This document shows, in pieces, positions 1-64,000 of a DNA stretch of 64,000 bases (position 1 is its first letter; every line of letters starts with the position of its first letter). The notes under the pieces were generated by a model. The model had not been told where the DNA came from. It was given only the letters and a program-made list of their open reading frames with translations, and did no database searches. Both the position numbers and the translations under genes were made by a program. The DNA is from Epiperipatus broadwayi (taxonomy: Eukaryota; Animalia; Onychophora), in the NCBI GenBank assembly GCA_028023455.1, contig JAQFVV010000003.1, positions 25,482,001 to 25,546,000 on the forward strand. Direction: 5' to 3'.

Positions 1-1729
1 ATTTACAGTATTTAATATTTATTAAAGAGATCTTTTATTATAATGTTAAATAAATAAAAGATACATGTTTAATTTTTGATATATATGGTTTATGCATATA
101 AAATTTTATAAAACTATAATTTTATTTAAAAAGTATTCACTTAATATTATAAATTGTAAATAATTATGTAACTTAAAATAAATTATAAAGAACACTGTAA
201 TATTTAAAAGGATATTCTAACAAATTGATGATTATAAGAAATAATTTAAAAAATCATATTAATAATAATTACAAATCTTTACACAATGGGAATCTGCCTC
301 AAAACAAATCAATCAAAGACATGAGTGAAAAAAAGGGAAATTTATTACATTACTATGGAAATAGTATTCAATCTGATGACCTAAACATAATGTTGGAAAG
401 AGAATCTATAAATATAACTGAACTTTTTATATATACATATTTAATATTATATTCATTCTTTTGGCTAGATTCATACATAGGCAATCAATTATTCATTCCT
501 ATACTTTTACTTTAAAATTATATCAAAGACACAATGTCAAAAATGCTGGGCAAAAAATAAAATAAAAATGTGTCTAAGAAGACAATAGCTTCTAAATTGC
601 TTTAATATAATGTCATAAGGAACATTATTTAAAATAAGAATGCTTTAAATTTTTAGGAATGATAAAATGAGAAAACAAACATAATGAATATGCAACTTAT
701 TTATCTACACACCTGTAATAATTAATTAATTTTCTTGGAAAAATTGTATCATTCTTGAATTGAAAAACAAACAAAAAAAAAACATGAACTGTCTTTGTCT
801 TCCAATTTAATATATATTTTTTGCAATTGTTTTCTGTTATTAAAAAGAAAAAAAAATATTATTCATAGATTATTGTTTATAATATAGATGTATTTGCAGC
901 ATTTTAAAGGGAAATGATCCGAAAAACAGTTATCACTATAAAGTAAAATCATATGTTATAATTTTAGTATATAAGCATCATTTTAAATATATGAATGTTT
1001 ATTTTTAAAATAAGGTTGTTGTAAGTTGATAATTAATATTTACTGTTTCATTGTGCAAATCTTCTATGATTTATATTTGCATGTAGATGCATTCTAGTTT
1101 AAAGCCATATATTTATAAGGCACAGTATATTAGAAGAATATATTATAAAATGTTATGCTAAATATTATATGATGGAATAAAATATAATGAATAAAAGTAG
1201 CTACTAAAAATAATACAATGTCCATGTTTTCAGAAGATAATATAATGAAAGACCAATGCACTTCATTTATGGTTATTAAAAAATTAAAGAAAACATACTA
1301 AATAATATAATTGCAATTAAATTTTATTAAAGCAAATTTTATGCTTATTTTAAAAACAATCTTTTTTAATGGTGGTGATTTTGTGAAATGACATACATAT
1401 TGAACTATCTTTATCCATATAGGATATAAAAATACACATTTAATATATATATATATTCATATCTGAAATGTATCTGAGAAGACATCCTGTTATTTATTTA
1501 TTTTAATGTAAATAAAGTATGATTTTATTTTATCTAAATTAACTTGAAATTTGTATTTCTTATCTAATATCATCTCATTGCATAATAATTTTATTCTATG
1601 TCACATAATATTCTAGCATGTTTTATTCATTAATCTAATTTATTTTAAAAGTGTTATCAAAAAGTATTCTAAAATTAATAGATTGAGGAAGAAGAGTATA
1701 ATTATTTGAGTCATTGTACTTTACTAGTT

Positions 1730-1927
1730 ATGAATACTACCACTTCAAACCCAAGATAAGTCTTTGGAAAAAATAGAATGAATCATCTATCTTTTCGAAC
1801 CCAAACACTTATATATGGGCAAAAGTGGGAGTATTCATTTATTGTTAAAAATATACAAAGTGCATGTGCAATAGCTTAATGCTGATTATTAATATTACAG
1901 TTTATAAACATCGCGCTATATAAAATA
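1730..1927. repeat. Head-to-head pair of a local repeat family (minus copy 1730-1823 joined to plus copy 1824-1927)
   Basis: The reverse complement of 1730-1823 matches 2201-2295, and 1824-1927 matches 2281-2385 directly. Same family as the palindrome at 4817-5065 (shared gtattcatt...caaagYgcatgtgcaa...aatgctg...tattacagtt...aaacatcgc). Confidence 0.7.
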
Positions 1928-2050
1928 GGTACTCTAACCCAACCTGCTATGTGGCCGCTAGAGCTTTCGAGGCCCCTACCCTGTATGTTCTGTGTGGAAA
2001 CACAGAAACAACGCCTCTAGTGGCCACATAGCAGGTTGGGTTAGAGTACC
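1928..2050. mobile_element. 123-bp MITE, Merlin-like (GGTAC termini, 8-bp TSD)
   Basis: About 36-bp TIRs ggtactctaacccaacctgctatgtggccgctagag / ctctagtggccacatagcaggttgggttagagtacc. TSD ataaaata at 1920-1927 and 2051-2058. The paralogous site at 2378-2385 is empty. GGNRM ends with an 8-bp TSD fit Merlin; the superfamily call is inference. Confidence 0.85.
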
Positions 2051-2200
2051 ATAAAATAAAGTTTACATACATTTAATTTCATATAAGAATGACATATCAT
2101 AAATTCTAGTAAATTTCGCCAGCGTCATTCATTCAAGCATGTAAAAAGTAATTTAAAGTGATCGTTTAATATCTTCATGCTCTCACTTTCAAATACTTAA

Positions 2201-2385
2201 GATTTGCTCATACATAAGTCTTTGGGTTCAAAAAAATAGATGATTCATTCTATCTTTTCCAAAGACTTATCTTGTGTTTTAAGTGGGAGTATTCATTTAT
2301 TGTTAAAAATCTACAAAGCACATTTGCAATAGCTTAATGCTGATTATTAATATTACAGTTTATAAACATCGCATTATATAAAATA
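2201..2385 (+). repeat. Second copy of the local repeat family (no MITE)
   Basis: Aligns by eye with 1730-1927. Contains the hairpin aaaaaatag-atgattcatt-ctatctttt. Confidence 0.7.
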
Positions 2386-3310
2386 AATAAATTATTTACT
2401 AATTATGATATAGTTTGTATGCATACATATAATAAAAAATGTTTTATTTATGTAAGTCTAATTACTTATTTTATGTAGTTAGTTCAATCCATACCATAGG
2501 ATTATATGAACATTCAGTTATTAATTATAGTTGGGTACAATAAAATTTCCCCTCTGAATATTTAGCTGTGTGTTAATGTATGGATTAGTTAATATGCTTA
2601 ACTATATTATCAAAACTCTAAGAGTCTTCCCTTCTCATTTTTCCCTTTCATTTATTGACAGTTATACATTTTTGGTGTTCCAACATATTGACAGAATAGC
2701 CATTACAATATATACATCAAAATGAAGATGTTCATGAGCTCTGAATGTAAATGATATATTATCCAGGTTCATCTATATGTGATTTATTGTAATATACCAG
2801 TGTTTTTCACTCTGGGCATTCAACTTGGTAGATGAATATTATAAAAACAGTCATAGAAATGCTTAAACATTGGTATATAACAAGACTGAAAATTCTACCA
2901 CCAGAAATATGTATAGAAAATTTTAAAAAATATTAAAAATCAGAAATTATTCAGATCTGTTTTTAAAAAATTCTTTCAAATAGAAGGAAGTTTATATCAG
3001 TCATCACATTTGTTGATACAATTCAGTCTCTTAAAGGATCTGATTTTGAAAGAGAATAAAATTAAATGGCATGGCAGAAGAAAAAATTTATAAAATACAT
3101 AAGAGATATATATATTAATTGCATGTAATTTATAACAGCTTTTATGATTATTAACATTAGTTTGATATAATTATATAAATTTTTTGCTCAAATTCATTAT
3201 TCAAACATTAAACTTATTAACATAAATTACAGATGATAATAAAACACATGAAATGACAACAAATGGTATGTATTATTTTATATGCATCTTTATTTTACAT
3301 GTAGCATTTA

Positions 3311-3510
3311 TTGAGCTTCATTTATGGATATGAACAATCATTACATCAGTACTAGAAAAGAGGAACATGCTAATGCAATTAATCAACACTCATCATAATA
3401 TTGATTTCTCCAACATCGGGATCCTATCCAGATGTGATGCTCTCCACCAACATAAGATAAAAAGCCATTGACATACTTAAGGGGCTGAATTGTATCAATA
3501 AACATGATTG
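3311..3510 (+). mobile_element. Decayed Penelope-like element fragment (GIY-YIG region)
   Basis: Nucleotide similarity to 62610-62850, e.g. catgctaatgca-ttaa-caacactcatcat, ttgattt-tc, atccagatgtgat, aagccattga-atactt, ttgtatcaataa. Confidence 0.75.
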
Positions 3511-3513
3511 TGT

Positions 3514-3726
3514 TCTAAACACACATCAGTGAAGCTATTTTTCAATACTTTCTAGCTTAGTGCTTTCGGGAGTTACGTGTTCCCATATTCATAGCTTGTG
3601 CTAACAATGGCTTTGTGTTAGCTTGTGCAATATTGATGTATGCAAATATGAATATGGAAACAACTAGCTCCCAAAAGCATTAAGCTAGAAAGTATTGAAA
3701 AATAGCTTCACTGATGTGTGTTTAGA
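3514..3726. mobile_element. Palindromic mini-element; arms read outward from a hammerhead-like motif
   Basis: Arms 3514-3593 and 3647-3726 are near-perfect reverse complements. The left arm read outward is gct-atgaata-t-ggga-acacgtaac-tccc-gaaa-gcac-ta-agc. Confidence 0.6.
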
Positions 3727-4816
3727 GTGCAACATATATGTTACAAATTATTAATGAAGTAGATAAACTAAGTATTAGATGATGACCTATTTAAACTTCT
3801 ATTTAGAAGAATTTTTTTAAACACATAACAATCTTGAATAATTTCTGATTTTTATTATTTTATTTTTAAAATTTTTATATAAATGTTTTCTATTGATGAA
3901 TTTTTAATCTTATTATACATCAATTTTTACAGCAACTATACAACTGTTTTATAATATTCATTTATCCAGTTGATGGCCAGTGTGACCCAGCCAAAATGTT
4001 GATATATTAATACAATAAATAATACAGGAGGGAACCTGGATAATATATCACATATATATGGTATTTATACAATTTTTTTATTAAAACAATATACATCGTA
4101 CAATAATTATTTACAATCAATATCAAGATTACTGACTAGTGGTAGAATTAAAATATCTAATAAGCATGCGATTCAAATTTTTATTTCATCTTTTTTTACT
4201 CAAAATAAGTCAAAATCTCTAGGCGGTCACACAAACCTTCACTGCAGATTACATGCAGTCCACAGGCAATGTTTTGGACAGCTCTGATCTAGTTCATTGG
4301 TGTGCTTTGTGGAACTGTTAAAAATTCTTTACCATCAATTTAAAGATGATTTTACATTATCTGCATTCTGATTTTTTTAGAGTTTAAGAAACGTTTTAAT
4401 CTATAATCATATCAATGAACAAAAAGGTTTTAATATTGTCGCTTTACTTTTATTCAAAGTCCTGACAAATGTCCAACATTATATATGCATTGTCATAAAT
4501 TTTCCTCATAAATCTTTCCATTTAATAGTTCTTTTATATAGTTGATATCTGTAAAAATCTTCACAATCGGTAGTTTCATTAAGCATGATATAGCAACAAA
4601 TAAAGCTCTTTTATTTGATTTCATTAAGAACATAATTAAAAACATTTCTGATAGAAACTATTAAATCATTATGTATTCAACTTGGAAATCCCAGAAATAC
4701 ATTTTACAGAATCTATTCTCATGACAATAGCACATCATAATTACTTTACAGATACATAATTTCAATTTAGTTGCTTCTGTTGTATGAATGATCACCTTTT
4801 TCATAAATACAGAATA

Positions 4817-5065
4817 AGTCAATTATTTTATATAGGGCGATGTTTTTACCAACTGTAATATTTAAACAGCATTAAACTGTTGCACATGCGCTTTGGATTT
4901 TAACTATAAAATGAATGAATACTTCAAGTGTTTGAAGTGTTAGTATTCATCCATTTTATAGTTAAAATCCAAAGCGCATGTGCAATAGTGTTAGTATTCA
5001 TTCATTTTATAGTTAAAATCCAAAGCGCATGTGCAACAGTTTAATGCTGTTTAAATATTACAATG
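4817..5065. mobile_element. Palindromic mini-element with 11-bp TSD and an internal ~52-bp tandem duplication
   Basis: About 70-bp inverted arms (tgtaatatttaaacagcatt...gaatgaatact / agtattcattc...aaatattaca). aatacagaata occurs at 4806-4816 and 5066-5076. Confidence 0.7.
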
Positions 5066-5604
5066 AATACAGAATATAAATTCATATATTCCTAAGTGAT
5101 TCATTACCATAATTAAACTTTAAAATATCCTACAGGTTTTTAAAATATTTTTATTGTGAATCCAAAATACTGAAAAGTATATTTCTATAGAACAATAAAT
5201 ATGAACTGAGCCAAAGGTTTTAAATGGAATCATCACTTTTAAATAACGTCATGATGTTTTCCTTTTTTGAGCTTTAAACAAATCATTTAAATTCTTAAAG
5301 CCAACTAAATTCCATCGTTTTTTTTTTTATTATTAAAAAAAATATCAATAAAAATGTAGCAATTGTTTCTTAATATCGTGTATCAAAATAGTATCCAAAT
5401 GCAAAATAGAGATTTTCATTTTTATGTTTAAATTAGTCATTTTTAATTTCGATCTTATTTTCATTATTATTTCTTTATCAATAAAATTCAGAAATCTAAT
5501 TGATCTTTCCAATAAAAAGCCAATTACGCAACATTTATTGATGGAACATTTTAAAATTAAAATATTTCAAAATATATATAAAATGTACCTATAAAGTAAT
5601 CAAT

Positions 5605-7815
5605 TCTGTCCTGTAAATGGGTCCAGGAAGCAGTCACATCACAAATGCATCCTCCCATCTCTTATATCATCCAGCAAGTCAACCTCTTCCAGCCTTTATT
5701 TTTATTTCTACTCATCATTTTTTCCAAAACATCATTCATTTTACTATTTTTTCTTCTTAATATAAATCCAGTTCAGTTCCTCTTTCTATCTCTAATTTCC
5801 CGAATCCATCTTTTTTTTTTCATTTACTCTTGTCAAAACCTCATTTGTCATTTTATGCATCCAACTAATTTTTTTCATAATTCTCCATGACCACATCTTG
5901 ACGATTTCTAATCTGTTTCAAATTTTTTCTACTCATAATCAATGTTTCACAATCATACAACAATTCACTCCACACATAGCATTTAATTAAACGTTTTTTC
6001 CTTAATTCTCTCTTCAGAGGTCCACAAAATATTTTCTTTCTCTTAGTAAATGCCTCCTTTGCGATGTTATTCTTCCTTTAACTTCTTTTTCAGTTTTTCT
6101 AAACTCACTCAACCAATTATCCAAATATCTAAATACATTTACTTGTTGAATTATGTTATCATAGATTTCAATTTGCAGTTTTTTGCATTCCTCCCTATCC
6201 ATAAAAACTTGTTTTTTTTTTTATCAACATTAATTTTCATTCTATATTCCATATATCTTTCTGCCAATTTATTCAACATATTCTGAAGACTCTTTTCATC
6301 CTCAGTTAAAATATATCATCTAAATCTTATACACTTTCTTATTCTACCTCAACATGTGTTCCTCCACATTATAAATATTTATTTAGCATGTCTTCTAAAT
6401 AAATATTAAAAAATACAGTTGTCATACTGCATTCTTTCCAAATTTCCTTTTCTATATCACTTCATCAATATCATGATTCTCCAGTCTACTTCTTATTCTT
6501 TTTCCAATATACATATTCTAAATCAACAATTCTTTCTTTCCAAAATACTCCTTTTTAAAAAAAAGATGGTCAGCAGTTTATTCCAGATAATTCTATCAAA
6601 TACTTTTTCTAAATCCACAAACATATACTAATTTCTTTATCTTTTTCAATATATCTCTTTACAATTGTTCTAAAAACACCAATTGCATCTCATGATCTCC
6701 ATCTCTTATATTAGCTATTAAACAAGGCAAAACTCTCCATACAGTAGTGCCACCCTGTCCACCAGCCTTCTGGTATTTATTGATTACTCTGTTTGGCACA
6801 GGATGGCACTACTGTTTGGAGAGTTTTGCCTTACCAATTGCATCTCTTGTATTTTTCTCTCTCTGAAAATCAAATGGTCCTCCATATTAAAATCCTCAAT
6901 AAAACTTTAGAAGTATATGATAACAAACTTGTTGTCCTGTACTCAATACATTCAACAGTTTTCTTCTTTTTAGCAATTAGAATCATTATAGCTCTCAAAA
7001 ATCTTCAGGCCCAACTCACTATTATATATCAAATTGCAAAGTCAAAATTATTTTCTTTATAATAATTTCTTCTATTTCTTTCAAAAATTCTATAGGTTTT
7101 ATATCAAATCCACAGCTTTATCATTTTTTACTTGTTCAAGTGACTTTATTATTTCAACTTTCAATAGGTCCACACCTTTATTATCTTCTTCAATATCTTT
7201 ATTTTCAAATTTATAATTAATTGAATTATTTTCTTTTCTAAATAGATGTTGAAGATATTCTTTCCATCTTTTCAATATCAGTTAATCTTTTTTCTTATCA
7301 GCTATTTCACTTGTTAACCATTTCTTTTTTCCCCAATTGATATTTTTAATTCTATTAAATACCAGATTATATATTTTTATCTGATGAAGCACTTTTATCT
7401 CTCTATACTTTTGTTACAAACATTTTTCTTTTGCTAAATTCATTTCTCTCCTTAGTTCATTATTAATTTTTCTATATGCTCTTTGTCCTTGCTCAGTATT
7501 GACATACTTCCATCTTTTCTAACATACTTTCTGTTATTCAAAGTCATTTAGATTTCTTTAACCAAATAGTTCATATTTCATTTTTTGCTGTTTTTAATAT
7601 TCCTTGTTTAATTCTATACCAATGCTTATCAGAAATATTCATATATTTTTCATCTTTATCCATTCTTTTTATTATATTTTCGTATATTAAACCAAATCTT
7701 TCCTTTTTCATTTCTCTAAGTTTCATCTTGCACATCTTTTCCTTCTTTTTATTCTTTTTAGACTCAATTTTAATTTAATTATAATCAAATTATGGACAGT
7801 AAGCAGATTAAATTA
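5605..7815 (-). mobile_element. Decayed RTE-clade LINE (end of APE, RT, C-terminal region), many stops and frameshifts
   Basis: Minus-strand peptides HNLIIIKLKLSLKR (after the APE SDH position), TRDAIGVFRTIVKRYIEKDKE, VDLEKVFDRIIWNKL, IQQVNVFRYL and KRLIKCYVWSELLYDCETL are typical of RTE ORFs. Confidence 0.85.
6692..6832. mobile_element. 141-bp insertion into the RTE RT, mostly a foldback (6724-6832)
   Basis: About 35-bp inverted repeats aaggcaaaactctccatacagtagtgccaccctgt / acaggatggcactactgtttggagagttttgcctt. Duplicated accaattgcatctc at 6678-6691 and 6833-6846. The RT reading TRDAIG is interrupted here. Confidence 0.7.
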
Positions 7816-8529
7816 TAACTCATATCTTTCTGTTCGAATGATAACTTTAATAAAAGTACTTTTGATAAAACTCGAATATCAACAATAAAATTACTGTATT
7901 CATGGCATAAAACAAATTATTGTACACTATTACAAATATATTTCAATTAATGTTATGATGCCCCAGTAAGCATAACTTTTTGTTACTGAGTGTATTTAAA
8001 TTCAAACATTTTCCCCACTAACACAATTACTGTACAGGTTACTATGAATATCTTTGAAATATTGCCATGATATACCAATAATTTAGATTTAATTTTCAAA
8101 AATTGCTTTCACTGGGATAAATTACTGCATAGACTATTATATATATATATATTATCAGGATATTGCCACTTTACACTAACAAACAGTAGCACATTTTTTT
8201 ATAATTCTGTATATTTAATTCAAAAATTGCTTCTTCTAGCATTTGAATATAAGGCAGAAAAAGCACTGAGATAATGCTAGAAAACATTATCTCACCTAAT
8301 CATTACATATATACTGCTATTAGATGATAGTAATAGTTACATTACAAAGCAAAAATAATGCCATGTTAGGAAAGTATGTTTTTTTTACTAGTATTTGTTT
8401 ATCAGGCTCATATAGTAATCTTTAAAAATAGAATTTATTCTAAGGGTTATAAACAAATGCTTTTTAAAGCACAGTAGAATTAGTAAATTAGTGCAGAAAT
8501 GCATCACCAATAAATCATATGATATAATG

Positions 8530-8625
8530 ACCATGCATTCATATGTTAAGTTTATTTTGTGTGATTTTTTTTTTATGCAGGGTTTTCTGCAGAATGTATC
8601 TACCACATAAAAAGAGACCCAAGTG
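8530..8625 (-). mobile_element. Single end of the Tigger/pogo family seen at 47560
   Basis: The minus strand reads ta-cacttgggtctctttttatgtggtagata...cagaaaac, matching the left end of 47560-48756. Confidence 0.7.
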
Positions 8626-9218
8626 TATAATAAATAAGATAGTTCTTAAACTGTGACAGAGCAGTATCTAGTTTTTACTGTTGAATCAAGATTTGGTGCA
8701 ACGCAAAAGAGTCAGCATTTGGAAATGTCTGATAATAAGAATAACGAAATTTTAAAAAATTACATCTCTGAAACATTAAAACAACTAGAATATTTTAAAC
8801 AAAAATACTTAATTGCTTATGACTGCCAATAATAGAATCATAAAAAATCAGACAAATATTGGGAAATTATTGAAACAAAATTTTGTCAGTTTCATGCTGT
8901 AATCGTAAACATTTTATGTTTAGTTATGACATAGTCAATATTTAAAATCAATAATAGATACATTTTATCTAATATAAAAAATTTCTTTTATCAGCCTGTG
9001 GTTTTTATCTAATATTTATGTATATCATTATTGATAGTCTATTATAAATTTGACAAGAAGTTTTGATTTTCTATCATGTTTTAGTAAAAATTTAAAGATT
9101 AATATGCTTGCTGATTCCTCCCTCTCCCTTATATGATTGGAGAGAGTGGGGTAAATTTAGTGCACCAGTTGGTAAATATTTCAAATATCAACCATAATAA
9201 GTAATATATATATATATA

Positions 9219-10306
9219 ATCATTAAAAACCAGTCAACATTTAGACAATCCCAATATCAATAACAATCAACAATTATTAACTGTTGTTAAGGCAACCCCC
9301 TTTTAACAATAAGGGTAGAATCCCAACCTTATTAATGGTTTAATATACTTATATAGACACTAAAGATTGCAACTTGTCAAGCGTTGGGGACCTAGCGGTT
9401 AGCATAGCTGTCTTCCAAGCAGCTGGCCCAGGTCACTTCCCGGTCAACGCATTTGACATATGGAAAAAAAAAGATTGCAATTTGACCACAGAGATTGAAA
9501 TTATTGATACAAAGAAGTTTAAATAAACTTCTTTAAACAGATAAATAAAACCTATTTTGAATGCAGACTAATAAATAGTCAATTATAAGATTACAAACTG
9601 CAATTATAAATTTCAAATTGCACCCAAAGTATTACTTAAATAATAAGTAAAATAATAATAATAAGTGTAATAATGTTCAAGGCTAAATGGGTTTATAAGT
9701 AATCATTAAACACCAGTCAACATTTAAACAATCCCAATATCAATAACAATCAACAAATTCAAACTGTTGTCAAAGCAACCTTTTTTTAACAAAAAGGTGG
9801 AATGCATCTTTATTACTTGTTCAATATATTTATATAGACACTAAAGATTGCAACTTGACATCAGAGATTGAAATTATTGATACAAACAAAGTTTAAATAA
9901 ACCTCTCTAAACAGGTAAATATAAACTATTCTGAATACAAACTAATATTTATTCAAAAAAAAAATACAAACTGCAATTATAAATTTCACTCAAAGTATTA
10001 TTTAAATAATAAGTATAATAATGCTCAAGACTTAATGGGTTTATAAGTACTCATTAAAAACCAGTCAACATTTAAACAATCCCAATATCAATAACAATCA
10101 ACAATTTCTAACTGTCGTCAAGGCAAACTCTTTTTAGTAATAAAGAGAGCAATCTTTCCCTTATATATATATATAAGTGAACAGACCATAAATAAAGAAG
10201 GGATTTAATCTTTATTATTAAAAGAAAATTGCCTTAATAATAGATTGAAGTAATTGATTATTATTGATATTGGGATTGTCTAAGTGTTAAACTGGTTTTT
10301 AATGAT
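9219..10306. repeat. Foldback/TIR element with about 100-bp terminal repeats; left end tandemly reiterated (units start at 9219, 9702, 10050), inverted copy ends at 10306, set in (TA)n
   Basis: atcattaaaaaccagtcaacatttagacaatcccaatatcaataacaatc occurs three times direct and once inverted (about 10200-10306). Confidence 0.75.
9373..9469 (+). mobile_element. tRNA-Gly(TCC)-derived short SINE/retrocopy
   Basis: 9381-9451 closely follows eukaryotic tRNA-Gly-TCC (gcgttgg...agcatagctg-cttccaagcag...ttcccgg-caacgca). A-rich tail. TSD aaagattgcaa at 9362-9372 and 9470-9480. Empty paralogous site near 9843. The T-loop is damaged, so this is not a functional tRNA gene. Confidence 0.85.
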
Positions 10307-10428
10307 ATATATAAACATTAAAATACTAAAGCCAAACTAGTCAATAAATAATCAAAATTACTCCAAATTCACAACTCAACCAGACCATCCCAAAAAATAA
10401 ACTCTAAAACACAACTAATCATTTAACT

Positions 10429-10756
10429 CAGGGGTCCCCAACCTTTTTGCACTTAAGAGCACATTCTATAATACCGGCCAGGTGGCGCGCATCATTTATT
10501 TTTTCAATGTAAATTTATAATTGGATATTGTTAATAATACACAGAATGTACAAAAAAAATATTTATTTACACTGTAAAAATATAGTATGCCCTACAATTT
10601 GATTACAATATAATACAATAATTTATAAGAAATTTTAAAAATTAAATTTATTTATATCAGATAAATAATTTTTTATTGTGTTAGGATAGCGGCGGGCACG
10701 AATAAAATAGTCTGCGGGCGCCACGATGCCCGCGGGCATAGGGTTGGGGACCCCTG
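10429..10756. mobile_element. hAT (Buster/Charlie-type) MITE, young
   Basis: TIR caggggtccccaacc / ggttggggacccctg. 8-bp TSD atttaact (central TA). CpGs retained. Confidence 0.92.
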
Positions 10757-12899
10757 ATTTAACTGCTACAAATAGACTTCTCAGGTGTAATGGATTAGAA
10801 AATTAAAATTTTTATTTTTGCTTTGACAATTTGGTAAAAAGAGACTGGGGTATTGAATATTATTATAAGCAATTGGAAACGGGATTGCTACAATATTTAC
10901 ATATACTAATACCATATTAAAACTTTATTAATCAAATTTAAATCTATTAAATTAGAATAAATTCTAATGACATGGAAACATTTCTTTTTTTTTTAATCTT
11001 TTAAAATATAATAAAAACAATGTTTAAATACTTTTCATATTCATGAGATGACTATTAAGTGAAGAATTTATATTTATTTAAAGAAGATGATTATCTTCCC
11101 ATCTCAGAAGTAATTATACATTTTATTGTTCTTGAAATGTTAAAACTGTCCTTTAAAAATTATTACAATTTGACTTACAAATGTGAAACTTTCGACACTT
11201 GCAACTTTGATACCAACTGCCTCAGATAAGTAGTTTAGTAATAACTACTAATCATTTATTAAACTAAAGTTTATCCCTAACCCAAATATAAAGTTGTGTG
11301 GGGAAGTGGAAATCATAAAAATATATCTGCTCAGATCATTAACAACCAAAGACAGAATAAGATAACTAAATGATTATTAGATACCATCTAATCATCATTG
11401 GTGGTAGTTTGCAATCCTTTAGCTTAATCTTGTTTTAGTCTCTCAATATTAGATCTACATCATAAATTTTGCAAGCTTTTTCATCCTTAAATATGCATAA
11501 TTATTTACAAGTCGCCTTAATTTATACTCACAAATAATGCATAAATAGTAATATTAGTATTACCAAAATGTTTCAGACAAACAATTAATTACAAAAATAA
11601 TAAACACATTTTTATTTTTTTAAAATATTGGTATACAATGTTGTTGTTGTGTAGTACTGAAAAGTTAAAATAGGATAAAGTATAAGACCATAGTTTTGAA
11701 GATCTATATTTTTTCATAAATTGTGCTAAAGTATTAAACTATCTTTCATAAATTTATAATAATCAAATAGACACACACACTATGATTTTCTATATATGTA
11801 TTAAAGTGGACATTTTCATGGGTCAAAGTTGTGAATTTTTATTTCAAATTTATCTATGTATAAATTTGCTTATTATTAATATTAATATGGTACTGATATT
11901 TTCTACAGCATCTGGGTAATAAAGATCATTCATGCATGTTATAACTTTCTTAAATAATACTAACATCTAGATGACAGCTGGATAATTTAGATGATTATCA
12001 GTATAATGTTAATATCATGTGGATACATCTGAAATATGTTTACACACAAATTTCGATCTATCATTCAGTGTAAAATCTTTCAGATCATTTTCTCTCACTA
12101 TATATACATTTTACATCAAATAGTCAGTTTGAATTTTCTGTTATTACACATTAATTATTAGTATTAATTACAACTAATTTAATTTTGGAATTTGAATATT
12201 TTAGCAAACAATCTTATGCACATTTTATTCAATTTCATATTATAATTGATAGGTTAATAACCATATTTTAACACCAAACAACAGAAATGTTTTTAATGTG
12301 AATCTTAATTATTTCTACTGGATAATGAAATATTGTATATGTATATGTAGACTTCTAATCACTAAAATTTATTAGAATTCTAAAATCAAATTAGTTATAC
12401 TTAAAACATAAAAATTAGGAAAACTTAATATTTCTGTATTGATGTTCAGATCTTTTAAATTTCTAGATCACCCAATGTATTGAAGCTTCTGGCAAAATAT
12501 ATCTATGATGAGATAGTTAGGTCTGGATGATTTAATCATTCAAGAATTATAACAAGTATTGGATGAATGGATCACAAATTTAAAAGGTTTGATTCATTAT
12601 AAAAACTTTTCAGATACATTGGTCAATCTAGGATATATATGATTACTACTGTATTGTAAAAAATAGTTTAAAACTTAGCATTACTTATCAGAATGTGTGA
12701 ATCTTCAAATCTATGGTTCTAAATTCATAACTCATTTTAATTTTTCAGTAGTTGATTCTAATAAAAGTGGTTTGATTTTTTATCATACTAACAAGAAAAA
12801 ATTATATATATATGAAAGAACAAAAATAGAGGTTTATATCAACTTACTAAATGCAATGTAAGTAAATGCTAATCATACTAGGATAATTTTTTAAAAAAA

Positions 12900-13710
12900 C
12901 TTTCTTCCTAAATGAAAGTAACATTTTACTTCCAACACATATGAAATAGTTTGTATATGAAAAAATTAAGAAATTTCCATAACAAATTCATTAACTCACT
13001 TGAAACTAAAGGTGAGTTGGAATACTACTATTACCAAATTGTTTGTAAAATTTAGAAAAGATTAACTCTGAATCAAGAGTTCCATTTTATTAAAGCTTCA
13101 TTTCATATGGCAACTTTAAAAAAAGGATTATCAGATACATCAAATATAAAATGTGTATTTGCCAAATTTTGCCACTATTTTTCCTGAGTAAGTCCCTTGA
13201 AGAGATCAAAAACTTAAATTTCTTACTATGATGATATTAAAAACTTTTATGAATAAAAATGAGAGTATTTTACATTATATTCTAAGAATACAAAGAGATG
13301 TACAAATATGCTAAAGAATCTTTTTTTTTTTTCACAGATAAAAGTTTAGGACAATTATTATCAGTCATAATGATGAAAAGTTCCAATTGGTGGAAATAAA
13401 ATCAGGCTTCAATGACTATTTTGTTCATTATCGCAAAATGTTTGGGGTTTGGATTAATCTGAATTTGAATGTGGTAATTGAAAAAAACTTGGGTTGAAGT
13501 GGTTCCAAAAAATAATTAATACAAAAATTAATGTCTTGGGTACTGAAAATATTTAAAATTCTAACAACATTCAAATTTTTTGATTACTTTATCATTTTAA
13601 CTTAGTATAAAAGACACTCCTATCAAAATATCCAAATAAAGCTCCTCGTAAAAAATCATTGTAAAACATTGTGAGTTGTCAAAAGTATGATGAATAGGAA
13701 ACTGATATTA
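12900..13710 (+). mobile_element. Highly decayed piggyBac-like transposase remnant
   Basis: Scattered peptides resemble piggyBac motifs: ESRVPF (DESMVP), IIRYIKYKM (PIRFGYK), HYRKMFGVLD (YNxxMGGVD), KWFQKII, and a C-terminal KHCEL. No TIR found. Confidence 0.45.
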
Positions 13711-13864
13711 AAAATCAACTATAGATAGGATTGATTTAAAGTAGATCCTTGACATTATAGGAAGCTGATAGCCTATGAAATACATGGCATATATTAATGG
13801 CATTCAACTATTTTTATAATGGGAGCTACTTTTTGATATTAAATTATTCAGATCTATTCTCTTA

Positions 13865-13965
13865 TTTGGTGATCTACTTTCTTATATATATCACAGTTAA
13901 ACATATTCACTTACTTTGGTGATCTACTTTCTTATATAGATCACAGTTAAACATATTCACTTACT
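13865..13965. repeat. 50-bp tandem duplication
   Basis: tttggtgatctactttcttatata-atcacagttaaacatattcacttac occurs twice. Confidence 0.9.
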
Positions 13966-14339
13966 TCAGAGGACCCACTCTCCCAGCCCTAAAAGCTTTA
14001 AAAGACTAAAAACTTTATTTGTATATTTCAAATTTTATTTGTCACTTTTACTTATTTTAATACAATAAATAAAACAAATATATTGAAATAAAATATTTAT
14101 TTTTCTATTTTGGAAAAAGCAAAGTTGGAAAAAACAACAAATTTAATACAAACTCACAAATTACAAGAAATGCTGGTTGATAAAAAAAAAAAAGTTAATG
14201 TTAAATTTGGCATTCTTTGGTTGATATAAAGAAGTGACCAATTGCAGACAATCCTTCAAATGATAATTTGTAATTTGGTTTCTTAATTTATTGTTAATAT
14301 ATGTAAGAAAGTAATGGATGTAAAAGTGAACAGAGTAAC

Positions 14340-16902
14340 ATCTTCACTCCCTCAAACCAAGATGCTTCAGATAGTCCTATATAAATCAGAATTTAGGTTA
14401 AAGAAAAGATAGCTGCTCTTATCTTTATTAAGTCTTTATCTTTTGTTTGGTTCTGAGTTTATATTCAACATGTCTGCATTCAGTTATTATAAAATCAGTA
14501 AAGTGCATATGTTAAAAAAGGTGAAATCCTTTTTCTTCAATTTCATACGATTTATGCACTTAATAAATAAATCTGAACATGAGATTCATATTTGAAAAAA
14601 TGGAATCTGAAAAGAATGTTGATTCAAAACATGACAGAATTTTTAGTGCAATATCAGTTAATATTAGAAATTTTTCATGTGTACATTTCAAAATGATTTC
14701 ATTATTTATTGATTTTAAATGTAAACTATTCTGAATGTTTATTATTTAAAGTTCTTATTCAGCTTGGTTTATATCAATCAGTCCACTAATTTTATTCAAA
14801 ATTTCTGTGATAATCCAAGTTTTCTTGAAATGGATTATTGGCAAAATACAAAATTATTTCATTTTATTAAAATCTTTAAATCTTGAATTTATTTCTTCCT
14901 CAACTAATTCTATTCATGAATAATTTTTTTAAAATCACAGCAAAGCATTTCTTGATTTTGTTAAATTTTTTTTAGTAAACATGGGAGATATTAAATTCAT
15001 AGTTATTAATATTTTTCTTTAATAAGAGTAAGTATTGTTGGAAATGTTTTTATTGAACTTAACATGTCTATTAAGTTTTTATCCCTACTTTATAAAATTA
15101 AATTTAAATTGCCTAATTTCATAATTTACTAAAAATGGTAAAGGTAACAACCATCTTTTAGGGCTTAATTGTGGATAAATATCTCCTTTTTTATCAAGAC
15201 ATTTTTTATATCAGTAATTAATACAAAAAATCTTTCTAAGAATTTACTTTTTTTACAACATAAATTCCCTATCACCATTTGCCTATAATTTAAATAACCA
15301 CCACTGCGGAGCTTTTCTTCTGAACAGAATTTACAATTTTAAATGTAATATCCAAAATATCTTTTGTGTTTAATCTTTTACTACATAGTACTTTGTTAAT
15401 TTTTAAGCTCTCTATATAATACTTTGTTAATGGATAACATAGTGGCACATTAAAAAATCTGAATATTTATTACTGTTTTTAGTAATGTAATGAAGACTGA
15501 TTTATTACTTATTATTACAGGAACATCATCAGTAGTAATATACACAAGTTTAAAAAGATTTGTATTGTATCACAAACTCATCAAATACCAAAAAATTTCT
15601 TCTCCCCTAATTTATTCCAATAATGGTATAATTTTCAAAAGCTCTTTTTTATTTAATTTTTTTTTTAAATATGTGAATAAATATCATTAAATGAGCAGTA
15701 GAACGAAGTAGTTTGGTTCATCAAATTGGAATAAAAATGCAACACTAAAAATATCACTTAAAAATGCAACACTTTGATAAATGTCTGACTTTAACAGAGT
15801 ATTCAGATCTGCACATGAAGTTTTAACTCTGCTCATAACTATTTTGTCTGGAAAATTGTAAATCATTAATGTTCTAAATGATTTCATTTTTATATAAATA
15901 CAATTTATCCACTACCTTGAACACTTTTTAGCAAAAACCTTTTATTGACCTACATTCATGCACATTCTTACATTTTGACTGTCTGGTAGTCTTCTGCAGA
16001 GCCAATTTAATTTTTTTTTTTTTAAAGTAACAAAAAAAAAAGTTTTTTTCTTTACTTTTAAAAAGTTAAAATTAAAGTGGCTCTGAAGAAGACTGCAGGA
16101 CAGTCTAAACATAAGATTGTGCATGAATATAAGTCAATAAAAGGTTTTTGCTAAAAAGTGTTCAAAGTAGTGGATAAATTGTATTTATATAAGATATTAC
16201 AGCAAAATAAAGAAAAGGTTGAATTTGGTAATATTTCTGATTTCATTTTTATTTTTACATCAGAAAACAAAGATTCTGCTGCTGCTGCAAGAAGTAGTTC
16301 CTTTATTAATTCTCCATTTGTAAACGTTTTTTTTGCTTTTGCTAATAAATGACACACTTTCAAAGATGGCTAATATTAGTTTATTTATTACTTTTCAAAT
16401 CATATTTTGTTGACCAGAAAGTCCGCCTTTAAATTTATAATTTTTGATTTATGTACTTCGGAATTTGGGGGGAAATTTTTATCATATTTTGCATGTAGCA
16501 AAATGTCTCTCAATTTTTTTTTTTTTTTTGGAATTGCTACAGATGAATTACAAATCAAACAACAACACTTTCTATTTACCATTGTAAAGAAATAATCCTT
16601 TTCCCATTCCTTGTGAAAATGATACATCTTTAACTTCTTTGATCCACTCATGATCAGCCTCAAATTAAAAAAAAACAAAACAACTTTTAAATATTTTATT
16701 AAAATAAAAAATGTTTATAACTTATTAATTAGTGATCAAAATAATGGTAAATTCAACAATAAATTTAGAGCAAGTGAAATTCTACTAATGGGTAGTGGGA
16801 AATGTGTGATGTAGTTGTGAGTAAACACGATTATAAACAAAATGCAAACGATATTCTTTGCTTATAATCATATTCTCATGGCTCACTATTTGATTTCCAC
16901 TG
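14340..16902 (-). mobile_element. Decayed hAT transposase element (Buster/Charlie clade, GTF2IRD2/EPM2AIP1-like)
   Basis: Minus-strand peptides FHKEWEKDYFFTMVNRKCCCLIC (BED-like), LAKAKKTFTNGELIKE, TTDDVP (TTDGAP), VAFLSDIF, EEINSRFKDF and LKILSCFESTF (dimerisation domain). Putative 5' TIR cagtgg at 16897-16902. Confidence 0.8.
15889..16192. mobile_element. Palindromic mini-element with hammerhead-like motifs, inserted in the hAT transposase
   Basis: Near-complete palindrome centred near 16041. The right arm reads gct-ctgaaga-a-gact-gcaggac-agtc-taaac-ata-aga...caataaa. tttatataa at 15889-15897 and 16184-16192. Confidence 0.7.
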
Positions 16903-17999
16903 ATCCAAATTAATTCATTTACCCAGACTTATAAAAAAAAAAAATAACAATAGCAATATACTTAAAGAGAATTAAAAAATAATACAAAATAATAATAAAT
17001 TATTATGTTTTCAGTAAGGAGGAATAAGCAAAAAATCGATCAAAAATCAGTCTGCCATCAACCTGTTGATCACGATTGATGGATGAATACCACTGGTATA
17101 TGAAATGCATAGAAGAAGCAAATTAAAAAGATACTTAAAATAATATTTCTTAATGAAGTCATTGAGTGACAGTGATTCTTGATAGGTTTAATCGTTGGCA
17201 ATAAATTGAAAAAATCTGGATTAAATAGCTTTATACATTCAATTGTATATTGTCTGGTATAGGCTGTGGGTAAAGAATATTTCAATCTTGTTGTTAACAA
17301 CTAAGGATTAAGCTAATACTTCATTTTGATCTTAGAAACAAATACCATTATTTTCAAAATGTAAAAAGAATGATTAAAAAGCATGAAGAAACTTTTTTTA
17401 TCCCCATCATTAATTTCCAAAGAAAACATTATTATTATTATTAAATGAATAAAACTGTATAATATGTTAAGGATTTTTTTAGTTTTACATATTGGTCTGA
17501 AGTCATAGTGGCAAATGCTTTCATTTGCCACACCTACAATATGGTATTTTGAGTTCTGTCCAGGTGTTGGAGGAATTTTTCTGATCAAAACCAAGCTTAC
17601 CATTTACTTCTGTTTTTGAAAGAATAATTTGCTTAGGTAGTTATTTAATAGTAATTAATTAATAAGTAAATATCTAGCTACTATGAGCTAGATCAGTGGA
17701 CTTCAACCTTTTCACCCCTGCGGCCCGGTAAAAATAAGGATAAGATTTCGCAGACCGGCAGAAGTTTACAGATAAATTTTCTTAAAGATGTAACCTGCTT
17801 AGCCTTAGATAAGCATAATTGTTATAACTGACCAAAACAGCATACTAGTTATTGTGTATTGTAATGGTGTTGCTTACCTTCACATGTTGAACACTCTTTC
17901 TCGAGTTGCGCAGTCATACTGCTACAGAAAACAATTACAATAACAATCGTTCTCATTAATGTGCTTGCATTTTATGTTTATTATTTCATTATTAAAACA

Positions 18000-18545
<546 letters not shown>

Positions 18546-19877
18546 TTTATATAAAATTACTCTTCAGAGTTAATCTTTGATTGAATATACTTCCAAATAA
18601 CAATAACTAAATATTAAAGATAATACGTCTTTTAATATATGCTAGAAAAATTATCTTCAAACTGATTCAAGCTTAATATAGCATTATTATTGATAAACTC
18701 AAATTAATTTGAAAAAAAAAAGCCACTTTCTGCATTAAAAATAGTATGAAAGACTCTTCAAGATCATGGCGAAGTGGAGCGATCACATAGATCATGAATT
18801 GACTATATCTTTTAAGTAGAATGAGGCTAGATTTTCTAATGGAAATCTGTAGATAGATAAAACTATAATTAAATATTCAATCACAAAAGAAGTTTTCAGC
18901 AATGTTCTTAAAAATGGGGGAAGTAAAAGACACCAGTTATTGAACTTTCCAATTAACCAGGTAATAAAGATTTAAGAAATTTACTATTCTTGTTACATCC
19001 TCTAACTAAAAATCCCTAAATACTCATTTGCTGACCAATATTGAATGATTAATTGTGATGGTTACAGGTCGGATACCTGAAATAAAGTCCTAATCCTGTG
19101 ATGTATATAAACACAGGAATCAAGAAGAGCAGGAACTTGGTCTACTTTGCTATAAAAGATATAGATTTTTCTAATGTAAAAAAAAAAAAAAAACTGCAAT
19201 AAAAATAACATGACCACTGCTTACATTTTCTGTTACAAATGATTCTCTTCCCTATAATGTAGAGCAAACCATTAAGTCCAAGATCCTCATTGGTGAAAAT
19301 TATAACCAGAAACAAATCTGGACATATAAATAGAATAGCAGTGATTGTGGATTCAATAACATAACTGTTCGGTTTCTATTGGTCTCTCTAGCTTCCAATA
19401 GCTGATTCTTAAATTAACTAAACAATTTTGATTCTTTACAATGATCTACTTCAGTATTTTATAAATATTAAAATAAATTTATTATATAAAAATACTTGGT
19501 TACTTTTAGTCTATTAATTTTATAATAATTTATCACTTAAAAAATGGATTAATCAAAAATAAAATTGATGTCATATGATTCAGAGTGGAAATGGAATTTA
19601 TGAATGCAAGATAGCAGTGTGGACAAGAATACTAAAATTTTTCTATTATATTCATTTTCTGAATCTCTTATAAGAGGTTTTAATAGCATAAAAAGACTAG
19701 AATTTTTAAAATTTATCATCAGTCTTGGCAGATTACTTAATGATGGAGTCACTTAATATATTTTAAGAATAACTTCATTCTATCATATTACAGTTCAGAG
19801 TAATATCAATATTAAACTTAAGATTATGTACAGTGTTGTCATATTGTTGGGATTTAATAACAAGAAAAAGTAAAGTA

Positions 19878-22666
19878 AATAGGTGGAGCTGCTTCTAGAA
19901 AGAAAATCACTTGCTTCACAGCTCTCTTGAAAAGACTTTAAAAAGTCAGTTTTCCTGCTATCAGAGGTATTGCCTATGTGTATTTGTCCCTTTAAAGAAC
20001 ATTATTTGCTGTTTGTGTGCCTTTTCATTCACAATTATCAGTTTTTAGTGTATTTCATCATTATTTCACTGCATCTACTATCTGATTATCTACAATAGAT
20101 TACCATATTCTTCCCCCTGTTTGATGGGTAGGTTCACTGTTCTATGTACCATAGAGGGTTTTATTTCCTCCTAGACCCTTGACTTCATTTCCTCTCCAGT
20201 TCTCTTATCACTCAAAACTTTTTTTACCAAATTTTTTTATGTATTGTTCCAATTATTTAGGTCATTAAAAACGATCTTCTTTTCTCACCCCCCCCCCTCT
20301 GGGGTAGCAAACTGCCTTAATTTCTAATCAATTTTTGTATTAACCAACTATAATTAACATTAGCAATCTCTCCAGTGTGAAATTACTTCATTTTTTTAAA
20401 ATCAAATTCTTTAGATTTCACTTCAATATTTTTTCTTTATATAATCTGTAACTCTTCCAAACAGTTTAAAGATGGCCACCGCCCCTAGCGGCAAAAATGT
20501 GCAAAAACATAATTCACAAAAACAAAAATCTTCAAAACTTCCAAAAATGTTAACTAAATTAAACTCCAAAGAAACTTTCAGCACAGAATCTATTTCAGGA
20601 TCTCCATCCCCAGACCCTCTGGATTTTCCTCCCCTACAGGGTGAGGCTTGCCCCATCAAAGGCAAGAAGCAATTCCAAAAAAGTAATCTCACCAATCAAA
20701 AGGTTGCTCCAAGCAAAACTGGGAACATTAAAAACTCCTCCACTATAAAGGGTAAAAAACAGCCTGCTACACCTAAGTTTAATACAGAAACCTCAGCCAA
20801 CTCTGATTTCTCTAAAAATTTAACACACAATAACTACTCCAAAGATGATGCTACTCATAATTCCCCATCTCAATCTACGAGCGCAACCAAGTCTGCCAAT
20901 ACTACTCCCACTATTATCAGTCACACTATAGAGCAATCCCTTATTAAAAATCCATCACCACAGCAAGTCTTTGCTAACTCCTATGCTCAGGCTGCATCCA
21001 GCATCTTACCAAAAAGTCCTAATAGAACCACAACACAAACACCCCAAGCGGAGCTCCTTCAAAATCTGTGGGGCCTTGATGAGGACAATCCGAACAATCA
21101 TGATTCAGCCACCTCTGAAACCTTCATTCCTACTAAACAACTCACACCAGAGAATCACACAGTGATCTCAGAACAATTTAACCAAACAGTTCCACCGCCC
21201 CTCCTCAAGTCACTTCGTTGCTACCAGAGTGACAGCTCTGTCATTCTGGCGGTTACAGATCTACAATGTGGACTCCATAAATTTCCAACACAGCAGCTCT
21301 ATGACCTTATCAAACTCCACAAGCTAACTGATTATATACATAAAATCCTCACCCTTCCTAATGACCGATACATGGCATTAGAGTTTCACAACACAATACA
21401 AAGACAAGCCTTCAAAAACAGATTCAAATTTTTAAACAATATGTTCATGGTTCCAATAGACACCAATAGACCATCCATACTTAAGGGGTTTATCAAAAAC
21501 TGCCACATAGGTATGCAGAGGCAGCACCTACAGAAATATCTCGAGGCATTCGGACAAGTTACCTCATTTGAGTACCTTAGGGATCCTCTCACCAATGGTC
21601 TCACCTTCACCAACACAGCCTTATTTCAATTCATCCTTAAAAAAGGTCTTTCTCCTGAAAGCATTCCCACAACAATAGCAGCTGAACTAGCACCTTTGGT
21701 CATTTCAATTAAGGGGATGAGGCCACAATGTTTCACCTGCAAAGACCGCAACCACCTTAATCGGGACTGCCCTCAAAAAAATAAATGCAACTCTTGCCAG
21801 AAAGAAAAGGGCCTAAACCACATCTGTGCTCCGCACAGCCCCAATAAATATGAACATCCTCCTTCAGCTAACCTCTCACCTCCACCTCACTTCAATTCAA
21901 TCTTTCAGCATTCGGCCACCCTCTCACCTTTCAGTAAGATTCCAGCTTCCCCTAGGCCACATAATTTTGGTCTCACTCACAGCCCACCACTCTCAGTTAC
22001 AGCTTGCTCACAGGACCCTCTTTCCTTAATGGACATGAACACTTATTCAAACTCAGAAATCATCCTGTCTGAGTCTACCAACTCTGGCCCTTCCGCCACT
22101 AACAAGAAACATCAGAAGCGTGCATGCCCTAACCCATCAGATAGTGACACCAACTCTGACAGGCAGATTTCCATCCTTGATCTTCCCGGTAAAATCATAA
22201 TGGATCCTTTTCCTGAACCAAGGGCAAGTCTCAGACATTCAGAACACACAAGGAAAAAAAGAATTCTTTCAGCAAAAAATTCTCTGGCTTCAACCCGGGC
22301 CTCGTCACCCTCCTCCCTTCGCACTCTCTCACCTTCCTCTGCTGAATTTTTCTCAGACAGTGGTTCATCAAGTAACATCAAGAATGAATCATTGTGCAAT
22401 TCTGGCAGGAGAAGCAAGAACTGTACTCCTCATATCTCTCCCAACCCAGCTCATCCTCGCTCACCATAAAATTTCCGTATTCCTACTTTTTTCTAAGATG
22501 TGCTTTTCTAACCAGCCTGAACTACACACCATTTCCCCTGTCCACTTCCCATTCCCTTTTTACATGTATCCTTCCCCTCTTACCATTTTGTTCCTGAAAT
22601 TTCATTTGTTTCATTGTATCTGTTTTTTTTTTTTTTTGATGAATAAATATCTCATCACTGAGAAAA
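19878..22666 (+). mobile_element. ORF1-only non-LTR retroelement (half-LINE-like), L1/Tx1-type ORF1
   Basis: 16-bp TSD aagaaaaagtaaagta at 19862-19877 and 22667-22682. About 594-nt 5' leader, one intact ORF, about 200-nt pyrimidine-rich 3' UTR, AATAAA at 22642-22647, then an A-run. No ORF2 sequence inside. Confidence 0.8.
20472..22469 (+). CDS. LINE ORF1/Gag-like nucleic-acid-binding protein (665 aa)
   Basis: Intact ORF with disordered K/S/P-rich termini, a SYAQAA motif, two predicted RRM-like segments (e.g. LQKYLEAFGQV...IPTTI...ISIKGMRPQ), a CCHC knuckle CFTCKDRNHLNRDC at 21729-21770, and a second Cys cluster CNSC...HIC. Confidence 0.85.
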   Translation: MATAPSGKNVQKHNSQKQKSSKLPKMLTKLNSKETFSTESISGSPSPDPLDFPPLQGEACPIKGKKQFQKSNLTNQKVAPSKTGNIKNSSTIKGKKQPATPKFNTETSANSDFSKNLTHNNYSKDDATHNSPSQSTSATKSANTTPTIISHTIEQSLIKNPSPQQVFANSYAQAASSILPKSPNRTTTQTPQAELLQNLWGLDEDNPNNHDSATSETFIPTKQLTPENHTVISEQFNQTVPPPLLKSLRCYQSDSSVILAVTDLQCGLHKFPTQQLYDLIKLHKLTDYIHKILTLPNDRYMALEFHNTIQRQAFKNRFKFLNNMFMVPIDTNRPSILKGFIKNCHIGMQRQHLQKYLEAFGQVTSFEYLRDPLTNGLTFTNTALFQFILKKGLSPESIPTTIAAELAPLVISIKGMRPQCFTCKDRNHLNRDCPQKNKCNSCQKEKGLNHICAPHSPNKYEHPPSANLSPPPHFNSIFQHSATLSPFSKIPASPRPHNFGLTHSPPLSVTACSQDPLSLMDMNTYSNSEIILSESTNSGPSATNKKHQKRACPNPSDSDTNSDRQISILDLPGKIIMDPFPEPRASLRHSEHTRKKRILSAKNSLASTRASSPSSLRTLSPSSAEFFSDSGSSSNIKNESLCNSGRRSKNCTPHISPNPAHPRSP

Positions 22667-22955
22667 AAGAAAAAGTAAAGTATGGGCTCAGTGTCCATAA
22701 GAGTTTATCACCTTGATGACCAATTGTGAAGGTTGCATTATATGTCTATGCAGTAGATTGAGAACCATTCAAATATATCTAATGATAATAATATCCTAAA
22801 TTAGAAATTATTAAATCTCAATTGTTTAAAGAATAAATTAAAATATAACTAATAAGATTTAGAAAGGTTGGGTTACCTTTAATTAATTTATAATGTAATT
22901 AAGAAAAAGACCACCAATGTGTGTTATTTTGTATATATATATAAATAAAGTATAT

Positions 22956-23053
22956 ATATACATTTCATATGTCAAAGCATTGACTGGGAAGCGAACCAGG
23001 GCCAGCTGCTTGGAAGGCAGCTATGCTAATCACTAGGCCATCAACACTTGACG
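22956..23053 (-). mobile_element. tRNA-Gly(TCC)-derived SINE, same family as 9373
   Basis: The minus strand reads gtcaa-gtgttgatggcctagtgattagcatagctgccttccaagcagctggccctggttcgcttcccagtcaatgc-tttgacatatg. TSD aataaagtatat at 22944-22955 and 23054-23065. Confidence 0.85.
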
Positions 23054-23341
23054 AATAAAGTATATTTGTCTATTTTTGGCAGTTTGTCATCATTATTTGC
23101 AATCAATAACTTAAGTAAAATAGTTAAGAGTTTTGTGTTTCTCCCTGACCTTAACAGGCTGTAAAAGAAAAAAATTATCAGTCTGTGATGTCAGAATATG
23201 GAATGCACATATGGATTGTCTTCGGATGATTTCATGTGGACTGCACAATTCTGTCAGTTACAGTATACAGTATATCACATTTGCATATGCAATGCATAAG
23301 TAGATACATATGCTTAAATAAGTACATTGTATACTATAATG

Positions 23342-24512
23342 CAGTGGTCTTTAACCACCAGGCTGTGGCCCGGGACCGGGCCACAGACTTTTCTGGAAGT
23401 TCATGTGCTAGACTAGGAAAAGTTTGTAATAACAAAATAATAAGATTTTAAACTTTTAATTAATATAAACAATTTTTATTTATTTTTTCATCGCATTTTT
23501 ACCCGATTAAAAAAAAAGAAACAGAACAAAAACAAAATCTAATCAATCAATATATAAATTAATTTGTTTTTCTATTTATCCCAGACGTTTATGGGGGGGG
23601 GGTAGAAAAAAGTCTTTTATTATAGAAATCCCTGGTTGTATTTTGATAGCCAATCACAGCCACTTGTCAGCATTGTTAAAATAATAAAATGTAATGTGAC
23701 TTTTTTTGATCTCTTAAATTTTTTCTACTCTCTCTTTTAATATTTCATTTTTAGTGTTTTTTTTTTGGCTATACGATTTTTTTTTTGGATTTAACTTTAT
23801 TTTTGAAATCAATTTTTATTACCTTTTTTTAAAAATTAAAACCAAAAAATAAATTCCGTCTCTAACTTTTACAAAGTATATACACTCTCACCACCCCAAA
23901 ATAAAGTAAGATCAAAACTTTTGACTTTTTCAAGTTTCGTTTTCTTTTTCTTTTTGTTTAAAAATACGCCCACTTTTTTTTGGCCTATAAGGCGATATTT
24001 TTTTTGGCTTTATTTGTATATCGCTAAAATACTAAAACTTTTATTTTTAAAACCAATTTCTGTTACCTTTTTTTAAAAATAGAAACAAACAAAAAATAAC
24101 TTTGGTGTCTATCTTTTGTCTCAGTGATGACAAAGTATTTTTCAACCCAGCCCCCCCCAAATAAAAATAAAATAAGATCAAAACTTTTGACTTTTTTGTT
24201 TGTTTCTGTTTTAATAATGAAATAATAAACGTAAAATGCAAGCACATTAATGAGAACGATTGTTATTGTAATTGTTTTCTGTAGCAGTATGACTGTGCAA
24301 CTCGAGAAAGAGTGTTCAACATGTGAAGGTAAGCAACACCATTACAATACCCAATAACTAGTATGCTGTTTTGGTCAGTTATAACAATTATGCTTATCTA
24401 AGGCTAAGCAGGTTACATCTTTAAGAAAATTTATCTGTAAACTTCTGCCGGTCTGCGAAATCTTATCCTTATTTTTACCGGGTCACAGGGGTGAAAAGGT
24501 TGAAGACCACTG
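23342..24512. mobile_element. Non-autonomous hAT (Buster-type) element, 1171 bp
   Basis: TIR cagtggtctttaacc / ggttgaagaccactg. 8-bp TSD ctataatg (central TA). No transposase ORF. Confidence 0.9.
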
Positions 24513-25376
24513 CTATAATGTATGTGGAATAAAGATATTTCTGGGTAAAATGCATCCCTTTTTGTCATTAGTTCTTATAGAATAATTATGTAACAAATGT
24601 AATACATCGTTAATTCAAATCTTGGGTTCCAAAGTCTTTTGTGAATCTCGTTGTAAATTCAAATTCTGCGTAAGGTTTTAAAAAAAGGCACTTCATTGCA
24701 ATTATGCTTATGACTTCATAGATAATTACTAAAATTTTTGTTTCTTTAATTTGGTTTATAAATGTGTGTACAAATTAATTTATAATAGTATAATAAAACG
24801 ATAAAGATCACCTATAAAATTTTGTTTGGTTAATATAAGTTTTTGAATGATAATATTAAGATTAACGGTATTTTACTTGCTTAATTATAATTGATATAAG
24901 CTCTAGGAATGCTGGGTATGAAAAGCTTAAAATAAAAGTTTTATTATATTATGCCGAGCAGCTTTCAATATCTTAAATCTGATATCACACTCATAGCAAT
25001 GACTAGTGGATGAAAGGGATATGGGTAAAAGATATGTAAATTTATTCTCTTCTCTAAAATGTGTGCCAACCAACTCATTTGTATATATTTGCATAAAATT
25101 TACATTATATCAGGATTAAGATATCAAAAGCTGTTCAGCATAACGTAATACTTTTATTTTAAACTTTTCTTATTCAGAATTTCTAGTGCTTATATTAATT
25201 ACAATTATATAGGAAAAGTTAAGAGACATATATACAATTGTTCAATTATAGTATACAAATTAGTATATAAATTAAAAGTCCAAACTAAATGAGAGTGCTA
25301 ATAAAGTGAAGAATAATGTTATGAATATACTTTGTAGGATGCAGTACTGGAGAGAATTATGTTTCTCTGAGCAGAA

Positions 25377-25527
<151 letters not shown>

Positions 25528-28479
25528 AAGAAAGATGAAAAGAATTTGTCAGTAAAAGATAATGTAACTCTAAATGCATATTGGTCATATGTGCAAATGA
25601 TTTTATCAATGTTTAGTTTAAGTTTTCATTAACATATAGTTACATAAATGTTTTACAAACTTCATCTCATCTTAATCATTGATTTCATCTATTTTTAAAA
25701 TTGCAATGTGCAAAGTGAGATGATAAGTCACATTTCAAGTTGACATATCCAAAAGTGGCATTGGCCCTTCTGAATTGAAATCAGTTTTTGTTTCAATGTA
25801 TGAATTTACATTTGGAAAGCACCAGATCTCATTAGTTATAGCATAGATGGTAAAGTTGTAATGTTAACTAATAAGAAAAGATTATGTTGGCATATCTTAA
25901 TATCATTATCTATCAGAAAATTAGTTGATGAACAATATAAGTATTATTCCAGTTATTACAAAATAGTGGGTTTCAATTCTTCAACTATATAATTAGCAGA
26001 AAGATATTTTACTGGAGAGTTATTTATAATTAAAATTAGATTTATTAATATGGCAAACAAGATTTTCCCGAGATATACCCTTAGCTATGAACATATAGTT
26101 AAGCCTGTCAAATTAAAATTATTTATAATTAATTACAATTTTCACTTTGTATTATTTCTTGTTATCAAATAGCCTTAATTAGATTTGCTTCTGCATTTTA
26201 TAATAAAAATGTAGGTTGAACTGTTTGTCAAAAAAATAGCAGAAATATCTAGGCAACAGAGTCTAACATAATAACATGAGTAATTTACTATTGCTTGCTA
26301 TTTTCAAGCAATTTATTCTAATAGAACTATATCATAACTGAATTTACTATAAAAATGTTTACTTGTGGGAAAGAGAACATATATATTGCAATGTTTTCAG
26401 TCAATTTAGGCTTTATACATTATAAATTTCTAATGTATTTATTAATAAAGTTATGTCTGTGTTTATTCATTCTGGTGATTAGAAAGCTTCTCAGAATGTA
26501 ACTACATTTCCAGATTAACTTGCCTAATTTTTTATTCAGATTTGTATTGCTAGTGGGATCAGTTTTTTTATTTATTTAAGAGGGCATCAGGGTCTTTGAA
26601 CCGATTGATTCCCATCGCATTGTGTAAATTCGCAGTAAATAACTAAATAGAATATGACTGGGATTTCAATTTCTTGACACTTTAATCTGTTATATGAATT
26701 TCCCCCGGTATTCAGATATTAAATATATGTGTTGGCATAGGTAATTTATACATTTCTTACAACCTTAAAATAAAATCTAATAAACTAAAATTACTTACAT
26801 ACAATGAAAAGGGTTACATTAATGACAATTTTATTGAAACAACATAATTAAAATATTAATATAATTATAAAATATTAACAAAATAATGAAATTATGAATA
26901 AAATGGAAAAGAACCTCCACACAATATCCAGATAAGGTTAATCAATTAATTAATTCAACAATCCAATTCTTTCATTTTTTACAATCAGCCATAAATGAAA
27001 ATTCCTTGAATAATAAAACAGTGAATGTTTCTTTATCAGCACTATAAGCTTATAGTTAGTTTAGTTTGCAAACATATTGAATTAGACACTAGTTAGGATA
27101 TGAATTATAACTTACTGGTAAGTTCTGCATATTTATGTAAATCAGAGGTTATTGTAACACACATGTATTTCTTGGGATTAAGAGCTCATTGGTAGTTAAC
27201 TTTGATTTTTTTTCTGTTGACATTTTGACATTCCTGGTCTGATTTAAGGCTAACCTCAAAAGCTTTTTTGAATGACCTCTTTATGATGAAAGGTGTCCGC
27301 AAATGTTCCGGTTTTCATTTCCGCATGACAACTTGATTCAGCATATGAGTAATCCTGGATAGAAGCATTTCCTCTATCTAGGATCCATGGAAATACCAGC
27401 CAAAAGAACAACAACAAGAAAAAGAACTCTGCTCAAAGTTATTTTTTCTTTTTATACCCTCAACCAGTTTTTAGATTTTTCTGCGCATGTATTTTTTTAT
27501 TTTTTGTTTTGTTATCAGAAGGCAAGTTCTGCACATTTTTTTCCAGTTTAGCTACCAAGTTCCTTAGGAGACATATTTAATAATTGGTAAAACTCTGATC
27601 GATGTTTGGGATGTTTTTCTTTTATTTATCTGGCCCAAGAATCTGTATGCATTTCTATTCCATCCAATTTAACTTTAATTAAATAGATAATATTAAACAC
27701 AAATAACTTTCATTATACATATCCCCCCAAAAAAGAATCACATTTTTAAAAAATTAAATAGTATTTATTGAACTATGTCCAATGTTCTTATATATATATA
27801 TATATATATAGCTTTAAATATTACCCAATACCAACACACTTGTACCATATATATATATATAAATGCTACAATATCTATATAGTAACAGATAAATTGATAA
27901 AAAATAAATATAAGGCAAATTGGAATCTATTCTTTTTTTTCTGTGTGTGTAAAATAAAATTCAGTTTTGAAATAGTTTACTATTATTATTACTCTATCAT
28001 GGTGGAATAAATTGTTTAAGCAATATCAAATAATCACTGATGATTAAGTGTTAGTGAATTGTTACAGTATTGACTCTATGTCAAGTTACTTCAACCTACA
28101 CTTGGTCAAATCTCTTTAATATATATATATATAATATTGATTAAATATACGTTAAGATAAAAGTCTTAATCCAATATAATTTTAATTTTTCTCACTATTT
28201 TTTTATACTTTAAACTAAAATGGCAAAACATGTACCATTCATTAAACAAATGAGCAAGCAAACTTGCACCATTCACTAATCAAGCTCATAAAATCTTAAC
28301 CTATGACATACATATAATATTAGAAATATTCATAAAATATTATGAAAATTTATTGAAAAATGAAGATCTCACTAACTGCTAAAAACATCATTAAAATCTT
28401 ATATAAACTTGTATTAATAACTGTCAATAAAACAAAATAAGCTTCATTTTGTGGAGGATTCAAAAACTTACTATTCACA

Positions 28480-29720
28480 TCTACAATGAATAAAATTTCA
28501 TTTCCAGAAATTTTTGGGGCATGGCAGTGAAAGGAGAGAGGAGCTTCCCAATCTACAACTCACTCCTTGCATTGAGGAGAACCATACAGGACTCCCTTCT
28601 CCTCTCAATCCAAAAAAACCATTGATTCATTATCCGAAGTTTATTTGTCACTATATGTGAAAACTTCACTGCTCAACATCCTGGTGTTCCCAAGGGTCTC
28701 TTATTACATGCCAATTATTAATTTTTCCCAAAAATTCATTAGAAGGATAAATTCACTATGTGCAAGACTTATGTGGAAGGGCAAGACCATGTCCATCAGC
28801 CTAAAGGGTCTCCATAGGCACACAAAACTCAATGGGCTATCGCTGCATTCTGTTTTAACCTTTTGTTTCCTGCGTACACATAACACCATCCTTAACTTAT
28901 CTCACTGTTTTTTGAAAGCATCATGTTTTACATCTGTTTCTCCTACAAACACCTCTCCTCCTCCCACGAGAAGTTGGTTGTCATCTTTATTGTTAAATAT
29001 TGCAAAATTTATTCCTCTATCTATTCAAGTTAACTCACATAAAATTATGTACTGGGATGCATACCATCTAACTAATGAAGAAACCCTGCTAATCCCATCA
29101 CTGTGAATCCTTCCCAACCATTCAATCATTAAAAAGTTTAAATGGTGGCATCTCGAACCAAAATTTTTTGATTAAATTAAACCTGAGTGCTCTGTCAACA
29201 TGCCACTTTCTGGTCTATCATAGAGGGTTCTCATGCTTGGACCCAATCTGCCCTTTACATAAATGGGATGATGACACAATAATAGATATTCTGAGCCATT
29301 GTACAACACTCCAATGGGACAGAGACTTTATTGCATCCATATATAAACCTAGAGGGCCTCTCCTCACTAGACTGATTTCTAGCATATCCAACAGGATCTT
29401 TCCATCCATAAGAATCATAACTTTTATGTTGTTTGCCTATTGGTCAACTAGATGCGCACTCATTTATGGCCATATCTTGGCTGACCATAAGAAATTACTT
29501 CTGGCAAAACTTCAGGCCATCAGAAACAGAGATGAAAAATTAGCTCCAACATACATTTACAATGCTACATGGAGCCTTGTAGCAATGGACAATTTGTGAT
29601 TGAACAGTTGATTTTTTTATGCTCAAACCATTAGTATTGGGTTATGTAACCTTTATTATAGTGTCTGTTAACAACATAACTCTGTATTGCAATAATGTAA
29701 TTCTTTGAGCTCACAATAAA
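28480..29720 (+). mobile_element. Decayed 3' part of an L1/Tx1-type ORF2 (post-RT region and Cys-rich domain)
   Basis: KTSLLNILVFPRVSYYMPIINFSQKFIRRINSLCARLMWKGK...LNGLSL, and LNLSALSTCH...DPICPLHKWDDDTIIDILSHC. aataaa near 29716. Confidence 0.75.
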
Positions 29721-30279
29721 ATTTCTTGATAAATTAAATTTCATTTCCACAGTTAGCATTGCCTAAACTTATTTCTCATATAAATATTCTTGGGATTCCA
29801 GACAAAGCAAGATTCATTTTATTTGAGTGATAATTAGTCATATACCCTTCTGTGAGGTTTTAACATTTTCTGTGTGGCAGTTGGAAAGATCTAAACTTTT
29901 AACATATATATATACAAAAATATTCTTATATCAAAAAAAGTATCTAAACATATTCTGTGTGACAATCAACATTCTATAGTTGATTAATGTGTATCTAAAC
30001 ATAAGTATCTATTCATGGATCTGCATGACCCAACTGCTGAAAAGCTATCCATCACCCAATGATCCCACCCCTGGGGCCCCCCGAAGCGAAGACCCATTAT
30101 AGCATTGTTATCAAGCATATGTACTTTATATAATCAATAATTGTTTTACCTTGTTTGTCACATTGAACACTTTGTAATTCTCAATGGGTAAGTGTACCCA
30201 AAATTTTTGTAATCCTTTTACTAATAAAGGTTACTTTTGAAAGTAAATTTATATTAAAAAAAAAAAAAACATTCTACAG

Positions 30280-32700
30280 TTAGCTTAGATCGCAATTTTT
30301 TACATAATATTGTATTTACTCAATATTTATTAATACAATTAAATATATACGTATATATATATTTTAGATAATGTAAGTAATAGGGTGTACACATGCATAA
30401 AATATACATCTGTGTAATTACTACATTTTATATATACACATATTTCTATTTTATTACTCTTTCAGTCATAATTTTATTGCCTCCAGCACAACAATTAACA
30501 AGATTTTTCATAAGTTTTTTACTTCTATAATAATCCATTCAACCCACTTGTCATTTTCTTATTTTCAACCTAAACATTAAAGTTTTTTTAAATGTTACTT
30601 TTGAATATTTATTATGAATTTTTCGGGATATCATCTTGTTCCTTTTATTGCTGTATGACCAATTCAACTGCACTCATATATGTAAATGGAGCTGGAGGGT
30701 AAATGTACGTAAAGTGTGTGTACATGTTTATTAAGATATATATACTCCAATTCCATTTTAAATTATGTTTAATAATGTATATATATGCGCACTCCAGCTC
30801 CATTTATTAATATTTGTGCGCATTCCAGCTCTGTTTATATATGTGTATATGAATGTGTTTATATCTATATATATGCGCATCACTGACAAGGTATAAGTAA
30901 ATGCATTTTAAAATAATGAAGTCATTTGTGTTAGTAAGATGCATTAGTAAACGCATCCTAATACAGAGTGCTTCTTCATTACCACTTTCATTATCTGGGT
31001 TCAAATCCGGATAAAAGTTGACATTTTTTTAGACTGCTGAAAGTTTTTCAAACACGTTTAGGAGGGGTTTTTTTTTGTAAAAGACTCCTGCCTTTATAAA
31101 GAAATAGTACAGGAAAAAAAAAAAGAGAGAGAGAGATATCATCAAGCTTCACAATTGCCGGGATGAGAGTTAAGAGTAGTTTTTCATCCACGTTTTATCC
31201 TCTAATTAAGAATAACTATATACCATTATTGGATCGAGGCAGCCATTTGAAAGAGAAATCCTAAACTTGTTTGAAAATTCTGATACCTGAAATTTTTCAG
31301 ATTTTCGAGGATTGAATTTTAGGTAATGGTATGGTGGCAGGTATTCTAATTTTGATATATAAAAGATATATGCTATGATCTGATCAAGCAGTTTCATATT
31401 CTTAAACTTCTATAAAAATTCTAAAATCGATATATAAAATTACTGTGCCAAAAAATTGTATATTAATTACGGAGGCCAAGGAAAACACAATAAAAGTATA
31501 TTTTAATTTTTACCTGTGCTGTTGCCTTCGCATGCTGAGCCTTCGGATTCATCCCACTCAGAATCCCAATTTTCTTCCCAGTTCTCGTGCACATTTGATT
31601 GATCGGTTCTACTGGATACTTTAAATTTCGTAAAAACACGTTTCATGACTCGAATCATTATAAACCCAGTTAGGTCTAATATTTATTTTTCTATAAATTA
31701 ATTAATTAGTAAATAATCACATAACAAGTGATGAACAGTAAATCCTTAATATCCAGTTAATCCTAGACATTATCACAGTTATCACGTGATTTTTTTTTTT
31801 TTTACACTCTTACATTTATTAAAATGTGAATTATTTTTTTTAAAAAAATAACAGATTTAACAAGTGAGTAATAAATTTTATGATTTTCAAAAAGTATTAA
31901 AACCGTCTTAACAATGTTGACTTTTTTCATTATTATATAAATATACGAATAGTAAACACTATTAAAAACTCATTGAATAAAGCAGAATTAAAGATAACAG
32001 CTAATAAAATATGTAAACACTGCTATAAATGCATTAAAAATAAAATACAACTACTGTAGTAGCAAATCATAATCCTCAGTTTCTGCTCTAATCTAGCTCC
32101 CGACTCTCACCTCTATTTCTTCCTATTTCTAACTTTAGAAGAGTCCATATTAAAAATTAAAAAAAAGTGGGTAGTAGGGTAGAGGTTGCACTTTTAAGCG
32201 TTCAATACATCAACAAGCTTCAGATTTTTTTTGCTTTATTGCTTAATCACGAAACAAAATAATAATTTTATGCGGTATATTGTATATACACAAAGCATTT
32301 TATTTAATAGTTTTCATATTTTTTCATTTTTTTGTGTCTTTTTTATCTTCTTAATTTTTAAAGACATCTCTCTCCCTCTCTGCCATCAGACATAGTTAGG
32401 ATACTCAGCTGTTCTCGATTCTATATCTCATTATCCGGACTGAATGTGGAAAATTGATTTGAAATGCTGGAGAAATAAAGATAATTTCAACAACAGCCAC
32501 AACAATAACAAAAAACCCATCATATTTAAGTTAATTAAACTTTTTTTTTTCTTTCTATATATTGAGCTATTTATCTAGTTATGTATATGCCTGAAAGCAG
32601 ATTAAACGACCAAACATTAAATAATACTTGATCATCATCGATAGTAATTTACCATTACCTGTCACTCTTTTAATAGCTTTATTTCAACAAAAAACGCATC
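30280..32700. promoter_or_regulatory. CpG-retaining island (possible unmethylated promoter or 5' region, or a young insertion)
   Basis: Hand count of about 14 CpG in 31021-31680 versus 0 in 35041-35700. Confidence 0.4.
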
Positions 32701-33318
32701 ATATAGTTTCAAGACTAGTCTGTTATCAGATAGTTTTCTTGAACAAAGTGAATTTTGCATACATTTGAAAAAAATTTCAGTTTAATTAATGCTTTATGAT
32801 GTGATAAGCATTTCCAAACTGTACTTCATCCACATTTTTGCTTCATTTCAAAAGTATAGTCAGTTGTTTTAGAATATAATAATTGTATAGATATTATATT
32901 AATGAAACTACACTTGTAATTTTTTTATTAAATAAATAACTGAACATTAATATTTATTGTATTTAAAGCAGATTTGTGTAAGTGGTCAATGTGAATTCTA
33001 AAGTATTTCTCAACAGAAATGTTAGGGAAATATTGCACTAAATAATCATGCAAATGAATTAATGTAGTAGAATTCAGTCTAAAATAGCTCCAAAATTTTT
33101 TTTTCTTATTATAAAATCATTATATCCAATAGACCACCAAAAGAATTTCAAGATGCTATTGGACTAACTATTCTATTTCTGTATCTACATTACATTTTTT
33201 TTCAAGACAGGTTAAGATAGTAGTTAGCCATTGCTTGCCATTACTTTAATACAATTTATTTCAGCATCTTCATATCATGAATTATAGCATAATTTTAATT
33301 AGCTTTTTTCCTCTCATG

Positions 33319-33408
33319 TGTCATAGCATCAGCCGGGAAGCAAACCTCTAACCCGGGACAACTGCTTGTAAGGCAGCTGTGCTGACCTCTCGATCTCCAA
33401 TGCGTCAT
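33319..33408 (-). mobile_element. Diverged tRNA-Gly-like SINE/pseudogene
   Basis: The minus strand reads gcattggagatcgagaggtcagcacagctgccttacaagcagttgtcccgggt...ttcccggctgatgc-tatgaca. Confidence 0.65.
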
Positions 33409-34134
33409 CCCCCCCCTCTCTCAATATATGTATATTATAGCATAGTTATAAAACAAAACTAAATCAGGCTTTAGAGAGTATCCCATAAAAATCCTTTAAA
33501 TCTTGCCAAGTTCTTTTTCTTGGATTGAAATGGTGCTGCCTGTCGTTTATTTCATTCACAATGTTTTTCTCCCAAATTGAAATTACTTTATGTTAGTCAC
33601 TTCTTTGATACTGTTTTATGCCATTTATAATGAATCTACAATTTACTTTCATTTGTTCCTAGGTAGAAATATAGTCATGAGATAAGAATTCTTATAAATT
33701 CAGTCATTCTTTGTACAAGGTTGTAGAAATTAATTACATTACGTTTGGCAAAATAATAGCTATATTTTTATTTATTTCTAAATCATATAGTTTTTCATTT
33801 CAAAGATGTTTCATTTATTTCAATCATATTTTTCATTAATAAATATAAAATATATTTTTATAATTACTAATGATTTTTTTAAGGATTAAACAATCATATG
33901 GAATGGCAGAGGACTTTTTTATCTTCACATTAGTCAAGGCTCAAATGTAAGCCTGTTTTATTTCTCAATATGTATTAATATCTTAACAACTATAAACGTC
34001 TTTTTTTATTTTTAGTAGTTTTAAAATCATTTTAAATCATAATCACAGACCCTATTCAAACTGATGGCTACATGTAATTGCAAATAAATCAATATATATC
34101 ACATGACTAATTTAACTAGCTTGTATTACAAATG

Positions 34135-34311
34135 TTATCTAATGAGCTTGCCAATAGCTCTTAACAAGTTTTTCAGAAATATCCCCAATGCTGAACCGGT
34201 TTCTGGCTTCCTCAGTGAAGTACTACTGAGAAAGCCAGAAGCAAAAACTGGTCCAGGGTTGGTGATATTCTGAAAAGATTGTTAAGAGCTACTGGAAAGC
34301 TCATTAGATAA
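34135..34311. mobile_element. Palindromic mini-element (about 85-bp arms) with a degenerate hammerhead-like start
   Basis: Arms ttatctaatgagc...ggcttcctcagt / actgagaaagcc...gctcattagataa around the spacer gaagtact. Read outward they give ctgaggaagccagaaaccggtt and ctgagaaagccagaagcaaaaactggtc. Confidence 0.6.
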
Positions 34312-37300
34312 TGGCTAGATATATATAAAATAAACATACATTTTAAACTTTGACTTAGTTATATTTATTCTTTCTTGAAAAGGTTAATGGTTAAATTTTT
34401 TCAAGAATGTTTTATCAGTCTTCCAAAGAGATAATGTCTTCTTAAGAATAATATTTGATAATTTTGTGTTGAATTCTATGCAATAGTGAGATGGTAATAA
34501 TTCATTGTCTCTGATTGTTATGTGATTAATATATATTTAAAACTTTTTCATGGACTTTTTTAAAAAATAAAAATATAAAATTACAACCAGGAATATGCAT
34601 GTAATAACTAGAGAAAAAATATTCAGCAATATTGACATTTCTCAAACTAAGCCACATATCTACTCCGACAAAGATCACACACTTTTACCTCTAAATAAAT
34701 TCAAATAAAAAAATATTGCTTGGTTATTAAATGATATGATTTGGCTTAAGCCATCAATTTTGATTGATGGTTACATAATCACAATGTTGTTAGACATTTC
34801 TCTCATTATTACATGATTATTCCCATTTATATACATCACAAAGAAAGTTTTATGGATCATGGAAATGTGAATTTGAATCCTGATAAGATGCAGTATAAAA
34901 TCAATGACACTGGTATTACTATTGTAAATCAAGGCTTGATAGCATCCTCAAAAAATAAGAACAGATAAAATATCTCTAAAATCACTCAAATGCAGTGTGA
35001 AAAAGATAAAGATTTTTCCGGAATAAGTTTTGCTAACTTACCATAACAACAAAAGACTCAAACATCCTTGAAAAAATTGACTGTCACATGTAAATAAGAA
35101 GAGAAAATAGGATTTAAATAATAATGGATTTTGATTTACAGAGGAACAATAATAAATATAAAAAAAACAATTTTGAACAGTCCAGCCAACTGTGGGGTAG
35201 TGAGCATCTGTAACTTTTCTTTCTTGCTAAATTCTCTTGTTAAATAGAGGTTTTATCCACCTGTCATGTCTATGACAAAACTGAATAAAATTTGAGAATA
35301 CAACATTTACTTACTATTAATTGATCAGATAGCAACATTTATTACAGGTCATATATCTGAAAAAATTCTGATTATTTAACATCCTCACCTAAATTTGAAC
35401 TCCAATTCATATCAGTAAACAGAAACAGCACAAGAGTTTTCTAAGAAATATATATGAATATATGTGTGTGTCAAAATCACATTTACATTACATACAATCT
35501 TAAGCTCTAAATAAAGCAAAGTTCTATTTTTATTCTTATTTTTTAAATCTTAACTTGTTACTATAAATAAGTAAATTGTCATTTTATACTGTGCATTAGC
35601 TTAAAATAAAAGTAATGTAAGTAAAAACTAAATATGGAATGATCAACAATCATTAAATCATTAATGATAGCATGTTTAAAAATCATATTTAGGAACTTCT
35701 AAATTTTACCCAACATTCCAAATTTATAACACTTTAAATTATAAAATCAAAAAAATAAATTAAAAAAATTAAATAGGATAAATAAAGATGTGAGAATTAA
35801 ATATTATAAGATCATAATAGCGATTTAGCCAGATACAGGTAAATCTGATAAAATGTAAATATCAATTATCTCTTTAGATAATTAATACATAGGTACAAGC
35901 TTACACCTGCATTTATATATTAAATATATGCAGGATTCGAACTCAGACTTTCACATGATCCACAACTCTCAGTGCCATCTTATATTGCTGACTCACCTGA
36001 TCACATAATGTAAATCTTTTTAATTTCTGCTTGTTTTAAATAAATACAGCATATTCAAAAACTTTTTATTATGTAAACAAAATTTCAAAGGTGATTTTTA
36101 TCATTTTACAATAAATAAATTAGTTTAAACACACTTTTACAAACAAAAATAAAGAAAAATACCCTGCAAATATTTTTAAATTAATAAATATAACTGCAAT
36201 GAGGTGCTTATTTTTTTTTTATCTTAAGAAAAATTGGGTTTACAATAATTGGGCAAAAGTTCTAATCTTGAAATTTAAAAAAATTAACAATTTCACATTA
36301 CTAGTATTTTACAGTCCACCAAAACAAAATCAGGCATAATTTATTACTTTACATTAATTTATATTATTCCCTCATGCAATCTATGCAATGGTAAAGGTTA
36401 GATTCAAACACTAAAAGTTCTTGTATCAATTTCAAGCTGAGGACAATAATAAACAACCTCACTTGGGTGATCAATTTTCTTTTATGTTCAATCTGTTTTA
36501 CTCAGTGTTAATTTTCTGTCACTGCTTTAAAACTATATATATAAAATAGTACATTACACAGGAAAAAATTAAGTAAAAAAATTATTTGAAAAATATATTT
36601 TTTGATGCATCTTAGTGGTGCGAAACTTTATTAATTTTTTTTAAAAAAACATTCTCTACTTTAGCACTATCTAGTTAAAGTTTGGGTAATTAGTGATTAC
36701 AAGATGCATATAAAATCCCCATTCTTAATGTATAAATTCCCCTATTTATGGCTTTTGTCTTTATCAATAAGACATGGGATTTGGAAGAAATGCAAATATT
36801 TATACAGCATTCACCTTTAAGTCACTGTTACTTGTCAAGCATTAACCTAATGTTTTGAACTCAATCTAACATATGAACAATTATATAGACGTGAATCTAA
36901 TTCAGTAACTATCTACTTTAATAGTTTCAGTTCTTCATAAACAACTTAGGAATAAGGTAACTACAATTAATAAAGAACTAAAGGTATTAAAATATATAGT
37001 TACTTGAACTAATAATTGATAGTTGATTCTCTCAGAATATAGATATCATCTACACATTGCACATTATGTTAAATCAAAAATCTTATAATTATATACATCA
37101 TATTGTTTAAATTGAAGTACCAAATTTTAAATATTTGCATTAAAAAAAAACAATCTAAACAATGTATTTTAAATAACTATAAAAATTAGCTGCAAATATT
37201 ATATATATGTTCTTAATTAATTAAGTACCAATTAAATATATAATAATGCTAATGTTGTTTCCTTATGCTCTCTATCAAAATTTTCTGATGTTTCAAGTGA

Positions 37301-39479
37301 TAATGTTTGATGAAAAAAAAATCATCTAATTTATTGCTAGATATATGTTTCTTTTAATCATAAATTATGTCATCAGTAGCCCAGGAAACCAAATAAGTCT
37401 CACTTCCTGCACTACTGATGATATCAGATTTAATTGACAGTAATATATATCTAGCAAGAAGTTGGTTTTTTTTTTAAAAAAAATCGAATCTCACTATTTG
37501 CAACATTACAAAATTTAAATAAAGGGTATAAGTAAATAACTTTAGTATTTTATATATATATATATAATTATTTCATTGTTTTTGTACAAAATACTATTTA
37601 AATTTTTTTACATATTTATATACTTTCAAACAACTATTTTTACATACACTTTAAAATATGAATAAAGACATCTGAAAAGAGAAATAATACCCCAAAACAG
37701 CACCTTTCAGTTAGCCAAGTTACACTCCTTCATATGTCTTCATATCATAGTTTAGCAACTTGACAGTATCAACTTTAGATAAATATTAATAGTTATTACT
37801 AATCACCAATATATTAGGCTAGAGATTACTAGAATCATATTTAACTCAAGTATAGATTTATTAATATCATATAGTTGTAATTAAGGATTAATAGATTAAT
37901 CTTTGACTAAGTTTAAAGTTTATGTCTGTGCTAAAAATAATTAGTAACAATCATTAATATATTTACCTAAAAATAACATTGTTAAATTATGAAATTTTTT
38001 TTAGTACTTATAAGGTAAATGGTAATAATAATATATGTGTATATAGTAAAAGTTTGTTAGTCAAATCTCATATAAGTATATAAATAAATATTTATCTAGT
38101 CATCCATATCAATACATAGAGAAATACTATATACTGATAAAATGTTAGTTGTTTTTTCACTATGAATAGATATGGTGACTAATAATTATTCATTTACACA
38201 CTTCTATTTCTAATTTTGTCATCAATTTGATGCATGGGAGGGATTGATATTAATTTCTAGGATTATCTGCTGAAATCCCTGTTTTTAGATAAAATAGTGT
38301 ATAGTGATAAAGTGATTGTCGATTTTCTGTATGTACTGATATGGTTGACTAACTATTTATTGACTACACACTTATATATGGTCTGATTAACCAACTTTGT
38401 TACATATATTTAAGTATGTTAGGATCTATGTCTTGGCTATATTGTTTATATCTAAGTATGCATTTTATAATTATGTTTTGACAGTGTGTTTATCATATCA
38501 CCAGACTTATTATTTAATACTTCAATTGCTCACTGTTTGAAAAAAGTATTATTAAAAAAAAAGAATATTAGACATTCGTAAAGTTAAATTCATACATTTC
38601 ATAACGATACCATTTCTTCAGTCAACTATTTTCTCTTTTTGAGAATTCATTCATATAAGTGTTCTCTCTTTTTCTTTAGATATATTACTATCTATTTTTT
38701 ATTTTTGTTTTTTAATCACTTTTGTTGATGTCTAAATGTATATATTTTAAAAATTAAATTAGATGTTAGATTTGTATATATAAAATTAGATAAAATAAAT
38801 ATAATAAAGAAAAAAACTTCTGGAATAAATTCTACAATATTCAAAATATCAGTATATAAAAATAAATAATAGCTATAGCTAGCTTATGGCATCTACAGAC
38901 GTTCTGAGTAGCTTTATTTTATATATATATATATTGGTATTTTGAATAATGTAGAATTTATTTCATAGGAGTTTTTTTTTACATACATATATTAAGCATC
39001 TATATTATATGGGATTTATAATTAACTATGGTTTCAGATAAAGATAAGTTTGGAATCAAATGGCAGTAAATACAGAAAAATTACTGCATGTATTAATTAA
39101 TATGATAAATTAACGCATTTACATTATTTTTCTTTTAATAATACACTGAACTGTTGTTATTCATTTATAATCAATAATTTCTAATTCTAATCTAAGTCCA
39201 CTAGTTTTTAATCCAAGATTTACTTTTCTGATAAATATTTTTTCTTAAGTGATCTTGTTTGCTTTTTAAATATTTTAATAATTTTTTATTATGTATTTTC
39301 CAAAAACAAATAACTAAATGATGAAAAAACCTTGATCAAATCGATTTAAAAGTTGAGTAATTATTTGCTAAGCACTCCGTTTTACAACATTCAGATAACA
39401 ATCATTTATAAAATATTATTAATTACGTGTCAGTTTGTATAGATTTCATAACAATTAAAGGCTAATTACAACAAGTGAA

Positions 39480-40310
39480 ATTAGTTTTAACAATTATAGC
39501 AAATAGCTTCATTCTAATCTAAAGCCATCTACTGAGAACTTCAATTGAACAATCAAGTTTTTGGGTTTTATCTTTGTCAATGAAGACTAAAATTCGAACT
39601 TAGAACTAATGTACTTAAGCATTTAGAAATCATTTTCTATTCTTCTATGCTATTTGAGATAAACTGAAATTTAAAAACACCATAATATCAAACCTAGTCT
39701 TACTCTTTTGCATAGTTACATAGATTTATCTCCAAATCAGTTTCTATACATTTTTGAAATCTCTGTTCTATCACAACTGATCCCATGTCAAATCTATATA
39801 GCTATACGAGTGAATTAGTCTGGATTTGAAACTTTAGTATTCTTTTTAAAAAATTTTAAGTTATTAGTTTCAATAGTATAAAGATTTTCAATTGGTTGGA
39901 CTGTTGAAGAGTTGGAGTGCGTAGTAGATTGGAGCCTGTCCATTAAAGTATGAAGATTGTCTATCTTAATATATATCTGAGAACTTATAGTATATATGTG
40001 TGGGAGATGATAATCTGGACCAAATGATGATTGCTGGTTTAGCATGAAATACGGATATTGGTGATTATTTATCTTTTCAGCATATATGTGCTTGAGTGTA
40101 TCATTGTTATTAGATAGAGTGGAGAGTGGTGGGATATGTGAAAGTCTGTGCTCATATACCCTATATATTACATATATAGACACAGGTATGTAATAAGCCT
40201 GTGTTTCAGTTATTTTAATAGTATAAAGAAGTAAAAGATAATTGCTGATACAATCTGCCTTACTTCCAGCTTTGAATCCTAGTTCCAAAGACAATGAGAA
40301 AATCCAATGC
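39480..40310 (-). mobile_element. Probable third decayed L1/Tx1-type ORF2 3' fragment
   Basis: MNGIGF and LNA..ST, plus a decayed Cys-domain-like stretch, parallel the 28.5-kb and 57-kb fragments. Includes the 159-aa ORF 39815-40294. Confidence 0.4.
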
Positions 40311-41619
40311 CATTCATGTCTATTAATTACTCAAGCTTATACCAATTAAAATAGGGTGAAGTTAACTACTCTTAGAAGCACATGACAAAGCTGGGAGATT
40401 ATGCAATATTAAAATTTAAAAATTCAAAATTTAGGTAAAGAGAAAATAGAATTAATTAAATAAGGTCACCAAGCCTTAATACTGTACTAACTTCTGATAG
40501 TTCTTTACTTTATTAATCTGAACTTATATAAATCTGAATTACATAAATACTTTTTGGCATAATAATAATAATTTAAAAAATGTGATATATAAGTCAAATA
40601 GACATAAGTTCTTATTTACTTTATGCTGCATGAATATAGGATATATTACAATTATTAAGAAGGAAGTAAACCTTCAATAATCCCCTGATTCTTAAATATT
40701 ACAAATTTCCTTGCACTCCTCCCCCAATACGAGTTTTAAAAGCTCAAGTGATTTTAAAAGATTAAGTGAATCACTTAAGTTTAGAGCGTATCTATATATA
40801 CATCAATTCTTACTGACCATGCTTATATCAGAGTTGAGTCTTTTGTGTATGCATTCAATGACTAAAAAAGTTGAATTAAGCTAAAAGTCATATCCTTACA
40901 TAAGTAATGGATTATCAATTTAGCAAAATAAAATAAAGTGAAAATATTGAGACTCTACTGATAAATACAAAAATTGAGAGATCAGAAGTTTTATACATAA
41001 AAAATATTTGCAATAAAGAATATCTATTTAATTAATATTAATATGAAATATAGTGAAATATTGCCATACAAGAACTGATTTAAAATTGCTTTTATATATG
41101 TGTAAAACTAATCCAATCTTTCAGATTTGCAAACATTCCTTCTAAGTTCACTATAAATATTGAATTACAACTCTGTGTAAAATTGCTCAGAACAACCTCT
41201 TTCATTAAGCATATATTTCACCAAAAGTCCTCATTTATCAGATGAGCACTCACATAGAGAATAATAATAATTTTTATTTATTTATATGTCTTAATTATAA
41301 CTAGTTTGTTGGCTTTTGGAACTTAAGTGTTTTAACAATTGGTAGACATTACATTTCATTTAATCTACCATCCTCCAATATTTATATCTCATGGTAGATG
41401 AAACAAATACAAGCATCTCTCTATACTTAGCTATAGGAAACTTGAGGAATTAATAATTAAATTATAGTGTTTTAAAATCACAGTCCTCAAAATAATTTTT
41501 AGCTTCTGACTTTATCATTGAAACTACAGATTCAAAGTTGGAAAGAATGCATTTATGCATTTGGCAACCAATTTTAAAACTTGACATTCAAAAATTTTTA
41601 AGGTAATGTCTAAATGCAT

Positions 41620-44300
41620 AACTACATTACTTTTAGCTTTGAATCCCAAGCCTTATTGATAAAAACAAAAGCCATCTGGGAATTGAGATTTAAATGTTTT
41701 GTCACCTGATTACTCAAACTTGTTATATGTGGAACCAGTGCAGGAATTGTTCTTGTTTTATAACATGTTGTGTAAACTAACATATCAAGTGATTTGTTAT
41801 TAATAACATTCCTGGCTAGGTGATATAATTTGAATCCACACCAAAGCACCTAATTGATACTATAAAGAATATGCAGATAATAAATTGAATATTTATTTCT
41901 TAAATTGCCATTATTTCATTTGATATTTTAATATGGATATAAATTATTCTAACTTATTATTAGATATGAATATTAGTGCATTGATGAATTAAATATCATA
42001 TATGTATAAGATTGATTGCTAAACCATCCAAATTCCCAAAATCAAATTGGTTGTAATTAAAGTGCATAAGTAGAAGTCTATTTATCAACTTTGTGTAGAT
42101 GTTTAGATTTGTCAAATTTCTAGTTCACCTGATAATTGAGCTTTCTGATGAAATGTTTATATGGTACAGAAATTGATCTGGATAGTTTTATATTGAATGA
42201 TAACTCAAGATTTATAAATTTTGGAAGAATATATTGCAAATATGAAAAACTGGATTCATTATAGATATTTATCAGATGTTTTAGTTAATTTATTTTAAAT
42301 GGATTTTTATGTGTGTATGACGAAATCATTCTATATTTGTATATTAATCTGTTTAATTTAATTTTTATACAAAAGATTGAAAATAAACTTAGTAGTCATA
42401 ACATCATATTGATAATTATATTTATATTTTTCTATATAAAAAGTTATTTAAACATAGGCATAAGACAAATTATTTCTTTTCTTGAAATTAATAATTATTA
42501 CTTTATTATTATGCATCAGGCTCAGCTAATTTGACATTTAATATGACAATTCTGATTAAACTTATAAAATAAAATTAATTCTATCTAATTAATTTCAGAA
42601 TATCCCATGTCTAGATATCTATCATTTTTTGCACTTTCTTTTTCCAAAAACTAACACTAGCATTATGATATTAAAACATGTAACTTAGTGTTCAATATAA
42701 TATTATGTTGTGTTTACTTGTGGCCATTAAGTCCCTATTTACAATTTTTAAAATCTGTCACCCTATATTAGAATGTCTTGCATTCACCAAAAAATATTTT
42801 GATAATTGCTGTCTTCTGAAATATAATTAAAAACAAGCTCAGCAATGTAATAAACAATTTTAAGCAACCAAGTATTCATTGTTATCAATCATTTCTTAAG
42901 AAACAATTAATTGCTTTACTTTTTCAAATACTAGTTTTAAACTATAATGTAAATCATGGATTTAGCATCAGTAAATGTCTCTCTCCAATTAGAGATAAAG
43001 TTTACATTATATTGTATTTATATATATTTTTAAATATAGTCTCATCTTACTGAATCAATGTGGAATTTACCAGACAATTAAAACTATATAAGCTGAAGCT
43101 AGATTCCTGTAGTGCTTATTTGTTTTAAAACTATGTACTAAAAAATTCTGAGCTTATTTGCACTTTTACATATGCTTTGTAAATAAACTCTCATCTCCAT
43201 TCTGGATTTCAACTCTTTTCTGATTTACAAATAAGCATATTTAATTTATGCATCTTAATAGCATAAAAAGCCATTTGTAATGTTGTTCCATATATAAAGA
43301 TGCTAGAATAAATTATGTTACAGTTGTAACTACTGAAACAATAATAATAACCGAATGCTTAGCTATGGTGGATATTATGTGACATTCAGAAATGACAAGT
43401 TGAGTTTTGATTCAGGAATCTTATTCTATCAACTTTGTTACTTTAACACTATCCTGAAGAACACAGTGTAGAATATTTTCATTTATAAAAAAATACAAAA
43501 TGCTAAAATGCTTCAAGTTTTTTGCTAGATGACTTCATTTATTTTATATATTTATATACTTACATATACAAAATGATTTTTAATATTTGTGGAAAAAATT
43601 AATGTTTTGTTTTAAAAAAAATGTAATTGTATTATTTTAAACTATTAAATCCTAACAATAAAATAAACAAATAAATGGTTGCTTGAGAGACCAAACATTG
43701 CTTTAACACTAGAAGAAAAAAAAATGACTTGGATTCAGGAACCTTTAAATCCATCACTCTATCATTGTGCATCTAAAGATGACAAAATATTATTTAATAA
43801 TAATTCTATATTGTTATTGCTTGAACCTATCCTTAGGCAGAGAAATAAAAGAAAAGCAACTCTCCACTCTAGTGCCCCCTATAGTAAGGTTGAGTAATCA
43901 GTAATTACCAGATAATAGTATATTTAATTCTTCAACGTCAGACTTTTTTTTAGCTTTTACTTTTAACAATGTGGTGTGAGATTCAAGACTGGAAATAATA
44001 CCGTTATGTAACTAGCAATGTCCTTTAATTCAAGTTTACTATTCAAATTCAAGCTTGAATAATAAAATGGAGCTGAAGATATTTGGTTAGATATATAATT
44101 GTGTTATTTCCAACTTTCAATCCCAAGCCTCATTGATTAAGACAAAAGCTAAAAACTGGTCAGATTGAAGGCATACATCCTTTATCATTTGTCAGTTACT
44201 GATTATTGAACCTTATTATAGATGACTCTAAAGTAGAGCTAATCTTTTTTTTATCATGTATTATGTAACGTAAAGAAATGTGATTTATTATTATAGCCAT
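41620..44300. repeat. Two diverged copies of an unclassified repeat (about 41620-41830 and 44100-44300)
   Basis: Shared aatcccaagcct-attgat-aa-acaaaagc and ctgatta-t-aa. A related gattactcaag motif occurs near 54020 and 58030. Confidence 0.4.
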
Positions 44301-47300
44301 ATTTATTTGAAACAATACTTAAAAGATATTTTTGGAAATTTATAGAGAGTAAATTTAATAAAATAAAAAATTATATATATACGCTACAATGTTCTGAAAT
44401 AACAAGATGGTAATAATTAGAAAATCTAAAAAAAAAAAAAAAAAGACCATACATATTTCACCTTAATATCTCAATCTATTTGAAATAAGGTGGCCACATG
44501 GAAAAATGAAGATTAATGGTGCTTCTTATCAGCCGACATAACTGAGTGACAATAAGAACACCACAGTTCTTGTTCACTTGTTCAGAACCATATGAAAATG
44601 GTATCTTAATAATTAAAAAATTAAAGCAGACTATATTTAAAACATTAAAAAAAATGTATAGTTTCCCTTAACTTGAAATTAGTTGTAAAAGATTTTTAAA
44701 TTAAAATAAATGCAATGCTTTCACGCACACACAAAAATGTAAAAATATTTCTTAAAAAAATTAAAATGGAGTTTAAAAAAAACTCATAGCAATCGAATGG
44801 TGGACTCAAAAACTGAACTAATTCTCTGCTAAATAAAATGAAAAATAAATCTCAGTTAAATCAACAAAATTGAACTATTATACTCAATCTGCTGCTTGGA
44901 TGTTAAAATATCACATGACATTGTAATTAGTCATATGATTATTTTTACTTTATTATTATGTTGGGTTATCAATTAAGATCCTTAAGCTACTTATATACTA
45001 AAGTTTATTATTATAACTGCAATCTCAAGTTTAAGTCCAAAGTGATTTAGATATTTTTTTAGATAATTAAGAAAATAGCATGAATGTTAATGATTTTTTT
45101 TATATAATTTGAAAACCCAGATAAAGATTAAATTTGATATACTTGAGTATTGTTATCTCAGGAGAAAGGTATATTTCAAGATTTACAATATTGTAGTTTT
45201 ACTGAAAAATTACTCTCTTCTTCTTATAAATTATACTACATCAAGGGATAGGAGATATTAAATCATGACTAGAAAAAATACTTTTAAATTATTCAACATT
45301 TAGTAATTATATTATAAAAACAGACAGATATGGGTAATAAATCTATAGGAACATTAAAGAGTATTGCACATGTTATAGTTATATGGTATAACGAAGCTCA
45401 AATATAGAGAAAAAATATGAAATAATATATTTGAGATTTTTAAAAACAATAGAAGTACATTAAATTATAGGAATGTTTGTTTCATAATTGTCAACAATTA
45501 TAATCTTGTTTCCCATCAGTGTCTGTTTTTATAACAATATGACTACAATAATTGTGCAAAGAAGCTTAGTATTTGTAGATATGCCATAAATCATTCTATC
45601 ATGTTATCAGCAAATCCTTCATATGGACCACCTTTTTATTAATTTCATTCATTATTCAATTTCAAAATCTTTATATTTATATATTGATTTCATTATATAC
45701 CATATAATACTAAATCATCCATGCACTAATAAATTAATAATTATATGTTTGGTTTGTGATGTCCTTGATATTAGAGTATTTAAAGGTGTACTAAACATGC
45801 CATTTTATTTACTTGATTAACTGGATGTTTTTTAATTTTAATCAATTAATAATTGGTTTAAGATTTTGAATCTATAACTGTGTGAAGTTAAGTTTAATAT
45901 AAGGGTCAGCTTATAAGGAAAATACCAGTTAGCTAAAAAAACAATTATATGAGTCAGGCTTGCAATGCTACCTGTTGTCCATTGATTTTATTCATGACTT
46001 ACAACATAGTTTTTGGAGTTGGTCAAAAGATTTCATTAGTGTCAACATCATCACATCACAAAAAAGTTTGTGTTTACCAACAATTGTGGGTAATATTTTC
46101 AGAAGATATCATTAGTAGCCACTTTGTAAACAAACATGACCATTATAACAGCTGAAACAAAAACCAAAAAAAAAAAAACAATTAAAGATGATTTTAATGA
46201 CGATTACACAAACCAATCTATATGTCATATGAAAGCAGCTTTAAACATAAGATGCTAAAATAAAGTTGTTAAGCTATAAAAAAAACACTAACCATGTTCA
46301 TATCTCTTGGTGAATTGATTGTATGATTTTCAAACAGAGAAAGTAGCACGTCATTTAAAATTTATTAATACTATACAGAATAAAAGCTTTTATTCAGAGA
46401 TGTATACAATATTTTAGGAAACTGTTCGTTCAAGAGTTGTAAAATAATTTAAAGAACAAATTCTAATGACTGATGTTAAATTTAATGACATATAAGTATG
46501 TAAACCTGCACGTATAATTTAGAATAGCATTCTATTTAGTAATTGCGGTTTTCTCCATAATAGTCATAATTTTAAAGCTTTGATTCTTTTTACAGAATTC
46601 AGGAAATAAAGATCTTATTTCTGTGCAAACATCAAATAAATAGACCTGTTCAAGATCAAAATGCGCTGACGTTTTGATAACCGAGTTATTTTTGTTTGCT
46701 AGTTTTAAAAATATATCTAACTGTTTAATTTTACTTCTTGCTTTCTTTCATCTTATTAAATAGATACATTTAAAAATTTTATTTTTAGAAAAATTAGTTT
46801 ACACTCATTAAAAAGAAAAATTGTAAACTCTACAGAATTGGAGAATTATATATATATTCTCTGCTTATGTCGGACCTTGCAATTATCCCTATTTTCCCTA
46901 GTACAAATTATTTACAACCATATTACAAACTTTAATACTCTTTTTTTTTTATAATTAATAATCCATTGAAGTAAGAATATTCTTCAGTAAATGATGAAAT
47001 AGTTAGTCATTTGGGATGTCACGTGGTTTATGAGACTCAGATAGATTGAGCAACTTTCAGCCCTTGAGTCCATCATTCTATCATTGTACCATGCAGGGTC
47101 ATAATATAATACTGAGCAGTGCTATTTTTGAAACTTCTATAACACATCATCAGCATCATTATTATTAATAATAAATTACTATCAGTTTATCAAACAAACT
47201 TGTAATCCAGAAAATTCTAGGAATCAAGAATTCTGGATTATTAGTAATATGCTTTTTAATAGCAAATTTTCATTTTTCTGCCATAATTTAGTATTTATTT

Positions 47301-47559
47301 ATTAGTGATTAAATACAGATTTTATTATTCATAAAAATAGCATACTAAAGCGCCATCTTTTGACTACAAAATTATCTTGCTATGTAGTTTAGCACAATGA
47401 TTGAATGACAAGCTTAAAGGCTAAGAATTCTAAATTAATTTGTAGTTCAACCTATCATTTTGGTATTTGAATTTTCTGAGAAATTAACTATTTGATTATT
47501 TTATATTATTAAAAAGTTGATGATTATATAGCTTTAGCCACTTTTATCTTGATGATATA

Positions 47560-48756
47560 CACCCGGGTCTCGTTTTATGTGATAGATAGGTTCCTCAGAA
47601 AACACGCGCAAATGAAATCACACAAAAATAGATGTAACTTAGCTTGAAAAAGGGGGGATGTGGACTGTGATTTTTCAAAATTCGCGTAAAAGCAAAGCAC
47701 CAACGTAAAATTACTTTAAAATTCACGCAAAAAAAAAAAATAAGGAAATAAAATATGACTAATAAAAAATTTCAAATTTGAAAAAAATTGATACAAGACA
47801 AACTTTTTTTAACTATAATATTTAATTTTATTCAAAATAATATATTTTTATGCATAATTTACAGTACAGTAATTTACATTTTTTTATACACGTTTTAATT
47901 ATTAATGCTATTTGCCGATAAACAGGTTCATTTGCAAACTGGTAAAGATTCTTCACAAGAGGAACTACAACTAGCACCAACTTCACTCTCATATTGTTGT
48001 GTTAATGGTTTTCTAGTGACAATGTAATTAGTAATTAATATTTGAGATGATGATTTTATTAATTGTTTATGAAGCTCGTGATATCCAGACATACAACCAT
48101 GTAGCTCTCGTTGGAATTTAAGAGCACATTCATGATTAGTGTCATTAGTAAGAAAATAATTTGCCAACTGATTAGAAAGTTGAAGACCTTCTCGAATCAT
48201 TTTTGAAGTGAAAGGAACAGGTTCCACTTCTGTTTCATTATCTTTTTCTACATTTTCTTCTGTATCTAAACTTTTATTTTTGTCTTTAATTTTTTAATTT
48301 TCAATTCTGTTTAAAAATCAAATTTTGTTTCACTGCTATTACTCACCTTTTAAAAATAAACTTGCGGACACTAAATGATTAATAATTGATTACGTTCTTT
48401 TTTAAAAAGCAAAAACAGAATGTGATTTAAAATGCAAAATTAACATGCACAATGTTTGAACAAATTTACATTATAATCTTGTAAAATTTAATGTGTGTAT
48501 ACATAAAATGTGGAAATCATGATTTTAATTTCATTATTGCATAAAATCTTACTATTATAAAGCAACTGAAAATATTGAAATTACTAACATGAAAGTCGAA
48601 TTCCAATAATGTGCTATTACTTTCAATATAACGTAAGTGCACAAAATTTATTATTTAAAGTAATAGCGCATTATCGGAGTTCGACTTCCGTTGAAACATA
48701 AATCGCGTAACTTCAAAATCATATTAAATAAGTCCACATAAAAAGAGACCCAGGTG
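47560..48756 (-). mobile_element. Internally deleted Tigger/pogo (Tc1/mariner) element
   Basis: TIR cacccgggtctcgttttatgtg / cacataaaaagagacccaggtg with TA TSD. ORF 47928-48227 (FT...TNDTNHECALKFQREL...YHELHKQ...QILITNY) resembles the Tigger transposase C-terminus. Confidence 0.85.
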
Positions 48757-49449
48757 TATTTCAAAATTCTTTTTTTTTTCTTTTTAAATTTAGCTTAGTT
48801 ACAAATATATACATTTTGCCACATTTTTTTCTTTTTAAAAATTTGTTTTTATAGAAGTGAATTTCATATACACAAAAAATATCCAGCAATGTTTCCATTA
48901 TTTCTAACATCTTTGTTAAGATATTTATATATATTGCTTATAACAACTTCTTTCAGTACTCATACTTATGACAATCTATCCCACTCGATGGCATTGTTGT
49001 TAGCCAAAAGTAGCTGAACCAGGCACAACTTCTCAATTGCTAACAGTAATTGAGTCCTAGCAATTGAGTCTTTTGGCTAATTGTGGCCTAGCAGCATGTT
49101 TTGTGATCAATTGTTTTCACAATTCACACAGCCGACCATATCAGTTAGCTCTGATCCATGTTGTTTATTCTCTGTATGAATAGCTGACACAACATATTGA
49201 TAAGTTGTCATGGTAGGGTGTGAATAATTGTAATGACAGAAAGTGAAACAATATTCGCTCAGATGTAATTATTTTCAAACCTAAATGAATTACTATAAAG
49301 TCCTGCAAATTGTCACACTGTATCCAATGTCACCCCCTTGTAAACACATTTAAATTAGGAAATGTGGTGACTCAGCATACCTGAATCTAAAGTCTTGTAC
49401 CTTGTGAGAGCTTGTGTTGGTAAAAAAAATGGCTACTTGTGACAAAAAA

Positions 49450-49795
49450 CTATTCGTTCAAGCTGTCTCTATTGCCTAATATATTAAATTATGGTTCATA
49501 AAAAAAAATAAAGGAACATTTATTACCAAACAAAAATAAATTGGTTATTGAGGTGTTGTATATCAAGCAAAAGTAAAACTATGTTTGAAGTAATCAAATC
49601 AACATTAGTGATAAAAGTATTCGTTCAATATGTCTCTATTGCCTAATATATTAAATTACGGTTCGCAAAAAAAAAAAAAAAGAAACATAAAATAAAGGAA
49701 CATTTATTACCAAATAAAAATAAATTGTTTATTGAGGCATTGTTTATCAACAAAAAATAAAACTATGATGAAGTAATCAAATCGTTAGTGCAAAA
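49450..49795. repeat. About 170-bp tandem duplication with a partial third unit near 49926
   Basis: tattcgttcaa...tgtctctattgcctaatatattaaatta...ataaaggaacatttattaccaaa occurs twice. Confidence 0.85.
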
Positions 49796-50145
49796 AAACT
49801 TAACAAATGAACATTTTGCAAATATATTCAATTATTTTCAAAAAAAATAAAAAAATAAAAACCTAATCCAAACAAACATTTCTTACAAAATAAAAAAATC
49901 TTGGTTATTTAAAAAAAAAAAAAGCTAAAATAAAGGAACATTTAAACCCCAAAAATTGCTTATTAATTGAAAATCTATGAAATTAGTTTAAAAAATAATA
50001 AAATACCATAATTTTAAAAAGTTATCTGTGTATTATTTATTTGTTAAAATGTTAAAGAAAATGTAATGATCCAGTAACATATGCTTTGTTGGAGGAACAC
50101 CGCCATCAAGCAGGATGGATTGTCATAAGTATGACTTTCATATAC

Positions 50146-50322
50146 ACTTTAATGCAAAAATTTTTTTAAATGAAACTTCTTTATTTTCCTGTCAGTTAAG
50201 ACTGTCCAGCAATCTTCATCAGAGCTTTCTCAAACTTCCTCCGCTCTGATGAAGACTTCTGGACAGTCAAAACTGTCAAGAAAATAAAAAAGTTTTATTA
50301 AAATTTTTTTTTGCATTAAAGT
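50146..50322. mobile_element. Palindromic mini-element with hammerhead-like motifs
   Basis: Arms 50146-50225 and 50243-50322. The right arm reads gct-ctgatga-a-gact-tctggac-agtc-aaaac-t-gtc. Confidence 0.7.
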
Positions 50323-50329
50323 ATTGTTG

Positions 50330-51520
50330 TATTCGTGTTGAGAAATAAACATCGAGTTTACTAGAGACAATTTACTCCAGAAGTTTTCGATTTATTTTAT
50401 TGAAAGTAAAAATAATTATAATGGAAAATAATTATAATTAAAAACAAGTGTGGGATTATTTTTATCAGAGATAAAAATAACTAATTAAAGTAAGAACAAT
50501 AAAACGGATTTGGAAAACAGATAAAGTTTTCGGAATGTAGCAGATAAGACTTAACAAAAGAACTCAGAGGGATATATAAACTGCTAGAGGAAAACATCGC
50601 GCACTTGTTACAGTTTTGTTAACAGAAGAAGTTGATATGTAAAGCTATTAAGAGCTATTTGCGGCACAACGGTTAAGAGTTGTTGCAGCCGAGTTTCATA
50701 TATTTTAGCTATAATTCTTTGTACTCGTTTATGTTATCGATCGGATTGTGTTTTTCTACCCCTCTGAAAAACTTAGAGGTGAAGACATTACAAGTATATA
50801 TGAAAGAAGTTATTATAAGCAATATATATGAAGAAATGCAAAGAAAGTAAAGGAGAAGAATAAGAGTACATCTTTGCTAAGACATAATTCATTTGAAAAA
50901 TAAAGTAAAAACAAAAGTATGTAAATAAAAAAATGCCAAAAATATGTGTATATATTTTATAAAAAGTTTATAACTCTTTAGACTTACCTTTTTAAACATT
51001 ATTTCATAAAATTGGCTTTTTTTAAAAAAAAAAACTATATATATATAATTCCTCTTAATAATAGATAACTATTTTCAAAATTTGCTTTAATTTCTTCCTA
51101 ACTTGTTAAAAATTTACTACAATTAAATTATATTTTAATAAGAAATATATAATTAAAATCAAAATCATTAAATCCTAATGCAAATAAAATTCCAATAAGT
51201 TCAAATTTCCTGATATAAAGTTTTTTTAAAATCAATCTTTCATTGTATACATATTACGTTTTCAATCGTTCTAATCTTATAATGGTTACTTTTAAGTTTT
51301 TTTCTTTTTCTTTTTATAAGTGAATCTACCGTATCAGTTCCTTTACAATGCAGACTATCCTCTCTTACTATGTATGTATTTTGCGCATATAACTTAGTGT
51401 AGACATAACAATAGATATAATCGTTATATCAATTGTTATTAATATAAACGTGTAACAGACTTTTTAAGTCTCATCTCTATTTTATTTTTTAATTGTATCA
51501 ATATAATTACTTTTCTCGTT
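50330..51520. promoter_or_regulatory. Second CpG-retaining island
   Basis: Hand count of about 9 CpG in 50521-50760 in an otherwise CpG-poor window. Confidence 0.35.
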
Positions 51521-54500
51521 ATCATTTTATAATCAACACATATAATTTTGTATATATTATTTAATTTATCAATTTTTATTTCATTATTGTAGTTAATTAA
51601 ATTACCTTTATTATTTCTTTTTATATACACTAGATTTATTTTGGATATTAAACATATTTTTTATTAGTTTCTCATTATTTTTCTTATTAATCATAAAACT
51701 TATATAAATTATTTTTATTGATTTATTATTAATAATTTTTCTTTTTATCTTATTTTCTTTATTAATATTTATAAGCTTATTTATTATATCAATAGGATAA
51801 TCATTAACTTATGTTTCTTTTTTAATTATTTTTATAATATCCTATTTCTTTAACAAATGTAATTTTTCTAATTATTTAAAGAACATACAAATACAAATTA
51901 CATAATAGGGACAATCAAAATTATAATTTTTATTCATATTTTATTTTAATCATTTTTAAGCCATGACACCACAACATTAATATTTCTAATTTCATTTATT
52001 TTAATTGAACCTTGCAGATTTGCATAACTATATATTATTCTGCATGGGTTTATATATAGGTATTGTAATCCCACCTTCAAGTCATAATAAATAGACAGAT
52101 GTAGATAAATAAATAGATAGTTGAATGAATAGGTGAATTGATGTAAGAATAGATGGATATATATATATATAGTTAAAACATCCTTTTTAAATATCCATTG
52201 TAAAGCAAAGGTTTTTCCAATAGCCTTTACAGAAAAACAAGAGTAGAAAAGACAGTATCAATCTTACCAACTGCTAGATGATAAGGATTTGAAAGTATTT
52301 TTGTATATTAGTTTCATTTTGCAACTAAGAATAGCTTGATAACTATTTGCCGACCAATGTCAGAGTATCATCTGGATTGTGTATGTTCCAACAACCTGAG
52401 AAAAAAATCCTAAGTACTTCGAATAAAAAATTCACTTGACTTAAATTTAAATCTCAAGTTTGAGCAAGTCCTGTGTGTGTATATATATCAGAGCATTTTA
52501 AAACACAGTTATGAGTATAATAGTGGGTTTTTTTTTATTTTACTGTGAATTTCAATAAAAGAAAATTTTAAATGCTTTGATTTATATAAGTTACAATCTT
52601 TTAATTTATTATATATATTTGTTTTTGTCTGAAACAATTTTATAGAATAATGGTTATGATATACCTACATATTAGAATTTGAATTCAGAAATCTTTGCAT
52701 TTTTTTAATGTAGCTGAGGATTTCCAAGCAAGAATGGAATTGACTTCAAGCCACTAAACCCAAAGTCATGCTAACTGGTCATATAATTATTGATCAATAC
52801 AGAATGTGTAGTTATTCATAGCTAAAAGATAGACAAAAAACTATCAGTACTCAGTGACAGATTAACCTGATAGGCAACATTCTCTTCTTTGATATCCTCA
52901 TAGAGGCATTGCTAGATTGGTTATTTAGGCCGTTTTATCTTTTTTTTTTTTTTTTTATCTATCAGGCGCATTTCACATAGTGTATAATTACATATATACG
53001 TGTATGTTAAAACAAAGTGGAGATATCTAGGCAATATAGTTCTATAAACAAACATTAAGATTTGAAAATTGCTAACTATAGTCGTTCTCTTGACATAATA
53101 ATTTACTTTAACAAATCATTTTAAGAAATGTTATAAACTTTAATAAACAATGCCATCTTATAACGCATATACTAGTTTTATCAAATTATTTAGTATATAA
53201 AAATAACTATGTATAGTATGCATTATAACGGTGGATGAAAATTTACCAGATAATTTAATTTATCGTGCAGATTATACATAAAAATAAATGAAGCAATAAG
53301 AAATAAAAAATTGATGTGCGTCAATAATTCAATTTTTAATAAAATTAAAAAAAAAAAAAGATAGAACAGTTTAAAACTGCGAATATATAATGCAGAAACT
53401 AAAAAGATTAAACTCATTTTAAAATGAATGAATTTCAATATGAGTTTTAATATGGAATACAATATACTAAATAGACTTATATATAACCATAAACTGTATT
53501 CTGCTTTAATAAAATGCTGCTTTATCTTAATATATAAAATGCTTTCTATATTGGTGCAGTGATGCAGACGATGCCCAGCTGTGCTATTTTCAATGTTAAA
53601 ATTGCTTATAAACTTTTAAACAATAAAATTATTTTTTTTTGTTTTAATATATAAAATAACATTGCTTGTATTCTTGTTATGGATAAAAAGCTCTCAAAAG
53701 TACGGGAATAAAATATTATGCTTGTGTTATGTGCATGTGTGGGAAGATGTTGATGACTATAATTAATAGAGGGTATGTAAATTCTTCATAATGCAAATAT
53801 TTGCATTATGAGCAAGTAATTTCTATTATTCACTTTGATACAGAGCCATGTATTATAAACTTGAGTAGCAAATGGCCCTGAATAACAGTAATTTATCCAT
53901 AAATCAAATTTCATTTCTGGCTATTGGACTTCTCCAGTGAGTAACATAGTATTTTGCACTCACAATAGCTAAAAGTAAGTCTGGAGATTTGTATATAACT
54001 TTGACATGATTTTCATTGATTACTCAAGTTTACAAAGATGACTTTTGTAAAGAGTAAATTATGATTTTTAATGTAGACATAAAGCAAAGAGAGTAATATG
54101 ACTCTTTATTTAGTATATTGAAAATAGTTTTTGAATGTTTTTTTTTAAATTTTTGCTTAAATATTTGACTCATTAATATTTACACTATCCAATTTGACCT
54201 AGTCTATGTATTAAGATGGATTTATTAAGCTTTTCTAAGAAAATTGCTGTTACTAAAATTTCTACTGGGTGATTTAATTTTTTTTATAATGCATTAATTG
54301 ATAAAGTTTTTTATTTTGTACATCCAGTATTTTCAATTTCAACAGTTTTTCATATTAGATGATAAAGAGTTTTCGTTAAGGTTTGTGATGATGGTAATTT
54401 AGTTGTATTTATATATTGGACTATTTCCATCATCTAATATTAAGTATCGAAAAATTTAACTTTATTTAAATCTTTCAATTACAGAAAAGTTATTATGCAC

Positions 54501-54563
54501 AATGTTTCAAGAGGTATTATTCTCCCCTCTTCTTCAGGTGTTGCTGGCCTGACCAATGATAGT

Positions 54564-54642
54564 ACTAGCATGGGAATTGAACCTATAGCCTTAAATTCTT
54601 GAATATTAAATTTTAAGAAACACTCTAACCAACTGAGCCATA
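54564..54642 (-). mobile_element. tRNA-derived SINE head remnant
   Basis: Minus-strand A-box tggctcagttggttagag and B-box ggttcaattcc. Confidence 0.55.
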
Positions 54643-56879
54643 TATGTCTCAAAATAATGATAAGATGTAATAGAAAATTCTCTTTAATTCAGAGATGTCT
54701 ATTATTAGCTTGAGTAATCAAGGTAATTATGCTAATATATCTATACCCACTGACTAGTTTCTGGTTTAGATGCTTTGTTAGTGATAACTTAATGGGAGTA
54801 ATGCATCTCATATTAATTATCTCTTTTCCTTCAATTATGCTACAAAATAACAGGCTAAAATTCAAAAACACTAATATTATGAATCCATTCAACATATGCA
54901 TATTGTTTATAAATCTAGAATTAGGCCAATAAATATGTATATCAGTAATTGCAAGTTTATATTAATTGTAAGGCACTATTTACTCTTTAATTAAAATGCT
55001 AAATACTAACAAAACATCACATTACTTTCTCTGCCTACATGAAACAAACTTTTAGAAGCAATTGTCTCCAGTCTATATCTTGAATCAACATGGGTAAATG
55101 GCAATATTTGTTATTAGTGTAAAAAAAAACTTGTGTTATAAATAAATACATGTTATTGTTTTACAGATAGATTATCATTATTTTAAGCTGCCTATCAATG
55201 TCTATTTTCTGAGCGCTTTTAAAGAGGCCACTACATCATTGCAAAAATTTACACAAAAATTACAAATTATTTCTTTAAGGCTCTGCTGGCTCCAAATAAT
55301 CTATTACCTGTGTTGCTATGTATTGGAAGGCTTTTCTTTGTAGACCATGATTTTGAGGAAACTGATTTAAGATTAGTTAAATATTAGATAACAACTGGTA
55401 TCTCCTATAGTAGTATATATAAAAAAAGTTCTATCCTCAGTAATTCTTTGATGCTTCTATTTATTGCTAAAATTTTATTGAGAAACTAGAAATTATTGTG
55501 CTCCACAATCATGGTTAAATATTTTTTTTTGTATATTTACCTTTACTAAGCAATACTTCATCATCAGATTTAAATCCTATTTTGATCTACATATATTCTT
55601 TGCAGTAAACATTCTGAGAATGTGTTACATTTGTTTCAATTCTATATATACTTTGCATCATTCATTTTCCATAAGCAATCAATTAATTTCAAACTGTTGC
55701 TATGCAAAAGTATTAGGAAATTTTCAGCCATAATATATAATATTCATCATACTTCCAGCCCAACATTTGACAATAAAAGATATAATGTCTTTTTAAAAAA
55801 GGATATGATTTAAAGCAATAGTGAAGGATTAGGCTCTAAACTAAAGATTGATAGAGTGAAACCCAATCCATCACTTTGCTTGAATATCAAATGACCTGCC
55901 AAACAACTAAACAGTTATTTTTTGTGAATTTATTTATTTTTATTATTATATAAGCCATAAAAATTACTATTTTAATTTTGGAATAATGTAATTTTGAATT
56001 AATGATACTTATTTTAGATTAACATTTATTATTAAACAATATTGAATGTGTGCCAAATGTTTATTTAAATATTAATAATAAAATTTACAAATATTAAAAA
56101 TGGCAATACTTCTTATTGATAGTATTTTTTCGTTTAAAAAAAGAGATGCCTATTAATTGATTTATATGAAATGCACCTGCATTCAGAGAAAAAAACTTTC
56201 ATTATTAAGAGGGAAACATAAAATATTGGAGATTGAGGCCAAAGACAAGAAGATGAGTCTGTAAATATTAAGATGTTTGAATAGTACACTAAGAAATTGT
56301 CAATTTTCTTAAAAAACAATGATAAGTGTGTAAGATATCAACAATAACATTAAATGATCCTGCCATATATCTATTTATAAACTTCCAAGAACAGTTAGAT
56401 ATCTTCACTCTTGAGTTATCCGAGTAATCAATTGATACAAATGGTATAGTGCTATAAAATATTTATCTCCAGGCCATTTTGATAGGTTCAGAGTGAAAAC
56501 TAAGAATCAAAGCTGGATCTAATGTATTTATTTATACAGCAATCTAAAAAAATCCTAAGATTTTAATTAAGCTCATACAATATTATTTGGTTAATTATAT
56601 AATCTGACACTGAGTCAACTAAGATCTCAATTCCATATCAATTGAAGGTACCTTTTATGTTTCAAAGCAAACTTTATTAGGCAAAAGTTGATTGCATCAT
56701 ATCAGATTGTACATTGTATCAAACATAATATACTAGGATCCATCATTAAATACAGAAAGAAAAAACATTTTTTTTACCATTAGAGTCTTATAGTAATTGT
56801 TATAGTTTTCATATTTCAATTCTTATTATTGGTCCATTCTGGCTTTCCATTTTTTCTGAGGTTATGTTTTGTTTATCCA

Positions 56880-57960
56880 TTATAATGCTGCTCTTATTTT
56901 AAAAAGAGATTAAGTGGTGGCAAAAATGTCCAGTGGTACAAGAAGATTGTCTCTTTCTTTAAGTTTTTTGAGCTTGTTATATGTGTTAGGATATCTTCTT
57001 GGATTGTTTCCTAAGATAAATGTTCATCTGATACACCATAAGGCATATATGCAGAAAGTAGCTGCACATATTGTTGGTATTTTGTTTTCCTTGAATGTTT
57101 TCAGCATTTTTTGTAGTGTAATTTTACTATTCCTATAATTGTTCAATATCAGTTGTCTAACTTTCTCTAAGCCTCTACAGTAGTGTATCAAATGTTCTTG
57201 TGTTTCTTCTTCCTTGTGACACAAAGCACATATTGGATCAACATTTAGGTAGAATCTCCTGAAGTGAATGAAATGTGCTGTAGGTAAAGCATTTAGATTC
57301 AATTTGAGAATAAAGTCAAAAAAGTTTGTTTCTAGATACCATCTTTTGTATTTTTTTGAGTAGTTGGCTATTATCTATTCCTAATACTGTTAGCTTATTA
57401 TTATCTTCTCGGTTCTGAGATAGAAATCCATGTATTTGCCAATAAGTATATTTAATATGGTTCTTAAGTGTTATTTTGTTTTTAATGTTTTCAATACTTA
57501 CCAATAATGTATTTATATAATTATCCATGGGAGGGGTTGGTCAATGGGTGTGATTTCTAGTTTTTGCTCTATATTTGGAACCATCTAAATATAGCAATCA
57601 GTAGATTTACTGTTTTTTGTGTGTAGAAAGTTTGTATTTCATATTCTATTTTGTTAGTTGGTTTACTTGCTTTATTGAAATTGCTACTACCTTTCTTTTC
57701 CATAGCAGCTAGTTGCATAATGAGTTAATTGCTGAAATAAATGATTTTGTGAAATTTATTATTGGCAAATAGTAAGTGATTTTTGTCACAATAAGCTGAT
57801 TGTATAAAGATACTTTTGAGTAGATTGAGAGACAGGATTTGGAGTGTGATTCAGTGATTCTCTCTGCTTCTGCTTTAAGTTTGTTTTGTATTGACTTTCT
57901 CATTTGATTCATGCCCAAATGCCTTTTATCCTTTGGTTAGAATGGTTAATGCCAATAATA
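56880..57960 (-). mobile_element. Decayed 3' part of an L1/Tx1-type ORF2
   Basis: LSIYSKVSLYNQLIVTKITYYLPIINFTKSFISAINSLC and LNALPT...DPICALCHKEEETQEHLIHYC...YALWCIR. Homologous to 28480-29720. Confidence 0.8.
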
Positions 57961-59396
57961 ATATTATTTTCTCACAGATTTTATTATATGCATTCAAGAG
58001 CAATTATTTCAATCCTACCTTAGAGTTATCTTTGTAAGCTTGAGTAATCAACGATCACTAGACAGTTTAGAGCTATAAAAAGGAGTAAAAGAAAGCTATT
58101 ATATGCATAAATACATTAGATTTAACTTAGAATCCTAGACTTGGGAATTTTATAGTAGTTTATTATTTATCTATTGATAACACTCATTTTACAATAGATG
58201 GCTTTAGAATAGAGTGAAAATAACTGATCTTGAAAGTATAAAAAATGATATAGCTGTAAATATTAAGGTAAGTGTAATATTAGGTAAAGTAGCCATAGAG
58301 TATAACATCATTCCCAGTAATCAAAACAATATTATATTAAAGTCATATTTTTTACTTGTAATTCTTAATACCTTGACACTTATCTGATATATCCAGATTA
58401 ACCTGTAGTCTTGTTTCTAATTAAGAATAGCTAGATATTCATTTTCTAATCATTATAGAATGATTATCTAGATTGGGTATGAGTTGCACAGCTATAGATA
58501 TCTATTTTCAATATTATTGGATGATTATCCGCCTTGGATATGAGTAGTCTATCTGGGAGGGGGATTCTAAATCTGAGACTTAAAAAAAAAGTCAAAATAT
58601 ACCTGGTCCAGATTCAACTCCTCAAGTTGTAAGAATATCAAATAGATGTGTTTACCATCATCCTTTGTCATCTATAAATATATTATTTAAAAAAAAAAAA
58701 TTCACTGATAAACTATAACTGACAAAAAATAATTATTATTTGCTTGTATTACTTTATTAAATAGTTTAACTATCTCAACTGTCTTCAATAATAGAATTTA
58801 ATATGTATATTATAGTAACAAAATTATTAAGACATTCTGGAATTAGTAAACAATTAATACACTGTATATACACTATTTTTATTTATTTAATACGATTAAA
58901 TATATAAATGTTTTTGAAATAATTTCCTTTTCCCCTTTTTTTGAAAACAAAAATATTGCTTTCCTCGTGTTTTATTTTCAGACATCTGCATTAAGAGACA
59001 CCTATATTTAAATTTCAAAATAAAAATGTAATTAAAAATAATTAGGCCAAGGTGATCCCAATCTAAATGAAGCCTTTTTTTAATTTACTAACATTGTTAA
59101 CGCTTTAATAAAACCTTATTATAACCATATTAATTTAGTTCGGTTGAACAAACCAAAAACACTGTCTTATTGTTCAGAAAAAAAATCTTATTAAATAAAG
59201 AAACCTCTTAAACGGATGCTTTTATTACAACAATATGGAATACAATCATTCCAGAAATTCTTATATTCTAAATATTAAAAAAAAATTCTGGGTATTAAAT
59301 AAATAATATTATATTTGGAACAAATTATATATATATTTGTAAGAAGCATGCATATAATTGAAGAAAAGTAAAATAGTCTTTAAATAACCGACTTCG

Positions 59397-59409
59397 GGGT
59401 CAAAGGTCA
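59397..59409 (+). promoter_or_regulatory. Consensus nuclear-receptor DR1 motif
   Basis: GGGTCA-A-AGGTCA. Motif match only. Confidence 0.3.
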
Positions 59410-60234
59410 CCCAACAATTCCATATAGGATGAAAAGAGATTACCAATGGTTGAGAGTTTGCAGTTTTTTCATTCTTGTTTTACTCCTTAGCTAAAAACAG
59501 TTTGACGCCCAGTTATTGACCAATATTAGATGGTTAACTGGATTGGATACGACTTTGCTGCCCAAAGAAAAATTCTAAACTGACTGCAACCAAGTTTTGT
59601 CTAGTTAGAATTTAGATCCAGAACATGAATATTATAAGAGATGTATGTGCTATAGTAAATGACAATTGTGGTTAAATACAATCAAAATATTTATCATTCA
59701 CCGGTCAAATGACATTCATGCACTATAAATGATCGATTAGAATTGAAATTAATAGATTATTAGTTATCAGGTCCACCACTTAACCACTGCATTCCAGCCA
59801 TTAATAATCAATTGCAGATTAAAGGCCATTCTAGAATTTTTTTTACAAATGTTCAATGCAACTTTTTAACCTAAAATAAGTTTAAATAAATATATATAAA
59901 GGTTCAAATAGTCCATATGTGGAACAAACATCATGCTAATAGCTCTTACAAAAGTAACTGTGAAAAAAAAAAAGATATTACTCACCAGACTTTCCAAAAT
60001 AATAGGAATAAGAATTTTAAAAAAATTGCCATTTCCTTTTAAATATAATTAGATGAGTTAACTATAGTTGACCATCTAAAAAAATCCTAAACTCGAAAAA
60101 AGTTCCAAAGCCTTTTTCAGTCTGGACTCAAATTTTACATCATTGACACAAAATTTTTAAATATGTACATATAAATCTTATATATATAATACATATTTTG
60201 CGGGTTCATCCGTGTTAAAAACTTTTAATATTAA

Positions 60235-60281
60235 TATACTGACGTTTTGACTTGGTCACACAAGCCATCCACAGAGTTATA
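60235..60281 (-). ncRNA. Mirror copy of the hammerhead-like motif
   Basis: act-CTGTGGA-t-ggcttg-tgtgac-caagtc-AAAA-c-GTC-agt. Confidence 0.5.
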
Positions 60282-60901
60282 AAAGGTAGAAAGACGGTTG
60301 TAGAGGCGCTACAATCACTGATTTGAATAAAATGTTAAAATTCCACCAATAGCAAAAAATGTTAAATTTAGGAATGTTTTTTAAAAAAATCTTTCCAAAT
60401 AGGAGGAAGTTTGCATGTATCATCTCACTTATTGATACAATCTGGCCTTTTAAGTATCTCAATGGCTTCTCTAATTTTGCATTGGTAGAGATTATCACAT
60501 CTGGATATGATCCTGGTACTAGAAAAATCAATTTTATGACCTGAATCTATAGTATGGAGTGAGAGTGCTGATGATGATGAGTGTTGTTTAACTGCATTAG
60601 CATGCTCATCTCTCCTAACACTGATGCGATGATTACTCATACCTATGTAAGAAGCTTTACAATTTTTACATGAGATTTGATAGACACCATGAGATTCAAG
60701 AGGGATTGAATCCTTAGGCTTGGTTATTATATTGCTGATTTTTTGATGAGCAGAAAATGCTGTATCTATATTATAGTGTTTTAATATATGCCCGATACTG
60801 TCTGTAGTTCCTTTTACATATGGAACACAAATCCTAATAGCTGATTTATCATCTTTTTGTTTCCTATCTTGTCTATTTTGGGCTTGAAATAAGGCTTTTT
60901 T

Positions 60902-62128
60902 TTATAAATTTGTAATTATAACTATTTGCCTATTTGCTATTAAAACACTATTAATATGATTTATTTCTTCTTTCAGATGTGTCTCATCTGAAAGGTTAAT
61001 TGCTCTATTTAAAAGAGTTTTGGCTACAGAAACTATCTGAGTTGGGTGATGATGAGAATGGAAATGCAAATATCTGTCTGTGTGTGTATCCTTTCTGTAA
61101 ATAGAAAAAGATAAACTATTTGGTGTTCTGGTGACTAGAACATCAAGAAAAGGGAGTTTTCCATCAGACTCTGTCTCCATTGTAAATTTAATATGAGGAT
61201 GCATATTATTTAAATGTAAGAAAAAATCATCTAATTTATTTTTTCCATGTTGCCATATGACAAAAGTGTCATCTATGTATCTGAGCCAAATGAGAGGTTT
61301 TAAAGATGATGATTCTAAAGCACGAGTTTCTATATATTCCATGAATAAATCAGCTATTACTCCTGAGATAGGTGAGCCCATAGGAGTACCAAAAACTTGT
61401 CTGTAATGCTGTCCATTGTATACAAAATATGTATTTAAGAGACAATGTTTAATTAAAGCAATAATATGGTCTGGTAAATTGCAACGTTGTGAGATTATAT
61501 TTAAAGCTTCATCAATTGGAATGTTTGTAAACAAAGACACGACATCAAAACTGACCAGAATGTCATTAGCATTAATTTTTAAACTTTTTAAAACAGAAAT
61601 AAAATGAAGAGAGTTTTTAATATATGATTTAATAGATGGGATTGTAGGTTTAATGAAATCCGATAAGTATCTGGCTAAAATATGAGTTGGAGAACCTATT
61701 GCACTTACTATTGGACGAAGGGGGGTATCTGGTTTGTGAATTTTTGGAAGTCCATAAAATTTTGGACAGACACAAGATTTTTCACGAGGGATTATTTTAT
61801 TTTTTATCTCTGTTTCAATAGGTGATTTATTAATAATAGCTTTTGTTGTTTTTTCCAAATACGTAGTATGATCTCTTTTTGATAGTTTATAAGTTTTATC
61901 ATTAAGCAGATCTAAAATTTTATTATGGTAAATGTCACGATCCATTACAACTGTGGCATTACCTTTATCAGCTGGAAGTACAACAATTGATTTGTCCGAT
62001 TTTATATTATTTAATGCTTGTCTTTCTTTCTTTGAAATATTATTTTTAGGAAGCTTAGCTTTTTTAAAAATATTACAAATCTCAGCTCTAGCCAAATCAG
62101 CCGATGTAGAATCAATTTTATCTAGAGC
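60902..62128 (-). pseudogene. Penelope-type reverse transcriptase, 5'-truncated
   Basis: 415-aa open stretch with YIDD at 61268-61279. The ORF-track start (62149) lies in the inverted copy and is not a real start codon. Confidence 0.9.
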
Positions 62129-63084
62129 TTTTCTTGATGTTCTAGTCACCAGAACACCAAATAGTTTATCTTTTTCTATTTACAGAAAGGATACACACAC
62201 AGACAGATATTTGCATTTCCATTCTCATCATCACCCAACTCAGATAGTTTCTGTAGCCAAAACTCTTTTAAATAGAGCAATTAACCTTTCAGATGAGACA
62301 CATCTGAAAGAAGAAATAAATCATATTAATAGTGTTTTATTAGCAAATAGTTATAATTACAAATTTATAAAAAAAAGCCTTATTTCAAGCCCAAAATAGA
62401 CAAAATAGGAAACAAAAAGATGATAAATCAGCTATTAGGATTTGTGTTCCATATGTAAAAGGAACTACAGACAGTATTGGACGTATATTAAAACGCTATA
62501 ATATAGATACAGCATTTTCTGCTCATCAAAAGATCAGCAATATAATAACCAAGCCTAAGGATTCAATCCCTCTTGAATCTCATGGTGTCTATCAAATCTC
62601 ATGTAAAAATTGTAAAGCTTCTTACATAGGTATGAGTAATCGTCGCATCAGTGTTAGGAGAGATGAGCATGCTAATGCAGTTAAACAACACTCATCATCA
62701 TCAGCACTCTCACTCCATACTATAGATTCAGGTCATAAAATTGATTTTTCTAGTACCAGGATCATATCCAGATGTGATAATCTCTACCAATGCAAAATTA
62801 GAGAAGCCATTGAGATACTTAAAAGGCCAGATTGTATCAATAAGCGAGATGATACATGCAAACTTCCTCCTATTTGGAAAGATTTTTTTAAAAAACATTC
62901 CTAAATTTAACATTTTTTGCTATTGGTGGAATTTTAACATTTTATTCAAATCAGTGATTGTAGCGCCTCTACAACCGTCTTTCTACCTTTTATAACTCTG
63001 TGGATGGCTTGTGTGACCAAGTCGAAATGTCAGTATATTAATATTAAAAGTTTTTAACACAGATGAACCCGCAAAATATGTATT
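62129..63084 (+). mobile_element. Second, shorter 5'-truncated copy of the same PLE, inverted (RT thumb, GIY-YIG, tail)
   Basis: Near-identical reverse complement of 60186-61151. GVY...YIG at about 62584-62631. A frameshift in the A8 run near 62370 separates the RT frame from the GIY-YIG frame. Confidence 0.95.
62991..63037 (+). ncRNA. Minimal type I hammerhead-like motif in the PLE tail (variant core)
   Basis: act-CTGTGGA-t-ggcttg-tgtgac-caagtc-GAAA-t-GTC-agt. Confidence 0.55.
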
Positions 63085-64000
63085 TTATATATTTAACCCG
63101 TGCAAATCTTCGTTTTAACACACACACACACACACATATATATATGTAAACAGTATATATAAACATCTTCAACCTACTTTAGAGCTAATAGTGTATATCT
63201 GATTAATCAATGAATTCTAGGCAGTGTAGCAACATAAAATTTTCATCTCAGATAAATTCGTTTTTGGCTTTTGCCGAAGATTGGTATTCACAGCTGGAAA
63301 GAGTGCCCTTATATATCTAGAAGCTAACTTTTACTCTTTTACATTATTAAAGTTATTTCTAATCCTCATTGACAAAAAAAAAAAACAATTCAGAAACTGG
63401 TTAGTCTGGAAATAGAACTTTTAAAGCACTATAATATCCAGTGTTCATTAATAATGTAAGCTTGCAATAGATGTCTCTAGAAGAGTGAGGATAATTGCTC
63501 ATGGATGCACATGAATAAGTATTAGAGATCATTGGGTGTTTGTTAGACACCTTTGCCTGAATATTTATGATAATAGCATTTTATTTATATGTTGGATTAT
63601 TTTCATCATCTAATTGAATTGTTAAATACTTTTTGAAAAATTCAGACTTCATTTATAATTTTCTAAAATCATTCAACTATTATATAATAATATATAATTA
63701 GTATGGAATATATTTTGAATAGCATAACAGAAAAAACTAGCATGATAAATTGAACTAATAACCTTTAGATATAAAAATATTAAATTTAAGGTGATGCTGT
63801 CTAAACAATTAGGCTATTCTGTCAAAGGCAAAAATCAATAAAAAAATGTATGTATTATCTATGTAAAAAATTGATAATTCAGAATGGCTTTTTGGACAAA
63901 TATATAAAATTTCTACTGTTTTACTTTTACAAAATATTCTAGCCACTTAGAGAATCACCTTAAATTCAACATTCAGTAATTTGAAGATCATTCATTAGAT

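Follow-up and report, generated by a model that had tools for sequence, protein, structure and literature searches.

The locus raises the question of what an insert is that carries one intact reading frame between two identical short repeats and has no reverse transcriptase (RT) of its own. Within the window, i.e. the whole stretch of 64,000 nucleotides that was analyzed, a first-pass annotation had described a 2789-bp insert with a 16-bp target-site duplication (TSD) and an intact 665-aa ORF, and the coordinates together with the identical TSD copies confirmed this description. The features are as follows (positions in the window):

19862..19877, + strand: left copy of the 16-bp TSD, identical to 22667-22682; sequence AAGAAAAAGTAAAGTA
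19878..20471, + strand: 5' UTR, 594 bp, opening with (A)ATAGGTGGAGCTGC, the 5' end common in the family, and homologous to that of the full-length parent
20472..22469, + strand: ORF1, 665 aa plus stop, ATG start, uninterrupted and open end to end
21456..21719, + strand: predicted RRM-like domain of the ORF1 protein (ORF1p), ~aa 329-416, from the AlphaFold2 model and fold searches
21726..21776, + strand: CCHC zinc knuckle, aa 419-435, CFTCKDRNHLNRDC, from a weak Pfam zf-CCHC match and invariant C, C, H, C
22470..22494, + strand: 25 nt left of the ORF1-ORF2 spacer, followed by the deletion junction between 22494 and 22495
22495..22666, + strand: part of the 3' UTR inherited from the final ~170 bp of the parent, 88-95% identical to the 3' ends of L031-L035
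22642-22647, + strand: AATAAA, inside the 3' UTR
22663-22666, + strand: terminal A-run, beginning 15 nt past AATAAA
22667..22682, + strand: right copy of the 16-bp TSD, identical to the left copy

The insert between the TSDs spans 19878-22666 (2789 bp), and given the base composition of the window the chance of a 16-bp TSD match at a fixed position is ~4e-9. The left TSD opens with AAGAAAAAG after ...AAC, consistent with the preference of the family for T/Y|AAAA targets. The whole 3' UTR after ORF1 is 197 bp long and 69.5% pyrimidine, which together with AATAAA and the A-run 15 nt further on matches the pyrimidine-rich 3' end reported previously. Pfam analysis of the 665-aa ORF revealed neither an endonuclease nor an RT domain, as had also been claimed. 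The only other long domain-bearing ORF in the window is an RT fragment (60902-62149, minus strand); an Rfam scan of the window gave 0 matches, and no sign of human or viral sequence was seen within it.

A 31-mer spanning the internal junction occurred 95 times in the 5.6-Gb genome and a control 31-mer 0 times, giving at least 95 copies with an identical junction. From 2466 first-look candidates for the element 40 were scored, 24 of which reach element position 10 or earlier at 92-98% identity. Copy-level analyses covered 27 short copies and 5 parents that were picked by similarity to the window copy, so the sample is biased towards long, similar copies. Among the short copies, 17 of 27 begin no more than 3 nt from the common 5' end and 15 of 27 have a recoverable TSD of 10-20 bp (median 16). 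All 15 TSDs are distinct; A occupies positions 1-4 in 11-14 of them, and the AAAA start is their sole common feature. Some family copies are 5'-truncated, and A tails are short. The copies have their 5' and 3' ends in common and differ in flanks and TSDs, i.e. the copy number, shared ends and differing TSDs that the first-pass annotation had proposed to look for were all found. TSDs, 5' truncations and A tails are the signature of target-primed reverse transcription (TPRT) and of independent insertions. Target-specific LINE insertion of the Tx1 type was rejected, given that the TSDs are all different and that the window copy sits in single-copy DNA.

Examination of related copies showed where the family comes from. 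Downstream of the same ORF1, L031-L034 carry APE (PF03372, PF14529), RVT_1 (E=1.6e-26) and zf-RVT domains, and in L031 and L032 the domains follow ORF1 in the order PF03372, PF14529, PF00078, PF13966. This parent LINE is ~6.07 kb long and consists of a 5' UTR, a 665-aa ORF1, a 1083-codon ORF2 (APE, RT, zf-RVT) and a 3' UTR. At the DNA level, ORF1 of the parents is 93-95% identical to that of the window element. Element positions 1-2617 and 2618-2789 are collinear with L031-L034 and flank a 3.3-kb APE/RT segment, the last 172 bp (2618-2789) corresponding to the last ~170 bp of the parent with 88-95% identity. The missing 3.3 kb begins 32 nt ahead of the ATG of ORF2 and ends ~12 nt past the ORF2 stop. 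Its boundaries are ...TTTTCT|CCATTCC (or GCATTCC) and ...CAATCA(G/C)A|AAGA, i.e. CC/GC...GA/CA, and neither GT..AG nor GC..AG is present at them. Alignment with the parents indicates that the element is the LINE minus ORF2, lost in a single clean internal deletion. Parental junctions in the genome numbered 38 for ORF1-to-ORF2 and 479 for ORF2-to-3' UTR; among ORF1-bearing copies the short form is commoner than the parent (95 vs 38).

We inspected 5 of at least 38 full-length parents, and no intact autonomous partner was found among these five: in each, ORF1, ORF2 or both are broken. An uninterrupted 790-aa RT part was seen only in L032, whose APE part is broken, and in C6584, whose ORF1 is broken. 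A TGA between APE and RT in four parents was considered as an inherited master defect; this was not upheld, recurrent decay being at least as likely because the codon results from a CpG change (CGA>TGA) and is absent from L035. Among solved structures, the best match of the parent RT was human L1 ORF2p (3e-25 vs 2.5e-14 for R2), the PDB holding no CR1, RTE, I or jockey for comparison. The best match of the parent APE in the same collection was L1-EN (1e-6), with no TRAS1 or R1 endonuclease match below E=1. No named relative of the parent RT came up in a word search at the strict cut-off of 1e-20. The copy-level data and these matches support insertion of the family by an L1-type endonuclease and its derivation from an L1/Tx1-like LINE.

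For ORF1p, RRM-like segments and a CCHC knuckle had been claimed. The AlphaFold2 model has a pLDDT of 75-89 over the RRM-like region (~aa 329-416). VIA-align matched this domain to the Seb1 RRM (Z 8.4, rmsd 2.3 A, 69 residues), nearly all of its top 50 matches were RRMs, and Foldseek matched it to single RRMs with probability 1.00 and E ~1e-2. These matches fall on model residues 105-192, and because the ORF1p alignment has 6 sequences and the Z score is middling, we place moderate confidence in the prediction that ORF1p has at least one RRM. The claim was supported for this one domain, and the plural was not confirmed; segment 225-333 is a low-confidence prediction in the model. The knuckle forms a canonical C-x2-C-x4-H-x4-C motif (aa 420-433) whose C, C, H and C residues do not vary across the alignment with five distant HMMER matches; this substantiates the earlier claim, with a Pfam zf-CCHC match (residues 419-435, E=0.02) below the curated cut-off (15.4 vs 20.8 bits). 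At E<=10, zf-CCHC and DUF7610 were the only Pfam matches to ORF1p, and no Transposase_22 match was found. Type I ORF1 proteins are characterized by an RRM and a CCHC knuckle after it in the classes of Khazina & Weichenrieder, summarised in PMC5203782. By its predicted fold, an RRM-like domain and then a CCHC knuckle, ORF1p is of Type I. Searches for homologues in Pfam and NCBIfam gave nothing past the weak zf-CCHC match, two word searches were blank, and PDB sequences gave no significant match. An exhaustive HMMER search of 1.84 billion proteins returned 5 matches only (E 1e-4 to 1e-3), all of them CCHC proteins aligned to ORF1p residues ~300-457. ORF1p evolves very fast.

The short and parent consensus sequences are 3.5% apart in ORF1 and 5-6% in the UTRs (5' UTR 5.2%), and a set of fixed differences in the 5' UTR, ORF1 and 3' end separates the short copies from every parent inspected. 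The short copies fall into three subfamilies, each with a consensus whose 665-codon ORF is open. Identity to the window element reaches 98% among short copies and is at most 94.7% among ORF2-bearing copies. These comparisons indicate that the short copies are an evolutionary lineage of their own. Divergence from the family consensus is 0.29% for the window copy, which has at most 3 private substitutions; other short copies are 0.8-6.3% diverged (typically ~2-2.5%), and parent copies look older than short copies on average. ORF1 is open in 2 of 27 short copies, the window copy and L005, and broken in 25. We favour a very young age for the window copy, whose ORF is intact because the copy is young and nearly identical to the family consensus.

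The first-pass annotation had offered selection as the alternative to youth. Fixed differences between short copies and parents have an N:S of 23:8, compared with 471:180 for neutral decay (Fisher p=1), and an omega <= 0.3 was rejected for them (p=0.0006). The N:S test was redone without CpG changes, and raw shared variants were dropped as a proxy for master-lineage substitutions, many of them being recurrent CpG transitions. Comparing the N:S of fixed differences with neutral decay revealed no amino-acid-level constraint on the ORF1p of the short lineage; because the two are equal, sequence constraint gives no support for a function of this protein. Of that earlier claim, very recent insertion stood (<=3 private substitutions) and selection did not (no amino-acid constraint, 25/27 broken). 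The empty site of the window insertion had 0 matches in the assembly, i.e. no empty allele or haplotig was found there.

Together, the data make it highly likely that the insert belongs to a non-autonomous, ORF1-only family, of which it is a very young copy, and that this family has a single origin, a 3.3-kb deletion in an L1/Tx1-like LINE. This deletion would have kept the promoter-bearing 5' UTR, ORF1, 25 nt of the spacer and a 172-bp 3' end that includes the poly(A) signal. The 5' UTR of the short element would drive its transcription, AATAAA would direct polyadenylation of the RNA, and an ORF2p acting in trans would nick T/Y|AAAA sites and reverse-transcribe that RNA. The parental LINE lineage, or a close relative with the same 3' end, may supply this ORF2p. 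As has been proposed for HAL1, ORF1p, with an RRM-like domain and a CCHC knuckle, probably coats in cis the RNA that encodes it. An ORF1-only family mobilised in trans by an L1/Tx1 ORF2 is what the first-pass annotation had put forward. The family, its LINE origin and L1-type insertion were borne out by copy number, ends, TSDs and the APE/RT-bearing parent; mobilisation in trans by an autonomous LINE through its ORF2p is a step that we infer because the element has no RT, shares its 3' end with the LINE and has an L1-type target motif.

The same element and mechanism could also be served by another donor, since parents average older than short copies: a different active LINE family that accepts any polyadenylated RNA might supply ORF2p. 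No parent inspected was intact, those inspected are older than the youngest short copies, and the genome holds very many RT-bearing LINE sequences (168,716 first-look candidates). We nevertheless regard such a donor as unlikely, given that the short family keeps the terminal 172 bp of the parent's 3' end (88-95%) and its TSD/target pattern, and that with 5 of at least 38 full-length parents inspected an intact one may well exist. A junction identical in all copies and a deleted segment that nearly coincides with ORF2 would also be expected if the short form were made afresh from full-length RNA by non-canonical splicing or an RT template jump, in the manner of SpIREs, and spliced L1 insertions are known in human (PMC5860796). 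However, the boundaries CC/GC...GA/CA are neither GT..AG nor GC..AG, the short copies have subfamilies of their own and fixed differences (3.5-6%) from all inspected parents, and copies that continue into ORF2 do not exceed 94.7% identity to the element while short copies reach 98%; repeated production from the parent is very improbable on these grounds.

We give hardly any credence to the idea that the insert is one copy of an ordinary full-length LINE, cut short by premature polyadenylation or in some other way, a reading that the first-pass annotation had tied to copies continuing into ORF2. Relatives 93-95% identical over ORF1 do run on into an APE/RT ORF2, but the element does not end inside the parent. 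It is not prematurely polyadenylated because its last 172 bp are the genuine 3' end of the parent, joined at a fixed junction that is common to at least 95 copies, each with its own TSD; the common junction and the 3'-end homology refute truncation. Selection at the level of the host, acting on a gene domesticated from ORF1 (as with L1TD1 or ZCCHC3), or descent of the locus from a host gene as a retrogene, might be suggested by the intact ORF and by the position of the protein in a protein atlas near ZCCHC3-like RRM/CCHC clusters (score 0.90-0.91). Yet the copies are dispersed and nearly all broken, the element has LINE UTRs, a fresh TSD and no amino-acid constraint, and near-identity to the family consensus accounts for the intact ORF, which renders a host gene extremely unlikely. 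The processed, single-copy retrogene that had been named as an alternative was rejected, as there are at least 95 copies whose 5' and 3' UTRs are in common with the LINE.

Within the preferred reading, i.e. a deletion-derived ORF1-only family, master copies might keep the ORF open while its amino acids drift neutrally, selection acting on translation of the RNA rather than on what ORF1p does. We consider this rather improbable. If true, translation would be selected, for example, via ribosome association near nascent ORF2p or via escape from RNA surveillance, and the success of half-LINEs would be explained otherwise than by binding of ORF1p to its own RNA in cis. A weaker version holds that the short family is currently active and is displacing a parent that is dying out.

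The family resembles HAL1/RNHAL1 in being a multi-copy, ORF2-deleted, non-autonomous LINE derivative that encodes ORF1p only and retains the 5' region of its parent. Several independent origins of HAL1s are known, and in rat they are still propagating (PMC5753468; PMC2241872). They are derived from mammalian L1 and have a Type II ORF1p (coiled coil plus Transposase_22), whereas here the protein is predicted to be of Type I (RRM-like plus CCHC), and HAL1 has ~7500 copies in rat, the present family far fewer. It is an independent analogue and not HAL1 by descent, because its ORF1p is of Type I without Transposase_22 and its host has a 5.6-Gb AT-rich non-mammalian genome. Internal deletions also join the 5' and 3' ends of autonomous elements in the SIDEs of R2/R1, in TbRIME and in Ag-Sponge, which are propagated by the parent's TPRT (PMC3414825). 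SIDEs resemble the present family as non-autonomous non-LTR elements of this construction, but they have no ORF and are site-specific for rDNA, whereas the present family keeps the whole ORF1 and occupies dispersed sites. L1 SIDEs had not been observed according to PMC3414825, which ascribes the rarity of internally deleted L1-type derivatives to the cis preference of ORF2p. Drosophila HeT-A (with TART/TAHRE) is likewise a gag/ORF1-only non-LTR element with RT supplied in trans, as we infer here. Unlike HeT-A, a telomere-specific member of the jockey clade that occurs in TSD-less head-to-tail arrays and has a host function, the present family is dispersed and TSD-flanked and shows no sign of a host role. 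SpIREs are human L1 copies without an internal segment that was removed at the RNA level before integration (PMC5860796). Like the present family they lack an internal segment, but they have canonical splice sites and are dead-end products, whereas here a propagating lineage was founded and GT..AG bounds are lacking; a SpIRE or other spliced LINE insertion was rejected on this ground.

Half-LINEs with ORF1 alone have, to our knowledge, been well described only from mammals (HAL1). The present family is a further example of a HAL1-like strategy and changes no principle. For annotation, it means that intact gag-like ORFs in the present assembly can be young half-LINEs and not necessarily host genes. 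The parent, its deletion derivative and the three subfamilies form a natural system in which to ask whether ORF1p acting in cis improves an RNA as a template for ORF2p acting in trans. As a recently active half-LINE whose ORF1p is of Type I and whose host genome is large and non-mammalian, the family indicates that such a strategy is not confined to elements with the mammalian L1 ORF1p.

The insert at 19878-22666 and its surroundings in the window comprise the following features (TSD, target-site duplication; RT, reverse transcriptase).

19862-19877, left TSD copy, the 16-mer AAGAAAAAGTAAAGTA, identical to the right copy
20472-22469, + strand, ORF1, 665 aa
22642-22647, AATAAA; the terminal A-run begins 15 nt past it
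22667-22682, right TSD copy, the same 16-mer AAGAAAAAGTAAAGTA
22738-23250, unrelated repeat, >3000 first-look genome matches at 70-91% identity
60902-62149, - strand, RT-domain ORF, 415 aa (RVT_1, E=2e-13)

The TSD pair encloses 2789 bp with a single ORF, and at the window composition (73% A+T) a 16-mer match at a fixed position has a chance probability of ~4e-9. The 3' UTR of the element is 197 bp long and 69.5% pyrimidine. A Pfam search of the 665-aa ORF detected neither endonuclease nor RT, the sole match being a sub-threshold zf-CCHC at residues 419-435. The TSD, the insert length, the intact ORF, the pyrimidine-rich 3' UTR, the AATAAA with its A-run and the lack of endonuclease and RT were all found as the first-pass annotation had described them in reading the insert as a half-LINE. 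Flanking host DNA has a G+C content of ~27%; in the ORF it is 39-46%, with a strong C-over-G skew. The left flank is single-copy DNA; the right flank is unique over 55 bp, after which the unrelated abundant repeat starts, apparently composed of two sub-units of ~200 bp. The RT-domain ORF on the minus strand is a fragment of another retroelement.

Exploring relatives of the element, we found five that align to it only through position 2617, i.e. 25 nt past the ORF1 stop, and then share other sequence encoding an APE endonuclease (PF03372, PF14529), an RT (PF00078, E=1.6e-26) and a zf-RVT domain. From 2618 to 2789, its final 172 bp, the element matches the terminal ~170 bp of these relatives, which are ~6.07 kb long, at 88-95%. 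Given that the match extends on both sides of the APE/RT segment, the short element is a full-length LINE minus ~3.3 kb. In the parents, a ~60-nt spacer separates the ORF1 stop from ORF2 (start MLISVVSLNIRGL..., 1083 codons). The deletion begins 32 nt before the ORF2 ATG and ends ~12 nt after the ORF2 stop, indicating that ORF2 was taken out almost exactly. The boundaries (...TTTTCT↓(C/G)CATTCC and ...CAATCA(G/C)A↓AAGA) carry no GT..AG, GC..AG or microhomology, and canonical splicing as the source of the deletion was rejected since neither pair of splice sites is present; the RT may have jumped on its template, or a master copy may have lost the segment at the DNA level. The first-pass annotation had proposed that, if the same ORF1 continued into an APE/RT ORF2 elsewhere, the insert would be a prematurely polyadenylated copy of an ordinary LINE. 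The relatives do continue into ORF2, but premature polyadenylation is excluded because the element carries the true 3' end of its parent. The short element originated by one clean ORF2 deletion.

Searching the species' own 5.6-Gb assembly with the element as query, we scored the best 40 of 2466 first-look candidates, 24 of which run from element position <=10 to about 2789 at 92-98% identity. Once thirty loci had been oriented, the copies proved to share the 5' start (A)ATAGGTGGAGCTGC and the 3' end ...CACTGAGAAAA followed by a short A tail, and their flanks are unrelated to one another. TSDs of 10-20 bp (median 16), all different, were recovered in 15 of the 27 short copies, i.e. those with the deletion junction, in agreement with the shared ends and differing TSDs predicted for such a family; several 5'-truncated copies (e.g. 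L020 and L028) still have TSDs. At each of TSD positions 1-4, 11-14 of the 15 have A, and the preceding base is T or a pyrimidine. A TT↓AAAA-type target is that of L1-like APE endonucleases, and by analogy the T/Y↓AAAA preference of the copies is of this type. The differing TSDs indicate that the short element, unlike many Tx1 elements, is without target specificity. Together, we conclude that the element is one of a family inserted by target-primed reverse transcription. One copy, L014 (G000:C6307:580494-583221, minus strand), stops at element position 2736, before AATAAA and ~50 bp short of where copies normally end; since it carries an A tail of its own and a perfect 20-bp TSD, an alternative 3' end was used.

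The core of ORF1p is accompanied by long N- and C-terminal parts of low complexity. Two word searches retrieved no homologues, and HMMER, run exhaustively over 1.84 billion representatives, yielded five matches (E 1e-4 to 1e-3, residues ~300-457), all of them CCHC-knuckle proteins. An AlphaFold2 model based on a shallow alignment with these matches shows residues ~334-444 at pLDDT 75-89, in the order beta-alpha-beta-beta-(alpha)-beta and then the knuckle; residues 225-333 modelled poorly. By Foldseek and VIA-align the modelled core was matched almost solely by RRM domains (best match Z 8.4, in the middling range by the tool's own scale, rmsd 2.3 A over 69 residues; Foldseek probability 1.00, E about 1e-2), so that we assign an RRM domain to ORF1p with moderate confidence. 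The RRM-like plus CCHC layout noted at first pass is recovered as one RRM-like domain, by fold match at ~329-416, and the knuckle at 419-435. This combination characterizes Type I ORF1p (PMC5203782), a type that occurs in L1s of plants and, among animals other than mammals, in Tx1-like elements; on the model we assign ORF1p, again with moderate confidence, to Type I. A lead from the protein atlas is that ORF1p lies near zf-CCHC, RRM and ZCCHC3-like clusters. Among solved structures, the parent RT is closest to human L1 ORF2p (3e-25 vs 2.5e-14 for R2) and the parent APE to L1-EN (1e-6), TRAS1 and R1 endonucleases not being among the matches listed; as a comparison with solved structures rather than a phylogeny, this agrees with the L1/Tx1 superfamily.

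Between the consensus of the short family and that of four parents, divergence is 3.5% for ORF1, 5.2% for the 5' UTR and 6% for the 3' segment, and among the 40 scored matches the best identity to the element is <=94.7% for copies continuing into ORF2 and up to 98% for short copies. The 27 short copies form three subfamilies (n=10, 12 and 5; 34 informative non-CpG sites), whose consensuses are 0.36-0.9% apart and each hold the full 665-codon ORF. It could be argued that the short form is made de novo from full-length RNA each time; however, subfamilies with differences of their own indicate that the element kept evolving and amplifying after the deletion, which counts against repeated generation and favors a separate lineage.

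Divergence of the window copy from the family consensus is 0.29%; its differences are mostly subfamily-B states in the 3' part, and no more than about three are private. For other copies, divergence from their own subfamily consensus is 0.8-6.3%, typically 2-2.5%. In this sample of 27 short copies, biased towards those most like it, the window copy is by far the youngest seen. The ORF is kept in two of the 27, the window copy and L005 (664 aa), and a protein-level genome search found it open end to end only in these two; that the window copy is the youngest explains its intact ORF. The window copy is also a mosaic: at element positions 212, 694 and 764 (window 20089-20641) it has the parent-like states of subfamily A, and at 2074, 2102, 2128, 2248 and 2311 (window 21951-22188) those of subfamily B. 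L013, L003 and L011 are mixed in a similar way. Co-expressed subfamilies may have undergone recombination or template switching with one another; alternatively, an intermediate master copy may have persisted.

Using private substitutions in the 27 copies as a neutral baseline, we obtained N:S = 471:180, with stops created by 2.8% of substitutions and ~1 indel per 8-9 substitutions, 83% of them frame-shifting. Clean fixed differences between short and parent lineages gave N:S = 23:8, equal to neutral (Fisher p=1) and incompatible with omega <= 0.3 (p=0.0006). ORF1 is thus unconstrained at the amino-acid level, in keeping with how few homologues could be detected. No indels or stops in ORF1 are fixed between the two lineages (probability ~0.03 under neutral decay for 31 substitutions), a divergence that, without an outgroup, pools the parent branch, where ORF1 was presumably required, and the short branch. 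The subfamily consensuses, 10-25 substitutions apart, differ too little to be decisive (P about 0.1-0.3). Hence, of the suggestion that the ORF is either very young or under selection, youth is borne out and selection for ORF1 in the short lineage is undemonstrated. CpG sites in ORF1 show C>T or G>A changes in 40-50% of the 27 copies at a mean divergence of just ~2.3%, the private class being mostly non-CpG singletons; given this excess, the element is probably heavily methylated in the germ line.

Junctions were counted with 31-mers at <=3 mismatches, reversed-pattern controls all giving 0 and all counts being lower bounds. The short deletion junction had at least 95 matches, the parent ORF1-to-ORF2 junction at least 38 and the parent ORF2-to-3' UTR junction at least 479. 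By these counts, the short type makes up about 1/6 of insertions in the lineage, and short exceeds full-length ~2.5:1 among insertions reaching the ORF1 end, the bias to be expected should copying reach the 5' end more often on a shorter template. The parent RT segment gave 168,716 first-look candidates in the assembly, indicating that LINE sequences are very numerous in this genome.

The closest analogue is mammalian HAL1. The short family works alike, yet it is no HAL1 by descent, because ORF1p here is of putative Type I and that of HAL1 is Transposase_22. It belongs to the same broad class of internally deleted non-LTR derivatives as SIDEs, TbRIME and Ag-Sponge (PMC3414825) but, unlike them, retains a whole ORF. 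It differs from HeT-A, which is telomeric and without TSDs, and from SpIREs, dead-end products with canonical splice sites (PMC5860796). The half-LINE interpretation is supported with two refinements, namely that the element arose by a single clean ORF2 deletion and that it is intact because it is young.

As for the donor of ORF2p, none of the five parents inspected (L031-L035), of at least 38, is intact. ORF2 of L032 is free of frameshifts but interrupted by two in-frame TGA stops, each a CGA>TGA change at a CpG. The 790-aa RT part is open, in a genome-wide protein-level search, only in L032 and in C6584, a further RT-bearing locus with a broken ORF1 and the same 794-aa open frame as L032. 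One of the two TGAs, between the APE and RT domains (in L032 at offset 896, counted from where the deletion starts), is common to four of the five parents, L035 keeping CGA. We read this TGA as a CpG decay hotspot, but it may be a defect inherited from a master copy, in which case L031-L035, here called parents, would be products of copying in trans themselves. That the window copy is so young implies that a working ORF2p was present very recently.
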